Source of the DNA: an uncultured Oligoflexales bacterium
Lineage (GTDB): Bacteria > Bdellovibrionota_B > Oligoflexia > Oligoflexales > CAZZCU01
Assembly (NCBI GenBank): GCA_964652825.1
Contig: CAZZCU010000004.1
Coordinates: forward strand, 47,818-111,817
Direction of reading: 5' to 3'
DNA length: 64,000 nucleotides
A model generated the notes under the pieces. It did not search any database, was not told the DNA's origin, and worked only from the letters and a program-made list of their open reading frames with translations. A program made the translations under genes and the position numbers. Shown in pieces: positions 1-64,000 of this stretch (the first letter of the stretch is position 1; each line of letters opens with the position of its first letter).

Positions 1-609
1 GGTGATCACCCACAGCGGTGTGTCGATCAGCAGCGCCGCCAGCTCGCGCAGTTCATGCTCGCTATAAACAAAACCAGCCGGATTATTCGGCGAGTTTAGC
101 ACCAAGGCTTTGGTTCGCGGCGTGATCGCCGCGCGCACCGCCGCCACATCGATACGTTTGCCTGCCAGCAAATCCGCCGGCGGAATGACAACGGCCTTAC
201 CACCCATAGCCTCCACCTGGCTGGTGTAGCTAACCCAGTAGGGCGCTGGGATAATCACCTCGTCACCCTCGTTGATCAAGGCCATGAAAATATGAAACAG
301 GATTTCTTTGGCGCCGATACCAGCCACGATTTGTTCCGGATCATAAGTCAGCTGATTGTCGCGCTTTAATTTCTCGACAATCGCCTGGCGCAGCGGTAGC
401 CCGCCGCCCGGCGCGCCGTATTTGGTTTTGCCTGCTTGCAGACTCGCAATTGCTTTGTCGATGATTGGTCGTGGTGTCGCGAAATCTGGTTCACCAACCG
501 CCATGTTCGTGACTTTGATGCCCTTCGCAATCATGGCTTTGGCTTCATTGTTCAAAGCAATGGTCGGCGATGGTTTAAGACTACTGATGCGGTTTGATGC
601 TTCTAACAC
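1..609 (-). CDS. Class I PLP aminotransferase (aspartate aminotransferase-like); N-terminal 203 codons only, gene continues past the left edge
   Basis: Absent from the ORF track because it runs off the edge. My minus-strand translation from GTG at 609 (GGAG 7 nt upstream) reads VLEASNRISSLKPSPTIALNNEAKAMIAKGIKVTNMAVGEPDF...GDEVIIPAPYWVSY...LVLNSPNNPAGFVY. This is the typical AspC/AspB N-terminal half, including the N-x-P-x-N-P-x-G motif. The frame stays open to position 1. Confidence 0.8.
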   Translation of the reverse strand, partial: MLEASNRISSLKPSPTIALNNEAKAMIAKGIKVTNMAVGEPDFATPRPIIDKAIASLQAGKTKYGAPGGGLPLRQAIVEKLKRDNQLTYDPEQIVAGIGAKEILFHIFMALINEGDEVIIPAPYWVSYTSQVEAMGGKAVVIPPADLLAGKRIDVAAVRAAITPRTKALVLNSPNNPAGFVYSEHELRELAALLIDTPLWVIT

Positions 610-752
610 AACCACTCCAAAGAGCGTGTCACTAAAATTTGCTAGGCATCATATTGGTTTTGGCTGGTTTTGCAATGCAGGGTTCGGATTTTAACGGAAA
701 AAATGCACATGCGCGGATGATCGAACGACGATTTACCGGAAAGGCAGGGCGA

Positions 753-965
753 GGGCACCGGGGCAAGTTGCTGAGAGCTCGGGGAACCCACCAAATTAGG
801 TGGGCGCCATCGACCCGCATTTTAGGCTTCCCTCTACAGCCGAAGCGGAGGGCTTGCACACCATGCAGGAAATGCGGCTCCCTAGTACGTTAGCATCGGT
901 TCTCCGGCGGTATTCAACACTTGCCCCGGTGACCCCATTTGGAAGTATAACACGGCGGTGTTTTT
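753..965 (+). ncRNA. Candidate structured RNA, family unassigned (free-standing sRNA or cis-acting leader of rsmI)
   Basis: Nested helices read directly from the sequence: 756-768/919-931 (13 bp), 780-788/898-906 (9 bp, with a G783-U903 pair valid only on the + strand), hairpin 789-802, 815-822/870-877 (8 bp) enclosing hairpin 830-852, and a small hairpin 855-867. A weak hairpin plus T-run follows at 949-965. It lies in the 390-bp divergent gap between the aminotransferase and rsmI. Confidence 0.3.
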
Positions 966-1000
966 GGATCACGCGGAATCGGGGAGAAAAGAGGCTTTTG

Positions 1001-1852
1001 ATGCTCAAACAATGGCAGGCGCCATGCATTTATGTCGTTGCAACACCAATCGGCAATTTGGATGATTTATCAACAAGAGCCAGGAAGTTATTGATCGATG
1101 CGGATCTTATCCTCTGTGAGGATACACGTCGTACGCGACAGTTGTTGTCGCATCTCGGAATTAATAAGAAAAGCCTGGTTAGTTATCAAGGTTATGCGGA
1201 AGCCGCGAAAGCCGAGCCGATGGTGCGACGGATCGTCGAGGAATGCTTGACAGCGGTATTGGTCTCTGATGCGGGAACACCATGCATTTCCGATCCAGGT
1301 TATCGTCTGGTGGATGCGGCGCGCACTTTGAATATTCCGGTTCACCCGGTGCCGGGTGCTTCCGCTTTAACGGCATTATTGAGCGTGAGCGGTCTGCCGA
1401 CGGATCGTTTTACGTTTGTTGGTTTTTTGCCGGCGAAGTTAAATGCACTGAAAACGGAGATCGCCGCCTGGAACGGGTCGATCGTATTTTTTGAATCGCT
1501 GCGTCGCTTGGGCAAAACGTTGCAACTTATCGCCGACCGCTTTCCTGGCGCGCGCGTGGTTATCGGTCGGGAGTTGACCAAGCTGCATGAAGAAATTGTT
1601 CGCATGGATATCGCTGAAGCGCTGGTTTGGGTGGATCATCATCCAGTATTGAAAGGCGAAGTTGTCGTGATGGTGAATGTCGGCGAGACGCCTATGGATG
1701 GTGACAAAAATAGTACGGAAGATTTGCGCGCCGAGATTGTCAAAGCCGTGCGCGGTGGTGCGACGATTAAAGATCTCATGCAGCAATTTCGGCACCGCGG
1801 TTTATCGCGCTCCGAGTTGTATCAGACCATGCTGGATAGCAAACGCAAATAA
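1001..1852 (+). CDS. rsmI: 16S rRNA (cytidine1402-2'-O)-methyltransferase RsmI
   Basis: IYVVATPIGNLDDLSTRA...LILCEDTRRT...VSDAGTPCISDPGYRLV...GASALTALLSVSGLPTDRFTFVGFLP...RELTKLHEE matches the RsmI/tetrapyrrole-methylase fold along its length. I chose ATG 1001 (GGGGAGAAAAGAGG upstream) rather than the track's 800; the upstream 67 codons look non-coding. Confidence 0.9.
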   Translation: MLKQWQAPCIYVVATPIGNLDDLSTRARKLLIDADLILCEDTRRTRQLLSHLGINKKSLVSYQGYAEAAKAEPMVRRIVEECLTAVLVSDAGTPCISDPGYRLVDAARTLNIPVHPVPGASALTALLSVSGLPTDRFTFVGFLPAKLNALKTEIAAWNGSIVFFESLRRLGKTLQLIADRFPGARVVIGRELTKLHEEIVRMDIAEALVWVDHHPVLKGEVVVMVNVGETPMDGDKNSTEDLRAEIVKAVRGGATIKDLMQQFRHRGLSRSELYQTMLDSKRK

Positions 1853-1854
1853 AA

Positions 1855-1897
1855 ATCCCTCCTTCGCTCGGACACGGCGGCGGGAGGGATTGTTTTG
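1855..1897. terminator. Hairpin between convergent rsmI and hsp20 (possible bidirectional terminator)
   Basis: ATCCCTCC (1855-1862) pairs with GGAGGGAT (1883-1890), followed by TTGTTTTG. It sits in the 55-bp gap between two convergent stop codons. Confidence 0.5.
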
Positions 1898-1907
1898 CGG
1901 ACTCGGC

Positions 1908-2471
1908 TTACTTGCCCGTCGCTTCGGCGATGGCTTCTTTGCTATGGTCTTTGTCCGCGGCGAAAATCTTTTTCAACAAACCAGCTCGTTCGTTGATCGG
2001 AATTTTGCGCGGCTTGGATAACTCAGCTTTGGGAATCGCTACGTGCAAGACGCCGTTTTCGTAGGTGCATTCAATCGCGTCAGCTTTGACGTTTTCCGGT
2101 AGCGAGAATTCGCGCCGAAATTCGCCGTACTGGCGTTCGATGCGGCGATAGTTGTCCCGCTTCACTTCGTCAGCGTAATTGCGGACGCCGGAAACAGTCA
2201 GACTATTACTTTTCACCTCGATATCGATGTCCTCCTTTTTTAAACCTGGCAGATCAAAGCTCAAAAGGTAACCATCATCATTTTCCGAAATGTCGACCGT
2301 GGGTGACAGCCTGTGGCTGCGACTGGTCGGTCGCTGCATCAACGCCCAGCCCGGCCCCGAAGTGTCGAAGGCGTCGTCGAAATCCCGTAAGAGATCCGAC
2401 CACGGTCCCCAGAACAAATCGTCACCTAGCGAGGGTTGTCGCCGTATTAAAGCCTGGTTCGTTCGTGCCAT
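1908..2471 (-). CDS. Small heat-shock protein, Hsp20/alpha-crystallin family
   Basis: The alpha-crystallin domain is visible: PTVDISENDDGYLLSFDLPGLKKEDIDIEVKSNSLTVSGVR...ERQYGEFRREFSLPENVKADAIECTYENGVLHVAIPK. GGAGG precedes the ATG. Confidence 0.9.
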   Translation of the reverse strand: MARTNQALIRRQPSLGDDLFWGPWSDLLRDFDDAFDTSGPGWALMQRPTSRSHRLSPTVDISENDDGYLLSFDLPGLKKEDIDIEVKSNSLTVSGVRNYADEVKRDNYRRIERQYGEFRREFSLPENVKADAIECTYENGVLHVAIPKAELSKPRKIPINERAGLLKKIFAADKDHSKEAIAEATGK

Positions 2472-2728
2472 AAAATCCTCCTTTCAAGAAAGCGACGTAT
2501 GACGCGTCATTGGTCATTTCGTCGTAAAAAACCTAATGCGGCTTCATCCGCCGTCAAGGGGTGGACGCTGTTTTGACTTGCCATTTTTTGTAATGATTTT
2601 AATGTATTATTAATAACTATAAAAATTTATTGATTTTTATTAAAAAATGTGTAAATTATGCGCAATAGTAATATATATTAATAACGAGCATGAAACATAC
2701 AATCGGCGATAAAGTGGAGCAAATACCT

Positions 2729-3961
2729 ATGCGTACGTCCAAGCAAATTTATCTTGGTCTTTTGGCAGTGATAGCAGGATTGGTCACGCAACCAGCGACC
2801 GGGATGGAAGACACCAAAGTCTTACCCAAGGGCGTTCGCAACGTTATTCTGCGCTCGGTCAGCACCGAGATTTCCTCAAGCACGGATGCCGGCGGTAATC
2901 AACGTCCGCTTGGTGCGCAGTTGGAACAAGGCGTGACTTTCAGTCAATTGACGGCCACCCGCTCTGGTTTGGATCGCGCGCAATCCGAAGCCTTCCTCCA
3001 GCAAAACGGTTTCGCCGCTGATGAAAATATCGGTCAATTTACTGCTGATCTGCGCGGTAAAGTTCAGGTCATCGCCCCGGTGTTTTCTTATGGGGTGACT
3101 GAGCGCTGGACTTTGGCGTTGGCGGTGCCGGTTTATAGCGCGCATACCGCTGTTGATGTCGGCTTTCGCACTAATGCACGCGGCCAGGAATTCATCAATC
3201 TGCTCGCCAGCCCGCAACACAATAACACGCAAAAAGCCCGCGAAGCCGCCACGCAAATGAATCTTGCCATGGCTCGCATGCAGGCCAAGCTTGCTGCCAA
3301 CAATTATCAGCCGCTCGAAGACTGGAGCGCGACGGCTCTCGGCGATATTACTTTGCTGAGTAAGTATCGTGCTCTCTCAACACCTGTGGCAAGTGTCGCT
3401 GTGTCCAACGGTATAATTCTGCCGACTGGTCGCGTTGATGATCCAAATATTTTACATGATATTGGTTTTGGTAACGGCGCTTATGGTCTGTTGACCGGCG
3501 TGAGTGTGGACGAGCCTCTGGTCGGTCCGTTTTTCCTCAATCAATATGCGCAATACACGGCTTATTTACCGGCAACACGTTCTCTGCGCATGAAGACGGC
3601 GGACGAAGCTCTCGAAGTTTCGACTGAAGCCGTACGTGTTGACGCCGGCGATAAATTCGATCTCGGTGCTTCTTTGCAGGCGGATGCCGACAACGGTCTG
3701 CAAGGCGGCGTTGGTTATATCTGGTCCAAGAAACTCGGTGATAAAATTCGCGCTGGTGACAGCCGTGCCGCTCTCGAAGCCAACACCGTACAAACCTCGC
3801 AAAATGCCGAGGCGGCACTGGGCTACAGCACGATCGCCGCGTATCAACGTGGAACGGCGGCCGTGCCTTTCACCGCGCTGGGTACGTTTCGCAAGCAAGT
3901 ACGTAGCACGAATTCACCGGTTAGTGATCAGCTTCAGTTTGATGTTAAAGTTTATTTCTAA
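2729..3961 (+). CDS. Outer-membrane beta-barrel protein (MetA/phenol-degradation-like transporter family is a guess)
   Basis: Signal peptide MRTSKQIYLGLLAVIAGLVTQPATG. The sequence shows an alternating amphipathic pattern and ends ...QLQFDVKVYF, the C-terminal aromatic typical of OMPs. ATG 2729 has GGAG 9 nt upstream; the track's alternative start is 2690. Confidence 0.6.
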   Translation: MRTSKQIYLGLLAVIAGLVTQPATGMEDTKVLPKGVRNVILRSVSTEISSSTDAGGNQRPLGAQLEQGVTFSQLTATRSGLDRAQSEAFLQQNGFAADENIGQFTADLRGKVQVIAPVFSYGVTERWTLALAVPVYSAHTAVDVGFRTNARGQEFINLLASPQHNNTQKAREAATQMNLAMARMQAKLAANNYQPLEDWSATALGDITLLSKYRALSTPVASVAVSNGIILPTGRVDDPNILHDIGFGNGAYGLLTGVSVDEPLVGPFFLNQYAQYTAYLPATRSLRMKTADEALEVSTEAVRVDAGDKFDLGASLQADADNGLQGGVGYIWSKKLGDKIRAGDSRAALEANTVQTSQNAEAALGYSTIAAYQRGTAAVPFTALGTFRKQVRSTNSPVSDQLQFDVKVYF

Positions 3962-4019
3962 AATAACAATTTTTGCTTAATACATAGCGCATCAGGCACC
4001 AAGCCAGCGGGAGAGAGAC

Positions 4020-5951
4020 ATGACGACCTATAAAAAACAAATTGAAAAAACCGTACTACTTTTGGCGCCTCTGGGGTTTTTGCTCGGAGTGGGTGTGGCT
4101 GTCTTGATGCTGGTTAGTTGCGGGATTCAGGCCAAAGCCAAAAAGCAGGCGGTTGAACAATTTGAGGTCCCAGAATTCTCGCCGCATGGTACGGGGTTTT
4201 ATTTGAACAGTGCTGATCAGCAAAAAACCTTCAATGGTTCGTTGTTGGTCTGGAATCAGCAGGCTACCACTGAGCAGGTTGCCGGTGTTATGAATGTAAC
4301 CGCCGCCTCCACGGGAGCGCAGGTCGGTATGCTTAAGTACATATATGAAGACGTCGCGCCATTGGCGCAAGAACTCGAAATCGCACTGGCCAAACGCGTG
4401 GCGGCGGAAAATGCTATGCATCAAGACGCCGCTGGTCCGAGTATTCAAGCCGCTGATGCGATGTTTGAACAGATGTTGGTCGAGGCGAATGCCCAGCGCG
4501 TACTTAGTGACGAAGACGTCGCCCATGCGCGCGTTGTCTTTGGTTATTACTGCGAAGCCAAATTGTGGGAGCGTGCTGTACATAATCAATTGATCGATGT
4601 TCGTTATACGCGCCGACCGTTGCCGGCGGCGATGTGTGAGTCGGTTTATCGTCAGCTTGCTTTAATTCCGGAGACCGAAGCTGCTTGTGCCCCCAAAGCG
4701 GAAGGCGCCAATTACTTTGAGTGTTTGTGGCAACATGGCGTGCTCAAGTCGCGATTGCTGACCATTGTCTATGACAGTGACGCGACTATTTTGGCCAAGG
4801 TACAAAAATTGTCACCAGCTTTGTTACGCAACAAGAAAAATTTTGGTGTAGTTGATAATTCGCAATCGCGTAATTTTCTGAAACTAAATCAAGTTTCTAT
4901 AAAAGATGAGCAAGGTGTTGTTGTCGATGCGATCCCGGCGGTGACAACCCGCCAGACCCGCGATGCTATTATCGGCTCTCGTTCGGTCTTCGATTTTATC
5001 AACGACGTTGAAGCCGGTCGCTTGACCTTTTTACCGGTATCGACGGAAGCCGATGACGCTGATCCGATACAACAGCGGCAGAGTGAATTCCGTATTCGCT
5101 TGGCCAAATTCAATAAGCTGGCGGAACGCCTGTGGGCGAACGAAGTTCTGGTAAATGCACCGTTCGCGCGTGAGCTGAAAGATGGTTATCGTCAGCTCAA
5201 CCCCGCATTATCGGCGGAGCTGAAAACGCTGTTGCCCGACGTCGTCAATGTTGCTGCTGATCCGAAGTTGGTCGCCGCTTATACCCAAACAAAAGCTGAG
5301 CTTCAGCAGGTTATCGACGCTGGCAAACCACGCCTGACAACGCTTACCGCCGTGGAGCAATGTGAGGATGATAAATCGGAGTTGTTGGTGTGCAAACGCC
5401 AGCGTGCGGCTTTGGCGCAGATGGCATATGTCAGAAATCCCGAGATCGCGCGAGCGCTCTTGAACGTCGAAGTTACCTTGCCACGTGCGGATGTTGATAT
5501 CGTGCATTTACGCCTGCGTTTAAGCGAAGATCCGAGCAAGACGCCAATCGAGGCTTGTTTTAACGTTGCGATTAATCAGCAGGTCCAGTGCGCCAGCGGT
5601 ATGGATCTGATCGATGAATTCAGCATTGATTCACTTACCGGTCGCATCAGTTTAGTTGCTAAAATTTCTGATGCTGACAAATTTGGTTTGGGTAAGCGCG
5701 AGCAAACGACTGATCCGTTCTTTAATTTGATCGATGCCGACTTGAATTCATCGTTTCTCAAAATCGAGCTGGCGCCGAATAATTTATTTGGTTTGGTTGA
5801 TATTCTCAGCGGCAACGCGACGTTGGCGCATGATCGCGATTTTCAGGATATTGTCGCCGCCGGTTCGCTCAACCTGACCGACGCGCGGCCGCCGGTGCAG
5901 ATGGCATACGAGCATTATCTCACCCGCATCACGCAGTGGGATGGCAAGTAA
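4020..5951 (+). CDS. Large lipoprotein of unknown function (643 aa)
   Basis: N-terminal TM/signal segment with lipobox LMLVSC. Long uninterrupted ORF with an RBS (GGGAGAGAGAC before the ATG). No domain recognised. Confidence 0.6.
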   Translation: MTTYKKQIEKTVLLLAPLGFLLGVGVAVLMLVSCGIQAKAKKQAVEQFEVPEFSPHGTGFYLNSADQQKTFNGSLLVWNQQATTEQVAGVMNVTAASTGAQVGMLKYIYEDVAPLAQELEIALAKRVAAENAMHQDAAGPSIQAADAMFEQMLVEANAQRVLSDEDVAHARVVFGYYCEAKLWERAVHNQLIDVRYTRRPLPAAMCESVYRQLALIPETEAACAPKAEGANYFECLWQHGVLKSRLLTIVYDSDATILAKVQKLSPALLRNKKNFGVVDNSQSRNFLKLNQVSIKDEQGVVVDAIPAVTTRQTRDAIIGSRSVFDFINDVEAGRLTFLPVSTEADDADPIQQRQSEFRIRLAKFNKLAERLWANEVLVNAPFARELKDGYRQLNPALSAELKTLLPDVVNVAADPKLVAAYTQTKAELQQVIDAGKPRLTTLTAVEQCEDDKSELLVCKRQRAALAQMAYVRNPEIARALLNVEVTLPRADVDIVHLRLRLSEDPSKTPIEACFNVAINQQVQCASGMDLIDEFSIDSLTGRISLVAKISDADKFGLGKREQTTDPFFNLIDADLNSSFLKIELAPNNLFGLVDILSGNATLAHDRDFQDIVAAGSLNLTDARPPVQMAYEHYLTRITQWDGK

Positions 5952-5973
5952 ACCGAATTGTCTCCGCTACTTT

Positions 5974-7446
5974 TTAGCCAGCTTTGCGTTGCGTCTTGGT
6001 TGTCGTGCTACCGACACCTTGACGCAGCTTGTTGAGCGCATTAAATGCCGCGACGCGATAGGCTTCGGCCAGCGTCGGATAATTGAAAATCATGCGATCG
6101 ACCAGATCGAGCAATTTACCGCCTTGCAACATCAGCGCCTGCCCGATGTGCACCAGATTGCAGGCGTCGGCGCCAACTATATGTAAACCGAGAATTTCCT
6201 GCGTATCGCGGTGGGCGATAATTTTAAGCATGCCGTGATTGTCGCCGCGAATGTGGCCGCGAGCAACTTCCTCAAAGCTGGCATGACCGACGACGTACGG
6301 AATGTTTTCGTTTTGCACGTCTTCCTCGGTTTTCCCGACCGACGATAATTCCGGAATTGTATAAATGCCGATCGGAAAAATATTCGGAAAAGCACGTTCG
6401 CAAACGTCAAACGCATGACAGCAGGCGAAGCGCCCTTGTTCCATAGAGGTTGCCGCGAGTGCCGGTGGACCGATAATATCTCCGGTCGCGTAAATATTGC
6501 TGATCGAGGTCTGGAAGAATTCATTCACGTGCACGGCGCCGCGCGCGGCAATGCGAATCCCATTTTTCTCCAGTCCGAGGTGTTCCGTGTTGGACAATCG
6601 CCCGGCGGAAAAAAAGAAGACATCTGACTCCAGAGTGAGGCCGGGGAATTGCGCCACGACTTTGGGGCCCTCGGCCCGGACGTTTTCGAGTTTCTGTCCC
6701 ATGCGGAATTTAATGCCCATGTCTTCCATGGAACGCTGCAAAGCGCCGGCGACCTCACGGTCAATCGATTGCAGCACATTTTGTCGTTCGTCAACGATCG
6801 TGGTGTCGACGCCAAGCGCGCCGAAGATACAGGCATACTCGCAACCGATCACGCCGGCGCCGTAGATCACCAAAGTTTTGGGAACTTCATCGAGATACAG
6901 GATTTCGTCGGAATCAATGATGCGCCAACCATCAAACGGGATATTCTCCGGGCGTCGCGGTCGCGAGCCGGTCGCCAACATGATCTTCTCGGCGTGATAA
7001 ATCTGACTCACGCCCTGGCTGTCGACGACGCGCACGCTGTGGTGATCTTCGAGGACGCCGGTGCCGTGAATAATCGTGATGTTGTTTGTGTGCAAGTGAC
7101 GACGTACCAGGTCTTCTTCTGACTGGGCGACGCGTGTCGCACGCGCACGAATTTTGCTGAATGACAGATCGGCGACCAGGCGTTCCACCCATGGCTTGCC
7201 GGCATGAAATTGAATGCTTTGCACGGTGGCGAGAACTTCGCGCAAGGTTTTTGACGGTAGCGTGCCGGTGTGAATCCAGGCCCCGCCCAGTTTGTCGGGA
7301 TTCTTCTCGATGATGGCGGCGCGTTTGCCAAGTTTGGCGGCTTGCACGGCGGCATGAACACCGGCAGGACCGCTCCCGAGGACCAGCATGTCGTAAGCCG
7401 TAGTGGCTGGTGTCGACGGCTGTACTGGTTGTTTGGCCTTGGCCAT
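5974..7446 (-). CDS. sthA: Soluble pyridine nucleotide transhydrogenase (SthA/UdhA-type flavoprotein)
   Basis: The FAD motif LVLGSGPAG is present. LGGAWIHTGTLPSK lacks the redox-active CxxxxC of Lpd, as SthA does. The C-terminus IGIYTIPELSSVGKTE...FNYPTLAEAYRVAAFNALNKL closely resembles E. coli SthA as I recall it. Confidence 0.85.
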   Translation of the reverse strand: MAKAKQPVQPSTPATTAYDMLVLGSGPAGVHAAVQAAKLGKRAAIIEKNPDKLGGAWIHTGTLPSKTLREVLATVQSIQFHAGKPWVERLVADLSFSKIRARATRVAQSEEDLVRRHLHTNNITIIHGTGVLEDHHSVRVVDSQGVSQIYHAEKIMLATGSRPRRPENIPFDGWRIIDSDEILYLDEVPKTLVIYGAGVIGCEYACIFGALGVDTTIVDERQNVLQSIDREVAGALQRSMEDMGIKFRMGQKLENVRAEGPKVVAQFPGLTLESDVFFFSAGRLSNTEHLGLEKNGIRIAARGAVHVNEFFQTSISNIYATGDIIGPPALAATSMEQGRFACCHAFDVCERAFPNIFPIGIYTIPELSSVGKTEEDVQNENIPYVVGHASFEEVARGHIRGDNHGMLKIIAHRDTQEILGLHIVGADACNLVHIGQALMLQGGKLLDLVDRMIFNYPTLAEAYRVAAFNALNKLRQGVGSTTTKTQRKAG

Positions 7447-7547
7447 TGGTATTCTCTTTATCTCTTTAGATAGCAGTATGGTACGCTTACGGTATATCGG
7501 TTGGAGGCGGGAATTCTTGATGCTGCCGTCGTCACGGAGGTGATGCC

Positions 7548-8105
7548 ATGAATTGGTCTTTGTTCCTGATAACGTTGCTACCTTTAGTGATTTTTGTGGT
7601 TGTTGATATCAAAGCCGGTATGCGCGCTGCCGTTATCGCCGCGCTTGGTGCCGCGATTCTATTCTTGATCTGGAGTTATTTCACTTTCGGCCGGATCGAT
7701 GAGATCGGTCTCATTGAAGTTGCACTCCTGGGCATACTGGGAGCCATCAGCATCAAGTTGAACAATTCGCGTTTTTTTAAATTTCAGCCGGTCATTATCG
7801 GCATCATCATCGGTTTGTTTCTTTTGTATACGCAGCTTTTTTCTGAGCCGTTCCTGCAACGGATGGTGCCGATGCTGAAGCAATTGCAGCCGGAAATGGC
7901 GCACATCTATGATGATCCGCGGATGTTGGCATTGTTGAGTCGTACGTCTTTGTATTTAATCCCGGTGTTTCTCCTGCACGCTCTTCTCGTGGCTTATGCG
8001 GCGGTGCGAAAAAGCAACTGGTTCTGGATCGGAACACGGGTGGCCATTTATCCGCTGATTATTATCACCATGGTCATTGCCGCTGTGATGCAGCAAGGTG
8101 CCTAA
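7548..8105 (+). CDS. Polytopic inner-membrane protein, YciB/IspZ (septation protein A)-like
   Basis: 185 aa with about five hydrophobic helices. Size and layout resemble YciB, but the family assignment is by eye only. Confidence 0.5.
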   Translation: MNWSLFLITLLPLVIFVVVDIKAGMRAAVIAALGAAILFLIWSYFTFGRIDEIGLIEVALLGILGAISIKLNNSRFFKFQPVIIGIIIGLFLLYTQLFSEPFLQRMVPMLKQLQPEMAHIYDDPRMLALLSRTSLYLIPVFLLHALLVAYAAVRKSNWFWIGTRVAIYPLIIITMVIAAVMQQGA

Positions 8106-8230
8106 GCGCCGCTAGCCAACATATCTCACCATAACCAAATAGTATTTCCGTCGCTGACCTGAGTTTGGTAAACTCTTAAAATCATCCGTATTTACAAGTT
8201 TTCCGGCTAGAGCCGTTGACTGGATAGACC

Positions 8231-9376
8231 GTGTACCGCGAGATTGAGGAGAAGACTTTGTCGCATACCTCTGAATCCATAGCAGCAATGACGGCGCCAC
8301 GCTTATCGTCTCATTTTAAAACCCCGCAAAATTTAATCAATCGCCACACCGGCTGGCAACTTGGTCTGCCGCTCGCCGCTACTGAGATCGCCGCGGAGGC
8401 AGTGCCAACCATACTGGCAGTTGGCGGTGGCAAGGGTGGTGTTGGTAAGAGCGTGTTGAGCGCCAATCTTTCGGCGCGGTTGGCGATGGCTGGTTTTCGT
8501 GTTTTGGCCATGGATATGGATTTGGGTTGCGCTAATTTACATACGCATTTTGGTGTTGGCATGCCGGACCGAACACTGGCGGATTTTGTTGTTTCTCGGC
8601 GCCGCGCTTTTAAAGACGTGCTGCTGCCAACGCCGATTCCAGGGTTGGCGCTGGTCGCTGGCGGGCGCGAAGAAGTCTGGGGTGATGTCCTGAGCGGCAA
8701 AACGCAAAGTTTGAGTCCGTTGTACGAAGCAATTTTTACCGCGCGTCAGGAACTCGGTGTTGATTTTGTTATTTTGGATCTTGGGGCAGGCACGCATAAG
8801 CATACGATTGATTTTTTTGCTACCGCGCACATGGGTATTGTGACCGTGTTGCCCGAGCCAACCTCGATCGAAAACGCTTACGTGTTCGCAAAATCTTTGT
8901 TGTGGTCCGTCGTCGAAGCAGTGGCGGAACGTATTGATGAGCGCGAAGCATTGCCGTTCGTCAAGGAGGCGCTCGCCAAAGTTGGACCTGGCTCACTGCA
9001 AAGTGGTTATGCCGAATGCTTACATCGCCTTAGTTCGACCTATCCGCGCTTGGTCAATGCGATCATGACGGCGATGAGTGGTCGTGCCCTTGGCCTAGTG
9101 CTTAACCAGACACGTTCACAAAATGATATCGATATCGGCCATGCGATGGAGCATATCTGCCAAAGGTATTTCGGCTTTGATGCATCTTATTTAGGGTATT
9201 TAACCTATGATGAAGCTGTATGGCGGTCATTGCGCAACCGACGACCGCTGGTCAAAGATTTTCCGCACAGTGTATTGTCGAAACGGATAGGTAATGTCGC
9301 GGCCAAAGCGCTGCTTAAAATCGGTTATCAAGGAGAACGAGGCGATGGATATGTCTCATATCGAACCACAAGATAA
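8231..9376 (+). CDS. MinD/ParA/FlhG-family P-loop ATPase
   Basis: Deviant Walker A VGGGKGGVGKSVLSANLS, followed by VLAMDMDLGCANL and ILDLGAG, all typical of MinD/FlhG-type ATPases. The track start is GTG 8231; ATG 8288 is an alternative. Confidence 0.8.
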   Translation: MYREIEEKTLSHTSESIAAMTAPRLSSHFKTPQNLINRHTGWQLGLPLAATEIAAEAVPTILAVGGGKGGVGKSVLSANLSARLAMAGFRVLAMDMDLGCANLHTHFGVGMPDRTLADFVVSRRRAFKDVLLPTPIPGLALVAGGREEVWGDVLSGKTQSLSPLYEAIFTARQELGVDFVILDLGAGTHKHTIDFFATAHMGIVTVLPEPTSIENAYVFAKSLLWSVVEAVAERIDEREALPFVKEALAKVGPGSLQSGYAECLHRLSSTYPRLVNAIMTAMSGRALGLVLNQTRSQNDIDIGHAMEHICQRYFGFDASYLGYLTYDEAVWRSLRNRRPLVKDFPHSVLSKRIGNVAAKALLKIGYQGERGDGYVSYRTTR

Positions 9377-10058
9377 ATCAATGCGTGCTAGCGGCATTGT
9401 CGGGAGCAAGACCGTCCGCGAGTCTCTCTACGACATTTTGAATGTGACGGCAAGCGCCAGCAAGGCTGATATTCGCGAATCTTATATCCGTCTGAAAAAT
9501 GCTTTTGGTGGCCAAAGTCAGGCATTGTACTCGTTGATGTCGGATGAACAGGCGCAGGCCACTTTGTCCAAAATCGAAGAAGCGTTTCGCATTCTCAACG
9601 ACGATGCGCGCCGGCAAATTTACGATCGTGAAGCCGGTTTTGTCGAGACGCCGACCACTCCGACGCCGCATTATGAAAGCAAAGCCGAAAACACGGCGCG
9701 CGTTGATCGAGTGCAAAGTGTACCGGTGAATCTGACCGCGTCGACGGCGAGCAAAGACGACGTACGTGAAGCTTTGCTGAAAATCGTCGCTGACAGCGAC
9801 GCCTCCGATGGTGATATGTATCGGCGTTTGCGCGAGGCGGCGGGCGTCAGCGAAAAAGAAATGCGGGAACGTACAAAAGTAGGCGCTGAATACCTGCAAG
9901 CCATGGAGACCAATGGTTTTGAACGACTGCCACAGGCGGTTTTCGTTAAAGGCTTTTTGCGAAGCTATCTTAAGTACCTGGGCATTGGCGATGTTGAACG
10001 TTTGGCTGACGCTTATGCGGAAAGACTGCGCGAGTGGCAGACGCGAAGCAAGACTTAG
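9345..10058 (+). CDS. J-like domain (no HPD) plus RodZ-type HTH (HTH_25) protein
   Basis: The N-terminus SLYDILNVTASASKADIRESYIRLKNAF...KIEEAFRILNDDARRQIYD has J-domain helices, but GGQSQ replaces HPD. The C-terminus MRERTKVGAEYLQAMETNGFERLPQAVFVKGFLRSYLKYLGI matches the RodZ N-terminal HTH. ATG 9345 follows AAGGAGA and overlaps the end of the ATPase gene by 32 nt. Confidence 0.65.
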   Translation: MDMSHIEPQDKSMRASGIVGSKTVRESLYDILNVTASASKADIRESYIRLKNAFGGQSQALYSLMSDEQAQATLSKIEEAFRILNDDARRQIYDREAGFVETPTTPTPHYESKAENTARVDRVQSVPVNLTASTASKDDVREALLKIVADSDASDGDMYRRLREAAGVSEKEMRERTKVGAEYLQAMETNGFERLPQAVFVKGFLRSYLKYLGIGDVERLADAYAERLREWQTRSKT

Positions 10059-11140
10059 ATCGATCCACGCAAAATTTCCTTGTGGATGACGCCAGCGCTG
10101 GCGAGCGACTGGATATTGTCGTCGCACGTCATCTCACGCAACTCAGTCGTAGCAAGATTCAGCGTTTGATCGCCGATGGCGCCGTACTGATCAACAACAC
10201 GACAGCAGCGTCCGCAAAAGTACCGGTTAAAACTGGTGATCAGATCAGCGTGCAGGTACCCGCGGCGATTGCACAGCAAAGCTCTCAAGCTGCGATACGT
10301 ACGCCTGCAACAGCACCGGCATCTTTTCAATTGGATGTTCTTTACGAGGATCAGTATTTGCTGGTCATCAATAAACCTGCTGGCCTCAGCGTGCATGCCG
10401 CAGACGGTCAGCGTTCGCGATTTACGCTGGTGGATGCACTCCTGGCGCGTAGTAAGCAATGGTCACGCATGCAAACCGATGCCGACGGCGCTGGCGGAAA
10501 ATTTCGTCCTGGTATCGTTCACCGCCTCGATCGCGATACCTCGGGCGTCATGGTTTGCTGCAAGGATGACGCAACTCACGAGCATCTGGCCAAGCAATTT
10601 CGCGAGAAATCCAACTTACGCGAATACATGGCGATATTGGACGGCTATATGGGTACGGGGCATATCGTTTGCGAGAGTTATTTGCATCGCCATCCGCGTG
10701 TGCGCAATCGTTTTGCCGCTATCGACGTGGCAACTTATGAGGAGCTTAAGCGCGAAGGCGCGGATTTGACCGGCTATCGCCATGCTAAAACCGAGTTTTG
10801 GTGCCGGGCGACGTTTGGTCAGCGCTTGACGTTGGCAACGGCGCGTCTTCACACCGGTCGCACCCATCAGATTCGTGTTCATGCCGCGGATATCAAGTTG
10901 CCGGTCTTGGGCGATCAGTTATACCATCGTCGTCGCGAGCTGCCGGCGGTCTTTGCTGCGGCGACGCGCATGCGGCTAGAGGAGCTGCAGCGCCAAATGT
11001 TGCACGCGCGGATTTTGGGTTTCGTGCATCCTCAAAGCGGTGAGCATCTGGCCTTTGAGGCGCCACCACCAACTGATTTCATGGATGTAATTCAACTTTT
11101 GGCAGCATATGACGATAAGCAACCTAAGACTAAATCTTGA
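10034..11140 (+). CDS. rluD: 23S rRNA pseudouridine synthase, RluA family (RluD-like, with S4 domain)
   Basis: S4-like N-terminus (GERLDIVVARHL..SRSKIQRLIADGAVLINN). Catalytic motif GIVHRLDRDTSGVMV. GRTHQIRVH is also present. Confidence 0.85.
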   Translation: MADAKQDLDRSTQNFLVDDASAGERLDIVVARHLTQLSRSKIQRLIADGAVLINNTTAASAKVPVKTGDQISVQVPAAIAQQSSQAAIRTPATAPASFQLDVLYEDQYLLVINKPAGLSVHAADGQRSRFTLVDALLARSKQWSRMQTDADGAGGKFRPGIVHRLDRDTSGVMVCCKDDATHEHLAKQFREKSNLREYMAILDGYMGTGHIVCESYLHRHPRVRNRFAAIDVATYEELKREGADLTGYRHAKTEFWCRATFGQRLTLATARLHTGRTHQIRVHAADIKLPVLGDQLYHRRRELPAVFAAATRMRLEELQRQMLHARILGFVHPQSGEHLAFEAPPPTDFMDVIQLLAAYDDKQPKTKS

Positions 11141-11142
11141 GC

Positions 11143-11182
11143 AAAATCGATTTTTGGGCAATTATTACAGGAAATCGATTTT
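11143..11182. promoter_or_regulatory. Two copies of the palindrome AAATCGATTT upstream of the L,D-transpeptidase gene
   Basis: AAAATCGATTTT at 11143-11154 (12-bp perfect palindrome) and AAATCGATTT at 11172-11181, with centres 28 bp apart. Both lie in the 63-bp gap between the rluD stop and the next start. Confidence 0.3.
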
Positions 11183-11206
11183 AGTCAGTTTTGTAAAAGG
11201 GTTTTG

Positions 11207-12238
11207 ATGCGAGCTTTCGTGAGCAAACGCCTGTTAGTGATAGTCGCCCTGGCCGGGAATGGTGTCGGTGTGACGGTCTTTGCTACCGAGAATCCATCGC
11301 TGACGGCACCGCCGCCGGTGAGTAAACAGTATGCCGAGATGATGCTGCTGTCGGTCGATAAGACGACATTGCGTGCCGAGTTACGTACGTGGCCCGAGGA
11401 TTTTAAGGACTCGGCGTTGTTGCAGACGTTTCGGATCGCGATTGGCAAAGTTCAGGGTGATAAAGAACGCGAAGGTGATAACAAAACACCGGAAGGCATC
11501 TATTTCGCGGAAAATATTTTAGATAATCCCGGCAATCTACCATCCAAATACGGTCCGAAAGCAATTCCGATTAATTTCCCGAATCCCATTGATCGCCTGC
11601 TGCGCAAGACCGGCCACGGTATCTGGTTGCACGGTGCCGGCAATGATCAACGCATCGAAGAGTCCAATGTCACCGAAGGTTGTGTGGCATTTTACAATGC
11701 TGATATCCTGCGTCTGATTAATTGGCTGAGACCGCATCAGGGTGCGATTTTGATTGCCAATGATGCGCGTCAGGTCAACAGTCCCGAGCATGTAGCGCAA
11801 GTCAAGGCGGCTACCGATACCTGGATTGAGGCCTGGGCTACTCGTGATCTGGATGCCTATGCGGCGATGTATGCGCCGGAGTTTTCTAATCAGGGTATGA
11901 ATCTTGAGCAATATCGTTCCTACAAGGAACGCGTGTTTAAATCTTACAAAAGTATCCACCTGACCATGGATAATGTCCGTGCGACCACGCATCCAAATTA
12001 TGCCGTATCCATCATGAATCAGGACTTTAGTGGCGATCAGCGCTTTAAGTCCAATGGTCGCAAAGTTTTATACTGGAATCGCCAGCCGGATGGTCGTTGG
12101 CTGATTACCAGAGAGATTTTTGAAGATCGCCGCTTTGAACCGCTGCAATACACCGCCGCCGAATTGGCAGCGTTGACTGTTGGCATGAATAAAGAAGCGT
12201 CTTTGCAGCTGCCAAAATCCGCTACCCCTAATCATTAG
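11207..12238 (+). CDS. L,D-transpeptidase (YkuD domain) with C-terminal SnoaL/DUF4440-like domain
   Basis: Signal peptide present. YkuD catalytic region GIWLHGAGNDQRIEESNVTEGCVAF (His...Gly-Cys). The C-terminal AATDTWIEAWATRDLDAYAAMYAPEF... resembles an NTF2-like fold. Confidence 0.8.
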   Translation: MRAFVSKRLLVIVALAGNGVGVTVFATENPSLTAPPPVSKQYAEMMLLSVDKTTLRAELRTWPEDFKDSALLQTFRIAIGKVQGDKEREGDNKTPEGIYFAENILDNPGNLPSKYGPKAIPINFPNPIDRLLRKTGHGIWLHGAGNDQRIEESNVTEGCVAFYNADILRLINWLRPHQGAILIANDARQVNSPEHVAQVKAATDTWIEAWATRDLDAYAAMYAPEFSNQGMNLEQYRSYKERVFKSYKSIHLTMDNVRATTHPNYAVSIMNQDFSGDQRFKSNGRKVLYWNRQPDGRWLITREIFEDRRFEPLQYTAAELAALTVGMNKEASLQLPKSATPNH

Positions 12239-12303
12239 AGATCCTGAGCCGAAGGCGAAGAATCCACCATTAACCACTGGCTTCATACGGATGAACGCGC
12301 TAT

Positions 12304-12331
12304 CTTTTCAGAACCATTTTCTGAAAAGGAG
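12304..12331 (+). promoter_or_regulatory. Perfect 10-bp hairpin overlapping the Shine-Dalgarno sequence of the DsbA-like gene
   Basis: CTTTTCAGAA (12304-12313), loop CCATT, TTCTGAAAAG (12319-12328). The 3' arm runs into GGAG (12328-12331), which lies 6 nt before ATG 12338. Confidence 0.35.
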
Positions 12332-12337
12332 CAATTC

Positions 12338-13327
12338 ATGAGGTTTCATGCATTCAAGGCTGCGGTGCTCTCGGCTGTCGTGCTGAGTTCGTCTGCTGCG
12401 AGCGCGAACGATACAACCTTATTTAAAATGGGCGATAAAACATACGCCACCAAAGACCTGCCGACCTCGGTCCAGCAAGCGTTATTCGATATCGATAACG
12501 AGGCTTATCAGCGTCGTAAAGCCGCGGCCGAAGAAGCGGTTCTTGATATTTATTTTGCCGAAGAAGCGCAGCGAAAGAAAAAATCCAAAAAGGACATTGA
12601 GGATCAAGAGCTAAAGGTCAAAGATCCCACCGAAAAGGAAATGAAAGCCTTTTATGAGGAAAATAAAGCTCGAGTTCCTTATCCTTATGAGCAGGTGTCG
12701 GGTGAGATCCGTAATTTTTTATCGGCGCAAAAACGCCAGGAAAAACGTCAGCAAGTTCTCAGTCAAGTTATGAAGGCCAAGAAGGTCACCTTCGTTGCTG
12801 CTGCGCCGCAGGCACCGGTAATGACGATTAACACCACTGGTTTTCATACCTCAGGCAAAGCCGGTGCTAAAGTGAAGTTAGTGGAGTTTGCCGATTATCA
12901 ATGCCCGCATTGCAAAACCGCTTCCGAAGCTTTAGGTAAACTGCGCAAGAAGTACGGCAGTAAAGTTGAGTTTGTCTTTATTGATTTCCCGATCAATCCA
13001 TCTGGGGTGTCCAAGTTGGTGGCGCAGGGTGCATACTGTGCCGCGCAGCAGAATAAATATTGGGAATTCCATGAGCTCGCTTTTGCAAAACAAGCGGCGT
13101 TAAATAAAGAATCACCCTTGGCTTTTGCAAAGGAGTTGAAGCTTAACGAAGCCACGTTCCAGCAATGCTATGCCAGCAACGCACCGGCTGACTTTGTGCA
13201 AAAGGGTCGGGATGAAGGCGAGCGGATTGGTATCAGCGGTACGCCGGCTATCTACATTAACGGTCGCAAACACGCATCGGCTAATACATATGAAGCTTTG
13301 GTGAAAGAAATAGAAGCTTTGTTATAA
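12338..13327 (+). CDS. Periplasmic thiol:disulfide oxidoreductase, DsbA/thioredoxin family, with N-terminal helical (SurA_N-like) extension
   Basis: Signal peptide ...SSSAASA. Active site YQCPHCK. DsbA-like context VEFVFIDFPI...GTPAIYINGRK. Confidence 0.75.
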   Translation: MRFHAFKAAVLSAVVLSSSAASANDTTLFKMGDKTYATKDLPTSVQQALFDIDNEAYQRRKAAAEEAVLDIYFAEEAQRKKKSKKDIEDQELKVKDPTEKEMKAFYEENKARVPYPYEQVSGEIRNFLSAQKRQEKRQQVLSQVMKAKKVTFVAAAPQAPVMTINTTGFHTSGKAGAKVKLVEFADYQCPHCKTASEALGKLRKKYGSKVEFVFIDFPINPSGVSKLVAQGAYCAAQQNKYWEFHELAFAKQAALNKESPLAFAKELKLNEATFQQCYASNAPADFVQKGRDEGERIGISGTPAIYINGRKHASANTYEALVKEIEALL

Positions 13328-13353
13328 GCAGTCATTTTCACACATTGCCCAGC

Positions 13354-13384
13354 AAAAAAAGCCCGCAAGCCGGGCTTTTTTTAT
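13354..13384. terminator. Rho-independent terminator (bidirectional A-tract/hairpin/T-tract)
   Basis: AAAAAAA-GCCCG-CAAGC-CGGGC-TTTTTTT: stem AGCCCG/CGGGCT at 13360-13376, flanked by an A7 and a T7+ run, directly after the dsbA-like stop. Confidence 0.7.
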
Positions 13385-13476
13385 TTCGAGAAGTATAGGC
13401 AGGATTTGCCTGTTAAGTCCTTTGTTTCCTTGCCGATATGAGTGAGGTAAGGGAAGTTTCACTTTTTGGGTAATGT

Positions 13477-15852
13477 ATGCTGCGAGCACGAAGCAACATC
13501 ATCATCGTCGCGTTTATAGGGTGCATGGCCGCTTTGGCGATGACTATGCCGCTGTCGGTGGTGCATGCGTACTCCACCAGCGCCGAGCGCTTACGTCTTG
13601 ATACCGAACAGAATGTTCGTAACCGTGTTACCGGCCTCCTCGACAAATATTGCGGCAAAGCCTGTGAGTTGATTCACATTAATGTCGGTACTGAGCAGTA
13701 TCTTGATGAGGACGTGGAACTTGGTTTTGAAAGCCTCGCCGAACAGGCTGGTCGCACGGCGTATGTTGTGCGCGACATCGCTATCGATATCCAGGTTGAT
13801 GATAAAGTCACAGCCACCAATCGCGATCGGATTCAGGTTATCTTGTTGAATCATCTGCGCGCGTTTGGCATCGAGGCGACGGTCAATTGGCGACCGGTAC
13901 GTCTACCCACGGTGGATCAGACTTCTGGTGCTGGTGAGCAGTTGAAACTGGCCTTGGAGCGTCGTCTGAGTCAGGCCCTAAACGAAGTAGCTCGTGCTTA
14001 TTGTCCCGATCAATGCGTTGTAGCGCAGATTAACATCAATGCCACCGAAGTTACGCCCGATGAAGCGGCAACATTGTCGCGTGCTCAAATCTTTCGTGGT
14101 CAGGCGAATGCCGATGTGATTCGTATCGACGATATCGCAATCGCGGTTGAAGTCGACGAACGATTGGGCGAAGACGCGGCGCAACGCATTGCGAATATTA
14201 TGCGCGCTAAAACCCGTTTTGCTTCGCCGGTGACTATTGATGTGAATGTTGTAGCGTTCCCTGAGCCGTCGCAGTCGCGTCAGCGTCGTCTCGATGCGCA
14301 GAGTGAAGATCCTTTCAATCTTGATAAATTGCGCCAGATGCTGATGATGTTCCGCGAATTGGCTGGTACTAAAGAGATCATCACTAATAACAGTACTACC
14401 TCGACCAGTAATAACTCCGAGTCGTCCAAAGTCGCCAGCACCAATAATTCAAGTACGTCCGCATCGGAGCGCCAGATGCGCTCTGATGTTAGCACGCAAA
14501 CTTCGGCTGCGGGGGAATCAGTCGAATGGGCGGTGTATATCGGCGCCTTTATCCTGCTGGCCGGGCTTTTGGTTGCGGTGTTTCTGCGTGTTTTGGCGGC
14601 GAATCGCGATGCCAAAGTTATGGTGGCTGAGGCCGATGGCCAAGGCACCACCAATGGAATTTTGGCACAGTTGCTACGCGGTCGTGCGGCAGCCAATAAT
14701 AACGATGCTGGCGCTCCTGCTGCATCAGCGCCAACGGCGATGCTGGCGCCAGCGCAAGTATCGCAACGCCTGCGTATCGATCAGTTGCGTTCGACACTCA
14801 TGAGCACCCTGGTTGAGGCGCCGCGTGTTGCGCGTGATACGTTCGCGCGCATGCTTCGTGAGGATGGTGTTGAGCTTACCGCCAAATATGTTCACTTGCT
14901 TGGTCAAGTCGTTGTATTTGAATTGATCGACGATCCGGATTTAAAATCCAAACTGGTTGATCTGAGTGAGTTTTATCATCGCTCCAGCTTTGTCTTTACC
15001 GCTGACGAAGAGTTGGCATTGTTACAGATGTTGAAAACCCGCTTCACCGCTAGTGAAATCCGGGTCATGACGCGTAAAACCAATGAACAATTCGACTTTC
15101 TGACCAAGTTGACGCCGCAGCAAATCTTTCAGTTAGTCATGGACGAACGGCCGCAGGTACAAAGCGTGGTCTTGCTGCAGCTGGAACGCAGTGTTCGCAT
15201 GCAAGTTTACGATTTGTTCCGTGGTCAGGCGAAAAGTCAATTGCTGCAGGAACTCTCCAAAGGCGATTCCGTGCCGCGTGAATACCTATTCTCCGTCGCG
15301 CAGGCGATCGCGCGCAAGGCTCAGACGCGCCCTGAGTTCGATGCCGAGAATCTACGTGGCTCCGACATTCTACTGGATTTGTTGCAGCGTTCGGATTTGC
15401 AAGAGCAACGTCAGCTTATGGCTAATCTCATGCGCACGAATCCAGATACCGCGCGTGGCGTGAAAGCAAAATTGATTACCATCGAGACACTCAATTTCCT
15501 CAAGGATGGTTTGTTGATCGAGGTAGTGTTGGGTATGCAGCGCGCTGAGTTGTTAACTTTCTTGCGTGGTACGCGTCAGCATATTTGCAACTTGCTGTTG
15601 AATAAGGCGCCGCGTGAGCTTGCGGAAAGCTGGTATGAAGAGCTACAAAATCTCGGCGCGGTTGATGATGCGCAGTATAGGTCGGTTGAGGCGAAGATTG
15701 TCAGCCGTATTCAAGCCATGGCTGCCGCTGGCGCGATCAGTATTGTCGCGCTAAATGACATCATGTTTAGCACGATGACCGCCAAAGACGGCACCAATGT
15801 TTCCAACGCTATGCCGACGACACCGCCGGCGCCAGGTTATATCGCCGCATAA
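13477..15852 (+). CDS. Membrane protein fusing two periplasmic FliF/SctJ-like ring-building repeats, one TM helix and a cytoplasmic FliG-like (middle + C-terminal) domain
   Basis: N-terminal signal/lipobox-like IIIVAFIGCMAAL...VHA. Two mutually alignable repeats at aa ~36-140 and ~155-262. S/T/N-rich linker. TM helix WAVYIGAFILLAGLLVAVFLRVLAA (aa 351-375). The C-terminus has ERPQ at the position of the FliG EHPQ motif and a FliG_C-like tail ...LRGT..LLNKAPRELAESWYEELQNLGAVDDAQYRSVEAKIVSRIQAMAAAGAISI. Confidence 0.6.
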   Translation: MLRARSNIIIVAFIGCMAALAMTMPLSVVHAYSTSAERLRLDTEQNVRNRVTGLLDKYCGKACELIHINVGTEQYLDEDVELGFESLAEQAGRTAYVVRDIAIDIQVDDKVTATNRDRIQVILLNHLRAFGIEATVNWRPVRLPTVDQTSGAGEQLKLALERRLSQALNEVARAYCPDQCVVAQININATEVTPDEAATLSRAQIFRGQANADVIRIDDIAIAVEVDERLGEDAAQRIANIMRAKTRFASPVTIDVNVVAFPEPSQSRQRRLDAQSEDPFNLDKLRQMLMMFRELAGTKEIITNNSTTSTSNNSESSKVASTNNSSTSASERQMRSDVSTQTSAAGESVEWAVYIGAFILLAGLLVAVFLRVLAANRDAKVMVAEADGQGTTNGILAQLLRGRAAANNNDAGAPAASAPTAMLAPAQVSQRLRIDQLRSTLMSTLVEAPRVARDTFARMLREDGVELTAKYVHLLGQVVVFELIDDPDLKSKLVDLSEFYHRSSFVFTADEELALLQMLKTRFTASEIRVMTRKTNEQFDFLTKLTPQQIFQLVMDERPQVQSVVLLQLERSVRMQVYDLFRGQAKSQLLQELSKGDSVPREYLFSVAQAIARKAQTRPEFDAENLRGSDILLDLLQRSDLQEQRQLMANLMRTNPDTARGVKAKLITIETLNFLKDGLLIEVVLGMQRAELLTFLRGTRQHICNLLLNKAPRELAESWYEELQNLGAVDDAQYRSVEAKIVSRIQAMAAAGAISIVALNDIMFSTMTAKDGTNVSNAMPTTPPAPGYIAA

Positions 15853-15861
15853 AATTAAGTT

Positions 15862-16434
15862 TCAGCTTTTATCACTAAAACGCAGCGCATGCTTCCATAG
15901 CAGTTGTTGGGCATTCATATAGTCGGCATTGAGATCGCGAAAACGCCCACAGATTTCCTGAGCGCAGATACGATAAAAGTTCATGCGTACGGTCTCGCTG
16001 GTGCTGTCGATAAAACGCTCAAAATCCAAAGCATCAATGTGTAGCAGATGACAGAACGTTTCTGCGCATACGGTTGCTGAGCGTGGTGCATCATCGAATA
16101 AACTGAATTCGCCGAAGTGAGCCACGGATTCCAGCATCGCCAGGCGATGCATTTGCCCCGAAGCCTGATCGTTTTTGTACACGGAGACACTGCCGGACAT
16201 CAAGACGAACAAGCCGCGGGTATTTTCGCCCTCGATCACAACATATGACTGAGCTTGAGCGGTGCGGTATTCAGCGAATTTAAACAGCGCGAGCAATTGC
16301 TCATCATTAAAGCTGCCAAGCAAAGGCACTGATCGGAGAACCTGCAGGCCGAAGTCTGGGAGACGAATTCGCTGCGCGATATCATCGCCAAATGTCGCCG
16401 AGACCGGTGCGGCGCTGTCGGAGGCTTCCATCAT
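15862..16434 (-). CDS. Cyclic-nucleotide-binding domain protein (stand-alone cNMP domain)
   Basis: cNMP fold motif FGEFSLFDDAPRSATVCAETFCHLLHIDALDFERFI. I prefer ATG 16434 (AGGTGG 6 nt upstream, 2 nt after the CBS stop) to the track's 16467. Confidence 0.75.
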   Translation of the reverse strand: MMEASDSAAPVSATFGDDIAQRIRLPDFGLQVLRSVPLLGSFNDEQLLALFKFAEYRTAQAQSYVVIEGENTRGLFVLMSGSVSVYKNDQASGQMHRLAMLESVAHFGEFSLFDDAPRSATVCAETFCHLLHIDALDFERFIDSTSETVRMNFYRICAQEICGRFRDLNADYMNAQQLLWKHALRFSDKS

Positions 16435-16436
16435 AC

Positions 16437-17795
16437 CTATCCACCTATGGTTCGGGTTGTCATCCAATCGACCAAATCAATTTTGGTCAGGATTTGGGTA
16501 GGTTTGCCGGTTTTATCGATCACCACCGCGCGACCGGATTGCAATAACATGGTCTGGAGCGCGCTGAGCGGTGTCGTTTCATCCACGGTCGGCACCGAGC
16601 GGTTCATCACGGTGGCGACGTGGGTCGTAGCATCGTTGCCGAGTGAGGTTAGATGTTTCAATAAATCCTCCTCAGTGATGATACCAACTAAACGTTCGTT
16701 ATCCTGAACCGGTAGTTGCGATATTCCTTGCTGCTTCATCATATTGACAGCTTGTTCAATAGTATCAGTTTGCTTGATGGTCAGTAAGTTGCGCGTCGGC
16801 TTATGTTGCATCAGCAGGCTCACCTGGCCATCCAATGCTTCGGGACCGATAAACTGGTTATTTTGCATCCACTTGTCGTCGATGAATTTAGTCATGTAGT
16901 TACGGACGCCATCGGCCAGCAGGACGACGCAGTTTTGGCCTTCATTCAATCGCGCAGCCGCCTGCAACGCCGCGTATAGCGCTGCACCGCTGGAGCCGCC
17001 ACATAACAAGCCTTCTTCTCGAATCAGACGACGCGCCAATAAAAACGACTGTCGATCATTGGTTTTTACCCATTCGTCGACAATTTTGCGATCGAGCACA
17101 TCAGGAATAAAGTCGTAGCCGATACCTTCCACCTTATAGCTGGCGATATGTGTACCACCACCTAGAATGGAACCGATCGGATCAGCGCCGATGATTTTGG
17201 CTTTCGGACAAACCTCCTTGATGCGCTTGGCAACGCCGGTAATCGTTCCACCGGTTCCCGCCGCCATGACCACCATATCAACTTTGTTATTGAGATCTTC
17301 GAGAATCTCCTGCGCAGTGGTTTGGTAATGGATATCTGGATTGGCTGGATTACTGTACTGATCAAGAATATGCGCGTTAGGTAGTTCTTTTTGCAGACGC
17401 TTGGCGACGCTGATGTGACTTTCCGGTGCATCCCAGGCGGCCTCGGTGGGCGTGCGGATAATTTCGGCACCCAAAGCCTCCAGCACCACCTGTTTTTCGC
17501 GGCTCATTTTCTCCGGCATGGTGATGATAATGCGATAGCCGCGTACGGCACCGGCAAGCGCCAGACCAATCCCGGTATTGCCACTTGTCGGCTCAATCAG
17601 CGTATCGCCGGGCTTAATACGACCGGTTTTTTCGGCTTGGACGACCATACTGTAGCCGATTCGATCTTTTACCGATCCACCCGGGTTCAAAAATTCGCAT
17701 TTTGCGTAAAGATTGCATTTTAATCTGGCATTCACGCGATGTAGCTTGACTAAAGGTGTCTTGCCGATTGCGTCGAGGATCGTATTGAATAGCAT
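16437..17795 (-). CDS. Cystathionine beta-synthase (CysK-like PLP domain plus tandem CBS domains)
   Basis: PLP-lysine region [16 protein letters not shown], then [10 protein letters not shown] and GTGGTITG. The C-terminal ~120 aa have the CBS-pair pattern ([22 protein letters not shown]...[22 protein letters not shown]). Confidence 0.85.
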
Positions 17796-18008
17796 CTAAG
17801 CCCCCAGAACCGGTCTGAATTTGGAAGAAATTAGCTGATTTACAATAAATCCAGCGCCGTTTTGCGTCAATGAAGAAACGGTAGGCGAAGGTTGGCCGCC
17901 TCATTGACAGCATTTGGGAGCAATGAAAAAATCTAATTAAGACAATCACCATAATCCTCTCGGCGAGCCAAAGCCCAATCAGAAGTAAATGTTATGCGGG
18001 ACTGATGT

Positions 18009-19082
18009 ATGTTTTCGCGTCCTATGATCGCAATCGATATTGGTTCATCGTCCATTAAGGTCGTTGAACTCAGCGGCAGCGTTGCCAAACGCAAGCTTAC
18101 CGCCATGGGGTTGGAACTGATTCCTCCGGGCGCCATCATTGATGGTGCCATCCAGGAGGAAATGATTGTCGCCGAAGTTGCCCGCAATTTGTTGCAGCGG
18201 TTGAAGATCATCACTACCGGTCGTCGCGCATCGCTGTGCCTTGGTGGTAACGCCGTTATGGTTAAGCGCATCACTATTCAAGTTAGTAATGATATGGATA
18301 TCGACGAACAGATTGTGCATGAGGCGGAACAACATTTTCAAATGGATTTAGCCGAGCTGTATTACAAGCATCATATTCTCGCGCCGGCTCCAAACGCGCT
18401 TGGTCAACTGCCGGTTGTTCTTGTCGGCGCTAAGCGTGATGTCGTTGAGCAGCATATTGCTCTCGTGCGTTCGCTCGGTATGCGAACCGGCATCGTTGAT
18501 TGCGACGTGTTTTGCATGGCGAATATGTTTGAATATAATCATCCCCAAGTCGAAGCACTTACCGCGTTGGTCAATATCGGTGCGACCAAAACCGAAGTCG
18601 TGGTTACCAATAGCGCGGAGTTTCTGTTTACCCGCGAAATTCAACTGGGCGGCGACGAATACTCACGCCAAATCAGCGCGGCCTTAAACGTGGATTTTGA
18701 GAATGCCGAAACTTTTAAAGTCTCCGCCGGTCAGCCGGGTGGTTCGACTCCAGAAGAAGTTCAGCGTGTTATTGCCAGTGTTAATGATCAGTTGGTTGCT
18801 GAAATCAAATCAACTTTGGATTTTTATTTTCAAAGTGGCGAAGCACCGGGCGGCGCTACCGGCATCAATCATATGTTCTTGACCGGTGGCGGTAGCCGCA
18901 TTGTCGGTCTGGATGGTGCATTGGCGAGTACGCTTCAGGTGCATGTGCAACTTTTGAATCCGTTCTATCGCGTGGATGTGAATCCAAAACGATTTGATAT
19001 GGATTACGTACTACGACAGGGTCATTTGTATGGTGTCGCGGTTGGGCTGGGCCTAAGACGAATGGGCGATGAAGCAGCATGA
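18009..19082 (+). CDS. pilM: Type IV pilus assembly protein PilM (actin-like ATPase fold)
   Basis: MFSRPMIAIDIGSSSIKVVEL... is a typical PilM N-terminus. 357 aa. ATGA overlap with the next gene. The operon order is M-N-O-P-Q. Confidence 0.9.
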   Translation: MFSRPMIAIDIGSSSIKVVELSGSVAKRKLTAMGLELIPPGAIIDGAIQEEMIVAEVARNLLQRLKIITTGRRASLCLGGNAVMVKRITIQVSNDMDIDEQIVHEAEQHFQMDLAELYYKHHILAPAPNALGQLPVVLVGAKRDVVEQHIALVRSLGMRTGIVDCDVFCMANMFEYNHPQVEALTALVNIGATKTEVVVTNSAEFLFTREIQLGGDEYSRQISAALNVDFENAETFKVSAGQPGGSTPEEVQRVIASVNDQLVAEIKSTLDFYFQSGEAPGGATGINHMFLTGGGSRIVGLDGALASTLQVHVQLLNPFYRVDVNPKRFDMDYVLRQGHLYGVAVGLGLRRMGDEAA

Positions 19083-19894
19083 TTAAAGTCAATCTAACGC
19101 CGGATGAAGAACTAGCCAACCCGCTCTGGTGGTTGCCTGAGGCGGCTTGCGCAATTATTCTGTGCGTGGCGGCTTTTAGTGGTGTTTTCTATTATCTCGG
19201 GCAACTGAAACAGCAAATTGTCACCGCGCAGATTGAGTACGATGCATTGACTGCCAGTACTGCGCAGTTGCAGAACGATGTGAAAAAATACGATGAGATC
19301 CGCTCAGAAAGAGAAAAACTCGCAAGCAAAGTTGAAGGTTTGCGTGCAATCACCTTGTCTAAAGTCAAACGTTATCGGCCGCTTATTCTGCTCGAACATC
19401 TGCAGAATCTGAAACCCGAAGGTATGTGGTTCACTGATGTAGATATGCTGCGTGATTCCAGTGTCGATCTGCCGCCGGCTCCGGCGCCCGCGCCGCAGGC
19501 AACGGCAGCAAATAATCCTAATCCAACGCCAGCTACGCCGCCGCAGAGAAGACTAGAACGCGATGATGTTGCGATTGTCGGTGCGGCGTTTGATAACCTA
19601 TTGGTTGCGGAGTTTATGTCGACGCTCAAGACCACTCAGGCACAGGAAACCGATAGCAGAGACTTGCGAACGTTGGTTTACTTTGAGCGCGTGGAGTTGT
19701 CGCACACCGAAACCGAGGCCAATAACGCCAGCTTTGATGCCAATAATCTCCAAGCACGGACCGCCGCCATTTCCTATCCCGTTGTTAAGTTCAGTTTGCG
19801 ATTAAAGTATGGCGAGCGTTCGGAGAATTCTGGAAGTGCGATGAAATTATCGTTACGTCATCAAAACGACGCTGATCGCGTCGTTCGGAAGTAG
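19079..19894 (+). CDS. pilN: Type IV pilus assembly protein PilN (extended, with Pro/Ala-rich insert)
   Basis: MIKVNLTPDEE start, a single TM helix and a coiled coil are all typical of PilN. At 271 aa it is longer than the ~200 aa usual for PilN, owing to PPAPAPAPQATAANNPNPTPATPPQ. Confidence 0.8.
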   Translation: MIKVNLTPDEELANPLWWLPEAACAIILCVAAFSGVFYYLGQLKQQIVTAQIEYDALTASTAQLQNDVKKYDEIRSEREKLASKVEGLRAITLSKVKRYRPLILLEHLQNLKPEGMWFTDVDMLRDSSVDLPPAPAPAPQATAANNPNPTPATPPQRRLERDDVAIVGAAFDNLLVAEFMSTLKTTQAQETDSRDLRTLVYFERVELSHTETEANNASFDANNLQARTAAISYPVVKFSLRLKYGERSENSGSAMKLSLRHQNDADRVVRK

Positions 19895-19902
19895 GTGCGA
19901 TC

Positions 19903-20487
19903 ATGGATATGTACGAACTAAGAGAACGCTACAAGGCGATCCCGACGCTGGCACGTTGCGGTGTTGTTTCTTTAGTCGTGCTGTTGGCGCCTATTTATAT
20001 GTTGGTTGAAGAAAGCAGTGTGTTGGAAGCCCAGTTTGCCGAAAAACAGCAGCAGGAACAGGACGCACGTATTAAGTTTGAACATGCTAAAAACAAGAAG
20101 CGCGCGTTGCCGAACGAAGAACAAATGCTAACGTCCTATCAAGATAACTTGCGTCAGGCTCGTAAGATGCTGCCCGATGATTTTCAGATCGATGAAATTC
20201 TTCATGCCACCGCCACGCAGGCTCGGCATGCCGGTATTGATCTGGATCGCTTTGATCCTGACGACTCTATCGTTACCAACACGGATCAGGGTATTCGCAT
20301 GCAGCGGATCGGTTTGAAACTGGGTGGTTCTTTTCATCAGGTGGCTCAGTTTTTGGATCTGATGTTGCACTTGGATAAATTAATTCATTTCGAGCAACTT
20401 TCGCTTAAAGGTGCTGCTAATGATCGTGGCGGCAAGCGAAGTCTCGAAGTAACCACCGCCATGACGGTGTATGCCTCGTCTAATTAG
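19903..20487 (+). CDS. pilO: Type IV pilus assembly protein PilO
   Basis: 194 aa: N-terminal TM helix, coiled coil, then a ferredoxin-like core (...IGLKLGGSFHQVAQFLDLMLHLDKLIHFEQLSLKG). Position in the operon supports the call. Confidence 0.8.
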   Translation: MDMYELRERYKAIPTLARCGVVSLVVLLAPIYMLVEESSVLEAQFAEKQQQEQDARIKFEHAKNKKRALPNEEQMLTSYQDNLRQARKMLPDDFQIDEILHATATQARHAGIDLDRFDPDDSIVTNTDQGIRMQRIGLKLGGSFHQVAQFLDLMLHLDKLIHFEQLSLKGAANDRGGKRSLEVTTAMTVYASSN

Positions 20488-20508
20488 GAACAAATATAGG
20501 GCGATGAT

Positions 20509-21420
20509 TTGAAGTATTGTGATAGCAAAAATTCAATGCATAACCGCTACCTGCGCTTGGTATGCTTAAGTTTATTGCTCGGCATCTTTGGTTTCGCCGG
20601 TGCTGGGCAATCCTCGGAAGAAAACGTGGTTGGTGTGCCGGTCATCGATGATCTTAACGAAGAATCGATGCGTGACTTATGGGAAAGCACGGGGGGTGTT
20701 CGACCCGACGGCGAGGATTTAACCTCTCTTGCCGGTGCCGAAGAGATTTTGAATCCGCCCAATGAGTATCATTATGCGGCCTTTGGTAAACCAGATCCGT
20801 TTGTGAAACCATTTGCACCACCTGTGCGCACGCGCGATACGAATCACGATCGTGACGGTGGTGATGCCATCGGCAAAAATAAAGAAGGTTATGAGATTCC
20901 GTTGGTCAGTGCTTTGCAAGTCAGTCTGCATTTGTTGCAAATTAAAGGTATCTGGGAAATTGGCGGTGGCGAACGCAAGGCTTTGATCGCGGTGGTTGGT
21001 GAAAAGGGCAATACCGCCATGCAGGGCCTGATCGCAAAAGTCGGTGACCCCATAGGTCTTGCTGGCAAGATTATCAAAATCGAGAAGAATTCCGTTGTCA
21101 CGCGTCAGTATCGCTTGCGCGAAGACGGTTCACGAGAGTTTGAAGATGTGGTTTTGACTTTGGGAACCTCGATTCCCAATCGATCGGCTCCGGAAGCAAT
21201 GCGTAAAGGCCGAGTTATTCTCAGTCCGGGTAAGGAGCCACAACTTCAATACGATAATTTGCCGTTGATGCCCGCATCGGCGGCGGTGCCGGCGCCCGGC
21301 GAATTACAAAATCAACAAGCGCCATTAAACACGAAAACGCCGCAAACGAATATGCCGTTATCAGGTGCCGTCCAACCCGTGACGTCGGAGTCGACGCCCA
21401 TTGATTCGGTGAAGAGGTGA
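20509..21420 (+). CDS. pilP: Type IV pilus assembly protein PilP-like (extended)
   Basis: Signal peptide present. KPDPFVKPF motif and beta-sandwich core LQIKGIWEIGGGERKALIAVVGEKGNTAMQGLIAKVGDPIG..GKIIKIEKNSVV. 303 aa, with a Pro/Gln-rich tail. The start is uncertain (TTG 20509 or ATG 20536). Confidence 0.7.
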   Translation: MKYCDSKNSMHNRYLRLVCLSLLLGIFGFAGAGQSSEENVVGVPVIDDLNEESMRDLWESTGGVRPDGEDLTSLAGAEEILNPPNEYHYAAFGKPDPFVKPFAPPVRTRDTNHDRDGGDAIGKNKEGYEIPLVSALQVSLHLLQIKGIWEIGGGERKALIAVVGEKGNTAMQGLIAKVGDPIGLAGKIIKIEKNSVVTRQYRLREDGSREFEDVVLTLGTSIPNRSAPEAMRKGRVILSPGKEPQLQYDNLPLMPASAAVPAPGELQNQQAPLNTKTPQTNMPLSGAVQPVTSESTPIDSVKR

Positions 21421-24113
21421 GTATGAGTTATCGTCTGATCATGCGTTTAACCACTGGTATTGTGCTTCTGGCAATGATGCTCAGCGCTTGTTCGTCATCG
21501 CAACAGCAGCAGGAAGAAATCGAGTTTGCTGACGAAAATGACAACCAAGAGAACGAAGAAATCAACAATTACCACACCAATAGTCAGGCGGTTGCTGACA
21601 ACGGCTATGATGAAGGGGTGAACATCGCCGAGGAGAACTCGCCGGTCAATAATGATCTGCAGGATCTCGAAGCCAGTTTGCTTGATCCCGAGCCGGCAAT
21701 AGAATCAGTGCCGGTGCAGTCGGCGGTTGCCGAGTTGGTGCCGGAGAACATTGCACCCACGGTCGAAAATATCGCCGTCGATAATGCTTTGGCGGTGGAG
21801 AATGCCGCACAATCAGCAGCACCTGCCGAGACCGTGACCGCGCCAAAGGTGCAGGAACTTTATCCGGCGAATGCGACGCTGACCTGGGTCGGCTATGAGT
21901 ATGATACTGCTGCTTCGCAGGTTCGTGTACAAATGGTGACTAAAGGCAAACCTCAGTTCACCATCTTCCAGGAAATGAATAAGGCCCAACAGCCGGAATT
22001 GGTCGTGCGTTTTTACGAGACGGCGATTCGTCGCCGTATGCGTCGTGATATCGATGCAAGTGAGTTTCGCTCGCCAGTGGCATATGTACGGATGCGAGAC
22101 TTTAACGAAACGCAGGATGTCGATGTTGTTTTGACTTTGCGGGACGCTGTACAGCCGCGCATGGTGACCAAGGATGGCAGCGTGATGCTGACCTTTGTCA
22201 TCCCGGAGCGTTACAACGGACCAAAACCTATACCCGGACAACCGATTGCACGTGCCGAGAATCTGGCTATGGCCAACGTTATGCCGTTGATCGAAGCCGG
22301 CAGTGATCAATTAGTGCAAAAACGTCCAAGTGTTTATAATCCGAATCCCGCGGCGCGTGTATTTCGCGATGCTCCCGCCGACGGTGGTGGCATATTGCCA
22401 GCTATGGATACCAATCCTCCCGAGGCGATGCTTCCCGAAGCTTTACCCGATCTGCCCAGTGATGAGATTCCTGAAGTCATGCCAATGGAAGGCGTGATGC
22501 GTTCGTTACCGCATGGCATCAAAGTCGTTGGTACGTTCGGCTTCTTGCAGGTGGCTCAGGATGTCGGGGTTGACGCCGCACCCACGGAATACGTTGGTCA
22601 GGATAGCGCCGATCCCACGCAGGTATTTAACGGTAAGCGCATCAGTCTGGACTTTGAAGGTACACCGCTGGCTTTTGTGTTGAAAGCATTAGCCGATGGC
22701 AGCGAGATGAATTTCCTTATCGATCCGGCCGCGAGCAGTACCCTGGTTTCCATGAAACTCACGGATGTTCCCTGGGATCAGGCATTGAAAGCAATCCTGG
22801 AAACTTATGCATTGGGCATGGCGCAAGTCGGCGACAATGTTATCCGCGTGTCGCGTCTTGAGCAAATGAATGAGTATCTTGGTCATACGCGCAGCGCGCG
22901 CCGCATCAAGTCACAGGCGACACCGACGTCGATTTTAATCCTGCGTCTGAATTACGCCCTGACTACCGAAATGCAGCCGCATATTCAGCGCTTACTGCAG
23001 GCCGAAGGCGATGATCGTTTTTCGGTGAATAGCGATGCACGTACCAATTCATTGATCGTTGAGGCGACGCCGCATGTTTTGGGTCGCGTTAAGACCATGA
23101 TTGAACGGCTGGATTATCGCACGCCGCAGGTCGAAATTGTCGCGCGTATTGTCGAGGTATCGAAGAATCTTGGTAACTTCATGGGCGTCGCCTGGGGTAC
23201 CGGTTTTAATTACGATCAGGGGCGGGGTTTAGGTTTTGGGTCGTTACCATATCCTAATGCTTTAGGTTCAACGTTTTCTGTAGATCCTGGCGTATCGGCG
23301 TCACCCAAAGTCGGTAATACCAGCATCCAAATCGGCAGTATTAACGGCTTATTTGATATCGATATGTTGCTACGTATTGAGGAACAAAAGGGTGTTGCGG
23401 AAATTTTGCAGTCCACAAAAAATATCGTTCTGGATCGCCAGCGCGCCAACATCGCCGGCGGTAGCCGCGATGTATTTATCCCATCGGCGTCACCCGTGCA
23501 GATCACGCCAGCCAATGCTGCCGGCGGTGGTGGCACTGGATCGCAGGCAATCACGGTCGAAAACATGCTGACCACGCAGGTGACACCGATGGTTCTTGCC
23601 GACGGCAATATCCAATTGGCGCTTGATATCTCTAGTCAGTTGCCGACCCCAATTACACCCGGGTCCTCGGCTGCCGCCTCACAAGCATCGCGAACGATGA
23701 ATACGAATTTGATTGTTAAATCCGGCTCGACCGTGGTGATCGGTGGTATTCATTCGGCAACTAAAAATGAAGGCATGCAGGGGATACCGGTGCTGATGGA
23801 TCTGCCAATTATCGGTGTGCTTTTCCGTGCTAAAACCCGCGCTGAATCGCAAACCGAGATGCTGGCGATGATCACGCCGACAATTTTGACGCCGTCAGCG
23901 ACATCATCGGGCTCCGATACCGCCGGCGCTGCCTCTGCGTCGTCTTTGCTGAACAGCGCGCCGAGTAATGAGATGCCGCTGCAGAATGCCGGACAAGGAA
24001 CGAGTAATTTCAACAATCAAGGCAACAACAGCGTCAATGAGTGGAACAACGGCGGACAAGCTAACAATAGCCAGGGCATTGGTAACAACGAGAACGATAC
24101 CGAAGCCATGTAA
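21417..24113 (+). CDS. pilQ: Type IV pilus secretin PilQ
   Basis: AMIN-like region (VRVQMVTKGKPQFTIF...VVRFYETA), secretin N-domains, and the C-terminal secretin signature VVIGGIHSATKNEGMQGIPVLMDLPIIGVLFRAKTRAESQTEMLAMITPTIL. It overlaps the pilP stop. Confidence 0.9.
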   Translation: MSMSYRLIMRLTTGIVLLAMMLSACSSSQQQQEEIEFADENDNQENEEINNYHTNSQAVADNGYDEGVNIAEENSPVNNDLQDLEASLLDPEPAIESVPVQSAVAELVPENIAPTVENIAVDNALAVENAAQSAAPAETVTAPKVQELYPANATLTWVGYEYDTAASQVRVQMVTKGKPQFTIFQEMNKAQQPELVVRFYETAIRRRMRRDIDASEFRSPVAYVRMRDFNETQDVDVVLTLRDAVQPRMVTKDGSVMLTFVIPERYNGPKPIPGQPIARAENLAMANVMPLIEAGSDQLVQKRPSVYNPNPAARVFRDAPADGGGILPAMDTNPPEAMLPEALPDLPSDEIPEVMPMEGVMRSLPHGIKVVGTFGFLQVAQDVGVDAAPTEYVGQDSADPTQVFNGKRISLDFEGTPLAFVLKALADGSEMNFLIDPAASSTLVSMKLTDVPWDQALKAILETYALGMAQVGDNVIRVSRLEQMNEYLGHTRSARRIKSQATPTSILILRLNYALTTEMQPHIQRLLQAEGDDRFSVNSDARTNSLIVEATPHVLGRVKTMIERLDYRTPQVEIVARIVEVSKNLGNFMGVAWGTGFNYDQGRGLGFGSLPYPNALGSTFSVDPGVSASPKVGNTSIQIGSINGLFDIDMLLRIEEQKGVAEILQSTKNIVLDRQRANIAGGSRDVFIPSASPVQITPANAAGGGGTGSQAITVENMLTTQVTPMVLADGNIQLALDISSQLPTPITPGSSAAASQASRTMNTNLIVKSGSTVVIGGIHSATKNEGMQGIPVLMDLPIIGVLFRAKTRAESQTEMLAMITPTILTPSATSSGSDTAGAASASSLLNSAPSNEMPLQNAGQGTSNFNNQGNNSVNEWNNGGQANNSQGIGNNENDTEAM

Positions 24114-24164
24114 TGCAATAGACGTGGCGATGTAATGCGCGCCACAGCTACCACGAGGTCGAGT

Positions 24165-24725
24165 ATGATTACATTTAAAAACCGCAACCTTAGCTTAGCG
24201 ATGGTAAGCGCGATGATGTTTATCGCCTGCGCCGCTGAACCTGAGGGTGACCCGGGACTTGGTAGTTTGGATTGTAGTGGCGCCAAGCTGGCCGCGCCGG
24301 AGTTTATCATTGAACCGGTCGCCACACCGGACTCGACCGAATGCGCGCAGATTGGTTTTTCCGGGGGCGTTGCGCGGCCGAAAATCTCGGTTACACTCCG
24401 GTTTCGTGTTTACGCCAATAAAAAGGATGTCTCCGGCCAAGACACCAAGTTCTTTAAAGCCGCGATCAGTTTTAATCCCATTGTTGGCGGGAATTTCGAT
24501 CAAGAAGAAACCAACGAAGAAAATCGTGATGATGCCAAGTATAGCGGTATTCGCACGCCGAAATCGGAGTGGTGTACGGATTCTTACGGTGTCGGCTCTA
24601 TAGAAGTTGTTCCAGTCTGTCAGCAAGCCTCCGATAATAATATGTCGATTCAGATTCAGTCCGGAGCGAATTTTTCCGAAGTCGTGACCTTTTCCTTCAA
24701 GAAACCCGTCGAAGAGGAAGGCTGA
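24165..24725 (+). CDS. Small lipoprotein of unknown function, directly downstream of pilQ
   Basis: MITFKNRNLSLAMVSAMMFIAC lipobox. GAGG lies 6 nt before ATG 24165 (the track's alternative is 24135). Same strand as pilQ, with its chosen ATG 24165 lying 51 nt past the pilQ end (21 nt if the track's ATG 24135 is used). Confidence 0.6.
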   Translation: MITFKNRNLSLAMVSAMMFIACAAEPEGDPGLGSLDCSGAKLAAPEFIIEPVATPDSTECAQIGFSGGVARPKISVTLRFRVYANKKDVSGQDTKFFKAAISFNPIVGGNFDQEETNEENRDDAKYSGIRTPKSEWCTDSYGVGSIEVVPVCQQASDNNMSIQIQSGANFSEVVTFSFKKPVEEEG

Positions 24726-24781
24726 TCAGGTTCGACACCTTAGAGCTGGCCTCGCGCACGCCCCTTTGCTATAAAAGTCGT

Positions 24782-25762
24782 ATGCAAGATCAATGGGTTG
24801 TTATTTTAAATAAATTGCCGCTATCACGGACCGAAAAAGCCGTGGTGAAGCGCTTTGAGGCTGACCCCGCTGGCCGGGCGTTTCTGCCGGTTTCTGATAT
24901 TCTTCGTTCGCATCGCAAGCATGAAGAAAGCCTTGAATTGCTGATGCAAGGCGTTCAGCGTCATCCACAATTCACCGTCGCGCGCGTGGTGCTGGCGCGT
25001 GAGCTCTATAATAAAGGCATGGTTACAGAGGCCTGGCAATTTCTCGAATCATCGCCGGTCTCCCTGCACGAAAATGTTCTGGCACAAAAACTCCGTCTCA
25101 AACTGGCCTTGTTGCAAGGTTTTGATGAATTTCTGCAGGCGACTTATCGGCATATGCAGGTTTATCAGATGCTCGATGCAGATACCAAGGAACTGATGAT
25201 AACTTACGAGGTGTCCGGTCCGCAGGTCGCGCGCGATCAGTTGATCAAGGAACTGCGCCAGCGTGGGATTGAAGTACATATTCCTGTTCATCAACCGATG
25301 CGGCCAGTGGATGATCGAAGTTCCAGCCATGGTCTGCCGGGCGGCAAACCGGCTTTTGCTCCGGTTAATCTGCAGCAGACCGATACCTTACTCAGGCCGC
25401 AAACGCACGAAGCGTTTCACGTTGTTCCATTGGCCGAGGTGTTTCAGCCCGGTGATAGTGCGGCACTTGCTCCCAGCGTTGCCAGTAGCAGTAGCGTTGA
25501 ACTTGATTCGACGACACTCGGTGAAATCTACGTTAAGCAAGGACATTACGCAAAAGCCCTGGCAATATACAAACGCCTTTTGCATCTGGCGCCTAATAAC
25601 GAGTTGTTGAAGCGACGCGTGATCGAGCTGGCGCGTCTCGAACGCGAACAGCGGGATACGGACATGACGATTGATCCGAGCATGGTTGATTCCATGGAGA
25701 CTGTGGAATTACTCGATCGCCAGATGCGTTTTTATAATCGTATTCTTGATCGCCTCACCTAG
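24782..25762 (+). CDS. TPR-repeat protein, apparently cytoplasmic
   Basis: TPR-like helices at both ends (..LGEIYVKQGHYAKALAIYKRLLHLAPNNELLKRRVIELA..). No signal peptide. Confidence 0.6.
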   Translation: MQDQWVVILNKLPLSRTEKAVVKRFEADPAGRAFLPVSDILRSHRKHEESLELLMQGVQRHPQFTVARVVLARELYNKGMVTEAWQFLESSPVSLHENVLAQKLRLKLALLQGFDEFLQATYRHMQVYQMLDADTKELMITYEVSGPQVARDQLIKELRQRGIEVHIPVHQPMRPVDDRSSSHGLPGGKPAFAPVNLQQTDTLLRPQTHEAFHVVPLAEVFQPGDSAALAPSVASSSSVELDSTTLGEIYVKQGHYAKALAIYKRLLHLAPNNELLKRRVIELARLEREQRDTDMTIDPSMVDSMETVELLDRQMRFYNRILDRLT

Positions 25763-25770
25763 GTATCGTC

Positions 25771-26274
25771 ATGGCCGCTGCCAAATCAACATCCGGCTCC
25801 GCGAAATCCGGCAATCGCCCGCTGAAGATTCTGATCGCGCACGGCGTGAATCTAGACTTGCTTGGCACACGCGAGCCGGATATTTATGGCTCGGCGACTG
25901 CCGATGATATCAATACGCTGTTGCAGCAAAAATTATCGGAGCTTTGTCAACTCGCCGGCGAGACCCGCCCAGTGGAATTACATTTTTTTCAAAGCAATGA
26001 TGAAGCAGCGTTCTTGCAGAAATTGTCTGATGGCTGGCAGGGCTGCGTGATCAATGCTGGTGCTTGGACGCATACATCGCTGGCTATTGCTGATCGTCTG
26101 CGCGGCTTGCAGTTACCATACGTCGAAGTTCATCTATCGAATTTGGCGCGGCGTGAACCGTTTCGTCATCGTTCGTATTTGGCGGCGCATGCGCTTGGCA
26201 CTGTGCATGGTCTTGGTGCTGACAGCTATATCAGCGGCTTATATGGTTTGCTGCGGTTTTTGGTACAGCGCTAA
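25771..26274 (+). CDS. aroQ: 3-dehydroquinate dehydratase, type II
   Basis: ILIAHGVNLDLLGTREPDIYG, INAGAWTHTSLAIADRL and EVHLSNLARREPFRHRSY are the type II DHQase signatures. Confidence 0.9.
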   Translation: MAAAKSTSGSAKSGNRPLKILIAHGVNLDLLGTREPDIYGSATADDINTLLQQKLSELCQLAGETRPVELHFFQSNDEAAFLQKLSDGWQGCVINAGAWTHTSLAIADRLRGLQLPYVEVHLSNLARREPFRHRSYLAAHALGTVHGLGADSYISGLYGLLRFLVQR

Positions 26275-26996
26275 TGTCAGCCGTCGGCTCCTCCAGTCGA
26301 GATTTTATCGCCGATGTTTGCTGGCTGACTGATACAACACAGGTAAGATTTCCCACCGACCGCATCGTGTCGGCTTTTTTGCCACAAGATCAAACTCCAC
26401 CGGCGAACACACATTTTGCCAATCAGGTTCATGGTACCGACGTCGTCTTGTTGTCGCCGGCAACCGCGCCGCATGCCGCGCAGCGCTCGGCAGCGGATGC
26501 TCTTATCGCCACGGCGCCTGGACAAACTGTTGCCGTGAAAACCGCCGATTGTTTACCGTTGTTAATCGCCGATCAGGATACGCGTGCGGTTGCCGTTGTG
26601 CATGCTGGTTGGCGCGGGTTATTTGCCGGTGTTCTGCAGAACACGATCGGGAGTCTCGAAGGGATGGGCTGCCAACGCTCGCGACTATCGATCGTCATCG
26701 GTCCAAGCATTGGTCCAGCGCGTTTTGAAGTAGGGCCGGAGGTTGTTAGCGCGCTAACTCAGGCTTTGGATAAGGCCGGCGAGGCGACCATCAATTTATG
26801 TTTGTATAAGGGGCGCGCTGATCGCTGGCATATCGATTTGCAGATGGCGGCGTGCTTATTGTTACGCGAGCAGCAAATCCCTGCCGACCAGATACAAGTC
26901 GTTCGCATCTGTACCTATGATAACGACGCCTTCGCCAGCTATCGTCGCAGCAGCGCAAATACCGGCCGCAACTGGTCCTACATCGGTATTCGTTAA
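26274..26996 (+). CDS. pgeF: YfiH/PgeF (LACC1-family) purine nucleoside enzyme / peptidoglycan editing factor
   Basis: QVHGTDVV, VKTADCLPLLI and AVVHAGWRG are the conserved His/Cys/His cluster of the DUF152/YfiH family. Confidence 0.85.
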   Translation: MSAVGSSSRDFIADVCWLTDTTQVRFPTDRIVSAFLPQDQTPPANTHFANQVHGTDVVLLSPATAPHAAQRSAADALIATAPGQTVAVKTADCLPLLIADQDTRAVAVVHAGWRGLFAGVLQNTIGSLEGMGCQRSRLSIVIGPSIGPARFEVGPEVVSALTQALDKAGEATINLCLYKGRADRWHIDLQMAACLLLREQQIPADQIQVVRICTYDNDAFASYRRSSANTGRNWSYIGIR

Positions 26997-27002
26997 TTAC
27001 AT

Positions 27003-28544
27003 TTAGTCCGCGGTTGGTGAGCGATCAAAGGCCGTCGTTACAGCCGCCAACTGGGTGGCAAGGTTTTTTGTTACCGCTTGCTGACGCATCCGCCACACCC
27101 AGTTGCCTTTGGCGGTTCCTGGAGTATTCATGCGGTATGCCGCGCCCAAGCCCAGGATATCCTGCATCGGTGCGATCGTGGTGTTTGCCGCCGAACTCAT
27201 CAGCATGCGCATGGCTCGCCAGTGAACATCGCGTGTTTCTGCTCCCAGAGCGCCGATCATGCGTGCCGCATCGTAGCTTTTCTGCCGTTTATTCTTGGCG
27301 GTATTGTGCTTAAACCAGCCGACGATCGTTTCATTGTCATGCGTGCCGGTGTAAGCGATACAGTTAGGAATATAATTATGGGGACGATGCAATTCGCCGC
27401 CGTCATTGTTGCCAAAACCAAACTGCAGGATGCGCATTCCCGGTAAATCAAACTGATCGCGCAGCGCCGCGACCTCTGGCGTCACCAGGCCGAGATCTTC
27501 GGCGATAAACGGCAAGTGTCCGAGTGCTTGTCGCATCTTGTTGAAAAAGTCGACGCTTGGCACGTACTTCCAGGTTCCGGTTTTCGCGGTTTTGGCCGAG
27601 GCGGGGATTTCCCAATAACGATAGAAACCGATGAAGTGATCAATGCGCACAACATCGAACATATGCAGAAGCCGGCGGCAACGTTCGATCCACCAAGTGT
27701 AACCATCTTGTTGCAGATTATCCCAACGATAAAGCGCGTTGCCCCACAATTGACCATCTTTATTGAAATAATCGGGAGGTACACCGGCAACCACGTGCGG
27801 TTTATGTGTTTGGTCGAGACAGAAAAATTTTTGATGCGCCCAGACGTCGGCGCTTTCGTACGAGACAAAGATCGGCAAGTCACCGATTAACTTGATGCCG
27901 CGCGCAGTTGCATATTTGCGCAATGCCTGCCATTGCCGGGAAAAACAAAACTGCAGGAACTCCAAAAACTCACATTCTTCTCGCAACTCGTCACGACAAG
28001 CCGCCAGTGCTTCTGGTTGGCGTTCGCGAATCGCCAACGGCCACTGCGACCAGTTTTTAGTGCCGAATTTTTCCGCCAGCGCGACGAAAAGAACATAGGA
28101 ATTCAGCCAGGTTTGATTATCGTGGCAAAATTCCGCCAGCATGTTGGTATGGCGTTTGCTGCGTTTAAATGTCGCGAACGCCGCGCGTAACAGCGGCATT
28201 TTTATTTTGTATGCTTGCGGATAATTAACGCGCTCCAGACGACTTGCCGATTGCCCTGTTTTTGCCTGCCGAGGCGTTAGCCAACCATCGCGTACCAAAG
28301 CATCGATGTTGATTAACAGCGGCTCCGCCGCTAGCGAGCCGGGTGTTGAATAGGGTGAAAACCCCGATCCGATAGGATTTACCGGCAGCATTTGCCACCA
28401 GCTTTGCTTTGCTGCCTGGAGAAAATCCACAAACTTGAAAGCTTCTGGTCCGATATCACCGCAGTGATACGGACCGGGGAGCGAAGTTGGGTGGAGTAAG
28501 ATGCCACTGCTTCGCCCCGGAAATGCCGATGAGAGTTGCTCCAT
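27003..28544 (-). CDS. malQ: 4-alpha-glucanotransferase (amylomaltase, GH77)
   Basis: SGILLHPTSLPGP..., GIKLIGDLPIFVSYESADVW, VVRIDHFIGF, FIAEDLG and YTGTHDN are the GH77 catalytic motifs. Confidence 0.9.
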   Translation of the reverse strand: MEQLSSAFPGRSSGILLHPTSLPGPYHCGDIGPEAFKFVDFLQAAKQSWWQMLPVNPIGSGFSPYSTPGSLAAEPLLINIDALVRDGWLTPRQAKTGQSASRLERVNYPQAYKIKMPLLRAAFATFKRSKRHTNMLAEFCHDNQTWLNSYVLFVALAEKFGTKNWSQWPLAIRERQPEALAACRDELREECEFLEFLQFCFSRQWQALRKYATARGIKLIGDLPIFVSYESADVWAHQKFFCLDQTHKPHVVAGVPPDYFNKDGQLWGNALYRWDNLQQDGYTWWIERCRRLLHMFDVVRIDHFIGFYRYWEIPASAKTAKTGTWKYVPSVDFFNKMRQALGHLPFIAEDLGLVTPEVAALRDQFDLPGMRILQFGFGNNDGGELHRPHNYIPNCIAYTGTHDNETIVGWFKHNTAKNKRQKSYDAARMIGALGAETRDVHWRAMRMLMSSAANTTIAPMQDILGLGAAYRMNTPGTAKGNWVWRMRQQAVTKNLATQLAAVTTAFDRSPTAD

Positions 28545-30010
28545 TAAGGCCTCAGAGGGATGAATAAAAATTGCCCGGTACGTTCAATACGTACCAAGGC
28601 CCGGCCGGAAGCTTTTATCAGATCATTTAATTTTTCGGGAGTGGTAACTGGTTGTTTACCGACCTGAACGATCAAATCACCGACCTGCAGGCCGGCTCGA
28701 TCAGCAGGCGAATTCTGATCAACGGCTGTAACCACCAGGCCATTGCGGCTTTTGAGCTTATATTTGTTGCGAAGATTCTGATTCAGCGGTGCCAGCGCCA
28801 TGCCGAGCGGCCGGCTGGTGGAGCCACCTTTGCTCTTGAAGTTCGCCATGCGTTCGTCATCAGGTCGGCTGGCGATGGTGACATTCGTCGTGTGTTCCTT
28901 GCCGTTGCGATAGTAGGTAAGCGTGGCTTTGGTGCCTGGCTTGAGCAGGCCGATTTCGCTGACCAGACTACCGTCGGAATCGACTTTGCGACCGTTCATT
29001 GTTGTGATGACATCACCAGCTTCGAGACCGGCTTTGTCCGCAGGACCACCTTTTTCGACACCGGAAACAAAGGTGCCGGTGACTTTCTCGGGGATCCCAA
29101 GCTCTTTGAGCATTTCCGGATCGGCGCCGCGTACCAGCTGGATGCCGATATAGCCGCGTTCGATTTTGCCGCCGTTGATCAGCTGCTCAGCGACGTTACG
29201 TGCGAGATTGGCAGGTACCGCAAAGCCGATGCCATTGTAAGCGCCCGAGCGCGAGAAGATCGCGGTGTTAATGCCGATCGCCTGACCAGCGGCATTGACC
29301 AGTGGGCCGCCGCTGTTGCCGGGGTTGATCGCGGCATCCGTCTGGATGAAGTTGCCAAGCTCGGTGATGTTGAGACTGCCGCGACCCATCGCCGAAACAA
29401 TGCCGAACGACAAGCTGGATTCCAGACCAAACGGCGCGCCGACGGCAACAACAAAATCACCAACCGAAGCTTTATCCGAATCGCCCAGTGGCAGAGTACC
29501 GAGATTTTGTTTTTTGAAGTTTTTATCTTTGATCTGCACAACCGCGACGTCGGTGTTTTTATCTTTGCCGACGACGACGGCTTGATAAGATTGACCGGTA
29601 GCGACTTTCACCGAGATTTCATCGGCATCTTCCACGACGTGATTGTTAGTCAGAATATAGCCTTTATCCAGATCGATGAAAAATCCCGAGCCGATCCCGC
29701 TTTGTTTGCGTTCCTGTTGCGGTTGTTGTGGGATCATGCCGGGGCCTTGCGGGCCAAAAAAGAAATCAAACGGATTGATCGTGCCCATTGGGCCGCCACG
29801 TACGATTTTTGAGATCGAGACAAAAACCACGGCTTTGTTGGCTTCGGCGGCGATGTCGGTGACGGCTTTAGAAATGCGTTGCAGCAGTACACGGTTTTCG
29901 TTGCTGACGTTACCTTCAGCCGGTGCGGGAACCTGATACTTTGCTGCGTATATGGATGCTGGTGAGAGTGCGACAACTAGCGTGAGTAAGAAAGTATAAA
30001 ACGTTTTCAC
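28544..30010 (-). CDS. htrA: Periplasmic serine endoprotease DegP/HtrA family, two PDZ domains
   Basis: Catalytic triad context TNNHVV, DVAVVQI and GNSGGPLVN, followed by two PDZ-like segments. I prefer GTG 30010 (GGAGG 9 nt upstream), giving signal peptide VKTFYTFLLTLVVALSPASIYA. The track start is 30085. Confidence 0.9.
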   Translation of the reverse strand: MKTFYTFLLTLVVALSPASIYAAKYQVPAPAEGNVSNENRVLLQRISKAVTDIAAEANKAVVFVSISKIVRGGPMGTINPFDFFFGPQGPGMIPQQPQQERKQSGIGSGFFIDLDKGYILTNNHVVEDADEISVKVATGQSYQAVVVGKDKNTDVAVVQIKDKNFKKQNLGTLPLGDSDKASVGDFVVAVGAPFGLESSLSFGIVSAMGRGSLNITELGNFIQTDAAINPGNSGGPLVNAAGQAIGINTAIFSRSGAYNGIGFAVPANLARNVAEQLINGGKIERGYIGIQLVRGADPEMLKELGIPEKVTGTFVSGVEKGGPADKAGLEAGDVITTMNGRKVDSDGSLVSEIGLLKPGTKATLTYYRNGKEHTTNVTIASRPDDERMANFKSKGGSTSRPLGMALAPLNQNLRNKYKLKSRNGLVVTAVDQNSPADRAGLQVGDLIVQVGKQPVTTPEKLNDLIKASGRALVRIERTGQFLFIPLRP

Positions 30011-30241
30011 CCAGGTGATCCTCCATTTGGCGTTTTCTTTTGCCAGCAAAGACATGAGAAAGACGAGCGACAAAAAAATCGTCAAAAAAGTATACTCGTT
30101 CAGAAGTGAAAGTCAGTTAAGAAAATGAGAAAACTATCTTGATCATAAGACATTGATATTATTGAATAAATAAAGTTATTTTGCGGGTGTTCTCAAGTTG
30201 CGGCGGTCTAAGCCCGATATTAGCTAACGATAGGGGGCGAA

Positions 30242-30808
30242 ATGCGCTGGTTGGGACTCTACATCGTAGTGGCACTAATACTCGCAGGGCTGAACGGTTG
30301 TGGCGATACCGAGGGGCGGAGTGGTCTGCGTAGCGACGGCAAGGGTAAGTTAATCCCTGGTGGTCCCAGTCCCGACGGTGATGACGACGGCAATCCCGAG
30401 ATCCCAAAAGCCGTTGATAAGGCCGGAGTCGATTTTGAAAACGACCCCACGTCCACCTCACCTGACTATGCTGATGCCTTAATCTGCGTGGAAGGCAAAT
30501 TACATTTGTACGAAAACAGTAAAAAACTGGTTGTTACGCAGGATGGTACGATCAAAATTTCTTTTAAGAATCCGTCCGCCTGTGAGCATCGTTTTAACAT
30601 CGCCAAGAAATCCGCTTCCGATGCCGTGCTCATGACTCAGGAGCAGGCCGACACCATGGGTGCCACTGTTGATTTGGAATTCGTCGCCAGCGCCGACAAT
30701 ATTCTTGAGATAACTTTGCTGAGCAAAGATTGCGCCGGTACCGTCTCGCAACTCGATATGGCGCATACCGGTCAATGGACGCGTTTGAGCGCGAATACCT
30801 GTAATTAG
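30242..30808 (+). CDS. Cys-rich lipoprotein of unknown function
   Basis: Lipobox ILAGLNGC. 188 aa with several Cys residues. No domain recognised. Confidence 0.55.
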   Translation: MRWLGLYIVVALILAGLNGCGDTEGRSGLRSDGKGKLIPGGPSPDGDDDGNPEIPKAVDKAGVDFENDPTSTSPDYADALICVEGKLHLYENSKKLVVTQDGTIKISFKNPSACEHRFNIAKKSASDAVLMTQEQADTMGATVDLEFVASADNILEITLLSKDCAGTVSQLDMAHTGQWTRLSANTCN

Positions 30809-30832
30809 TCCCTGGTGCTTTTGCGCCAGGGA
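30809..30832. terminator. Hairpin between convergent genes (weak terminator candidate)
   Basis: TCCCTGG (30809-30815) pairs with CCAGGGA (30826-30832). No clear T-tract follows. Confidence 0.3.
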
Positions 30833-30882
30833 CGTGTCCTGATGAGCGTAGCGAGGAAGGATCTTCCACGCTTTACCTACGT

Positions 30883-32964
30883 CTATTTCAAACCCGTATG
30901 TCGTAGCAGTGCTTCGGCATTTGGTTCGCGACCGCGGAAGGCTTTGAATACCTCCATCGGATGCTTGCTGCCGCCTAGCGCGAGAATTGTATCGCGGTAG
31001 CGTTCGCCGACGGCGCGCACAGCCTGCTCGTTATCAAGCCCAGCTTCCTCGAAAGCAGCGAAGGCATCGGCACTAAGGACTTCGGCCCATTTATAACTAT
31101 AATAACCGGCAGCATACCCGCCCGCGAAGATGTGACTAAAAGAACACAGGAAGCGATTCTCGGGCAAAGGCTTCAGTACCGACATTTTTTCGGCGATGGC
31201 ACGCGCGACGTCCCAGAAGCTCTGCTTGCCGTTGACGTCGAAGCGATGGTGCAGCTCGATGTCGATCGAACCAAACTGTATCTGACGCATGGCCATCATA
31301 CCGGATTGGAAGTTTTTGGCGGCGCAGATTTTTGCGAATAAATCATCTGGCAACGGCTTGCCGGTTAAATAATGCGCGCTCATGCCGGTGATCGTGGGTT
31401 TGTGATAGCACCAGTTCTCCATGAACTGACTCGGCAACTCGACGGCATCCCATTCGACGCCATTAATTCCCGATACATCGAGATAATCAACTTTGGTCAA
31501 CATATGCTGCAAGCCATGGCCGAATTCGTGGAACAAAGTCTCGACTTCGCGAAAACCCAGCAGCGCTGGTTTATCACCAACGGGAGGTGTGGAGTTGCAT
31601 ACTAGATAGGCGACCGGCGTTTGTGTTTTGCCATCGATAACACAGCGACCACGACAATCGTTCATCCAGGCACCGCCGCGTTTTTCTGCCGGTCGTGAAT
31701 AAGGATCGAGATAAAACGCCGCGATTTGTTGGTTATGCTGATCAAAGATTTTGAAGAAGCGCACATCCGGATGCCAAACATCCGCATCGCCATCAGCCGC
31801 TTCAACGCGGATGCCGAAGATGCGTTGTACGAGACTGAACAAACCATCAAGCACACGCGGTTGCGGAAAGTAGGCGCGCAAGTCTTCGTCGGTGAAACCA
31901 AAGGTTTTCTCGCGCATGCGTTCGGACCAGAACGCGACGTCCCAATGCGCCAATTCGCCGACATGACCGTTGCTGTTGGCGAATGCTTGCAGTTCTTTGA
32001 GTTCTTTTTGCGCATGCGGCCAGGCGGCGGTGCGGATGGTTTCTTCCAGCTTGACGACGGCATCGACGCCGGGCGCCATTTTGCGTGCCAGCGACAATTC
32101 AGCAAAAGTCTTGAAGCCAAGGAGTTTGGCTTTCTCGGCGCGCAACGCCAGGATTTCCTTGATCAGCGGATTGTTATCGTAAGGCGGCTCCGAGGCGCGA
32201 ACGATTTGCGCGCGGTAAATATCTTCGCGAGCCTTGCGATCGCGGCAATGCTGCAAGAACGGGTAGTAGCTTGGATGATCCATGGTGATGCGCCACGGGC
32301 CTTTGTTGGTGTCGGCCTGATTTGCGCGTTCGGGTTTGGACTGGTTATAGGACTGTGCTGCCAGAGCTTTGTAGGTTTCCGGCAAGCCTTCCATTAGTTT
32401 GGCGTCGGTGACGATGTATTCGTAGCTCTTAATGGAATCCAAAACATTGTTGGAGAAGGTTGTGCTGAGTTGACTCAAGCGTTGTTCGATTTCGTTGAAG
32501 CGTTGGCGTTTGTCGTCGGGCAGCGCGACGCCGGCCAACTCCGCGCTCAAAACGCTAGCGCGAACAATGCGTCTTTGTGCATCATTGAATTTTAGCTGGT
32601 CTTGTTGTGACTGTAATTTTTTGAAGCGCTCATAGATTTTTTTATTCTGCGATAATTCGAGGCCGAGTTTAACGACTTCCGGTTGCATCTTTTCGTAAGC
32701 TTCGCGCAAGGCGGGCGCATTGCGTACCGCGAACAGATGCGTCACCGGTCCCCATGTGTAGTCGAATTTTCGCGATAAATCCTCAAGCGGCGGTACCAGA
32801 CTTTCCCAGCTATCGTTGCCGGCATTTTCGATGGCTTTAAATTTCTCTCGAACATCGTCGAGCATGGATTTAGTGGCCGGTACGACATGCTCAGGTGTTA
32901 TTTTGGAAAATAACGGTAAACCTGCAGTTGCAAGCAAGGGATTCTTGTCGGTTGTTGTCATCAT
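30883..32964 (-). CDS. prlC: Oligopeptidase A (M3 family metallopeptidase)
   Basis: 693 aa. Zinc site LFHEFGHGLQH, with M3 family similarity along the length (..YFPQPRVLDGLF.., ..GGAWMNDC..). Confidence 0.9.
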   Translation of the reverse strand: MMTTTDKNPLLATAGLPLFSKITPEHVVPATKSMLDDVREKFKAIENAGNDSWESLVPPLEDLSRKFDYTWGPVTHLFAVRNAPALREAYEKMQPEVVKLGLELSQNKKIYERFKKLQSQQDQLKFNDAQRRIVRASVLSAELAGVALPDDKRQRFNEIEQRLSQLSTTFSNNVLDSIKSYEYIVTDAKLMEGLPETYKALAAQSYNQSKPERANQADTNKGPWRITMDHPSYYPFLQHCRDRKAREDIYRAQIVRASEPPYDNNPLIKEILALRAEKAKLLGFKTFAELSLARKMAPGVDAVVKLEETIRTAAWPHAQKELKELQAFANSNGHVGELAHWDVAFWSERMREKTFGFTDEDLRAYFPQPRVLDGLFSLVQRIFGIRVEAADGDADVWHPDVRFFKIFDQHNQQIAAFYLDPYSRPAEKRGGAWMNDCRGRCVIDGKTQTPVAYLVCNSTPPVGDKPALLGFREVETLFHEFGHGLQHMLTKVDYLDVSGINGVEWDAVELPSQFMENWCYHKPTITGMSAHYLTGKPLPDDLFAKICAAKNFQSGMMAMRQIQFGSIDIELHHRFDVNGKQSFWDVARAIAEKMSVLKPLPENRFLCSFSHIFAGGYAAGYYSYKWAEVLSADAFAAFEEAGLDNEQAVRAVGERYRDTILALGGSKHPMEVFKAFRGREPNAEALLRHTGLK

Positions 32965-33000
32965 TCACCTCTTTAAAAAGCATAGCAGGCCAAGTTCAAG

Positions 33001-33714
33001 TCAGTTGCGAGCCCCAAAAATCGCGGTACCGATACGTAAACAAGTCGAGCCGGCGGCGATCGCCAGGCGCATGTCGGCGCTCATACCCAGTGACAACTTG
33101 CCGCCGCCGATGCTTGGCGCGAGATCGCGCAAGCGTTCGTATTCGCGCGGCAAACCCGCCGGAAAGTTTTCATCCGAGAAACTTACGGGCGGAATAGCCA
33201 TAATACCTGATATCGCGACTTCCGAAATGCTTGTTTGTATACGTTCCGCCAGCGTGGCGACTTCGTCCAGGCGAACGCCGGTTTTTTGTGGCTCTTGGCC
33301 GATGTTGACGGCGAGATAGATGGGAAACGGCGTGTGCCGTGATGGTGAAGCCGCCTGCGACTTTTGCAGCTGTCCGGCGATTGCGAGCGCGTGATCATAA
33401 GAATCAATAGCGTGAGCGCAAGCAAGGTGAGGCAATAATTTGGCGAGCTTATTGGTCTGCACGCGGCCGATGAAATGCCAGTTCAATGCGTGACTTTTGA
33501 GCGTTTCAGCTTTGACGATGAGCTCTTGTGCATAGCTCTCGCCAAAATCCTGGTGGCCCGCTTCTGCGAGAATACGGATTTTTTCGGTGGCCTGGGTTTT
33601 ACTGACCGCGACCAGCGTGATGCTTGCGGGATCGCGGCCACAGGCTTCGGCGCAGCTGGTAAGGCGTTGGCGTACTTGTTGGTAAGCTTGCAGAATACTT
33701 TGGTGGTCGAGCAC
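33001..33714 (-). CDS. yggS: PLP homeostasis protein YggS
   Basis: LVAVSKTQ (PLP Lys), FGESYAQE, WHFIGRVQTNK and SLGMSADMRLAIAAGSTCLRIGTAIFG are the YggS/PROSC family signature blocks. Confidence 0.9.
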   Translation of the reverse strand: MLDHQSILQAYQQVRQRLTSCAEACGRDPASITLVAVSKTQATEKIRILAEAGHQDFGESYAQELIVKAETLKSHALNWHFIGRVQTNKLAKLLPHLACAHAIDSYDHALAIAGQLQKSQAASPSRHTPFPIYLAVNIGQEPQKTGVRLDEVATLAERIQTSISEVAISGIMAIPPVSFSDENFPAGLPREYERLRDLAPSIGGGKLSLGMSADMRLAIAAGSTCLRIGTAIFGARN

Positions 33715-33763
33715 GGGAACGAGTGCCTTACTGAGTATTAAGTTTGATTTGCTGACGTCTTAA

Positions 33764-34216
33764 TTAGTTCTGGGTTTTTTGACCCGGCTTGGGAGTGATA
33801 GGGGTTGCCGGCGGCGCTGTCAACGGCTCAAAGCCGTCGTTGGCAATCGGCTCTGCCGTCGAGGGCGAGGGCAGGGTGTTCGGCTCGCCCGCTGGTGGTA
33901 CTGGGTTTGCGGGAGTAGTCGGTAGCGTCTTGCTCAGAAGATCGTGACCGGTTTTATGCTCGGGTATATTCACGCCTTTGATCCAGCTGCTGAGCGGCAT
34001 ATAGGTGTTTTCTTCGTGAACGCGGTACTGCGGTGCTTCGATAAACAAATTGCCGTTCTCATCAATCGTCACTGCGACGTTGTTGAGGCGCTGATTGCGT
34101 GAGCTGGAAACATCCGTACCGTTCAGGAACACGCTGCGTGCTGATGCCGGCGCGGCATGACTGAGACCGATCATTAAAAGAATGAGCAGAATACTCATGG
34201 ACTTTAGGCTGCGCAT
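33764..34216 (-). CDS. Secreted protein with Pro-rich C-terminus, unknown function
   Basis: Signal peptide MSILLILLMIGLSHAAPASA. The C-terminal third is Pro/Thr-rich. Confidence 0.5.
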   Translation of the reverse strand: MRSLKSMSILLILLMIGLSHAAPASARSVFLNGTDVSSSRNQRLNNVAVTIDENGNLFIEAPQYRVHEENTYMPLSSWIKGVNIPEHKTGHDLLSKTLPTTPANPVPPAGEPNTLPSPSTAEPIANDGFEPLTAPPATPITPKPGQKTQN

Positions 34217-34378
34217 AAGGCCCCTCGAATATCAATTATGTAAATTGGGAGATTGTGTCGTGTGTCCCACTCCCTATAGAATAGCACAGTGCACGGCACA
34301 ATAGGTTCAAAACCGGGGTTTGTGATAAGTTACGGCAACGGTAAGTTACGAAATCATTTCACTTTGATGGAGATAGTG

Positions 34379-35014
34379 ATGATTTGTCCAAAGTTTGCAG
34401 TGGTGGGTTCGAGTCAGGTTTGGCGAGTACTGGCGGCGGGGCTGATGGTAACTACGGCTGCATGTACGACCTTTGAGGGTGAGTACTCCGATCCGAATAA
34501 AGCCGAAATCGTCGATGATAAATGGAACGAGACCGATGCGCGCAAAACCGCCGAAACGATGGTCGAGCGGGCGTTGAGTAAGCCGTGGATGGCGAATTTC
34601 ATGGGCGCGAATAACGCGCAGAAGCCAGTGGTGATCGTTGACGATATGAAGAATCGCACCGATGAGCATATCGATACCAAGGCGTTGACCGACAACGTGC
34701 AAAATGCCTTGATTAACTCCGGCAAAGTGCGGTTTGTGGCCGCGGATATGCGCGCCAAAATCCTGAAAGAAATCGAGTATCAAAATGATAGCGGCAATGT
34801 TCGCGAAGGCACGCGCAAGAAAAAAGGTCAGCAGATCGGTGCGGATTTTTTCTTGTCGGGAAATATTGCTTCTTATGTCGCGACGCAAGGTGGGTTGAAA
34901 ACCGTTACCTATCAAACCGTCATGCAGATGGTTGATCTGGAAACGTCGGAAATCGTCTGGAGCGATAAATACGATATCAAGAAACGCTTTAAGCGTTCAG
35001 GTGCTGGTTGGTGA
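34379..35014 (+). CDS. LpoB-like lipoprotein (COG3417 family)
   Basis: Lipobox VTTAAC. The core ...KPVVIVDDMKNRTDEHIDTKALTDNVQNALINSGKVRFVAAD...IGADFFLSGNIAS...YQTVMQMVDLETSEIVWS parallels E. coli LpoB as I recall it. GGAG lies 6 nt before ATG 34379. Confidence 0.7.
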   Translation: MICPKFAVVGSSQVWRVLAAGLMVTTAACTTFEGEYSDPNKAEIVDDKWNETDARKTAETMVERALSKPWMANFMGANNAQKPVVIVDDMKNRTDEHIDTKALTDNVQNALINSGKVRFVAADMRAKILKEIEYQNDSGNVREGTRKKKGQQIGADFFLSGNIASYVATQGGLKTVTYQTVMQMVDLETSEIVWSDKYDIKKRFKRSGAGW

Positions 35015-36330
35015 TCGACGTTTCGGTTAAAACGACCATAATTTTCTCCGCACGCGCAGCTATAGGCTGCGCGTTGTTTTACGGACTTGTTGCGTGTGCA
35101 TCTTATACGCAGGAGACCGAAGAAATTCGTTCCAGGTATCGTGCGGGTCGCTACGAGGATGCGCGTAAAGCGATAGGCGAGTCCGTACTTAAAGAACAGC
35201 AGCGCAATCGGCTTTTGTATCTGCTGGAAATGGCCATGATTGACGATCGCCTCGGTGAGAACAAACGCGCGCGGCAGTTGTTGCTCGATGCTGATCGTGT
35301 TGTCGACCAGCTATACACGACCAGCGTGAGCGAGACGGCGGCATCATTTGTTTACAATGATAGCGCGATGGCATATCCGGGTGAGGATTACGAAAAGGTT
35401 GCGATTCACACCATGCTGGCGATTTCATTCCTCGGTGACAAGGATTTGGCGGCGGCCGGTGTCGAAGCACGCAAAATCAACAATCGCTTGAACGAAATCA
35501 ATCAGGCGTATGATGAGCGCAAGAATCGTTATGGCGAGGATGCGTTCGCGCGCTATCTGTCGGCGATGATCCATGAAGCGCAGCGTGAATGGGATAGCGC
35601 GATTATCGACTATCAAAAAGCACTGACTACGTATCAGTCGTTATATACACAGCAGTTTGATACTTCGGCGCCCGATGCAATCATTGAGGCGTTGTTGCGT
35701 TTATTGCCGCAACGTGATCGCAAAGATCAGGCGGAGAGATTGGCTAAGCAATTCCCAAAAGAGGCGAAACGTGTCGAGGCGCAGCGCAAGGAATTTAGTA
35801 ATACCGGTGAGCTGATCGTGATTCACGATGTCGGAACAATTACGCCGAAGCACGCCGAAGAATTTGTTTGGCCGATCGGCAAGCAGATCGTGCGTTTTTC
35901 TTTTCCGGCGATTCGTTATCGCGGTAGCTACGAGCCGCCGCCCAGCGGCGTCGATATCGGCGATGGCGGGAAATTTGTGCGTGCTGATCTCACGCAAAAC
36001 ATGGATGCGATCGCCGCCAAGACTTTGGAGGATAGGCGTATGCGCATGGTGATCAAGACCGGTGCGCGCTTGCTCGCCAAAGGACAGCTCACCGAGCAGG
36101 CTTATCAGAACTTTGGTCCGCTTGGTGGTATCGCAGCGAATGTCTATTCAGCGGTGACCGAGACGGCGGATACCCGTAGCTGGTCGTTGTTGCCGTCGCG
36201 CTTTTATGTCACTCGCTTGCGCCTGCCCGCTGGTACGCATAAACTCAAGATTCGCAGCAACGGCAAAGTCACGCGCGCACTGGATGTGACAATCGCCGCA
36301 CAGCAAATGACCTTCTTGCGGGATCGGTAG
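35008..36330 (+). CDS. Lipoprotein with helical/TPR-like N-half (COG3014-like), unknown function
   Basis: Lipobox-like GLVAC. Its start (TTG 35008 or GTG 35011) overlaps the stop of the LpoB-like gene, suggesting translational coupling. Confidence 0.55.
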   Translation: MVIDVSVKTTIIFSARAAIGCALFYGLVACASYTQETEEIRSRYRAGRYEDARKAIGESVLKEQQRNRLLYLLEMAMIDDRLGENKRARQLLLDADRVVDQLYTTSVSETAASFVYNDSAMAYPGEDYEKVAIHTMLAISFLGDKDLAAAGVEARKINNRLNEINQAYDERKNRYGEDAFARYLSAMIHEAQREWDSAIIDYQKALTTYQSLYTQQFDTSAPDAIIEALLRLLPQRDRKDQAERLAKQFPKEAKRVEAQRKEFSNTGELIVIHDVGTITPKHAEEFVWPIGKQIVRFSFPAIRYRGSYEPPPSGVDIGDGGKFVRADLTQNMDAIAAKTLEDRRMRMVIKTGARLLAKGQLTEQAYQNFGPLGGIAANVYSAVTETADTRSWSLLPSRFYVTRLRLPAGTHKLKIRSNGKVTRALDVTIAAQQMTFLRDR

Positions 36331-36471
36331 AGAAAAGATCAAATAAGCATCACAACGTTAAAGGCAGCAAATAATAGTCTCTCCGATACGTCGCATAGTC
36401 GTGGATTTGGAATTGAGGTGGCCCAACTCCTACGTCGGAGTTGCGTCGGAGACAATGGCGTCCCAACTTAA

Positions 36472-37068
36472 CTAGATGCTCAGCTCATCTAAAGTTAGAG
36501 AGAAACTCGGCGCGAAATGCTTCATGAAGTAATCGACTTCTTCCAGGCCAAAACTGCGAATTTTATCTTCAATGCTGATTTTGGCCCGATTGAATTCTTT
36601 GTTGCCAGCGGCAGATTCTTCTAAACACTTTAGATATGCGCAAATATTATCAGCCGCTTTAATGAATTTCCAAAGTCGTTCATCTTCCTTCTTTGGATGA
36701 ATCAAAACGGCGTAATCATCTCGCAAATCCTGGGGTAAGAAAGACAATAATTTTTTTGATGCCTCATCTTCGAGTTGTTGATAGGCATTGCGAATTTCCG
36801 GGCTAAAATATTTTGCTGGTGTCGGCATATCGCCAGTGAAAACTTCCGAAGCGTCGTGAAAAATCCCGAGAAGAGCCAATCGCTCAGGATTAATATCACG
36901 TTTAAAATATCGATTACCAATGACAGCGAGTGCGTGTGCCACGATCGCAACCTGTAAGCTGTGTTCTTGAACATTCTCTGAACGGACGTTTTGCATTAAT
37001 GCCCATCTTTGAATGAGCTTCATGCGCGACAGATATGCGAAAAAGTGACTCAAAAATCCCGCCCCCAA
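36472..37068 (-). CDS. yfbR: 5'-deoxynucleotidase YfbR (HD domain)
   Basis: SHFFAYLSRMKLIQRWALMQNVRSENVQEHSLQVAIVAHALA...FHDASEVFTGDMPTP...ADNICAYLKCLEE..AGNKEF is near-collinear with E. coli YfbR. The start is uncertain (TTG 37068, or TTG 37053 overlapping the ldh stop as TTGA). Confidence 0.85.
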   Translation of the reverse strand: MGAGFLSHFFAYLSRMKLIQRWALMQNVRSENVQEHSLQVAIVAHALAVIGNRYFKRDINPERLALLGIFHDASEVFTGDMPTPAKYFSPEIRNAYQQLEDEASKKLLSFLPQDLRDDYAVLIHPKKEDERLWKFIKAADNICAYLKCLEESAAGNKEFNRAKISIEDKIRSFGLEEVDYFMKHFAPSFSLTLDELSI

Positions 37069-38183
37069 CCCTGATCATCGAAGCGGTTACGTAATCTGCC
37101 GCCCTTTTCTACATGCGCGGCGATGCGTCGCTCGGCGAGTAGGTCCGATGCCTGGTGGGTTAGAATGCCCTTCTTCTCGGCGTCGCCAAAGATTTCGAGC
37201 AGGGTGTTATAGATATCGGTGGTTTTGTTTCTGACATTGGTCTCGTCGTAGCCTTTGAGTTCTTCGTAGACATTGATGAGGCCGCCAGCATTGATGACGT
37301 AGTCCGGCGCGTACAGGATGCCGCGCTCTTTGAGCATGGCGCCGTGGCGCGGCTCATCGCGTAGTTGGTTGTTGGCGCCGCCGGCGACGACAGAGGCTCG
37401 CAGCGTGGGAATTGTCTCGTCGTTCAAGATGGCACCGAGGGCGCATGGTGCAAATACATCAACATCCGCTGCATAGATTTCGTGGTTAGCAACGATGCGG
37501 GCGCCGCAGAGTTCTTCGATGCGGTCGGCTTTTGCGGGATCGATGTCGGAGACGACGAGTTTCGCGCCGTCTTTATGCAGGAGTTCGCACAGGTGTGAGC
37601 CGACGGAACCGCAGCCTTGGACGGCGACGCGTAGGCCGGCAACACTGTCTTTTTTGAGTTTGAATTTCACTGCGGCCTTGAGGCCACTATAGACGCCAAG
37701 CGCGGTAAAGGGTGAGGGGTCGCCGGAGCCGCCTTTTAAACCGGTGACGTAACGTGTTTCCAGGCGTACCTGCTCCATATCATTCACATTAATATTAACG
37801 TCTTCGGCAGTGATGTAGCGTCCGCCCAGGCCATCAACGAATTTCCCAAATGCCCGAAAGAAAGCCTCGTTCTTTAGTTTCTTTGGATCACCGATGATGA
37901 CGGCTTTGCCACCACCCAGGTTCAAGCCGGCCACGGCCGCCTTGTAAGTCATGCCGCGCGCTAGACGCAAAACGTCGGTCAGGGCTTCTTCGTCGGAGGT
38001 ATAGTTCCAAAAACGCGAGCCGCCCAGGGCTGGCCCGAGGGTTGTGTTATGGATGGCAATGATGGCTTTTAGGCCGGTCAGTGGATCATTGCAAAATACC
38101 ACCTGCTCATGGCCCATTGTTTTCAGCGTCTCAAATATCGCCAAGGGAACCTCGCTTGCCGTTAACGGCTCGTTTTCGGGCAT
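37050..38183 (-). CDS. ldh: Leucine (Leu/Val/Phe) dehydrogenase
   Basis: HEQVVFCNDPLTGLKAIIAIHNTTLGPALGGSRFWNY...LARGMTYKAAVAGLNLGGGKAVIIGDP...YITAEDV...NAGGLINV is typical of the Glu/Leu/Phe/Val dehydrogenase family and closest to Bacillus LeuDH. ATG 38183 is chosen because the track's 38444 start would overlap mnmG. Confidence 0.85.
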   Translation of the reverse strand: MPENEPLTASEVPLAIFETLKTMGHEQVVFCNDPLTGLKAIIAIHNTTLGPALGGSRFWNYTSDEEALTDVLRLARGMTYKAAVAGLNLGGGKAVIIGDPKKLKNEAFFRAFGKFVDGLGGRYITAEDVNINVNDMEQVRLETRYVTGLKGGSGDPSPFTALGVYSGLKAAVKFKLKKDSVAGLRVAVQGCGSVGSHLCELLHKDGAKLVVSDIDPAKADRIEELCGARIVANHEIYAADVDVFAPCALGAILNDETIPTLRASVVAGGANNQLRDEPRHGAMLKERGILYAPDYVINAGGLINVYEELKGYDETNVRNKTTDIYNTLLEIFGDAEKKGILTHQASDLLAERRIAAHVEKGGRLRNRFDDQGWGRDF

Positions 38184-38279
38184 TTTTTTAGCTCTAGGGC
38201 TAGAAACATTACCCAAACCTTGCGTGGTTGGCAAGACTACTGCTATGTAGGGACCCTCTGATGCGAGGGGCGTTTTTGT

Positions 38280-40127
38280 ATGGAAAAATTCGAGGTCATC
38301 GTTGCCGGCGGCGGGCACGCGGGGTGCGAAGCAGCACTGGCCGCCGCCCGTATGGGCGCCAAGACTTTGCTGGTAACGCAATCCGTCGAGCGGATCGCCG
38401 CCATGAGCTGCAATCCTGCCATTGGCGGGACGGCTAAAGGCCACCTCGTCAAGGAAATCGATGCCCTCGGTGGCGAGATGGGCAAAGCCATCGATGCAAC
38501 GGGTATTCAGTTTCGCATTTTGAATCGCAAAAAAGGTCCGGCGATCTGGTCATCGCGCGCGCAAGCCGATATGGATTTGTATCGGCGTTATATGAAGCAT
38601 CGCCTGGAAAACACCCCTGGTCTTTCGATTCGGCAGGATTCCGTTGAGGGTTTGTTGGTGGAAGGCGACGGAGAGAGCGCGCGTGTTGTTGGCGTGGAGA
38701 CGAAAAATTTTGGTCGCCTCGGTGCGGACACCATCATTATTACGAGTGGTACCTTCCTAAACGGCCTTATTCATATTGGTAATAACAAAACGTCCGCCGG
38801 TCGTGCTGGCGAGCCACCGTCAGTGGGTCTGGCGGCATCGATTCGCGCCACCGGTTTTCGCGTCGGTCGTCTCAAGACCGGAACAACGCCGCGTCTTGAC
38901 GGCCGCACAATCGATTGGGATCGACTGGAAGTGCAGCACTCGGATCCGGAGATCATTCCGTTTAGTTTTGCGACGACTGCGATCACGCAGAAATTGATCC
39001 CGTGCCATATCACCCACACCAACGCTAATACGCACGCGGTTATTCAGAAGCATCTGCATCAGTCACCGCTGTACAGTGGTGAGATCGTCGGTATTGGTCC
39101 GCGCTATTGTCCTTCGATCGAAGACAAAGTGGTGAAGTTCCAGGATCGTCAAGCGCACCAGATTTTTCTGGAGCCGCAAGGTTATGATACCTGCGAGGTT
39201 TATCCTAACGGCTTATCGACGTCGTTGCCTCTCGCCGCGCAAATTGAGTTTGTGCGCACGATTGTTGGTTTGGAGCGCGCGGAGATTATTCGTCCGGGGT
39301 ATGCGATTGAATATGATTTCGTCGATCCGACCGAGCTGCGCGCCACCCTTGAGACCAAGCGCGTCGCGGGGTTGTATCTGGCCGGACAGATCAACGGTAC
39401 CACGGGTTATGAGGAAGCAGCGGCGCAAGGACTTATGGCCGGCATCAACGCTGCGCTGCGTGTCGGCGGCAAAGAGCCGCTTGTGCTCGAACGCTCCGCG
39501 GCTTACATCGGTGTGTTGATCGATGATCTGATCACCAAGGGTACGAGTGAGCCGTATCGTATGTTTACTTCGCGCGCCGAGCATCGGTTGTATTTGCGTG
39601 AGGATAATGCTGATTCGCGTCTCACCGAATTTGGTCGTGCTATTGGTCTCGTCAACGACGCCGACTATGTATTATTCCAAGAACGCGAGCGCCAACTGCG
39701 CGCTGGTCTGGAATACGTGACGAAAGCTACGGTGGGCGAGACGACGCTGCCATCCACATTTCTTGAGGCCAAAGATAACAGCGGTACCAAACTCGAAACA
39801 ATTATTCGCCGTCCCGATATCGATATTGCCGGCATGCGTCAACACGTCGCCGGTCTGCAATCCCTGCATCCCGCAGTACTTCGTCGTATCGAGATTGAGT
39901 TGAAGTACGCCGGCTATATCGCCCGTGAGCGACGCGCGTTACGCGATGCCGCGGCGTTGGATCGCGTGCGTATTCCTGGTTCGCTCGATTACAAATCGGT
40001 CAATGGCTTGAGCCGCGAGGTTACGGAGAAATTGATACGTTTTCAGCCAGAAACTCTTGGGCAAGCGTCCAGAATTAGTGGTATAACCCCCGCAGCTATA
40101 CAAATATTGCACGTTCACTTGCGATAA
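38280..40127 (+). CDS. mnmG: tRNA uridine 5-carboxymethylaminomethyl modification enzyme MnmG (GidA)
   Basis: [57 protein letters not shown] and the C-terminal [11 protein letters not shown] are the MnmG hallmarks. Confidence 0.95.
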
Positions 40128-40142
40128 TCAGGGGATGATTAC

Positions 40143-40985
40143 ATGACAGATCTTTCGACTTCTGGTCAGTCTGGTGCGACCGCGATACCACCTGCCGGCA
40201 TGCAACAACAAGCCACCACCAACAATGCGTTCGTTTCTGAAGCTGTAACGACGCACGCCGCGCATTTGCAGCGCGTTGATGTCGATGATGGTTATATTCA
40301 GTTGGTGGATTATATGGGTGCGGGCGATTTAGCCGTGGTCAATGCGGCGCGCGTGTCGTTTGGCAAACGTAAAACCGTGTTTGAAGATCAAGATACCAAG
40401 TTGATTCGTTACCTGGCGAAGCACAAGCATATGAGTCCGTTTCGGCATATGCAGTTTAGTTTTTTGATTCACACGTCGGAAGTTGTTTGTCGCCAACTGT
40501 ATAAACATCAAGTTGGTTGCGCGTATACGGCGGGTGAATTTCGCGAAGCCGCCACGGTCTGGAATGAGATCTCCGGCCGCTACGTTGAATTCGCGCCGGA
40601 ATTTCATCAAGTCACCGCGTTCCGCAAACAACACACCTCCAATAAGCAGGCATCATTGCCGGATCAATTGATTGAGGCGAATACCGAGGCGATCGCACTT
40701 TATGAGAAAACCATCGCCGACAGCTATGCCGCTTACAAGCGTTTGCTTGAACTAGGTGCTTGTCGTGAACAGGCCCGGATGGTGTTACCAGTGTCGTTCA
40801 TGAATACTTTGGTGTTTACCGCCTCACTCGAAGCCGTGGCGAATTTCATCAAATTGCGTGATCACGATGGTGCACAGCTGGAAATTCGTAAGTTGGCGCA
40901 AGCTATGCATAAATTGGTCGAACCCATTTGTCCGGTCTCGGTCGCGGCCTTGCTGGAAACTTCTAATAGCTCCCTGTCATCCTGA
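40143..40985 (+). CDS. thyX: FAD-dependent thymidylate synthase ThyX
   Basis: ThyX motif region HMSPFRHMQFSFLI (RHxxxS) and EISGRYVEF. The size fits after a ~45-aa N-terminal extension. Confidence 0.85.
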   Translation: MTDLSTSGQSGATAIPPAGMQQQATTNNAFVSEAVTTHAAHLQRVDVDDGYIQLVDYMGAGDLAVVNAARVSFGKRKTVFEDQDTKLIRYLAKHKHMSPFRHMQFSFLIHTSEVVCRQLYKHQVGCAYTAGEFREAATVWNEISGRYVEFAPEFHQVTAFRKQHTSNKQASLPDQLIEANTEAIALYEKTIADSYAAYKRLLELGACREQARMVLPVSFMNTLVFTASLEAVANFIKLRDHDGAQLEIRKLAQAMHKLVEPICPVSVAALLETSNSSLSS

Positions 40986-41138
40986 GCAGGGGGGTCTTTG
41001 CTTTCCAAAATTCTTATTAGAAGGAGATTAAAAACTCCTTGCTAAAACCTCAACTTTGGATTTTAACTGGCCAGCTAGTCAATTTTTTGGGCAGATCGCC
41101 GTGAAATGCCTGCGACATCGATATTAGAGGAGAGATCG

Positions 41139-43181
41139 ATGAAGACGCCCCATAAGGCAAGTCAAGGAATACGTGGACTTGGTGCTTATCAGCTCGTTCT
41201 AGGAGTCTTTTTGACCGGGTTGATGGTGTCGGGGGGCTGCAGCCAACACGACGCAGATCCCAGTGATTTACGTCATAACATCAATGAGCCGGTAAATCAC
41301 ACAGCAGGCTATCTATGGCAGGAGCTGACACCGCAGGTGTTTAAGCAAGTCGTCGTTCCTATTATGCGTATGTGGACGGACGGTGAGGCTGAGTATCTGG
41401 AAGATGATCATGAACTGGTCATCAAATCACAACAGTGGATTGATAAAATTCACAATGAATTGACCAAGCGTTATCCTCAGGAAATGGCGGAGATTCCACG
41501 TCCTATCGCCAAAGTTCTGCTTGATCCTACTCCTAATGCATTCGTAATGCCGATTCCGGTCTGTTATTCGCTGCCGGTTGTCTGGGGTAACCCAAAGAAT
41601 GTTTTTGATGTGGATGAAAATGATGATGATATTTTCGCCGGTTTGCTGAAGCAAGTTGGTGTGCGTTCCCAAACCGCTGATGACGTCTGGTTATCTCCAG
41701 ATGGTATCGTCATGCGTGCCTGGAACCGTGGTCATTGTGTTCCACGTGAAGTGAATGGCGAACTCGAAAAATTCGCGGCCTGGTTCTCCGACCATAGCGG
41801 CGGCTGCAAGATGACACTGAAAGACGGTGCTAAATTTGGCCTGGAAGCACCGCAAGTAGCACACTTGGAAGGTGAATGTCAGCTTGATCGCAGCCTCGCT
41901 GGTACAACGTATGCGCGGCGCTTGGTGGTTGGCGCGACTGGCGGCATGGTCACGTTCCATTCCGGTTTGGCAACGATCATGGACGAAGAAGAGTTTATCT
42001 CGGTCGCAGCCCATGAGCTGGGACATTACTATCGTGGTCACGTGATTTTGAACGAAAAACTGGACTATGAGTTTTTCTACAAAATCGGCCGTCGTAACGA
42101 TGACAAAAAACCCGCAGCTGATTCATCGCTACAATCTTTTGGCGAAGAGTTGAAGAGCTTGGAATTCAACACGCGTTATTATCGGCAAGTGAAGGAACAA
42201 AAGTTTCGTTCAGAAGTTTTTATGCCGGCGATTGTCGCGGCGGCTTCCATTGCCGGAACTCAGGATTGCGAAGCTGGTGCGTGTAACGAAACCTGCGCCA
42301 AGCTGGGCGAATTGATTCAGTCGGATGAATTTCAAGATCAGATCGGCCGCTTTCCGATCGCGGTTTTGTCCGGAGACGGCATCGAAACCTACCATCGTTT
42401 CGAGCGTGAGTTTGCGGAATGTGCCGGTGCGGTAAAAGTTACCGAAGAAGGTAGTGATGACGGCTCGGCTTTAAGCTTGGCGCTGATGAAGCGTTCGCTG
42501 CAGGCGGATTCTAATCTGGCGCCGATGCTGCGCGGAACACCAATGAAAGATACCGTACTTGAGACGATTGTTGCCGCGCAGGAAACCCTGGCGGAGGCTG
42601 AAGCAAAAGCCGCGGCCCCGTTGAAAAAAGCGCACGAGATGAAACTTGGTTACTATACGGTTGAGCAGGAAGCTGACGAGATTTCCATCGAATGGATGTC
42701 GTATGTCGGTCTTGACCCCAAGCACGCTATCGAGGCTGAGTTGGTTCTTGGCGAGTTCATCGAAGAGATGTACGGCCAAGCCGGTATCCGTCCTTATCCA
42801 ATGACGGTTGGCGCACAAGAGTGCCGTGACTTGTACGAAAATAGCTGGGAACGCGAAGGTGATTATCAGCATATTCCCATCGGTGATTTTGCCGACAATC
42901 ATCACAGCAGCTGTTTCCGCGCCTTTAATTTGCATCGCGAAGTCGAAGCACATCAATTCCGTGTTTCCGATCAGGTGGCATTTGCGGGTCTGTCGAGCAA
43001 TGTTGGTACCTGGGAATCAATAAAAGCGGATTTGAATGAGCGTCATGGTGGTGTTGAGCATGTTGGAGCTTTCTTGCGCTCAACTGCTATCGATCGCACC
43101 TTGCAACGTGCGGATTTTAAGCACAGCCAACATCCGTTGGAGCGCCAGCTACACCGTTGTCGCTTTTACGGCAACCTGTAA
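41139..43181 (+). CDS. Lipoprotein zinc metalloprotease, M48-like with a large insertion
   Basis: Lipobox MVSGGC. HExxH at AAHELGHYY (nt 42012-42026). A downstream E-x-E-A-D block (YTVEQEADEISIEW), as in M48 peptidases, lies about 215 aa later. ATG 41139 follows GAGGAGAG. Confidence 0.6.
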   Translation: MKTPHKASQGIRGLGAYQLVLGVFLTGLMVSGGCSQHDADPSDLRHNINEPVNHTAGYLWQELTPQVFKQVVVPIMRMWTDGEAEYLEDDHELVIKSQQWIDKIHNELTKRYPQEMAEIPRPIAKVLLDPTPNAFVMPIPVCYSLPVVWGNPKNVFDVDENDDDIFAGLLKQVGVRSQTADDVWLSPDGIVMRAWNRGHCVPREVNGELEKFAAWFSDHSGGCKMTLKDGAKFGLEAPQVAHLEGECQLDRSLAGTTYARRLVVGATGGMVTFHSGLATIMDEEEFISVAAHELGHYYRGHVILNEKLDYEFFYKIGRRNDDKKPAADSSLQSFGEELKSLEFNTRYYRQVKEQKFRSEVFMPAIVAAASIAGTQDCEAGACNETCAKLGELIQSDEFQDQIGRFPIAVLSGDGIETYHRFEREFAECAGAVKVTEEGSDDGSALSLALMKRSLQADSNLAPMLRGTPMKDTVLETIVAAQETLAEAEAKAAAPLKKAHEMKLGYYTVEQEADEISIEWMSYVGLDPKHAIEAELVLGEFIEEMYGQAGIRPYPMTVGAQECRDLYENSWEREGDYQHIPIGDFADNHHSSCFRAFNLHREVEAHQFRVSDQVAFAGLSSNVGTWESIKADLNERHGGVEHVGAFLRSTAIDRTLQRADFKHSQHPLERQLHRCRFYGNL

Positions 43182-43190
43182 ATTATAATT

Positions 43191-43229
43191 GGAACTAGTT
43201 CCGGGGATACGGAAATTAAGTGTCCCCGG
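43191..43229. terminator. Hairpin pair between convergent genes
   Basis: Palindrome GGAACTAGTTCC (43191-43202), then CCGGGGA (43201-43207) pairing with TCCCCGG (43223-43229). The second arm lies inside the 3' end of the MFS gene. Confidence 0.35.
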
Positions 43230-44397
43230 ATTTTGCCAAGAGATAAGTTACACTAACTAAAACTGCGATTGTCCCCGCAAATATCCATAAGAGTTGGTCC
43301 AAGCGACCAAGTGCTACAAATCCACCCACCGGCAAAACAGCGATGGCGCAGACGGCGCGATCGATCAACGATTCCAGCGACAAGACTGTGGCGCGTAGAT
43401 GACTTTGTGTGGCTTTAATTTGATCGTTAAGTAGTTGTTTTTGGATGGGGAACGCTACGCCCGCCGCGCCAGCGAAGATCAGCAGTGAGATAACAGTGCC
43501 GAGTTGCGCACTAAAGGTAATTGCAAGCAGGCAGATACAGAGAATCAAGGTCATCAACCACACAATCGTTAACAGACTCAGTCTGCTGCTGACACGAAAT
43601 GCGGTACGTGATGCCAGCGCCTCACTGGCGGTCATTGCCGAGAGAACCCAACCGAAGTGAACGATCGAAAATCCTTTGGTGGCTAGAATTGGTTGAAAGA
43701 TATTTACTTCCATTAAGCGCACTAAAACGAAAATACCAACGCCTTGCAGCATGATGACAAACAAGCGCGGTGATGTAAGGAGTAGTTGCACAGCGGCGGC
43801 AAGACCGGTGTTGCTGGTGGAGGGACGTATTTCGGCCGGTGATTTTTTTAGATCCGGGAGCAGGATCGCCATGACAAAAGCGATACCAGCACTAAGGACA
43901 GTCAGTGCATAGGGAAGCAGAGGATTCAGCAGCACCATATAGCCGCTGAATGCCCACAAAACGATTCTTGCGATCAGACCGACTGCTCGCGCGTTACCTT
44001 CGACACGTGCATACTGATGGGCTTGGTCTCGGTTGCGCAGATATTCATAGAGATACGCACTCGAAGCACCGGAAACAAATGATCGAGCCAATGCGATCAG
44101 ACAAAAGTGCAGCAAAAAGCCGTAAAAATCGGCGGCGAATAGGGGCAATAGGTTGGCGGTGACTAAGGTAAGACCGCCTAGGATCATACTTTTGCGAAAA
44201 CCAAAGCGATCGGCAAATAAGCCGGTTGGCAATTCAAACAAACAAAACACAAGATAGTAAATGCTTTGAATCTGAAAAATCTGGGGATCGCTAAGACCAC
44301 TTTGTTTTTGGATCTGATAAAAAACCGGCACCCAAAGCAACAAGCCGAAGAACAGCTGAAAGCTATAATACAGCGTTGCCAGGCGACGATCAGTCAT
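43216..44397 (-). CDS. MFS transporter
   Basis: 393 aa with ~12 hydrophobic helices. The loop motif LFADRFGFRKS resembles the MFS D-R-x-G-R-[KR] signature. It starts 7 nt after the upstream gene's stop. Confidence 0.8.
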   Translation of the reverse strand: MTDRRLATLYYSFQLFFGLLLWVPVFYQIQKQSGLSDPQIFQIQSIYYLVFCLFELPTGLFADRFGFRKSMILGGLTLVTANLLPLFAADFYGFLLHFCLIALARSFVSGASSAYLYEYLRNRDQAHQYARVEGNARAVGLIARIVLWAFSGYMVLLNPLLPYALTVLSAGIAFVMAILLPDLKKSPAEIRPSTSNTGLAAAVQLLLTSPRLFVIMLQGVGIFVLVRLMEVNIFQPILATKGFSIVHFGWVLSAMTASEALASRTAFRVSSRLSLLTIVWLMTLILCICLLAITFSAQLGTVISLLIFAGAAGVAFPIQKQLLNDQIKATQSHLRATVLSLESLIDRAVCAIAVLPVGGFVALGRLDQLLWIFAGTIAVLVSVTYLLAKSGDT

Positions 44398-44403
44398 ACG
44401 ACA

Positions 44404-46443
44404 TCAGCGCTGGTAGGGACGAAGTTGTAAGATATATAAGGTATCGCCTTTGGCTGCCCACTCGATATCAACCGGTGCTGAGAAGGTGTAGTCGGGTGAG
44501 AAGTGCGATTGCAACAGGCGACCGACAATTGCGAGGCGCTGCAACAGGTTCTTTTGTTGGGGCGATAAATCTTCTTGGTGGCTGCCGAGTGACAAGGTGC
44601 GGCCGCCGCCTTCGACGGTGTTGTATAGATATTGGAGCGGCAGGTCGGAGCCCTGTACGACGCTTTCCACGGATTTAGTTGAAACATTGATGTAAACGTT
44701 GCGAAAATCAGTATCCGGATTGCCTGGGTTCATCGTTACCAGCACGCCACCCATTTCTGATTCGACTTGTTCCTGGATGATGACACCCATGTAGGCATCG
44801 TCAAGACTGATACCGACCTCGTGACGCAAGCGTACGCTACGTGGTGAGACCAGCGAGCTCCAAACGGATTTGATGCTGTCAAAAATCTTCTCGGCGGTAG
44901 CGACATGATTGACGGACTCATAGATGCCGGCCGCGGAGAATTTATCAAGATCTTCGGCATTGGATGAGCTGCGTACAACCATATGCGAGACCCCGCCCAG
45001 ATGTGTAGCGATTTGAGCATCGATACGATCGCGTAATTTATCCGAGAAGCGTGTCGATAAAATCAACTGCTGGAGTTTGACGCATAATGGATCAATCTCT
45101 TTGGCATTCAAGGTTAATGCCATTTTTAGTTTGCCGATGGTTTGTTGAATCTTGGGGCTGGACTCCAGGAATTCCTGTTGCACGGAAAAGGGAATAGCGA
45201 TGCCGCGGGGAATGCGAATCCCGGTGCGTAAGAAATTCCAGGCGTACTTGGAGAAGTCAGCGTCGTCGGGTGCGTTCAGATACTTGGCGATATAAGGCAA
45301 TAGGTGTTTGCGCGGTGGTCGCGGTACACGATAAAAACCAAGAATGCGGCCGGAGCCGTGCTTGAGCAGATTCTTCATTTCGCCTAAGTTGGCGGCTTTG
45401 GTGCCGTAGCGGAAGCGATCGCTCATGCGTAGTTGACCAAGCTTAACGATCGGTGTGTGCGTGGTTTGTGGCTCTTCCAAGCGAATTTGCTGGACCGTCC
45501 AGCTGGGTTTTTGCGGCTCGCTCGCCGGTGGTTCGGAGGCTTCGAGCAAAATCCGATCGGCTTTAATATCGACTTCGTAGCGCACCCAGCAACCATCGAG
45601 CTTGCGTTGTGTGATTTCATCGATGATGCCGACTTGGACGGAGTTGGGAATCTGCCAGCCGGAGGCCAGGACATTGGTGTGTGATAACGGTGTTACATGC
45701 ATATTGCTGATGATGCCGGCAAGACGTGGAATATCGTCAGGTACTTTATCCATGACGATAATATCGTACCAACTAAGCGTAGCCGCCTGCGCGCGGTAAT
45801 CTTCGGGCGAATTAAAGACGCGTAGGCGTCCCACCGCGTTACCTGGGTGCAACGCAACATAAGCGGCGGTGGAAAATAACTCGTGCGAATAAACGCGCGG
45901 CAATTCGATCGGCGAGATCGCGGCGACGATACTTTCCTGTAAATGATTGGCTGGTTTAAAGAGCAAGGGAATCGCGGCGTCAATATGCTGCGCGATGAAA
46001 GCAAAGAAATAGCGCAACATGTTGGCGTTCATGTTATCGATTTCGACAGTTTCTAAAGCAAAGAAACGGTCGTCCTTGCGCTTGTGAAACGATAACACGC
46101 CCAAATAAAAACGCCGATCGGGGCTTAGATAAACCTGGCGATTGAACTCATCAATTTTACCGCGTAGTTCGTCGATCGGGACGCGCAAAATATTTTCGGC
46201 GATGTAATCAACATGAAAACTATATGCGGCGCTGTTGATGAAATGGATTTTATCTAATTCGCGATCAACCACGACTTTGATGAACTCGTAACCACTCATC
46301 ATGCCGCGTAATTGCTGGAAAGCCGCCAGCGTAAGACGGGTGTCACTGATACCCGGCAGAATGCCCGGCGTGGCATTGGGTTGGTGCATAGGCGGCAATG
46401 GCGGCATAGCGAGGCTTGGTTTTGAAGCTTGCGATTCCAACAC
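44404..46443 (-). CDS. PEP-utilising-family phosphotransferase with permuted order: unknown N-domain, swivel-His domain, then C-terminal PPDK_N ATP-grasp domain
   Basis: aa ~198-275: GNAVGRLRV...YDIIVMDKVPDDIPRLAGIISNMHVTPLSHTNVLASGWQIPN resembles the mobile His domain. aa ~335-679: YGTKAANLGEM, IPRGIAIPF, VVRSSSNAEDL..FSAAGIYES, MGVIIQEQVESEMGGVLVTMNP and VDIEWAAKGDTLYILQLRP indicate a PPDK_N/PpsA N-terminal domain. Confidence 0.7.
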   Translation of the reverse strand: MLESQASKPSLAMPPLPPMHQPNATPGILPGISDTRLTLAAFQQLRGMMSGYEFIKVVVDRELDKIHFINSAAYSFHVDYIAENILRVPIDELRGKIDEFNRQVYLSPDRRFYLGVLSFHKRKDDRFFALETVEIDNMNANMLRYFFAFIAQHIDAAIPLLFKPANHLQESIVAAISPIELPRVYSHELFSTAAYVALHPGNAVGRLRVFNSPEDYRAQAATLSWYDIIVMDKVPDDIPRLAGIISNMHVTPLSHTNVLASGWQIPNSVQVGIIDEITQRKLDGCWVRYEVDIKADRILLEASEPPASEPQKPSWTVQQIRLEEPQTTHTPIVKLGQLRMSDRFRYGTKAANLGEMKNLLKHGSGRILGFYRVPRPPRKHLLPYIAKYLNAPDDADFSKYAWNFLRTGIRIPRGIAIPFSVQQEFLESSPKIQQTIGKLKMALTLNAKEIDPLCVKLQQLILSTRFSDKLRDRIDAQIATHLGGVSHMVVRSSSNAEDLDKFSAAGIYESVNHVATAEKIFDSIKSVWSSLVSPRSVRLRHEVGISLDDAYMGVIIQEQVESEMGGVLVTMNPGNPDTDFRNVYINVSTKSVESVVQGSDLPLQYLYNTVEGGGRTLSLGSHQEDLSPQQKNLLQRLAIVGRLLQSHFSPDYTFSAPVDIEWAAKGDTLYILQLRPYQR

Positions 46444-46640
46444 GTGACACCACCATTATTAAAAATATATCCGCATTTTAATGATTTTATATTAAAAATC
46501 AATAATAATTATATAAAAGTATGATTTTTTATTAAAATGTAAAATGCCAGCAATTTTAAGGAATTAGATAAGGGGACAGTCGTGTGTCCCCATAACTGTG
46601 TCCTGGACGCTCTAGCAAAGGGTCGGTATCTTAGCCGCTT

Positions 46641-47534
46641 ATGCAAGAAACCCTCGCAGAGTATCGTCGGCATTTTCCGCAGCAAGTGAGTGCGGCTAAG
46701 CAGCAGGCGATGAGTTTATTCAAAGCTGGTAACCTTGACGCTTTGCATACTTTGGTTAAACAAGCGCAATTGACGATCAAGCAATGGCAAAGTGCCGGTA
46801 AATCGCCCAGAAAAGATAAAAGCTCCCAGGTGATCAATGCCAAGATTACCTTGTTGGTGATTGAGACTTATTGTCGCGCGGCGCTAGCTAAAACCAGCAG
46901 CGGCGGTGAAGTAACACTATCGAGCTGGGATCAGTGGCTGGCGCAGCGTTTGTTTTTTACGCGGGACCATCAGCGACGACTCCCACCGGCATGGTTGTTC
47001 CGGGCGGGATGGGCATTGCTGCGCAATAAAACGGCGGTGATGTCAGCGGTACAAGGTCAGGGTATCTATTGTGTTTACTCAACCGACTTGGGTCGCGAGT
47101 TGCAACGGATTATCGGCGCGCGTAAATGTCTCGAAGTCGCCGCCGGCGATGGTACGTTGACCTTGTTGTTGGAGCGTTGCGATATCGATGTCATCAGTAC
47201 CGACGATCATAGCTGGCAGCACAAGGTGCAGTTTCCCGATTGGGTGGAAAAACTTGCGGCGCCAGCCGCGCTTGCGAAATATCAGCCGGAAGTCGTGATT
47301 TGCTCCTGGCCGCCATCAGCAAATGATTTTGAGGAAAAAATCTTTGCGACGTCAGCCGTACAAACTTACATTGTGATCGGTAGTAAGCATCACTTCGCGA
47401 CGGGTAATCGCGATGCTTATGTGGCCGCGCGAAAATATTTTATGCAACGACCCGCACCCGAGCTGGCAGCGTTAGTGCTGCCAGCGGCGCTCGATAGTGA
47501 AGTCTTAATTTTCGAGCGTATGCACGGGCGGTAA
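46641..47534 (+). CDS. Hypothetical protein; C-terminal half resembles a class I SAM-methyltransferase fold
   Basis: Motif I-like CLEVAAGDGTLT, acidic loop DVISTDD, and later VVICSWPP. The N-terminal 140 aa are helical and unassigned. Weak assignment. Confidence 0.4.
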   Translation: MQETLAEYRRHFPQQVSAAKQQAMSLFKAGNLDALHTLVKQAQLTIKQWQSAGKSPRKDKSSQVINAKITLLVIETYCRAALAKTSSGGEVTLSSWDQWLAQRLFFTRDHQRRLPPAWLFRAGWALLRNKTAVMSAVQGQGIYCVYSTDLGRELQRIIGARKCLEVAAGDGTLTLLLERCDIDVISTDDHSWQHKVQFPDWVEKLAAPAALAKYQPEVVICSWPPSANDFEEKIFATSAVQTYIVIGSKHHFATGNRDAYVAARKYFMQRPAPELAALVLPAALDSEVLIFERMHGR

Positions 47535-48128
47535 GATTGTTGCCGCGCATTTATTGGTATAGGTAGAATGACGTCCGGTTTGGCGGCTGGTTTCCGTGCA
47601 GTTTAGTTTGCCCACGCGTATATGCTGGGCTTCACCGAATTTATCCAATTCATCGTTTTCCATAGTATCGGCGAGTATCTCAATCTCGGCCGGAACTTTA
47701 TGTTTCAACAAGATGGTTGCGAGATTGACGGCAATCTCCTTGGAGAAATAGTGATCTTTGGGCGCGCCATTCGGCAACTTGATTGGGGTATAGCAGCTCC
47801 ATCCTAATAGGTTGGTCTTCGTCCATACCTCTAGACGTGCTTTGTCATCAATCTGATAGTGTGAGCAAAGCAATACTGTTTCAATGTTATAAACTCGCTC
47901 GGATGCCGTGCGACTTACTTCCGTGGCATTAATACCGTTTGTTTTCAAGCCGTCGCGAACAGTGCGATAGACGGCTTTGGCATCGGTGCCGGAGAATTCA
48001 ATTGGTATGTAAACCGGGTCCGGGCTCAAGCTGTCGCTTAGCGTATTGGTGCTGCGAGGCTTGCAAGCGGTGGCGATGAGACTGACTATAATAATGAGTT
48101 GGCTAAGCAAGGCTATTTTGATTGACAT
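47505..48128 (-). CDS. Lipoprotein of unknown function
   Basis: Lipobox SLIATAC. GGAG lies 9 nt before ATG 48128. It starts 12 nt downstream of the preceding gene's stop. Confidence 0.55.
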   Translation of the reverse strand: MSIKIALLSQLIIIVSLIATACKPRSTNTLSDSLSPDPVYIPIEFSGTDAKAVYRTVRDGLKTNGINATEVSRTASERVYNIETVLLCSHYQIDDKARLEVWTKTNLLGWSCYTPIKLPNGAPKDHYFSKEIAVNLATILLKHKVPAEIEILADTMENDELDKFGEAQHIRVGKLNCTETSRQTGRHSTYTNKCAATILPPVHTLEN

Positions 48129-48140
48129 GATGTTACTCCA

Positions 48141-50060
48141 TCACATGGTTAAGGGCGATACCGGGACGGTGTGTTGGTAGTCTGGGCTGATGTCCCATGA
48201 TAACGCATATGGTTGGCAGTTGCCAACCAGCGGCAATATACGCGCTTGCAATCCATAGCCGGCGGCGATGGTGCGGACCTGCCCCAAGTGTTGGCTGGCG
48301 ACCTCGGTATTGCCACCCGCGGTTTTGCCGGTATTGGTGATCGCTGAGATAATCAACATATGTTGGTCGCGGCCCAAGCGAACTTGGGTTGTCAGTGTCA
48401 CGGATGCATTTGTATCAGAGCCATCAACTAATCTGTGTACGGCGCTGACATACAGGTGGAACAGGGAGCTCACCAGGGCGCTATCGGGCATCAGTGGCAT
48501 TTGCGGTAGAGATGATGATTCCAGCTGATTTTCAAAACGGATATGAGTCAGGGATTTGAGTTGCATCGTCGCCAAACGCTGTGCGTTGCTGATGGCCTGC
48601 GGTAAATTTTTAACGACTTCATCGTCACCAGCGGCGTCGAAGTGAGCCCAAAAGGTAGTGATTGCTTGCAAATCCTGCAGGCGTTCGTGCAACTGGCCGC
48701 GTTGTTGCGACATAGCCAGCAATGCGTCAAGTAAGTGACTGGCGGTAACGCGCAAGAAGTCAAGCTGTTGATCAAGTAGTGTATAGGTTGGTGTAACATT
48801 GGTCTCGGCGAGCGAGCGGATGAACTTACGGGCGCCGCGCGCGGTGATTTGCTGCTGCCAGTCGCCGATCAGCGCGGCGATTTTTTGCGCCTCCGGGTGC
48901 ATGCCGTGACTGGTGATATCATTTAAATCCTGTAGACGTTCACGGAAATCAACGATATCTGCCTGCAGAATTTTGGCAAAACTCTCTGTTTGCATAGCGA
49001 GCGATTTTAGGCGCGCGATGTTCGCTGTTTCCAGATGCGCCGCCTGAATTTGTTGTTGTAGCTGGATGATGCGGTTTTCGCCGGCGGTGATTTCGCGTTG
49101 TTGCAACAGCAGGCCGTCATTCATTTCGTTGATCGCCGCCAGCAACTCTGTTTGTGCATTCGCTAGCTGCCCGCGCAGGTTGGGTTTGGGCATGGGTTGA
49201 GGTTGTTGACCGATCGCCATGTCCTTGGCATAGAGGCGTACCTGCCGGCACCAGGTTAAAAATTCATCGAAGCGATCCGTTGATTGTTTGAGCACCACGT
49301 GCGCGCGCGACCAGATACTCAAGGTCAACGCGGCGGTGATCAGTAGTAGTAGCCACAATGCGGGTGAGCTGCTCAGGTCAGTTTTGAGCAGTGACGCAGG
49401 TAGCCACGACAGCAGATATTTGTCAGTGATCAAGGAAGCACCGGCGTTTTTGCTTGATTGATTGGTGCTGGCGATGATGGTGTGTTGTTTCAATTGCTCC
49501 GTGCTTGGCACGAGCCGGAGTTGAAGTCGACGAGAATAATCCGCCAGTCCCGGATGCAGTGCCAGCCAATCATGGTCGAGACGCACCAGTGCCACTAGCG
49601 TGGTGGGCCGATCCAGTTTGCGCAGGCGCAAAGCGACGCCGAGCAAGGGTACGCCGGCATCGTCGACCCAAAAGAAGCGATCTTTATCTTGCTGCTGGTC
49701 AAGGATGCCGCTTTGTTCGCAATCGAATTTGATTTGTGACTTCAAGGTGGCGCGCAGGTAGCGTTGGCATTTGGCACCGAGGATTTGTACTTCGTCGATT
49801 TCGCCGAGTCGCAATTGGCCCGACGCTAACGTCGATGCAGAGTTATGCATCTGCCAGCGCAGGTGACTGCTGAAAGCCGAATCATCCGCCAGCGCCCGAG
49901 CTAGCGTGGTCAGTGTTCCTTGCGTCTGACCGGTGGCAACGGCAAATTGTGTGCGTGCAGTCTCGGTGGTCTCGCCGAGTTCGCGCAGCGGTGCCGCGAC
50001 AATTAACAGAAAAGTGAGCAGACCAAGACAAAGAGTTTGTAATAACATGAATGGCGGCAT
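48141..50060 (-). CDS. Two-TM membrane protein with periplasmic domain, coiled coil and a divergent histidine-kinase-like C-terminus
   Basis: TM helices near aa 5-25 and ~235-255. Possible H-box FLRVTASHLLDALLAM. The C-terminus has degenerate HATPase_c-like blocks (ISAITNTGKTAGG, AAGYGLQ) and lacks the canonical N-box Asn. Confidence 0.45.
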   Translation of the reverse strand: MPPFMLLQTLCLGLLTFLLIVAAPLRELGETTETARTQFAVATGQTQGTLTTLARALADDSAFSSHLRWQMHNSASTLASGQLRLGEIDEVQILGAKCQRYLRATLKSQIKFDCEQSGILDQQQDKDRFFWVDDAGVPLLGVALRLRKLDRPTTLVALVRLDHDWLALHPGLADYSRRLQLRLVPSTEQLKQHTIIASTNQSSKNAGASLITDKYLLSWLPASLLKTDLSSSPALWLLLLITAALTLSIWSRAHVVLKQSTDRFDEFLTWCRQVRLYAKDMAIGQQPQPMPKPNLRGQLANAQTELLAAINEMNDGLLLQQREITAGENRIIQLQQQIQAAHLETANIARLKSLAMQTESFAKILQADIVDFRERLQDLNDITSHGMHPEAQKIAALIGDWQQQITARGARKFIRSLAETNVTPTYTLLDQQLDFLRVTASHLLDALLAMSQQRGQLHERLQDLQAITTFWAHFDAAGDDEVVKNLPQAISNAQRLATMQLKSLTHIRFENQLESSSLPQMPLMPDSALVSSLFHLYVSAVHRLVDGSDTNASVTLTTQVRLGRDQHMLIISAITNTGKTAGGNTEVASQHLGQVRTIAAGYGLQARILPLVGNCQPYALSWDISPDYQHTVPVSPLTM

Positions 50061-50065
50061 AATGA

Positions 50066-50515
50066 TCAGCCCTCTTGCACGAGCTCGATCAGCAAACCGC
50101 CGGTGCTTTCGGGATGAATGAAAGCGATACTGGTGTTGTGGGCGCCTGGCCTTGGCTTCACGTCAATCATGCGAATTCCTTTCGCGATTAAAGAACTGAT
50201 AGCTTGTTCTATATTGTCAACCTGGACGGCAAGGTGATGAATGCCGCCACCTTTCTTATCAAGAAATTTACCGATAGGACTATCCGGAGAGCCGTCGCTG
50301 GCAAGGATTTCCAGTCGGCTATGCGGCTGCAGCGTGGCTGCTGGTAGCTGATCGCTATGCGCAGTGAACATCGAAGTATGGGTGTGCTGATCCTTTACAT
50401 ACTCGTCGCCAGCAAAACGCAGCGCTAAAACATCGCGCAAAAACCAACGGGCTTTTTCGGGGTCTTTAGGGGCTAAACCGACGTGATTGATGCCAAGGAT
50501 ATGAAAAGACGTCAC
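50066..50515 (-). CDS. mce: Methylmalonyl-CoA epimerase (VOC/glyoxalase superfamily)
   Basis: INHVGLAPKD...SPIGKFLDKKGGGIHHLAVQVDNIEQAI..L.AKGIRMID.KPRPGAHNTSIAFIHPESTGGLLIELVQ follows the MCE pattern. Confidence 0.8.
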   Translation of the reverse strand: MTSFHILGINHVGLAPKDPEKARWFLRDVLALRFAGDEYVKDQHTHTSMFTAHSDQLPAATLQPHSRLEILASDGSPDSPIGKFLDKKGGGIHHLAVQVDNIEQAISSLIAKGIRMIDVKPRPGAHNTSIAFIHPESTGGLLIELVQEG

Positions 50516-50612
50516 TGTCTGTTCCTGGTTTGCGGTGTCTCACCGCCAAATATCTTCTGTCTATCGTCCGTGATACTTATTTCGTATCGTTAGCTACAAA
50601 ACTTGGTCGTTG

Positions 50613-51056
50613 TTATTCGACCGGTAAGCCAATGGCTTCAACCGCTGTTTTCAAGTCTTTCTTTTGCTGCGGCTTCAAGGCTTTGCTGTTCTTATACAGC
50701 GTGCCGAGAGACTCGCGGGCATTAGCGGTGATATTGGCATACTCGTTCGCATCAAGTTCATTAAAGCGCTTGATGAGTTTTTCAAAAACTTCGTCTTTAT
50801 CAATGTCGGCACCAGTCGACCAGCGACCTTTGCGCAGCGCATTGGTGGCCAGTGCAACGATACGACTGAAGCGCGCACCATCAGTACCCGAGCGGCGTGA
50901 TTTGCCGGCACGGCCTTTGGCTTTCAAGCGTGTAAGCAATTCATCGTAGGTAAACGCGAAGCTTGACTCTACTTCTTTGAGGCCCAGCGGGGTGTCTTGG
51001 ACAGACGTCCACACAATATTAAGTGTGTCCCCTGGACGCAATTCTACGGAAGCCAT
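50613..51056 (-). CDS. Hypothetical protein with a basic central segment
   Basis: ATG 51056 is preceded by AAGGGGGA. 147 aa, including KAKGRAGKSRRSGTDGARFSR. No domain recognised. A 250-bp AT-rich region lies upstream. Confidence 0.5.
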   Translation of the reverse strand: MASVELRPGDTLNIVWTSVQDTPLGLKEVESSFAFTYDELLTRLKAKGRAGKSRRSGTDGARFSRIVALATNALRKGRWSTGADIDKDEVFEKLIKRFNELDANEYANITANARESLGTLYKNSKALKPQQKKDLKTAVEAIGLPVE

Positions 51057-51184
51057 TAATTCCCCCTTGTAATACAATGCAAGTTAAGCTTCGCCACTGC
51101 TGATGCTAGAAATTTGTTAGAAGCAACAACAGCAAACGCTTTGTTTCAACCTTTGTCATCTGTATTAGTAAATCGTTATCATCC

Positions 51185-51200
51185 TGTCAATAATTATTGA
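51185..51200. promoter_or_regulatory. 16-bp perfect palindrome GTCAATAATTATTGAC in an AT-rich divergent promoter region
   Basis: Read directly from the sequence: GTCAATAA|TTATTGAC. It lies 129 bp upstream of the 50613-51056 gene and 128 bp upstream of the 51328 gene. Confidence 0.3.
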
Positions 51201-51327
51201 CTTCAGCTTCACTTTTCATGGAACTAATTAATATTCTAAGCTAAATTCATAATATAACTTAAAATGGCGGCGCGCTGGCGAATACGCTAGAATAGTGGAA
51301 TTAGCTGATTTTACTTAGAATTTTAGC

Positions 51328-52752
51328 GTGGTGTCCGTGTTTTCACGCATAAGCAGTTTTAAATTTTTTATGATCGCCGTAGTGCTGGGAATGATCCTGG
51401 TGCGTATGATCTGGATTCAGCTGCGCTTTTTTCCGGTTAATGTTGATTATCGTGCGCTGGTGACGTTTGGGGCTTTACTGGATAGTGAGCAGCCATCCGC
51501 CTGCTATGCCGAACATGCCGGCAAGGATCAGTTGTGGGCTTTGTTGACCGACAATGAGTTGGTCTCGGATAAGCGTTATCGCTGGTTTAAGATTCCCGGT
51601 CTGGCGTTGATCAGCCGGATCACCTGCGGTCTGGGGGCGTTCACGCCGCAGACGTTGCAGTGGCTGAATTATGTGTTCTTTGGCGGTACCGTGTTTTTGA
51701 TGTTGATCATGGTTAGGATTTTAACGGGTTCGTGGTTGTTGGGATTGTTCGCAGCGGCGATGTTGCTCAGTCGCGGGCAACTGGTGGCCAAGATCGGTGA
51801 ACTCACCGCTGTCAATGGGATCATGTTTCTCGGGGCGTTGATGATGAGTTGCTTTGTGCACTATCTGCGTACGGCGTCTTGGGTGAGTTTTGCCGGGACT
51901 TTGTTGGGTTTAGTTTGTCTCACCATGTTTGATATTTCCTGGATCGTGTCGTTGCTGGCACTACCGACCGTATTGCTGTGCTGGCGGTTGTTGCCGTCGT
52001 TACCGGCAGCGCGCAGGGAGCAGCCAGCGGGCGACGAGACATCGCGGCGGCAGGGTCCGCTATTCCTGGCGGTTCGCTATCTGCGCGTGATCTTTGGGCT
52101 GGACGATGCGGGTGCGACTGGTGAGCGCGTGTCACATCTGGAGCATGCGTATGAGCGCGGTGCTTTGTTGCGACCGTTGATGGTGCCGTATTCATTTTGG
52201 GTGTTGCACCGACGGCGCTGGCTCAAGTTAGTGATCAGTGGCTATGGTTTAGGCTTTTTGGTGATTGCATTAGCACTGGTCGGATGGCTGCAAGCGATGC
52301 CGGCGATCATCGCTTTTTCTGATGCTGATCAGACGATTGCGGGAGTCGCGCGTCAGGTGACGGCAGGGGTGCATTTGCCCTGGGTTGTCAATTGGCTGGA
52401 TGCGTTGCGCGCGCCGCTGGATCTACATTTTGGGGCTAGTCTGGCGCTGATTGTTCTGGCGTTGTTCCAGTCGCCGGCGCGTGGTCTACATGGTTTTTTT
52501 GAAACCGTCTGGGTGGTAACGGCTGGAATGCTGCTCTTGATCGCTGCGACGTTCGTGCTCGATGTGATTGATGCGCGTGTCCTGGCTGAGATCGAAGGCG
52601 ACGCGCGTGGCTGGAGTATTTATGGTTGGTCGCGGGCACCGCATGTGTTTACCTGGATCGAGCCGATTGTTCTCAGTCTTGGTTTGGTCGGTTTATATAA
52701 TTTGCTGAAAATTGCTGATGCCCGGTTTGTGCAATTGCCGCAGCGACGCTAA
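51328..52752 (+). CDS. Polytopic membrane protein (about 11-13 TM; a GT-C-type glycosyltransferase is only a guess)
   Basis: 474 aa, hydrophobic throughout, with a GTG start. No catalytic motif confidently recognised. Confidence 0.5.
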   Translation: MVSVFSRISSFKFFMIAVVLGMILVRMIWIQLRFFPVNVDYRALVTFGALLDSEQPSACYAEHAGKDQLWALLTDNELVSDKRYRWFKIPGLALISRITCGLGAFTPQTLQWLNYVFFGGTVFLMLIMVRILTGSWLLGLFAAAMLLSRGQLVAKIGELTAVNGIMFLGALMMSCFVHYLRTASWVSFAGTLLGLVCLTMFDISWIVSLLALPTVLLCWRLLPSLPAARREQPAGDETSRRQGPLFLAVRYLRVIFGLDDAGATGERVSHLEHAYERGALLRPLMVPYSFWVLHRRRWLKLVISGYGLGFLVIALALVGWLQAMPAIIAFSDADQTIAGVARQVTAGVHLPWVVNWLDALRAPLDLHFGASLALIVLALFQSPARGLHGFFETVWVVTAGMLLLIAATFVLDVIDARVLAEIEGDARGWSIYGWSRAPHVFTWIEPIVLSLGLVGLYNLLKIADARFVQLPQRR

Positions 52753-52790
52753 GATAAAGATAATCGTTCGGGTAATGGAGAAAGCTAAAT

Positions 52791-53645
52791 ATGGTGTCGC
52801 AGTATCTGGCCACGGTAGCAGTCGCGTTGGCATTGATTGGTGCTGGCGGTTGTACGCATAAACCCGCACGAAAACCCAAATCGCGATCGGTACAGCGTGG
52901 CGTTCAGATGACCGAGCCGGTGCAACCGCAGGCATCTGCAAATGACGGAGATGCCGGAGCGGCAGTCGTACGTGATACCAGTGGCTGCGTGCCGGCACCA
53001 GCGGGACAACGAACACCACCGTTCTATTTGCCGGGGCATGGAATCATGGTAACGCGTGTTTTGAAAACCTGTGTCACTGATGATGGTCAGCCGGGATATG
53101 CAGCGGATACTGCCTGGATGGCGATGGGTTTTCCCTGCACGGGTGGCCATGGTCGTCTGGAATGGAAACCAAATTATCATGCACCCAAGATCGTGTCGTT
53201 TTCTGTCTCAACGGATTGTCCAACTGCGCCCGCGCTGTCCGATGAAGTTATTAAGATTGGTCGGGCGATTCTCGGTTTAAATGAACTGGCACGCTTGATG
53301 GCGTATACGCCAATGGCGGTGCAGTATTGGGAAATCGACGAGTACAAGGAAGTTAACACTGGCTCTGTTGTCGAATTCCGCGAAGCCATGAGTCTGGATA
53401 AAGGTTGGGCGAATTTTAAAAATAATCTGCCGCTGCGCGTGCGGTTGTATGGTCGCGAAAATGTCTGGGGCGAGGGCGATCAGATTTATATGTTTGAGGC
53501 TGATCTGATTCAGGAGAGTCGCACGACGTTTAAGCTGAGTCTGGTGAATGCTCAGGCTTTAAGCGATGACGATGCGGATCGTTTGCAGCAAAAATGCCAG
53601 GCGTTGCGGCCGCGCCGCAATTGCCGCGAGTTATTCGCGAATTGA
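52791..53645 (+). CDS. Lipoprotein of unknown function
   Basis: Lipobox LIGAGGC. GGAG lies before the ATG. Multiple Cys residues. Confidence 0.55.
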   Translation: MVSQYLATVAVALALIGAGGCTHKPARKPKSRSVQRGVQMTEPVQPQASANDGDAGAAVVRDTSGCVPAPAGQRTPPFYLPGHGIMVTRVLKTCVTDDGQPGYAADTAWMAMGFPCTGGHGRLEWKPNYHAPKIVSFSVSTDCPTAPALSDEVIKIGRAILGLNELARLMAYTPMAVQYWEIDEYKEVNTGSVVEFREAMSLDKGWANFKNNLPLRVRLYGRENVWGEGDQIYMFEADLIQESRTTFKLSLVNAQALSDDDADRLQQKCQALRPRRNCRELFAN

Positions 53646-53669
53646 ATCCAAATGAATTCAGTTACATTA

Positions 53670-54455
53670 TTAATGCGCTAACGCGCCTTGTCGCGTGTTA
53701 GCAGTGGGTGGTGGTTGCGGTGAATTTCTTTCGGCCAGCGCGGCTTTCTCGTCATTTTGAATACGCGCCCGAAGTTGCTTCAGACCGCGCCGTAAGGCGA
53801 TGTCGTTCGGGGTTAGTTCTAAAGCTCTCTGCCAGGCACGCTCGGCGAGGGCGAATGAGCGGAGTTTCATCAGCACGGTGCCTTTCATCTTATGCACCTT
53901 GGCAGCGGTCGGATAAAATGCCAGCAGGTTATTAATCTCAATGAGTGCGTATTCGTATTTATGTTCCTGATAGAGTTTGGTGATGCGGGCGATACCGAGC
54001 GTGTAGCTTGGCGATTGTTCTGGACCATCTTTGTTGCCAACACCAAACGCGCTATCAGTTAAATGCCGATTAGTTTTGTCGATTGTCTTGGGCATGTCCG
54101 CAACCAGTTCGCGATCGGTGGTCTGTGGACGCCATTCACGCTCGCTGCGGGTGGGCTGACCGGCAGCATTCATCTCCTGGATTTCCGCGAGCGGGACCTC
54201 GACGTCATAGTCGCGCGCGGCGCCGGGGATTTCAACGGTGTATTCGGTTTTGCCGACGGCAGAACGGATTACGAATTTTTCTTCAAATTGATTGGCGCCG
54301 AGCGGATGCGTTTCTTCGACAAAAGGATAGGCGATAGTGGCGTCATTGAGTTCGTTTTCTACCGAGACGTTTCGGTAGAACGTGCAACCACCTGACAACG
54401 CCGCGAAGCAGGTGATGCTTGTCAGCTTAGAAGTTAAGCGATAAGACAGCTTCAA
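53670..54455 (-). CDS. Lipoprotein with C-terminal TPR repeats
   Basis: Lipobox AALSGC. TPR-like YEYALIEINNLLAFYPTAAKVHKMKGTVLMKLRSFALAERAWQRALELTPND. It overlaps the upstream OMP gene by 29 nt. Confidence 0.6.
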   Translation of the reverse strand: MKLSYRLTSKLTSITCFAALSGGCTFYRNVSVENELNDATIAYPFVEETHPLGANQFEEKFVIRSAVGKTEYTVEIPGAARDYDVEVPLAEIQEMNAAGQPTRSEREWRPQTTDRELVADMPKTIDKTNRHLTDSAFGVGNKDGPEQSPSYTLGIARITKLYQEHKYEYALIEINNLLAFYPTAAKVHKMKGTVLMKLRSFALAERAWQRALELTPNDIALRRGLKQLRARIQNDEKAALAERNSPQPPPTANTRQGALAH

Positions 54456-55698
54456 CTCCCGTGCCTCCCTTGGTTTTGATAAAATCTCCGTCGATTAAAA
54501 TCTTGGACGGCAAAACATAGAGACTACCCAAGGTCATGACGAAACGACGGCCAAAGTACACGTCCCAACCGGCGCGTAGAGTTGGCGCGAGATAACCGGT
54601 GGCAAAGAAAACGCCAGCCCCACCGTGAACACCGTGGCGAACATCATTATAAGATTCCAGGCGACCGATAAAATTGTGAGTATAGATAGCGTTTAGGACC
54701 AGCGCCTGAGTATATGGTTTGGGTTTCAAGCCGACCGTGGCGTTGTCAGTATCTTCGTTATCATTGCCAGCGGGCGCGATACCTTGCGTGGGATAAGATT
54801 TCAGTACGGATTTGGTCGCCAGCATCAACGACATAATCAGACCGAATTCAGTGCGACGGTTGTTGAATTTTTCGCTACCGCGTAGTTGCAGGTTGATCAT
54901 TGACTTATCGTCACTACCACCACCGACGTTAGGAACAATGGCGCCGCCGATGCCGAACATCATGCGATATTCCGGAACATAATCTTCGCCTGGGCGGGAT
55001 TTTTCCACTTGGCGATAATCGACGGCGAGTTTTTGATAGCGGCTTTTCGCGGTCTCGCTGTTATAGGTGCGCGACCATAGTGTCTCTTTGGATTTGGCAT
55101 CAAACACCTGAAACGCCAGTACCATGTGCGTTGTGTGATAAACCAAAACGATATCCATGAAACTATCGATTCCGAGTTGCTCAGCCGCCAGGTTGAGTTG
55201 TGCAAGATTGGTGGTCGGCGATGAGATCAGTAGCTTGCCTTCGACAAGACGCGAGGTTTTTGAGCGACACGGCAAACAACTGATCAGGCGTACCTGCGAG
55301 TTTTCGCGAATGCGTTCTTGTACGCTCAACTCAATGTAAGACATATAGGTATTGGGAATGCTGCGACTGACTTCGACTTTGCGAATTGCCACGTTCTTGA
55401 GATTTTTAATCTGTCCCATCTTGACGTCGTACCCGAATTCAGCAAGCAATTCGTCAAGAACTTCGTGAAAACGGCGGACCGCCGCCGGCGCGGCTGTGCG
55501 TGTCTGAGCATAGCTGCGTCCGTTGTTGGTTGACGTGCCGGCTGTGTTTTCCGGTTTTTGGTTTTTGGTAGCGCTCAGTGCTTCGTCGGCTTCCATCCAG
55601 TCTTCGTAAGCATCTTCCGCGTGAGCGGTAGCGACGATGAATGGTGAGCTGGCCAAGAGCACGCACGCGAGTAGGTTGTTCCATGACGAACGACGCAT
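54427..55698 (-). CDS. Outer-membrane protein: periplasmic alpha/beta (CsgG/LpoB/FlgO-like) N-domain plus C-terminal beta-barrel
   Basis: Signal peptide ...VATAHA. The N-domain pattern FHEVLDELLAEFGYDV...NVAIRKVEV...LGIDSFMDIVLVYH..MVLAFQVFDAKSKETLWS resembles that fold. The C-terminal half is Gly/aromatic-rich and ends ...AVLSLNF. Confidence 0.55.
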   Translation of the reverse strand: MRRSSWNNLLACVLLASSPFIVATAHAEDAYEDWMEADEALSATKNQKPENTAGTSTNNGRSYAQTRTAAPAAVRRFHEVLDELLAEFGYDVKMGQIKNLKNVAIRKVEVSRSIPNTYMSYIELSVQERIRENSQVRLISCLPCRSKTSRLVEGKLLISSPTTNLAQLNLAAEQLGIDSFMDIVLVYHTTHMVLAFQVFDAKSKETLWSRTYNSETAKSRYQKLAVDYRQVEKSRPGEDYVPEYRMMFGIGGAIVPNVGGGSDDKSMINLQLRGSEKFNNRRTEFGLIMSLMLATKSVLKSYPTQGIAPAGNDNEDTDNATVGLKPKPYTQALVLNAIYTHNFIGRLESYNDVRHGVHGGAGVFFATGYLAPTLRAGWDVYFGRRFVMTLGSLYVLPSKILIDGDFIKTKGGTGVEAVLSLNF

Positions 55699-55785
55699 GT
55701 AACTTCTCTCTTCCCGTTAATTCCAGACAGTTAATCCTGGTTCTCTACAGGGTTTTTCGGCTGCTTATGGCAAATCTTTAGGATT

Positions 55786-56475
55786 TTAGATGCGGCTATT
55801 GGGGCCGGCGGGTTTTGTGCGTGGATTAAAACGGTTACCGGCCGGTACGAGGACATCGACGGGCGGGGCGATCACATCAAGAGTGCGGCCAAAATAATTT
55901 TGGGAAAGTTCCATATAACGCCGACGAATGTAGAAAAAATAACGCTTTGTGTTGCGCGTTTGATCAAGCGCGCGCGCCAGTACGAACAGGCCGCGCATAT
56001 TACGATGAAAATAGTCCTGTTGCTCTTGCAGACTGGCGCGTTTGGTGTCGTTTTCCATACCCCAGTCGAGCACGCTCATCGAGTAGTAGAAGCACCAGTG
56101 GTAAAAATTGGTTTTGCTGGTAACGGACTCACGCATCATATCGATGGCTTCGACCATCGCCTCGTCATTGGCGATTTGGGTACCGATCACCGCTAAATCG
56201 CTACGGCAATTGTTTAAGTGATTTTTGCTTGGGATCTTCTTGGTCATGACCAGACGATTGGTGTGCCAGGCGTCGGGGATGATTGGATGTGGCAGCGTGG
56301 TTTTGGGATTATTGGTTGCTGTTCCATCGCTATAAGCATCATCGTCGCTGATTTCGTCAGTTGCTTGCTGGTTCTTCTGAAAAAGCGCGCAACCACTGAG
56401 GGTTGACCATAACGATACCAACACCGCAGCGATCAGGACGCGGTGATGGGGCCATTGGTGAATGCGCAAAATCAC
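55786..56475 (-). CDS. Lipoprotein of unknown function (helical)
   Basis: Lipobox STLSGC. 229 aa. No domain recognised. Confidence 0.5.
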   Translation of the reverse strand: MILRIHQWPHHRVLIAAVLVSLWSTLSGCALFQKNQQATDEISDDDAYSDGTATNNPKTTLPHPIIPDAWHTNRLVMTKKIPSKNHLNNCRSDLAVIGTQIANDEAMVEAIDMMRESVTSKTNFYHWCFYYSMSVLDWGMENDTKRASLQEQQDYFHRNMRGLFVLARALDQTRNTKRYFFYIRRRYMELSQNYFGRTLDVIAPPVDVLVPAGNRFNPRTKPAGPNSRI

Positions 56476-56634
56476 GATTTATCTCCCGGTTTATCGCGGC
56501 AAGGTTTGCTACCACGCCGCGATTAGTTATCGGCTCAAACCGCTGGAGACTGAGAATGAGATTTAGTTGTTTTTATAAGATATTGAAATTAATGATTTTT
56601 TTATCATGTTGAACCAAAGACGAAACATCTCGAT

Positions 56635-57486
56635 CTAGTACCAGCCGCCGCTGCTGACGCCGAGGTAAAGAAAGGTTTTGCCTTTGCCAAATTGTACGCC
56701 GGACATGATGTTGGCGGCGATGGCACCGAAGTAAACGTTGAGAAAATGCGCCTCAGCCCAAAGACCGGGGGAGTCGAAGGCAACGGCCTTGTTGTTAAAA
56801 TCATCATCAACATCGGGTAGGCCACGCGGAGTTTTTGCAAATCGGCTTTGCGCGGCGATGCCGGCAGCGAGCAGATAACCACGCCGGCTGTACTGCGATG
56901 GTGATTTGTCAGCGGCATCATCCGCGGGAATTTCTTTGCGGCCGGCACTAAGTTTGCCAATGGCCACCATCGGGCCAAGATATAAGAAACCAAACCGTCC
57001 AGGGGTGTCGCGATAAACTCCAGCGCCGGTGAAATTCGCCAGACGCAGGCCATAATGAAAATGCAGATCAGTGTTTTTAATGGGTGTTGGTTCGCGCCGG
57101 TAAGCATGAATTAAGACGCTGGGCTCAGACGCATAGTTTTTGCGGGGTGCTTTGGTCAAAATGGTTGAGAGTACTAAAGATGCTGTGATGCTGAATTCCA
57201 TGGGGCGTTCAGCAATGGCTTCCTCGCGCAATTTTTGATCGCGAACAACCGACGGCGATGGGGCGGGCGGCTGCGCTTTGGCTTCCTGTTCCAGGCGTTG
57301 TTGGCGACGTTCATCCACGTCAGCTTTAATATCACTTGGGTGGCGCTTGGTCGGGATTTTTGGTCGCGGCGGCTCCGGCAACAATATCGCGTCACCTTGG
57401 GCGTACGCAATCGGTGTTAACACTGAAGGCGTCAAAATCATGACTAGCAACACTAAGCAGCTTTTACCCAGCACTTTTCTTCCCAT
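56635..57486 (-). CDS. Secreted protein / probable small beta-barrel OMP
   Basis: Signal peptide ...TPIAYA, a charged Pro-rich linker, then a Gly/aromatic-rich region ending ...LGVSSGGWY. Confidence 0.5.
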   Translation of the reverse strand: MGRKVLGKSCLVLLVMILTPSVLTPIAYAQGDAILLPEPPRPKIPTKRHPSDIKADVDERRQQRLEQEAKAQPPAPSPSVVRDQKLREEAIAERPMEFSITASLVLSTILTKAPRKNYASEPSVLIHAYRREPTPIKNTDLHFHYGLRLANFTGAGVYRDTPGRFGFLYLGPMVAIGKLSAGRKEIPADDAADKSPSQYSRRGYLLAAGIAAQSRFAKTPRGLPDVDDDFNNKAVAFDSPGLWAEAHFLNVYFGAIAANIMSGVQFGKGKTFLYLGVSSGGWY

Positions 57487-57698
57487 TTTTTTCGCGATCG
57501 TCTTTCGTTAGACTTTAACTATAGACGATAACTACAGACGAACAAACGACACAATCGTTGCTCGGCTTTGTACTCCTGGCGTTCTTCCGCCAAGTTTACT
57601 CGTCAACGTCTTTTCCAGCAAGCAATTCACTTCATGTCAGACGACAACCGCGCTGCCCGGACGGCAGGCGGAGTCGAGATCTTCAGGGAGATGCATGT

Positions 57699-58874
57699 AT
57701 GCGTAAGGATTTGTCGCCGAAAGATTACGAGTCAACCGCGAACTCGGCGCAACCGCTAAACGATGCGTTGTTGCAGTTTTTGGCTGGCTCGGGTGCGCCC
57801 GCAGCGCCGGCGCCGTCGATTATCTCGGCACGTTTGTGCAAGTTGGCGGCGATTTTTGGCATCGGTGCCGCGGTGTATGGCGGCTGGTTGGTGTCACAGC
57901 AACAGCTACAGGCCAGCAAAGAGCCGCAGCAGGTTTACTTTGAGGCGCGTGTGATGGATGCCACGGGACATCCGGTTGCCGGCGCGACAGTGAGCATCGG
58001 TGCAAAGGTTTATGGAGTCACCGATAGTTTCGGTGAGTGGCGGCGTTTTCTGCGCACGCGTTTGGGCAGTACTGTCACCATGAAAATCGAAAAAAAATTG
58101 CCGAACGAAACATTGTCGATTTCCAAACATTTAGTTGTGCCGCTACGTACTGCCAAGGCAGGCGATACGCAGGTTAAAACGAGTTTGCAATTTGCTGGCA
58201 AAGAAGCCAAGGGTAACGACACCGTCGCCCCGGTGGCAGCGACGCCAGTGCAAGTACCAGCTCCAGTTCAAGTCCCAGCAGTGGAGCCAGTAGCAGCGCC
58301 AGTGCGGACGGTAGTCGCTGAGGAAAAGGGTGTTGAGCAATGGACCTTTGCCGATCAGATGCGCGCGAAGCAACTACGCGAGAATGTTGTGCCGCTGCTG
58401 CAAAACAAATTAAGCGAAGCGGCATTGCGGCTAAAAGCCTTGCGTGTTCGGCATCTTGCGGTGAAGGGTGGCCTTGGGTTGATTCTGGTGCAGTTTGAAG
58501 ATGCGGCTGCGCCCGGCAAAGTTCATAAATTGTTACGTAACTATACCAATGATCCGCAGCAGACCGCCGCGGCGATTGTTGTCGCTGCGCAACAAGTACT
58601 TGCAGGTGGTCGCAGCCAACGTGACTATCAGCGCGTACGCGTACCAGTATACGGTCGTCTTCCTGCCGATGCGCACGTTTTTGCTTCGGGCTTCGTCGGC
58701 GAAAAACGTTCGGAACATGATTACGAAATCTGGGGACCGCGTAACGGTGAGATCAATCTGACCATCGTTTCGCCTGATGGTATCCGCTACCGCAATCGCG
58801 TCACCATCAACAACGGTGTCGCACGACCCGTACATCTTCCCGCCGCCAGCGTGGCGAGCCGCCTGAACCAGTAG
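57699..58874 (+). CDS. Membrane-anchored protein with a carboxypeptidase-regulatory-like (CarboxypepD_reg) beta-sandwich
   Basis: ATG 57699 follows AGGGAG. TM helix AAIFGIGAAVYGGWLV. VMDATGHPVAGATVSIGAKVYGVTDSFGEWR is typical of CarboxypepD_reg. A PVQVPAPVQVPA repeat is present. Confidence 0.5.
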   Translation: MRKDLSPKDYESTANSAQPLNDALLQFLAGSGAPAAPAPSIISARLCKLAAIFGIGAAVYGGWLVSQQQLQASKEPQQVYFEARVMDATGHPVAGATVSIGAKVYGVTDSFGEWRRFLRTRLGSTVTMKIEKKLPNETLSISKHLVVPLRTAKAGDTQVKTSLQFAGKEAKGNDTVAPVAATPVQVPAPVQVPAVEPVAAPVRTVVAEEKGVEQWTFADQMRAKQLRENVVPLLQNKLSEAALRLKALRVRHLAVKGGLGLILVQFEDAAAPGKVHKLLRNYTNDPQQTAAAIVVAAQQVLAGGRSQRDYQRVRVPVYGRLPADAHVFASGFVGEKRSEHDYEIWGPRNGEINLTIVSPDGIRYRNRVTINNGVARPVHLPAASVASRLNQ

Positions 58875-58972
58875 GAGTAGGTCGTCGTTTTTCGGCTGAC
58901 CCTGCGGCATAAACGGTCTAAGATGCGACGTTCGCGCTTTAAATCGGATTGTCAGTCGTTTGGGGGTCGTGG

Positions 58973-60565
58973 TTGAAGACCGAAGTTTTGATTACTGGTG
59001 TATTGCATGACAGTGCCGTCCAACGTTTAACCGCGCAAAAACATCTTCATGTCGTTTACCGTCCCGACGTTCCGCGCAGCGAATTGCTGGCGTTGATGGC
59101 GAAAGCCCAGGTTTTAATCAGTCGCAGTGAAACCGATGTCGATAAAACCGTGATCGACGCGGCGCCGGAATTAAAAGTTATCGCGCGCGCCGCGGTTGGT
59201 ATTGGCAATATCGATGTCGAGTATGCCACGCAACGCGGCATCCTGGTCATTAATTGTCCCGGACAAAATACTAATTCCGCTGCTGAGCTGACCTTGGGGT
59301 TGTTGCTGGCGATGTTGCGTAATATTCCTCCTGCCGGCATGCATGTAAAAGCTGGTGGCTGGGATCGTCATCGTTTCAGCGGTCGGGAGTTGCGCGGTAA
59401 GCGCATCGGTATCGTTGGTTTGGGCAACGTCGGTCATCGTGTTGCGAAGTTCGCGCACGGCTTTGATATGATTGTCGGTGGCTATGATCCCTACATCGCG
59501 CCAGAAGTGTTTCAGCGTTACGATGCGATTCCCTATAAAACTCTAAAAGAACTGGCCGCGCACTGCGATATTTTAAGCTTTCACGTGCCGCTCAATAAAG
59601 AAACGCGCAACATGATGACGCGCGAAGTGTTGGAGGCAATGCCGCGTGGCGGTTATCTGTTGAATGTTGCGCGCGGCGGTATTGTTGATGAGACGTTGCT
59701 GGTGGAGATGCTCGATAAACAGCATCTGGCTGGCGCTGCCGTTGATACGTTTGTCAGTGAGCCGACGCCGTTGCCGGCATTAGTGAAACATCCGGCTGTC
59801 TGGTGCACGCCACATATCGGTGCTTCCACTTTGGAGGCGCAGATTGCGATCGGCAACACCGTCGTCGATCAGGTTCTCAAAGCTGTCGAGGGACTGGTTG
59901 TTGATTATCCTGTCAACCTGCCGGCGGTGGGCATCATCGATAATCCCCTGCTCAAAGCTTATGCGGTGTTGGCGGAAAAACTCGGTGCGATGGTCGGGCA
60001 AATGCTGGAATTCAATCCGACTAAGGTCGAGCTGAATTATCGCGGCGATCTGGCGAAGCTGGATTCCTCGTTGATTCGTTTGAGTTGGACGCGTGGTTAT
60101 ACGGCGCAGATCGTGGATGCTTATGTGTCTTTTGTGAATGTGAATCAGCATTTCTCCAAGCTTGGTATCAAAGTCGAGGAGCGACTCGATCCAAGTTTTG
60201 AAAGCTACAAGTCAGCACTAAAAGTGGTGGTGTCGGGTGGTAAGGGCGAGAAGCTGGTGATCGGCGGCATCGTCTTTGATGATCGTTACCTGCGGGTTTC
60301 TTTGATCAATGATTATTATTTTGAAGTTGAGCCAAGCGGCACCTTGTTGGCGATCGAGAATCACGATCGCCCTGGCGTGATTGGTGATGTCGGACATTTT
60401 CTGGCGGCGCGTGGCGTCAACATTGATACTTTTGCCCTAAGTCGTAACCGCAAGGGTGGGATGGCGATGGCGCTGATTCGTATTGATACCGAGATTGCAG
60501 CCGACGATTTGAGCGCCATGCTGGCGATTCCAAATATCGTCTCGGCAAAGTCGATCGTTCTCTAG
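58973..60565 (+). CDS. serA: D-3-phosphoglycerate dehydrogenase (long form with ASB and ACT domains)
   Basis: NAD motif GIVGLGNVGHRVA. Catalytic region NVARGGIVDE...TPHIGAST. C-terminal ACT (ENHDRPGVIGDVGHFLAARGVNI). The start is uncertain (TTG 58973 giving MKTEVLITG, or the track's 58949). Confidence 0.9.
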   Translation: MKTEVLITGVLHDSAVQRLTAQKHLHVVYRPDVPRSELLALMAKAQVLISRSETDVDKTVIDAAPELKVIARAAVGIGNIDVEYATQRGILVINCPGQNTNSAAELTLGLLLAMLRNIPPAGMHVKAGGWDRHRFSGRELRGKRIGIVGLGNVGHRVAKFAHGFDMIVGGYDPYIAPEVFQRYDAIPYKTLKELAAHCDILSFHVPLNKETRNMMTREVLEAMPRGGYLLNVARGGIVDETLLVEMLDKQHLAGAAVDTFVSEPTPLPALVKHPAVWCTPHIGASTLEAQIAIGNTVVDQVLKAVEGLVVDYPVNLPAVGIIDNPLLKAYAVLAEKLGAMVGQMLEFNPTKVELNYRGDLAKLDSSLIRLSWTRGYTAQIVDAYVSFVNVNQHFSKLGIKVEERLDPSFESYKSALKVVVSGGKGEKLVIGGIVFDDRYLRVSLINDYYFEVEPSGTLLAIENHDRPGVIGDVGHFLAARGVNIDTFALSRNRKGGMAMALIRIDTEIAADDLSAMLAIPNIVSAKSIVL

Positions 60566-60616
60566 CTGCCGTGGTAAAATTAAAGCAGCTTTCTAAGAAC
60601 AATGATCTTTAAAGAA

Positions 60617-60693
60617 TGGAGCGGGAAAAGGGACTCGAACCCTCGACCTTCGCGATGGCAACGCGACGCTCTAGCCAACTGAGCTACTCCCGC
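60617..60693 (-). tRNA. tRNA-Gly (anticodon GCC), CCA encoded
   Basis: The reverse complement reads GCGGGAGTAGCTCAGTTGGCTAGAGCGTCGCGTTGCCATCGCGAAGGTCGAGGGTTCGAGTCCCTTTTCCCGCTCCA. The cloverleaf folds by hand: 7-bp acceptor stem, D arm GCTC/GAGC, anticodon stem TCGCG/CGCGA with loop TTGCCAT, and T-loop TTCGAGT. Confidence 0.95.
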
Positions 60694-60745
60694 ATCGGAG
60701 TACCTCTTAATAATGAAATCGGTGCTTTAGTGTCAAGGACTTCTC

Positions 60746-61333
60746 ATGATGATGCGACAACTTCGTAAAAAAATGGCGCACGGCTGGGTCTGGCTAGGGG
60801 GCAAAAAAACCGAGGGGCCGATCGCTGGCTCGGGCAGTCAAGCCAAGGCTTTGATGAAGTCAGCACCGGAGCGTTTGAGCCTGAATTATCGGGTCATGAC
60901 CGATCCAGAACGTATCGATCATCTTTTTTTCCGGCTGCGTGATGATTTCTACGGTTTGATCGAAAAACACCGGCGCGCACGTCAGGGGGCATCGCCGTTT
61001 ATTCGCGAAGCAGGACGCTTGCCGCCGGATCGTCCGTATTTTTATTTGAAGCCGCTAAACGAGCCGGGATGGTTGTTTGAGCGATCCGGGCAGGGTTGGA
61101 CCGTGTCGCGTGCCGAGAAGATCGTCAGCAAAGACACTTTTGTCCGCACATCGCAAGTCTGGGATCAGGTGGTGTTGCACGAGTCAGAGCCCGGAGTGGC
61201 GGCATTGCCACGTGTTTCCTCGCCACAGCTTGGTGCCGAGATGGTGAGTTTTGGTATCTATCAGGACCTGCTGCTGCGCAGTTTGGGTCTGGGCCTTGAG
61301 TCTGGCTCCGCGCGTGCGGGAGAGTCGCGGTGA
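60746..61333 (+). CDS. Hypothetical cytoplasmic protein
   Basis: 195-aa ORF with no TM helix or signal peptide. GTGA overlap with the next gene. No domain recognised. Confidence 0.45.
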   Translation: MMMRQLRKKMAHGWVWLGGKKTEGPIAGSGSQAKALMKSAPERLSLNYRVMTDPERIDHLFFRLRDDFYGLIEKHRRARQGASPFIREAGRLPPDRPYFYLKPLNEPGWLFERSGQGWTVSRAEKIVSKDTFVRTSQVWDQVVLHESEPGVAALPRVSSPQLGAEMVSFGIYQDLLLRSLGLGLESGSARAGESR

Positions 61334-61968
61334 CTTGGCAATCACGTCTGCGAGCGGTCATAGTTGGTTGCGGGCTCCTTGGGGGGGCGCTGCCGGCGCT
61401 GGGCGGTGTTTTGCTGATTCCGGCCGTGCGCTGGCAAAGCTATGCGTTTCGCCCGTTGGCGGCGGAAGCCACGCCCAACTACTATGGCTACGGCGCCGGC
61501 TTAACCTTTGGTTATTCATTCAATCAGGTGGTGGATACCGCCATCTTCACCTCTTACAGCCCCGGGACCTTAAAGCAGGCGAAGTTTCTCGAAGAAGACG
61601 CCGTCTTGATCAGTTACGGTGGCGAAGTTGCGTTACGTCTATTCCAGACAGTCTATGTCGCCGTGCGTGCAGGCGAGTTTACCTATCGCTTGCTCACGCC
61701 GACACGGGCGGACGAGGTCCAGGGACGCTGGCGCGGGCCGGGCGTCGGGTTTTCATTAGGCGCGCAGCGTCTCTTTGCCAAGCACAGCGGCTTTCAGGCC
61801 AGTGTGGACGTCACTTACGCGACCATGAGCCGAGCGGATGCCGCCGCAGATGAGAAACGAAAAATCGATGCTTTCAGTCTAACACTTGCCTATGTCTTCA
61901 ACGCCAACGATAATCTCTTTAAAGGTGGCGCGTTTCGCGACTTCATTCATTCTTTTTCGGCCTTTTGA
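61330..61968 (+). CDS. Small outer-membrane beta-barrel protein
   Basis: Signal-like N-terminus, alternating Gly/aromatic strands (YYGYGAGLTFGYSF, VDVTYATM, FSLTLAYVF), ending ...HSFSAF. Confidence 0.5.
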   Translation: MTWQSRLRAVIVGCGLLGGALPALGGVLLIPAVRWQSYAFRPLAAEATPNYYGYGAGLTFGYSFNQVVDTAIFTSYSPGTLKQAKFLEEDAVLISYGGEVALRLFQTVYVAVRAGEFTYRLLTPTRADEVQGRWRGPGVGFSLGAQRLFAKHSGFQASVDVTYATMSRADAAADEKRKIDAFSLTLAYVFNANDNLFKGGAFRDFIHSFSAF

Positions 61969-61986
61969 GCAGTCTTGGGGTAGTGC

Positions 61987-62613
61987 ATGGGATTTAATAT
62001 TGTCGATAAGTTAATGGGTTTGACTCTGCTCGGTAGTGAGTGGGTGTTGTGGCTGCTGATTATTTTAAGCATTGTGTCGGTGGCGATTACTTTGGAGCGC
62101 GTGCTATTTTTTTACAAGATGCGTCTCAACTTTCCGCAGTTCGCCGAAGCATTGTCGTCGGATTTGCAGCGCAATGATATCGCTGCCGCCAAGCACCGTT
62201 GCGAGGGTAATCCTGCGATTGAATGTCAGGTGGCTTTGCGCGCATTGAATCAAGGTGATCGTGGTGTTAAGGCGATGGAAGAATCGATGTCGGGTTTTTT
62301 GATCGGCGAGCGACAATATCTCGATCGCGGTCTGGTGGTGCTTGGTACACTTGGTAACAATGCGCCGTTTATTGGTTTGTTCGGTACGGTGATCGGGATT
62401 ATTCAGGCGTTTCATGCGCTGGCTGCGAATCCCGCTGGCGGTCCATCAGTGGTGATGGCCGGGATTTCCGAGGCGCTGATTGCAACCGCTGTTGGTTTGT
62501 TGGTGGCGATTCCCGCGGTTATTGCGTTCAATGGTTTTCAACGCGTGGTCAAGCGACGAATCGCCAACTCCGAGGCGGTGATCAAATTGATTTCCGCGCA
62601 GTATCATTCGTAA
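61987..62613 (+). CDS. MotA/TolQ/ExbB-family proton channel
   Basis: Three TM helices with the conserved block LGTLGNNAPFIGLFGTVIGIIQAF...GISEALIATAVGLLVAIPAVIAFN. Confidence 0.85.
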   Translation: MGFNIVDKLMGLTLLGSEWVLWLLIILSIVSVAITLERVLFFYKMRLNFPQFAEALSSDLQRNDIAAAKHRCEGNPAIECQVALRALNQGDRGVKAMEESMSGFLIGERQYLDRGLVVLGTLGNNAPFIGLFGTVIGIIQAFHALAANPAGGPSVVMAGISEALIATAVGLLVAIPAVIAFNGFQRVVKRRIANSEAVIKLISAQYHS

Positions 62614-62650
62614 TTTAGTCGTGCAATAGCCCCAGGGGGCGAGGTGAGTT

Positions 62651-63055
62651 ATGTCAGGCGGTACTGATAACAGTGATGACGAAATCACCGGGATTAACGT
62701 GACACCTTTGGTGGACGTGATGCTGGTGTTATTGATTATTTTCATGGTCACGGCGACTTATATTGCCAATCAGGCCATCGGTGTTAATTTGCCAAAAGCC
62801 GCCAGTGGCGAAGACCCGGGGGCGAAAAATCTGGCTTTTGTTCTTGATAAGGATGAAAACCTGTTTATGAATGGCACAGCGATCAGTTTTGACAACCTGG
62901 CTGCGCTGATCGGCGAAGAACGCAGCAAAAAAGCTGATTTACAGGCATTGATTTCCGCCGACCGGGAGACTCCGCACGGCGCCGTTATAAAACTCATTGA
63001 TGGCATTCGCAGAAACGGTATAACGGAATTTGCCATTAACGTGGAATCTATGTAA
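62651..63055 (+). CDS. ExbD/TolR-family protein
   Basis: INVTPLVDVMLVLLIIFMV, with the conserved TM Asp, followed by a periplasmic domain (..ISADRETPHGAVIKLIDGIR..). Confidence 0.85.
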   Translation: MSGGTDNSDDEITGINVTPLVDVMLVLLIIFMVTATYIANQAIGVNLPKAASGEDPGAKNLAFVLDKDENLFMNGTAISFDNLAALIGEERSKKADLQALISADRETPHGAVIKLIDGIRRNGITEFAINVESM

Positions 63056-63105
63056 TTAATTCTGCTGGCGTTTTTGGCTGGTCTCTGATGCGGAAATGAT
63101 CACTC

Positions 63106-64000
63106 TTGGCGCACCTCGACAACAACTCGCCGCTGACTCGCGATGACTGCCGCCAGGTGGTGGAAGAGTCTGTATTCCGTTTGCGTCCCCCCGATTATTG
63201 CAGCAAATACCCGAAATGGCCCGGACAGGTTGGACTGGAGATCGAAGTGCTCGCTTTGCGCGGACACGCGCTCGATCAGTACGGCAAACCAGCGTTAGTG
63301 TCGTTGCATGAAGGGCAGGCGAATCTGGGTACGGCTATTGAGAAGATCGCCTCTGATCAAGGCTGGAACTGCGATTATTTTCCGGAAGATAAACAGACCG
63401 GCACGCCGCAGATGCTAAAAGGCGCCAAACTACAACACGGCGACAATCTGAGTTTTGAGCCTGGTGGTCAATTTGAATATTCATCGATTCCCTATCCTTG
63501 TTTAAATGATGCCCTGAAACGCATGACTGATGTTCAGGCGATTTTCGCCACGCATCTGTCCGAGTTTGATATCGGTTTGTTGCAGGTAGGTATGAATCCC
63601 TGGCAGACGCCGGATGAGGTTGGTCTGCAAATGCCAAAAGCGCGTTATCGCGCCATGGATCAGTATTTTCGACGGATCGGTCCTTATGGACCGCGGATGA
63701 TGCGGCAGACGTGTACGGTGCAGGTGAATCTGGATTTCGGGCCGGATGGAAGCACGCTAGCAAAACGCTATTTGCTCGGGCATTTATTGGCACCGATTGC
63801 GACAGCGACGTTTGCGAATTCGCCGATCGTCGATGGCAGACTTACCGACTATGCGAGTTTTCGGTCGTTGTGTTGGCGGCACATTGATCCGTTGCGTACC
63901 GGTGCACCCGATTTGACGATGATTGCCAAGACATTGACTAAGCAAGCTTGTGTGGATGCTTACCTGGATTTTTTGTTGGCGGCGCCGGTGATTTTCGTCA
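63106..64000 (+). CDS. Glutamate-cysteine ligase, plant/alpha-proteobacterial type (GCS2 family); 5' part, runs off the right edge
   Basis: Absent from the track (edge-truncated). My translation in the frame of nt 63100 reads ...WPGQVGLEIEVLAL...SFEPGGQFEYSSIPY...MPKARYRAMDQYF...RQTCTVQVNLDF...WRHIDPLRTG, with no stop to 64000. An in-frame TGA lies at 63097. The first candidate start is TTG 63106 (GTG 63157 is the alternative). Confidence 0.65.
   Translation, partial: MAHLDNNSPLTRDDCRQVVEESVFRLRPPDYCSKYPKWPGQVGLEIEVLALRGHALDQYGKPALVSLHEGQANLGTAIEKIASDQGWNCDYFPEDKQTGTPQMLKGAKLQHGDNLSFEPGGQFEYSSIPYPCLNDALKRMTDVQAIFATHLSEFDIGLLQVGMNPWQTPDEVGLQMPKARYRAMDQYFRRIGPYGPRMMRQTCTVQVNLDFGPDGSTLAKRYLLGHLLAPIATATFANSPIVDGRLTDYASFRSLCWRHIDPLRTGAPDLTMIAKTLTKQACVDAYLDFLLAAPVIFV

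Follow-up and report, generated by a model that had tools for sequence, protein, structure and literature searches.

Predicted 6S RNA gene on the minus strand between an aminotransferase gene and rsmI in an Oligoflexales bacterium

At one end of the window (the whole 64,000-nt stretch of DNA that was analysed), two genes diverge from a gap of 391 bp, measured from the aminotransferase start (609) to the rsmI start (1001):

1 to 609, minus strand: 5′ part of a class I/II aminotransferase gene (Pfam PF00155, E 2.3e-30; gene call in L001; synteny).
1001 to 1852, plus strand: rsmI, for the 16S rRNA C1402 2′-O-methyltransferase (PF00590; homologs are named 16S rRNA (cytidine1402-2′-O)-methyltransferase).

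What does this gap encode, on which strand, and does it act on rsmI? An earlier note had proposed that the gap encodes no protein but a structured non-coding RNA, about 180 nt long. This holds: the gap gives an Rfam match, is conserved and shows covariation. The same note had preferred an aptamer layout directed toward rsmI and had also considered a free-standing small RNA close to 6S RNA in size; the second idea is borne out and the first is not. Sequence comparison leads us to identify window 935→751, on the minus strand, with very high confidence as the ssrS gene, encoding a trans-acting 6S RNA. 6S (SsrS) RNA is a well-known bacterial RNA that binds and dampens RNA polymerase.

The identification starts from a covariance-model search. 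cmscan against Rfam 15 matched window 935→751 on the minus strand to RF00013 (6S/SsrS) with 67.4 bits, above the gathering threshold of 46.4, and with E 3e-13, a local-search value. The match covers the full model (positions 1–187 of 187), and every feature of the family that can be tested on sequence is present. On the plus strand, the same search returned no Rfam match at E ≤ 10 within 600–1100. The earlier note could not match the element to any family and held that an assignment by cmscan would make it a known RNA. RF00013 is such an assignment: the element at 751–935 is an already known kind of RNA, detectable by any Rfam-based annotation pipeline. Rfam and ARAGORN found two RNA genes in the 64-kb window, this one and a tRNA-Gly (GCC) at 60617–60693 on the minus strand.

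We then considered the fold of the 185-nt core. The minus strand gives −89.3 kcal/mol (z −5.1; none of 200 dinucleotide shuffles was as good) and the plus strand −82.6 kcal/mol (z −3.6, dinucleotide shuffles). Since the core folds more stably than its shuffles on both strands, the structure is real and exceeds chance. The minimum free energy (MFE) structure of the minus strand is an unbranched rod made, in order, of a closing stem, a downstream helix (P2), a large central bubble and an interrupted apical arm. Its parts are the following, with nucleotide n of the RNA corresponding to window position 936 − n:

751 to 935, minus strand: 6S/SsrS RNA gene, 185 nt by the Rfam model.
914 to 935, minus strand: closing (terminal) stem, 5′ arm, RNA nt 1–22 in the minus-strand MFE structure; contains the helix strand 919–931 of the earlier note.
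898 to 908, minus strand: P2/downstream helix, 5′ (template) arm, RNA nt 28–38, GCCGGAGAACC; aligns to the Rfam consensus CuGAgCC.
883 to 897, minus strand: central bubble, 5′ half, RNA nt 39–53, GAUGCUAACGUACUA; unpaired in the Rfam consensus, with an invariant GAU.
802 to 882, minus strand: apical (internal) arm, RNA nt 54–134; GGG/CCC, GCC/GGC and an interrupted stem, unbranched.
835 to 847, minus strand: apical loop, RNA nt 89–101.
789 to 801, minus strand: central bubble, 3′ half (−10-like region), RNA nt 135–147; carries a small CACC/GGUG hairpin.
777 to 788, minus strand: P2/downstream helix, 3′ arm, RNA nt 148–159, GGUUCCCCGAGC.
753 to 774, minus strand: closing stem, 3′ arm, RNA nt 162–183; contains the helix strand 756–768 of the earlier note.

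Both sides of the bubble (nt 39–53 and 135–147) align to unpaired positions of the Rfam consensus. The conserved blocks of RF00013 are found in the alignment of the window RNA to the model: GGAGAACCGAU at the junction of downstream helix and bubble, GGGAGCC, GGUGUGCAAGCC, GGGAAGCCUAAAA and CCCACCU...GGUGGGUUCC.

Relatives were obtained from RsmI homologs in protein databases, and the contigs around ten of them were examined. These homologs are 54–80% identical, and the named ones come from Oligoflexus and Bdellovibrionota metagenome-assembled genomes (MAGs). Every fetched locus in which the region is present contains a 6S match of 51.6–75.5 bits, and in each case rsmI lies on the other strand. 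A scan of species-representative genomes with the invariant 3′-bubble motif, followed by cmscan, yielded 12 further 6S genes, and RF00013 picks up every homolog above threshold. A contig scan with a single RsmI protein as query gave zero confirmed relatives. The genomes carrying the gene include Oligoflexus tunisiensis Shr3, other Oligoflexus spp., Oligoflexales MAGs, Bdellovibrio sp. ZAP7 and Pseudobacteriovorax antillogorgiicola. Judged by these named relatives, the window comes from a member of Bdellovibrionota, probably of the Oligoflexia.

Outside Bdellovibrionota, the matches of the motif scan were mostly chance hairpins. Among them, a dispersed repeat of about 34 nt, GGGGTGGCCCACCTTTCAGGTGGGTTCCCGTCAAT, occurs on many Zixiibacteriota MAG contigs (L028, L029, L031, L071, L088, L092 and L093 of MAG H41-bin161_1; L052, L065). 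In L071 and L093 it is present in two inverted copies about 650 nt apart and resembles the ends of a MITE or IS, or a REP-like element. As a 6S candidate it was rejected: it is unrelated and matched the 6S hairpin motif by chance. Another contig, L066 (CAYOEM010000005.1, labelled uncultured Polynucleobacter sp.), carries at 4687–7505 a Bdellovibrionota-type 6S gene (60.9 bits) in the rsmI/6S/aminotransferase arrangement, with RsmI 49% and aminotransferase 53% identical to those of the window. The label names a betaproteobacterium, and an error of binning or labelling is possible.

The canonical 6S architecture (closing stem, P2, GGG/CCC, interrupted apical arm) was mapped onto a MAFFT alignment. 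With ten homologs, 94.5% of the cells are paired and 16 of the 40 pairs are compensatory, with both sides changed, a result that none of 500 column shuffles reached. With 17 sequences, the rod remains 93.2% paired, with 19 compensatory pairs, again more than in any of 500 shuffles. Slid controls gave 39–49% of cells paired on ten sequences, and 36–50% over both alignments. The covariation is concentrated in the closing stem, where 10 of the 11 consensus pairs show compensatory changes in the 17-sequence alignment, and in the apical arm, in helices 5 and 7. The earlier note had suggested covariation in related genomes as a check, and these two parts of the rod are the ones it supports. The internal-loop sequences of the apical arm, GGUGUGCAAGCC and GGAAGCCU, are conserved and agree with the Rfam consensus. 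The helices flanking the bubble, P2 and GGG/CCC, have 95–100% of their cells paired and do not vary; the P2 5′ arm (95% of cells paired) and the 3′-bubble sequence CCCACCU...GGUGGGUUCCC are likewise invariant across the 17 sequences. Because P2, GGG/CCC and the 3′-bubble hairpin are invariant in all 17, their support comes from sequence conservation, and covariation cannot provide it.

P2 contains one exception to regular pairing, an A·C mismatch between A33 (window 903) and C152 (window 784). It is kept in eight of ten relatives, the two others having G-C and U·C respectively. This conserved mismatch may weaken the helix at a point where it has to unwind as pRNA is made.

Upstream of the gene, on its own strand, we found a predicted promoter:

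944 to 952, minus strand: extended −10 promoter element TGtTATACT (TGTTATACT), with the hexamer TATACT at 949→944.

The extended −10 motif TGNTANNNT lies 3–8 nt upstream of the Rfam 5′ end in nine of ten loci, on the minus strand. Its background in the loci sequences is one per 1738 nt, or 0.017 expected per 30 nt, and at the mirror position on the plus strand it occurs in none of the ten loci. Given this conserved element on the 6S strand, the predicted transcription start falls on the first Gs of the closing stem (G936/G935; 7–9 nt from the hexamer). These two residues come 8th and 9th after TATACT, and one of them is probably the true 5′ end of the RNA.

A separate motif, ACTTGTTTTCCAA (ACTATTTTTCCAA in L013), is conserved about 20–35 nt upstream of the 6S extended −10 on the minus strand of L003, L004, L006 and L013. 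It belongs to the 6S/rsmI divergent promoter region of one subclade and is absent from the window. Its distance from the −10 box is too great for a standard −35 element; it could bind a regulator or, on the other strand, belong to the rsmI promoter (TTGGAAAACAAGT).

On the 3′ side, a 141-nt spacer separates the 6S gene from the start of the aminotransferase gene, which shares its strand and is followed by pheS. By tblastn, most Bdellovibrionota/Oligoflexia loci retain the order aminotransferase ← 6S | → rsmI (window 1–1852; L003, L005, L007, L010, L012, L013, L032, L037, L042, L063, L066, L069, L084). In the loci so compared, the 6S gene is always on the aminotransferase strand and upstream of that gene, at a spacing of 100–260 nt in the window and most genomes.

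One alternative is a dual-function transcript, as in E. coli ssrS-ygfA: 6S RNA would form its 5′ portion, transcription would continue into the aminotransferase gene, and RNases would excise the 6S RNA. The same-strand spacing is what such a transcript would have, and a terminator scan called no intrinsic terminator in the 141-nt spacer; the 157 nt downstream of 6S fold no better than shuffles (z = +2.3). Against it, the 6S and aminotransferase genes of L003, L007, L012 and the P0034 locus are separated by a histidine-kinase gene of opposite orientation, so co-transcription cannot be obligatory. A separate sigma70-like promoter candidate, TTGCAA-16-TATGAT at 675→648, is located between 6S and the aminotransferase start, and in Oligoflexus L010 a T9 run is found about 10 nt past the closing stem. 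Taken together, we regard the dual-function transcript as possible but rather unlikely. By analogy with E. coli ssrS-ygfA, the 3′ end of the 6S RNA would be either a processing product or the result of partial read-through into the aminotransferase gene. Somewhat more doubtful still is the broader proposal that the Bdellovibrionota 6S gene is fixed in a conserved module, co-transcribed or promoter-coupled with the aminotransferase gene and the divergent rRNA-methyltransferase gene, as the lineage counterpart of the ssrS-ygfA dual-function unit.

The identification as a 6S gene concerns the minus strand, and the earlier note had read the other one. In that reading, 753–935 would be the aptamer and 949–965 the terminator of a cis-regulatory leader or riboswitch ahead of the rsmI RBS. 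Part of its basis is sound. The plus-strand helices 756–768/919–931 (13 bp), 753–755/933–935 and 780–788/898–906 (9 bp, including G783-U903) do pair as described, as do the hairpins 789–802, 830–852 and 855–867 and the 8-bp helix 815–822/870–877. The plus-strand fold also exceeds shuffles, as given above, two of the helices use G-U pairs that exist only on that strand, and the element adjoins rsmI in most relatives. The relatives, nevertheless, decide otherwise. The G-U pairs had been taken to orient the element toward rsmI, but across the conserved structure in relatives 24 G·U cells against 4 C·A cells favour the minus strand. The outer helices of the note are conserved, and its branch-forming helix 815–822/870–877, on which the plus-strand MFE structure depends, is not: 38.8% of its cells are paired, it forms only in the window and the closest relative (80% identical) of the 10-relative alignment, and its pairing probability in the minus-strand RNA is about 5%. 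The branched interior had been the reason for setting 6S RNA aside; as the conserved interior is an unbranched rod, that reason falls.

The proposed terminator does not stand either. The weak hairpin and T-run at 949–965 have a 3-bp stem, and no plus-strand terminator was called between 935 and 1000. The segment falls on the 6S promoter, over its upstream part and its spacer, and carries the conserved minus-strand extended −10. Nor is the distance to rsmI fixed. In Oligoflexus L010 and L032, three genes, occupying 2.3–2.4 kb, lie between 6S and rsmI, which makes 6S an independent gene rather than an rsmI leader, and in L003, L007 and L012 the 6S gene stays opposite in strand to rsmI despite inserted genes. 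With the wrong strand, a variable distance, no expression platform and, set against the full-length minus-strand 6S match, no match to a riboswitch or leader family, the rsmI leader was rejected as highly improbable.

The minus strand is therefore assigned on four independent lines: the strand-specific Rfam score, the wobble pairs, the promoter and synteny. The conserved A·C mismatch in P2, which on the plus strand would be the G783-U903 pair of the earlier note, is the sole observation that, by itself, favours the plus strand. Least probable of all is a chance or artefactual fold without function, or a small protein encoded in the gap: mechanical ORFs of 75–84 aa do overlap the region, but they lie inside the RNA gene, where covariation keeps base pairing and not codons, and the Rfam E-value, the phylum-wide conservation, the 19 compensatory pairs and the conserved promoter all speak against it.

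Identification of the RNA gene also bears on how the neighbouring coding sequences are called. A GTG-initiated ORF of 350 aa (window 800–1852, plus strand) extends rsmI upstream through the 6S gene, and in L012 the deposited 319-aa rsmI call (2501–3460) has 22 nt in common with the 6S gene. N-terminal over-extensions of this kind are artefacts, which arise because the RNA gene is missing from the annotation. For this gap, the appropriate annotation is ssrS (6S RNA) on the minus strand, with none of the mechanical ORFs that overlap it called, the 350-aa version of rsmI included.

Beyond rsmI, an HSP20-family small heat-shock protein gene (1908–2471, minus strand) is convergent with it. Between the two, at about 1858–1886, a GC-rich inverted repeat, CCCTCCTTCGC...GGCGGGAGGG, followed by a T-run resembles a bidirectional terminator. 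Further on, a 423-aa ORF (2690–3961, plus strand) has no Pfam match, a hydrophobic N-terminal stretch and the C-terminus ...QFDVKVYF, which we take to be typical of an outer-membrane beta-barrel. Proteins of similar size, also without Pfam matches, are present downstream of rsmI in several relatives.

How would this 6S RNA work? By analogy with the family (PMC8876501, PMC9670815), it would mimic an open promoter and sequester the housekeeping sigma–RNA polymerase holoenzyme, chiefly in stationary phase. It would act in trans, without cis-regulation of rsmI. When nutrients return, a short pRNA would be copied by the polymerase from the 5′ bubble and from the 5′ arm of P2. In E. coli, pRNA synthesis initiates at the conserved U44 (PMC9670815). 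The CCGAU at the junction of P2 and 5′ bubble is invariant in the 17 sequences, aligns to the Rfam consensus gCCgA and is homologous to that start site, which leads us to predict a pRNA start opposite the invariant U41 (window 895). The predicted pRNA would be 5′-AUCGGUUCUCCGG, with 5′-AUCGGUUCUCC as its 5′ start.

For the release step, opening of the downstream helix in E. coli lets its upper arm pair with the −10-like region as a hairpin (PMC9670815, PMC8876501). We modelled pRNA synthesis in silico by blocking nt 29–41 of the window RNA. The MFE structure then switches to a 7-bp hairpin, nt 131–137/144–150, which joins the 3′ bubble to the freed P2 3′ arm and is also predicted in the consensus (RNAalifold). 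In the free RNA, the 4-bp CACC/GGUG hairpin has a probability of 0.4–0.56. In this model, pRNA synthesis would unwind P2 and free its 3′ arm, the 3′-bubble hairpin would grow to 7 bp, and the RNA:pRNA complex would then leave the polymerase, as in the known systems. The modelled refolding parallels the E. coli-type release hairpin.

New here are only minor subtype details (the P2 A·C mismatch and the extended −10 promoter) and the lineage context, with its conserved aminotransferase/6S/rsmI module. How RNA polymerase is controlled by growth phase has, to our knowledge, hardly been studied in Oligoflexia and Bdellovibrionota, which are mostly uncultured and partly predatory; a non-exhaustive literature search on 6S RNA in Bdellovibrio returned no relevant paper. 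Across these groups, the present analysis documents conservation of the 6S gene, of the extended −10 promoter ahead of it and of the gene's location between aminotransferase gene and rsmI. It also cautions that wobble-pair counts from one sequence may mislead on strand.

Finally, we compared the window RNA with known systems. Ms1 RNA of Actinobacteria is similar in size, rod-shaped and binds RNA polymerase, but its partner is the core enzyme, and it occurs in actinobacteria that lack 6S RNA (PMC9130861). As an identity for the element, Ms1 was rejected since the element matches the 6S model itself. With B. subtilis 6S-1 (PMC8876501), the window RNA shares the rod, the central bubble and a 4-bp 3′-bubble hairpin already predicted in the free RNA, and a pRNA-driven release cycle would be expected for it as well. 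Its core sequence, in contrast, follows the proteobacterial consensus and not that of Firmicutes.

The closest likeness is to E. coli and gammaproteobacterial 6S RNA: a full-length RF00013 match of about 185 nt with closing stem, P2, central bubble and interrupted apical arm, and a conserved CCGAU at the junction of P2 and bubble that corresponds to the E. coli pRNA start U44. The gene differs in its position, between a class I/II aminotransferase gene and rsmI instead of zapA-ssrS-ygfA. A 5-formyltetrahydrofolate cyclo-ligase gene (ygfA) directly downstream of 6S is absent in the window, where the PF00155 aminotransferase gene is found instead. The ssrS-ygfA arrangement does not define the RF00013 family, and 6S synteny is lineage-specific (PMC8414754). 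In both RNAs, the P2 3′ arm and the −10-like 3′ bubble can form the extended hairpin, of 7 bp here and 9 bp in E. coli. Unlike E. coli 6S RNA, the window RNA has a conserved A·C mismatch in P2, and its extended hairpin also requires opening of the GGG/CCC helix at the base of the apical arm. The window RNA thus represents a subtype that joins a pre-formed 3′-bubble hairpin, as in Bacillus, to an extendable release hairpin, as in E. coli, and to the A·C mismatch in P2.
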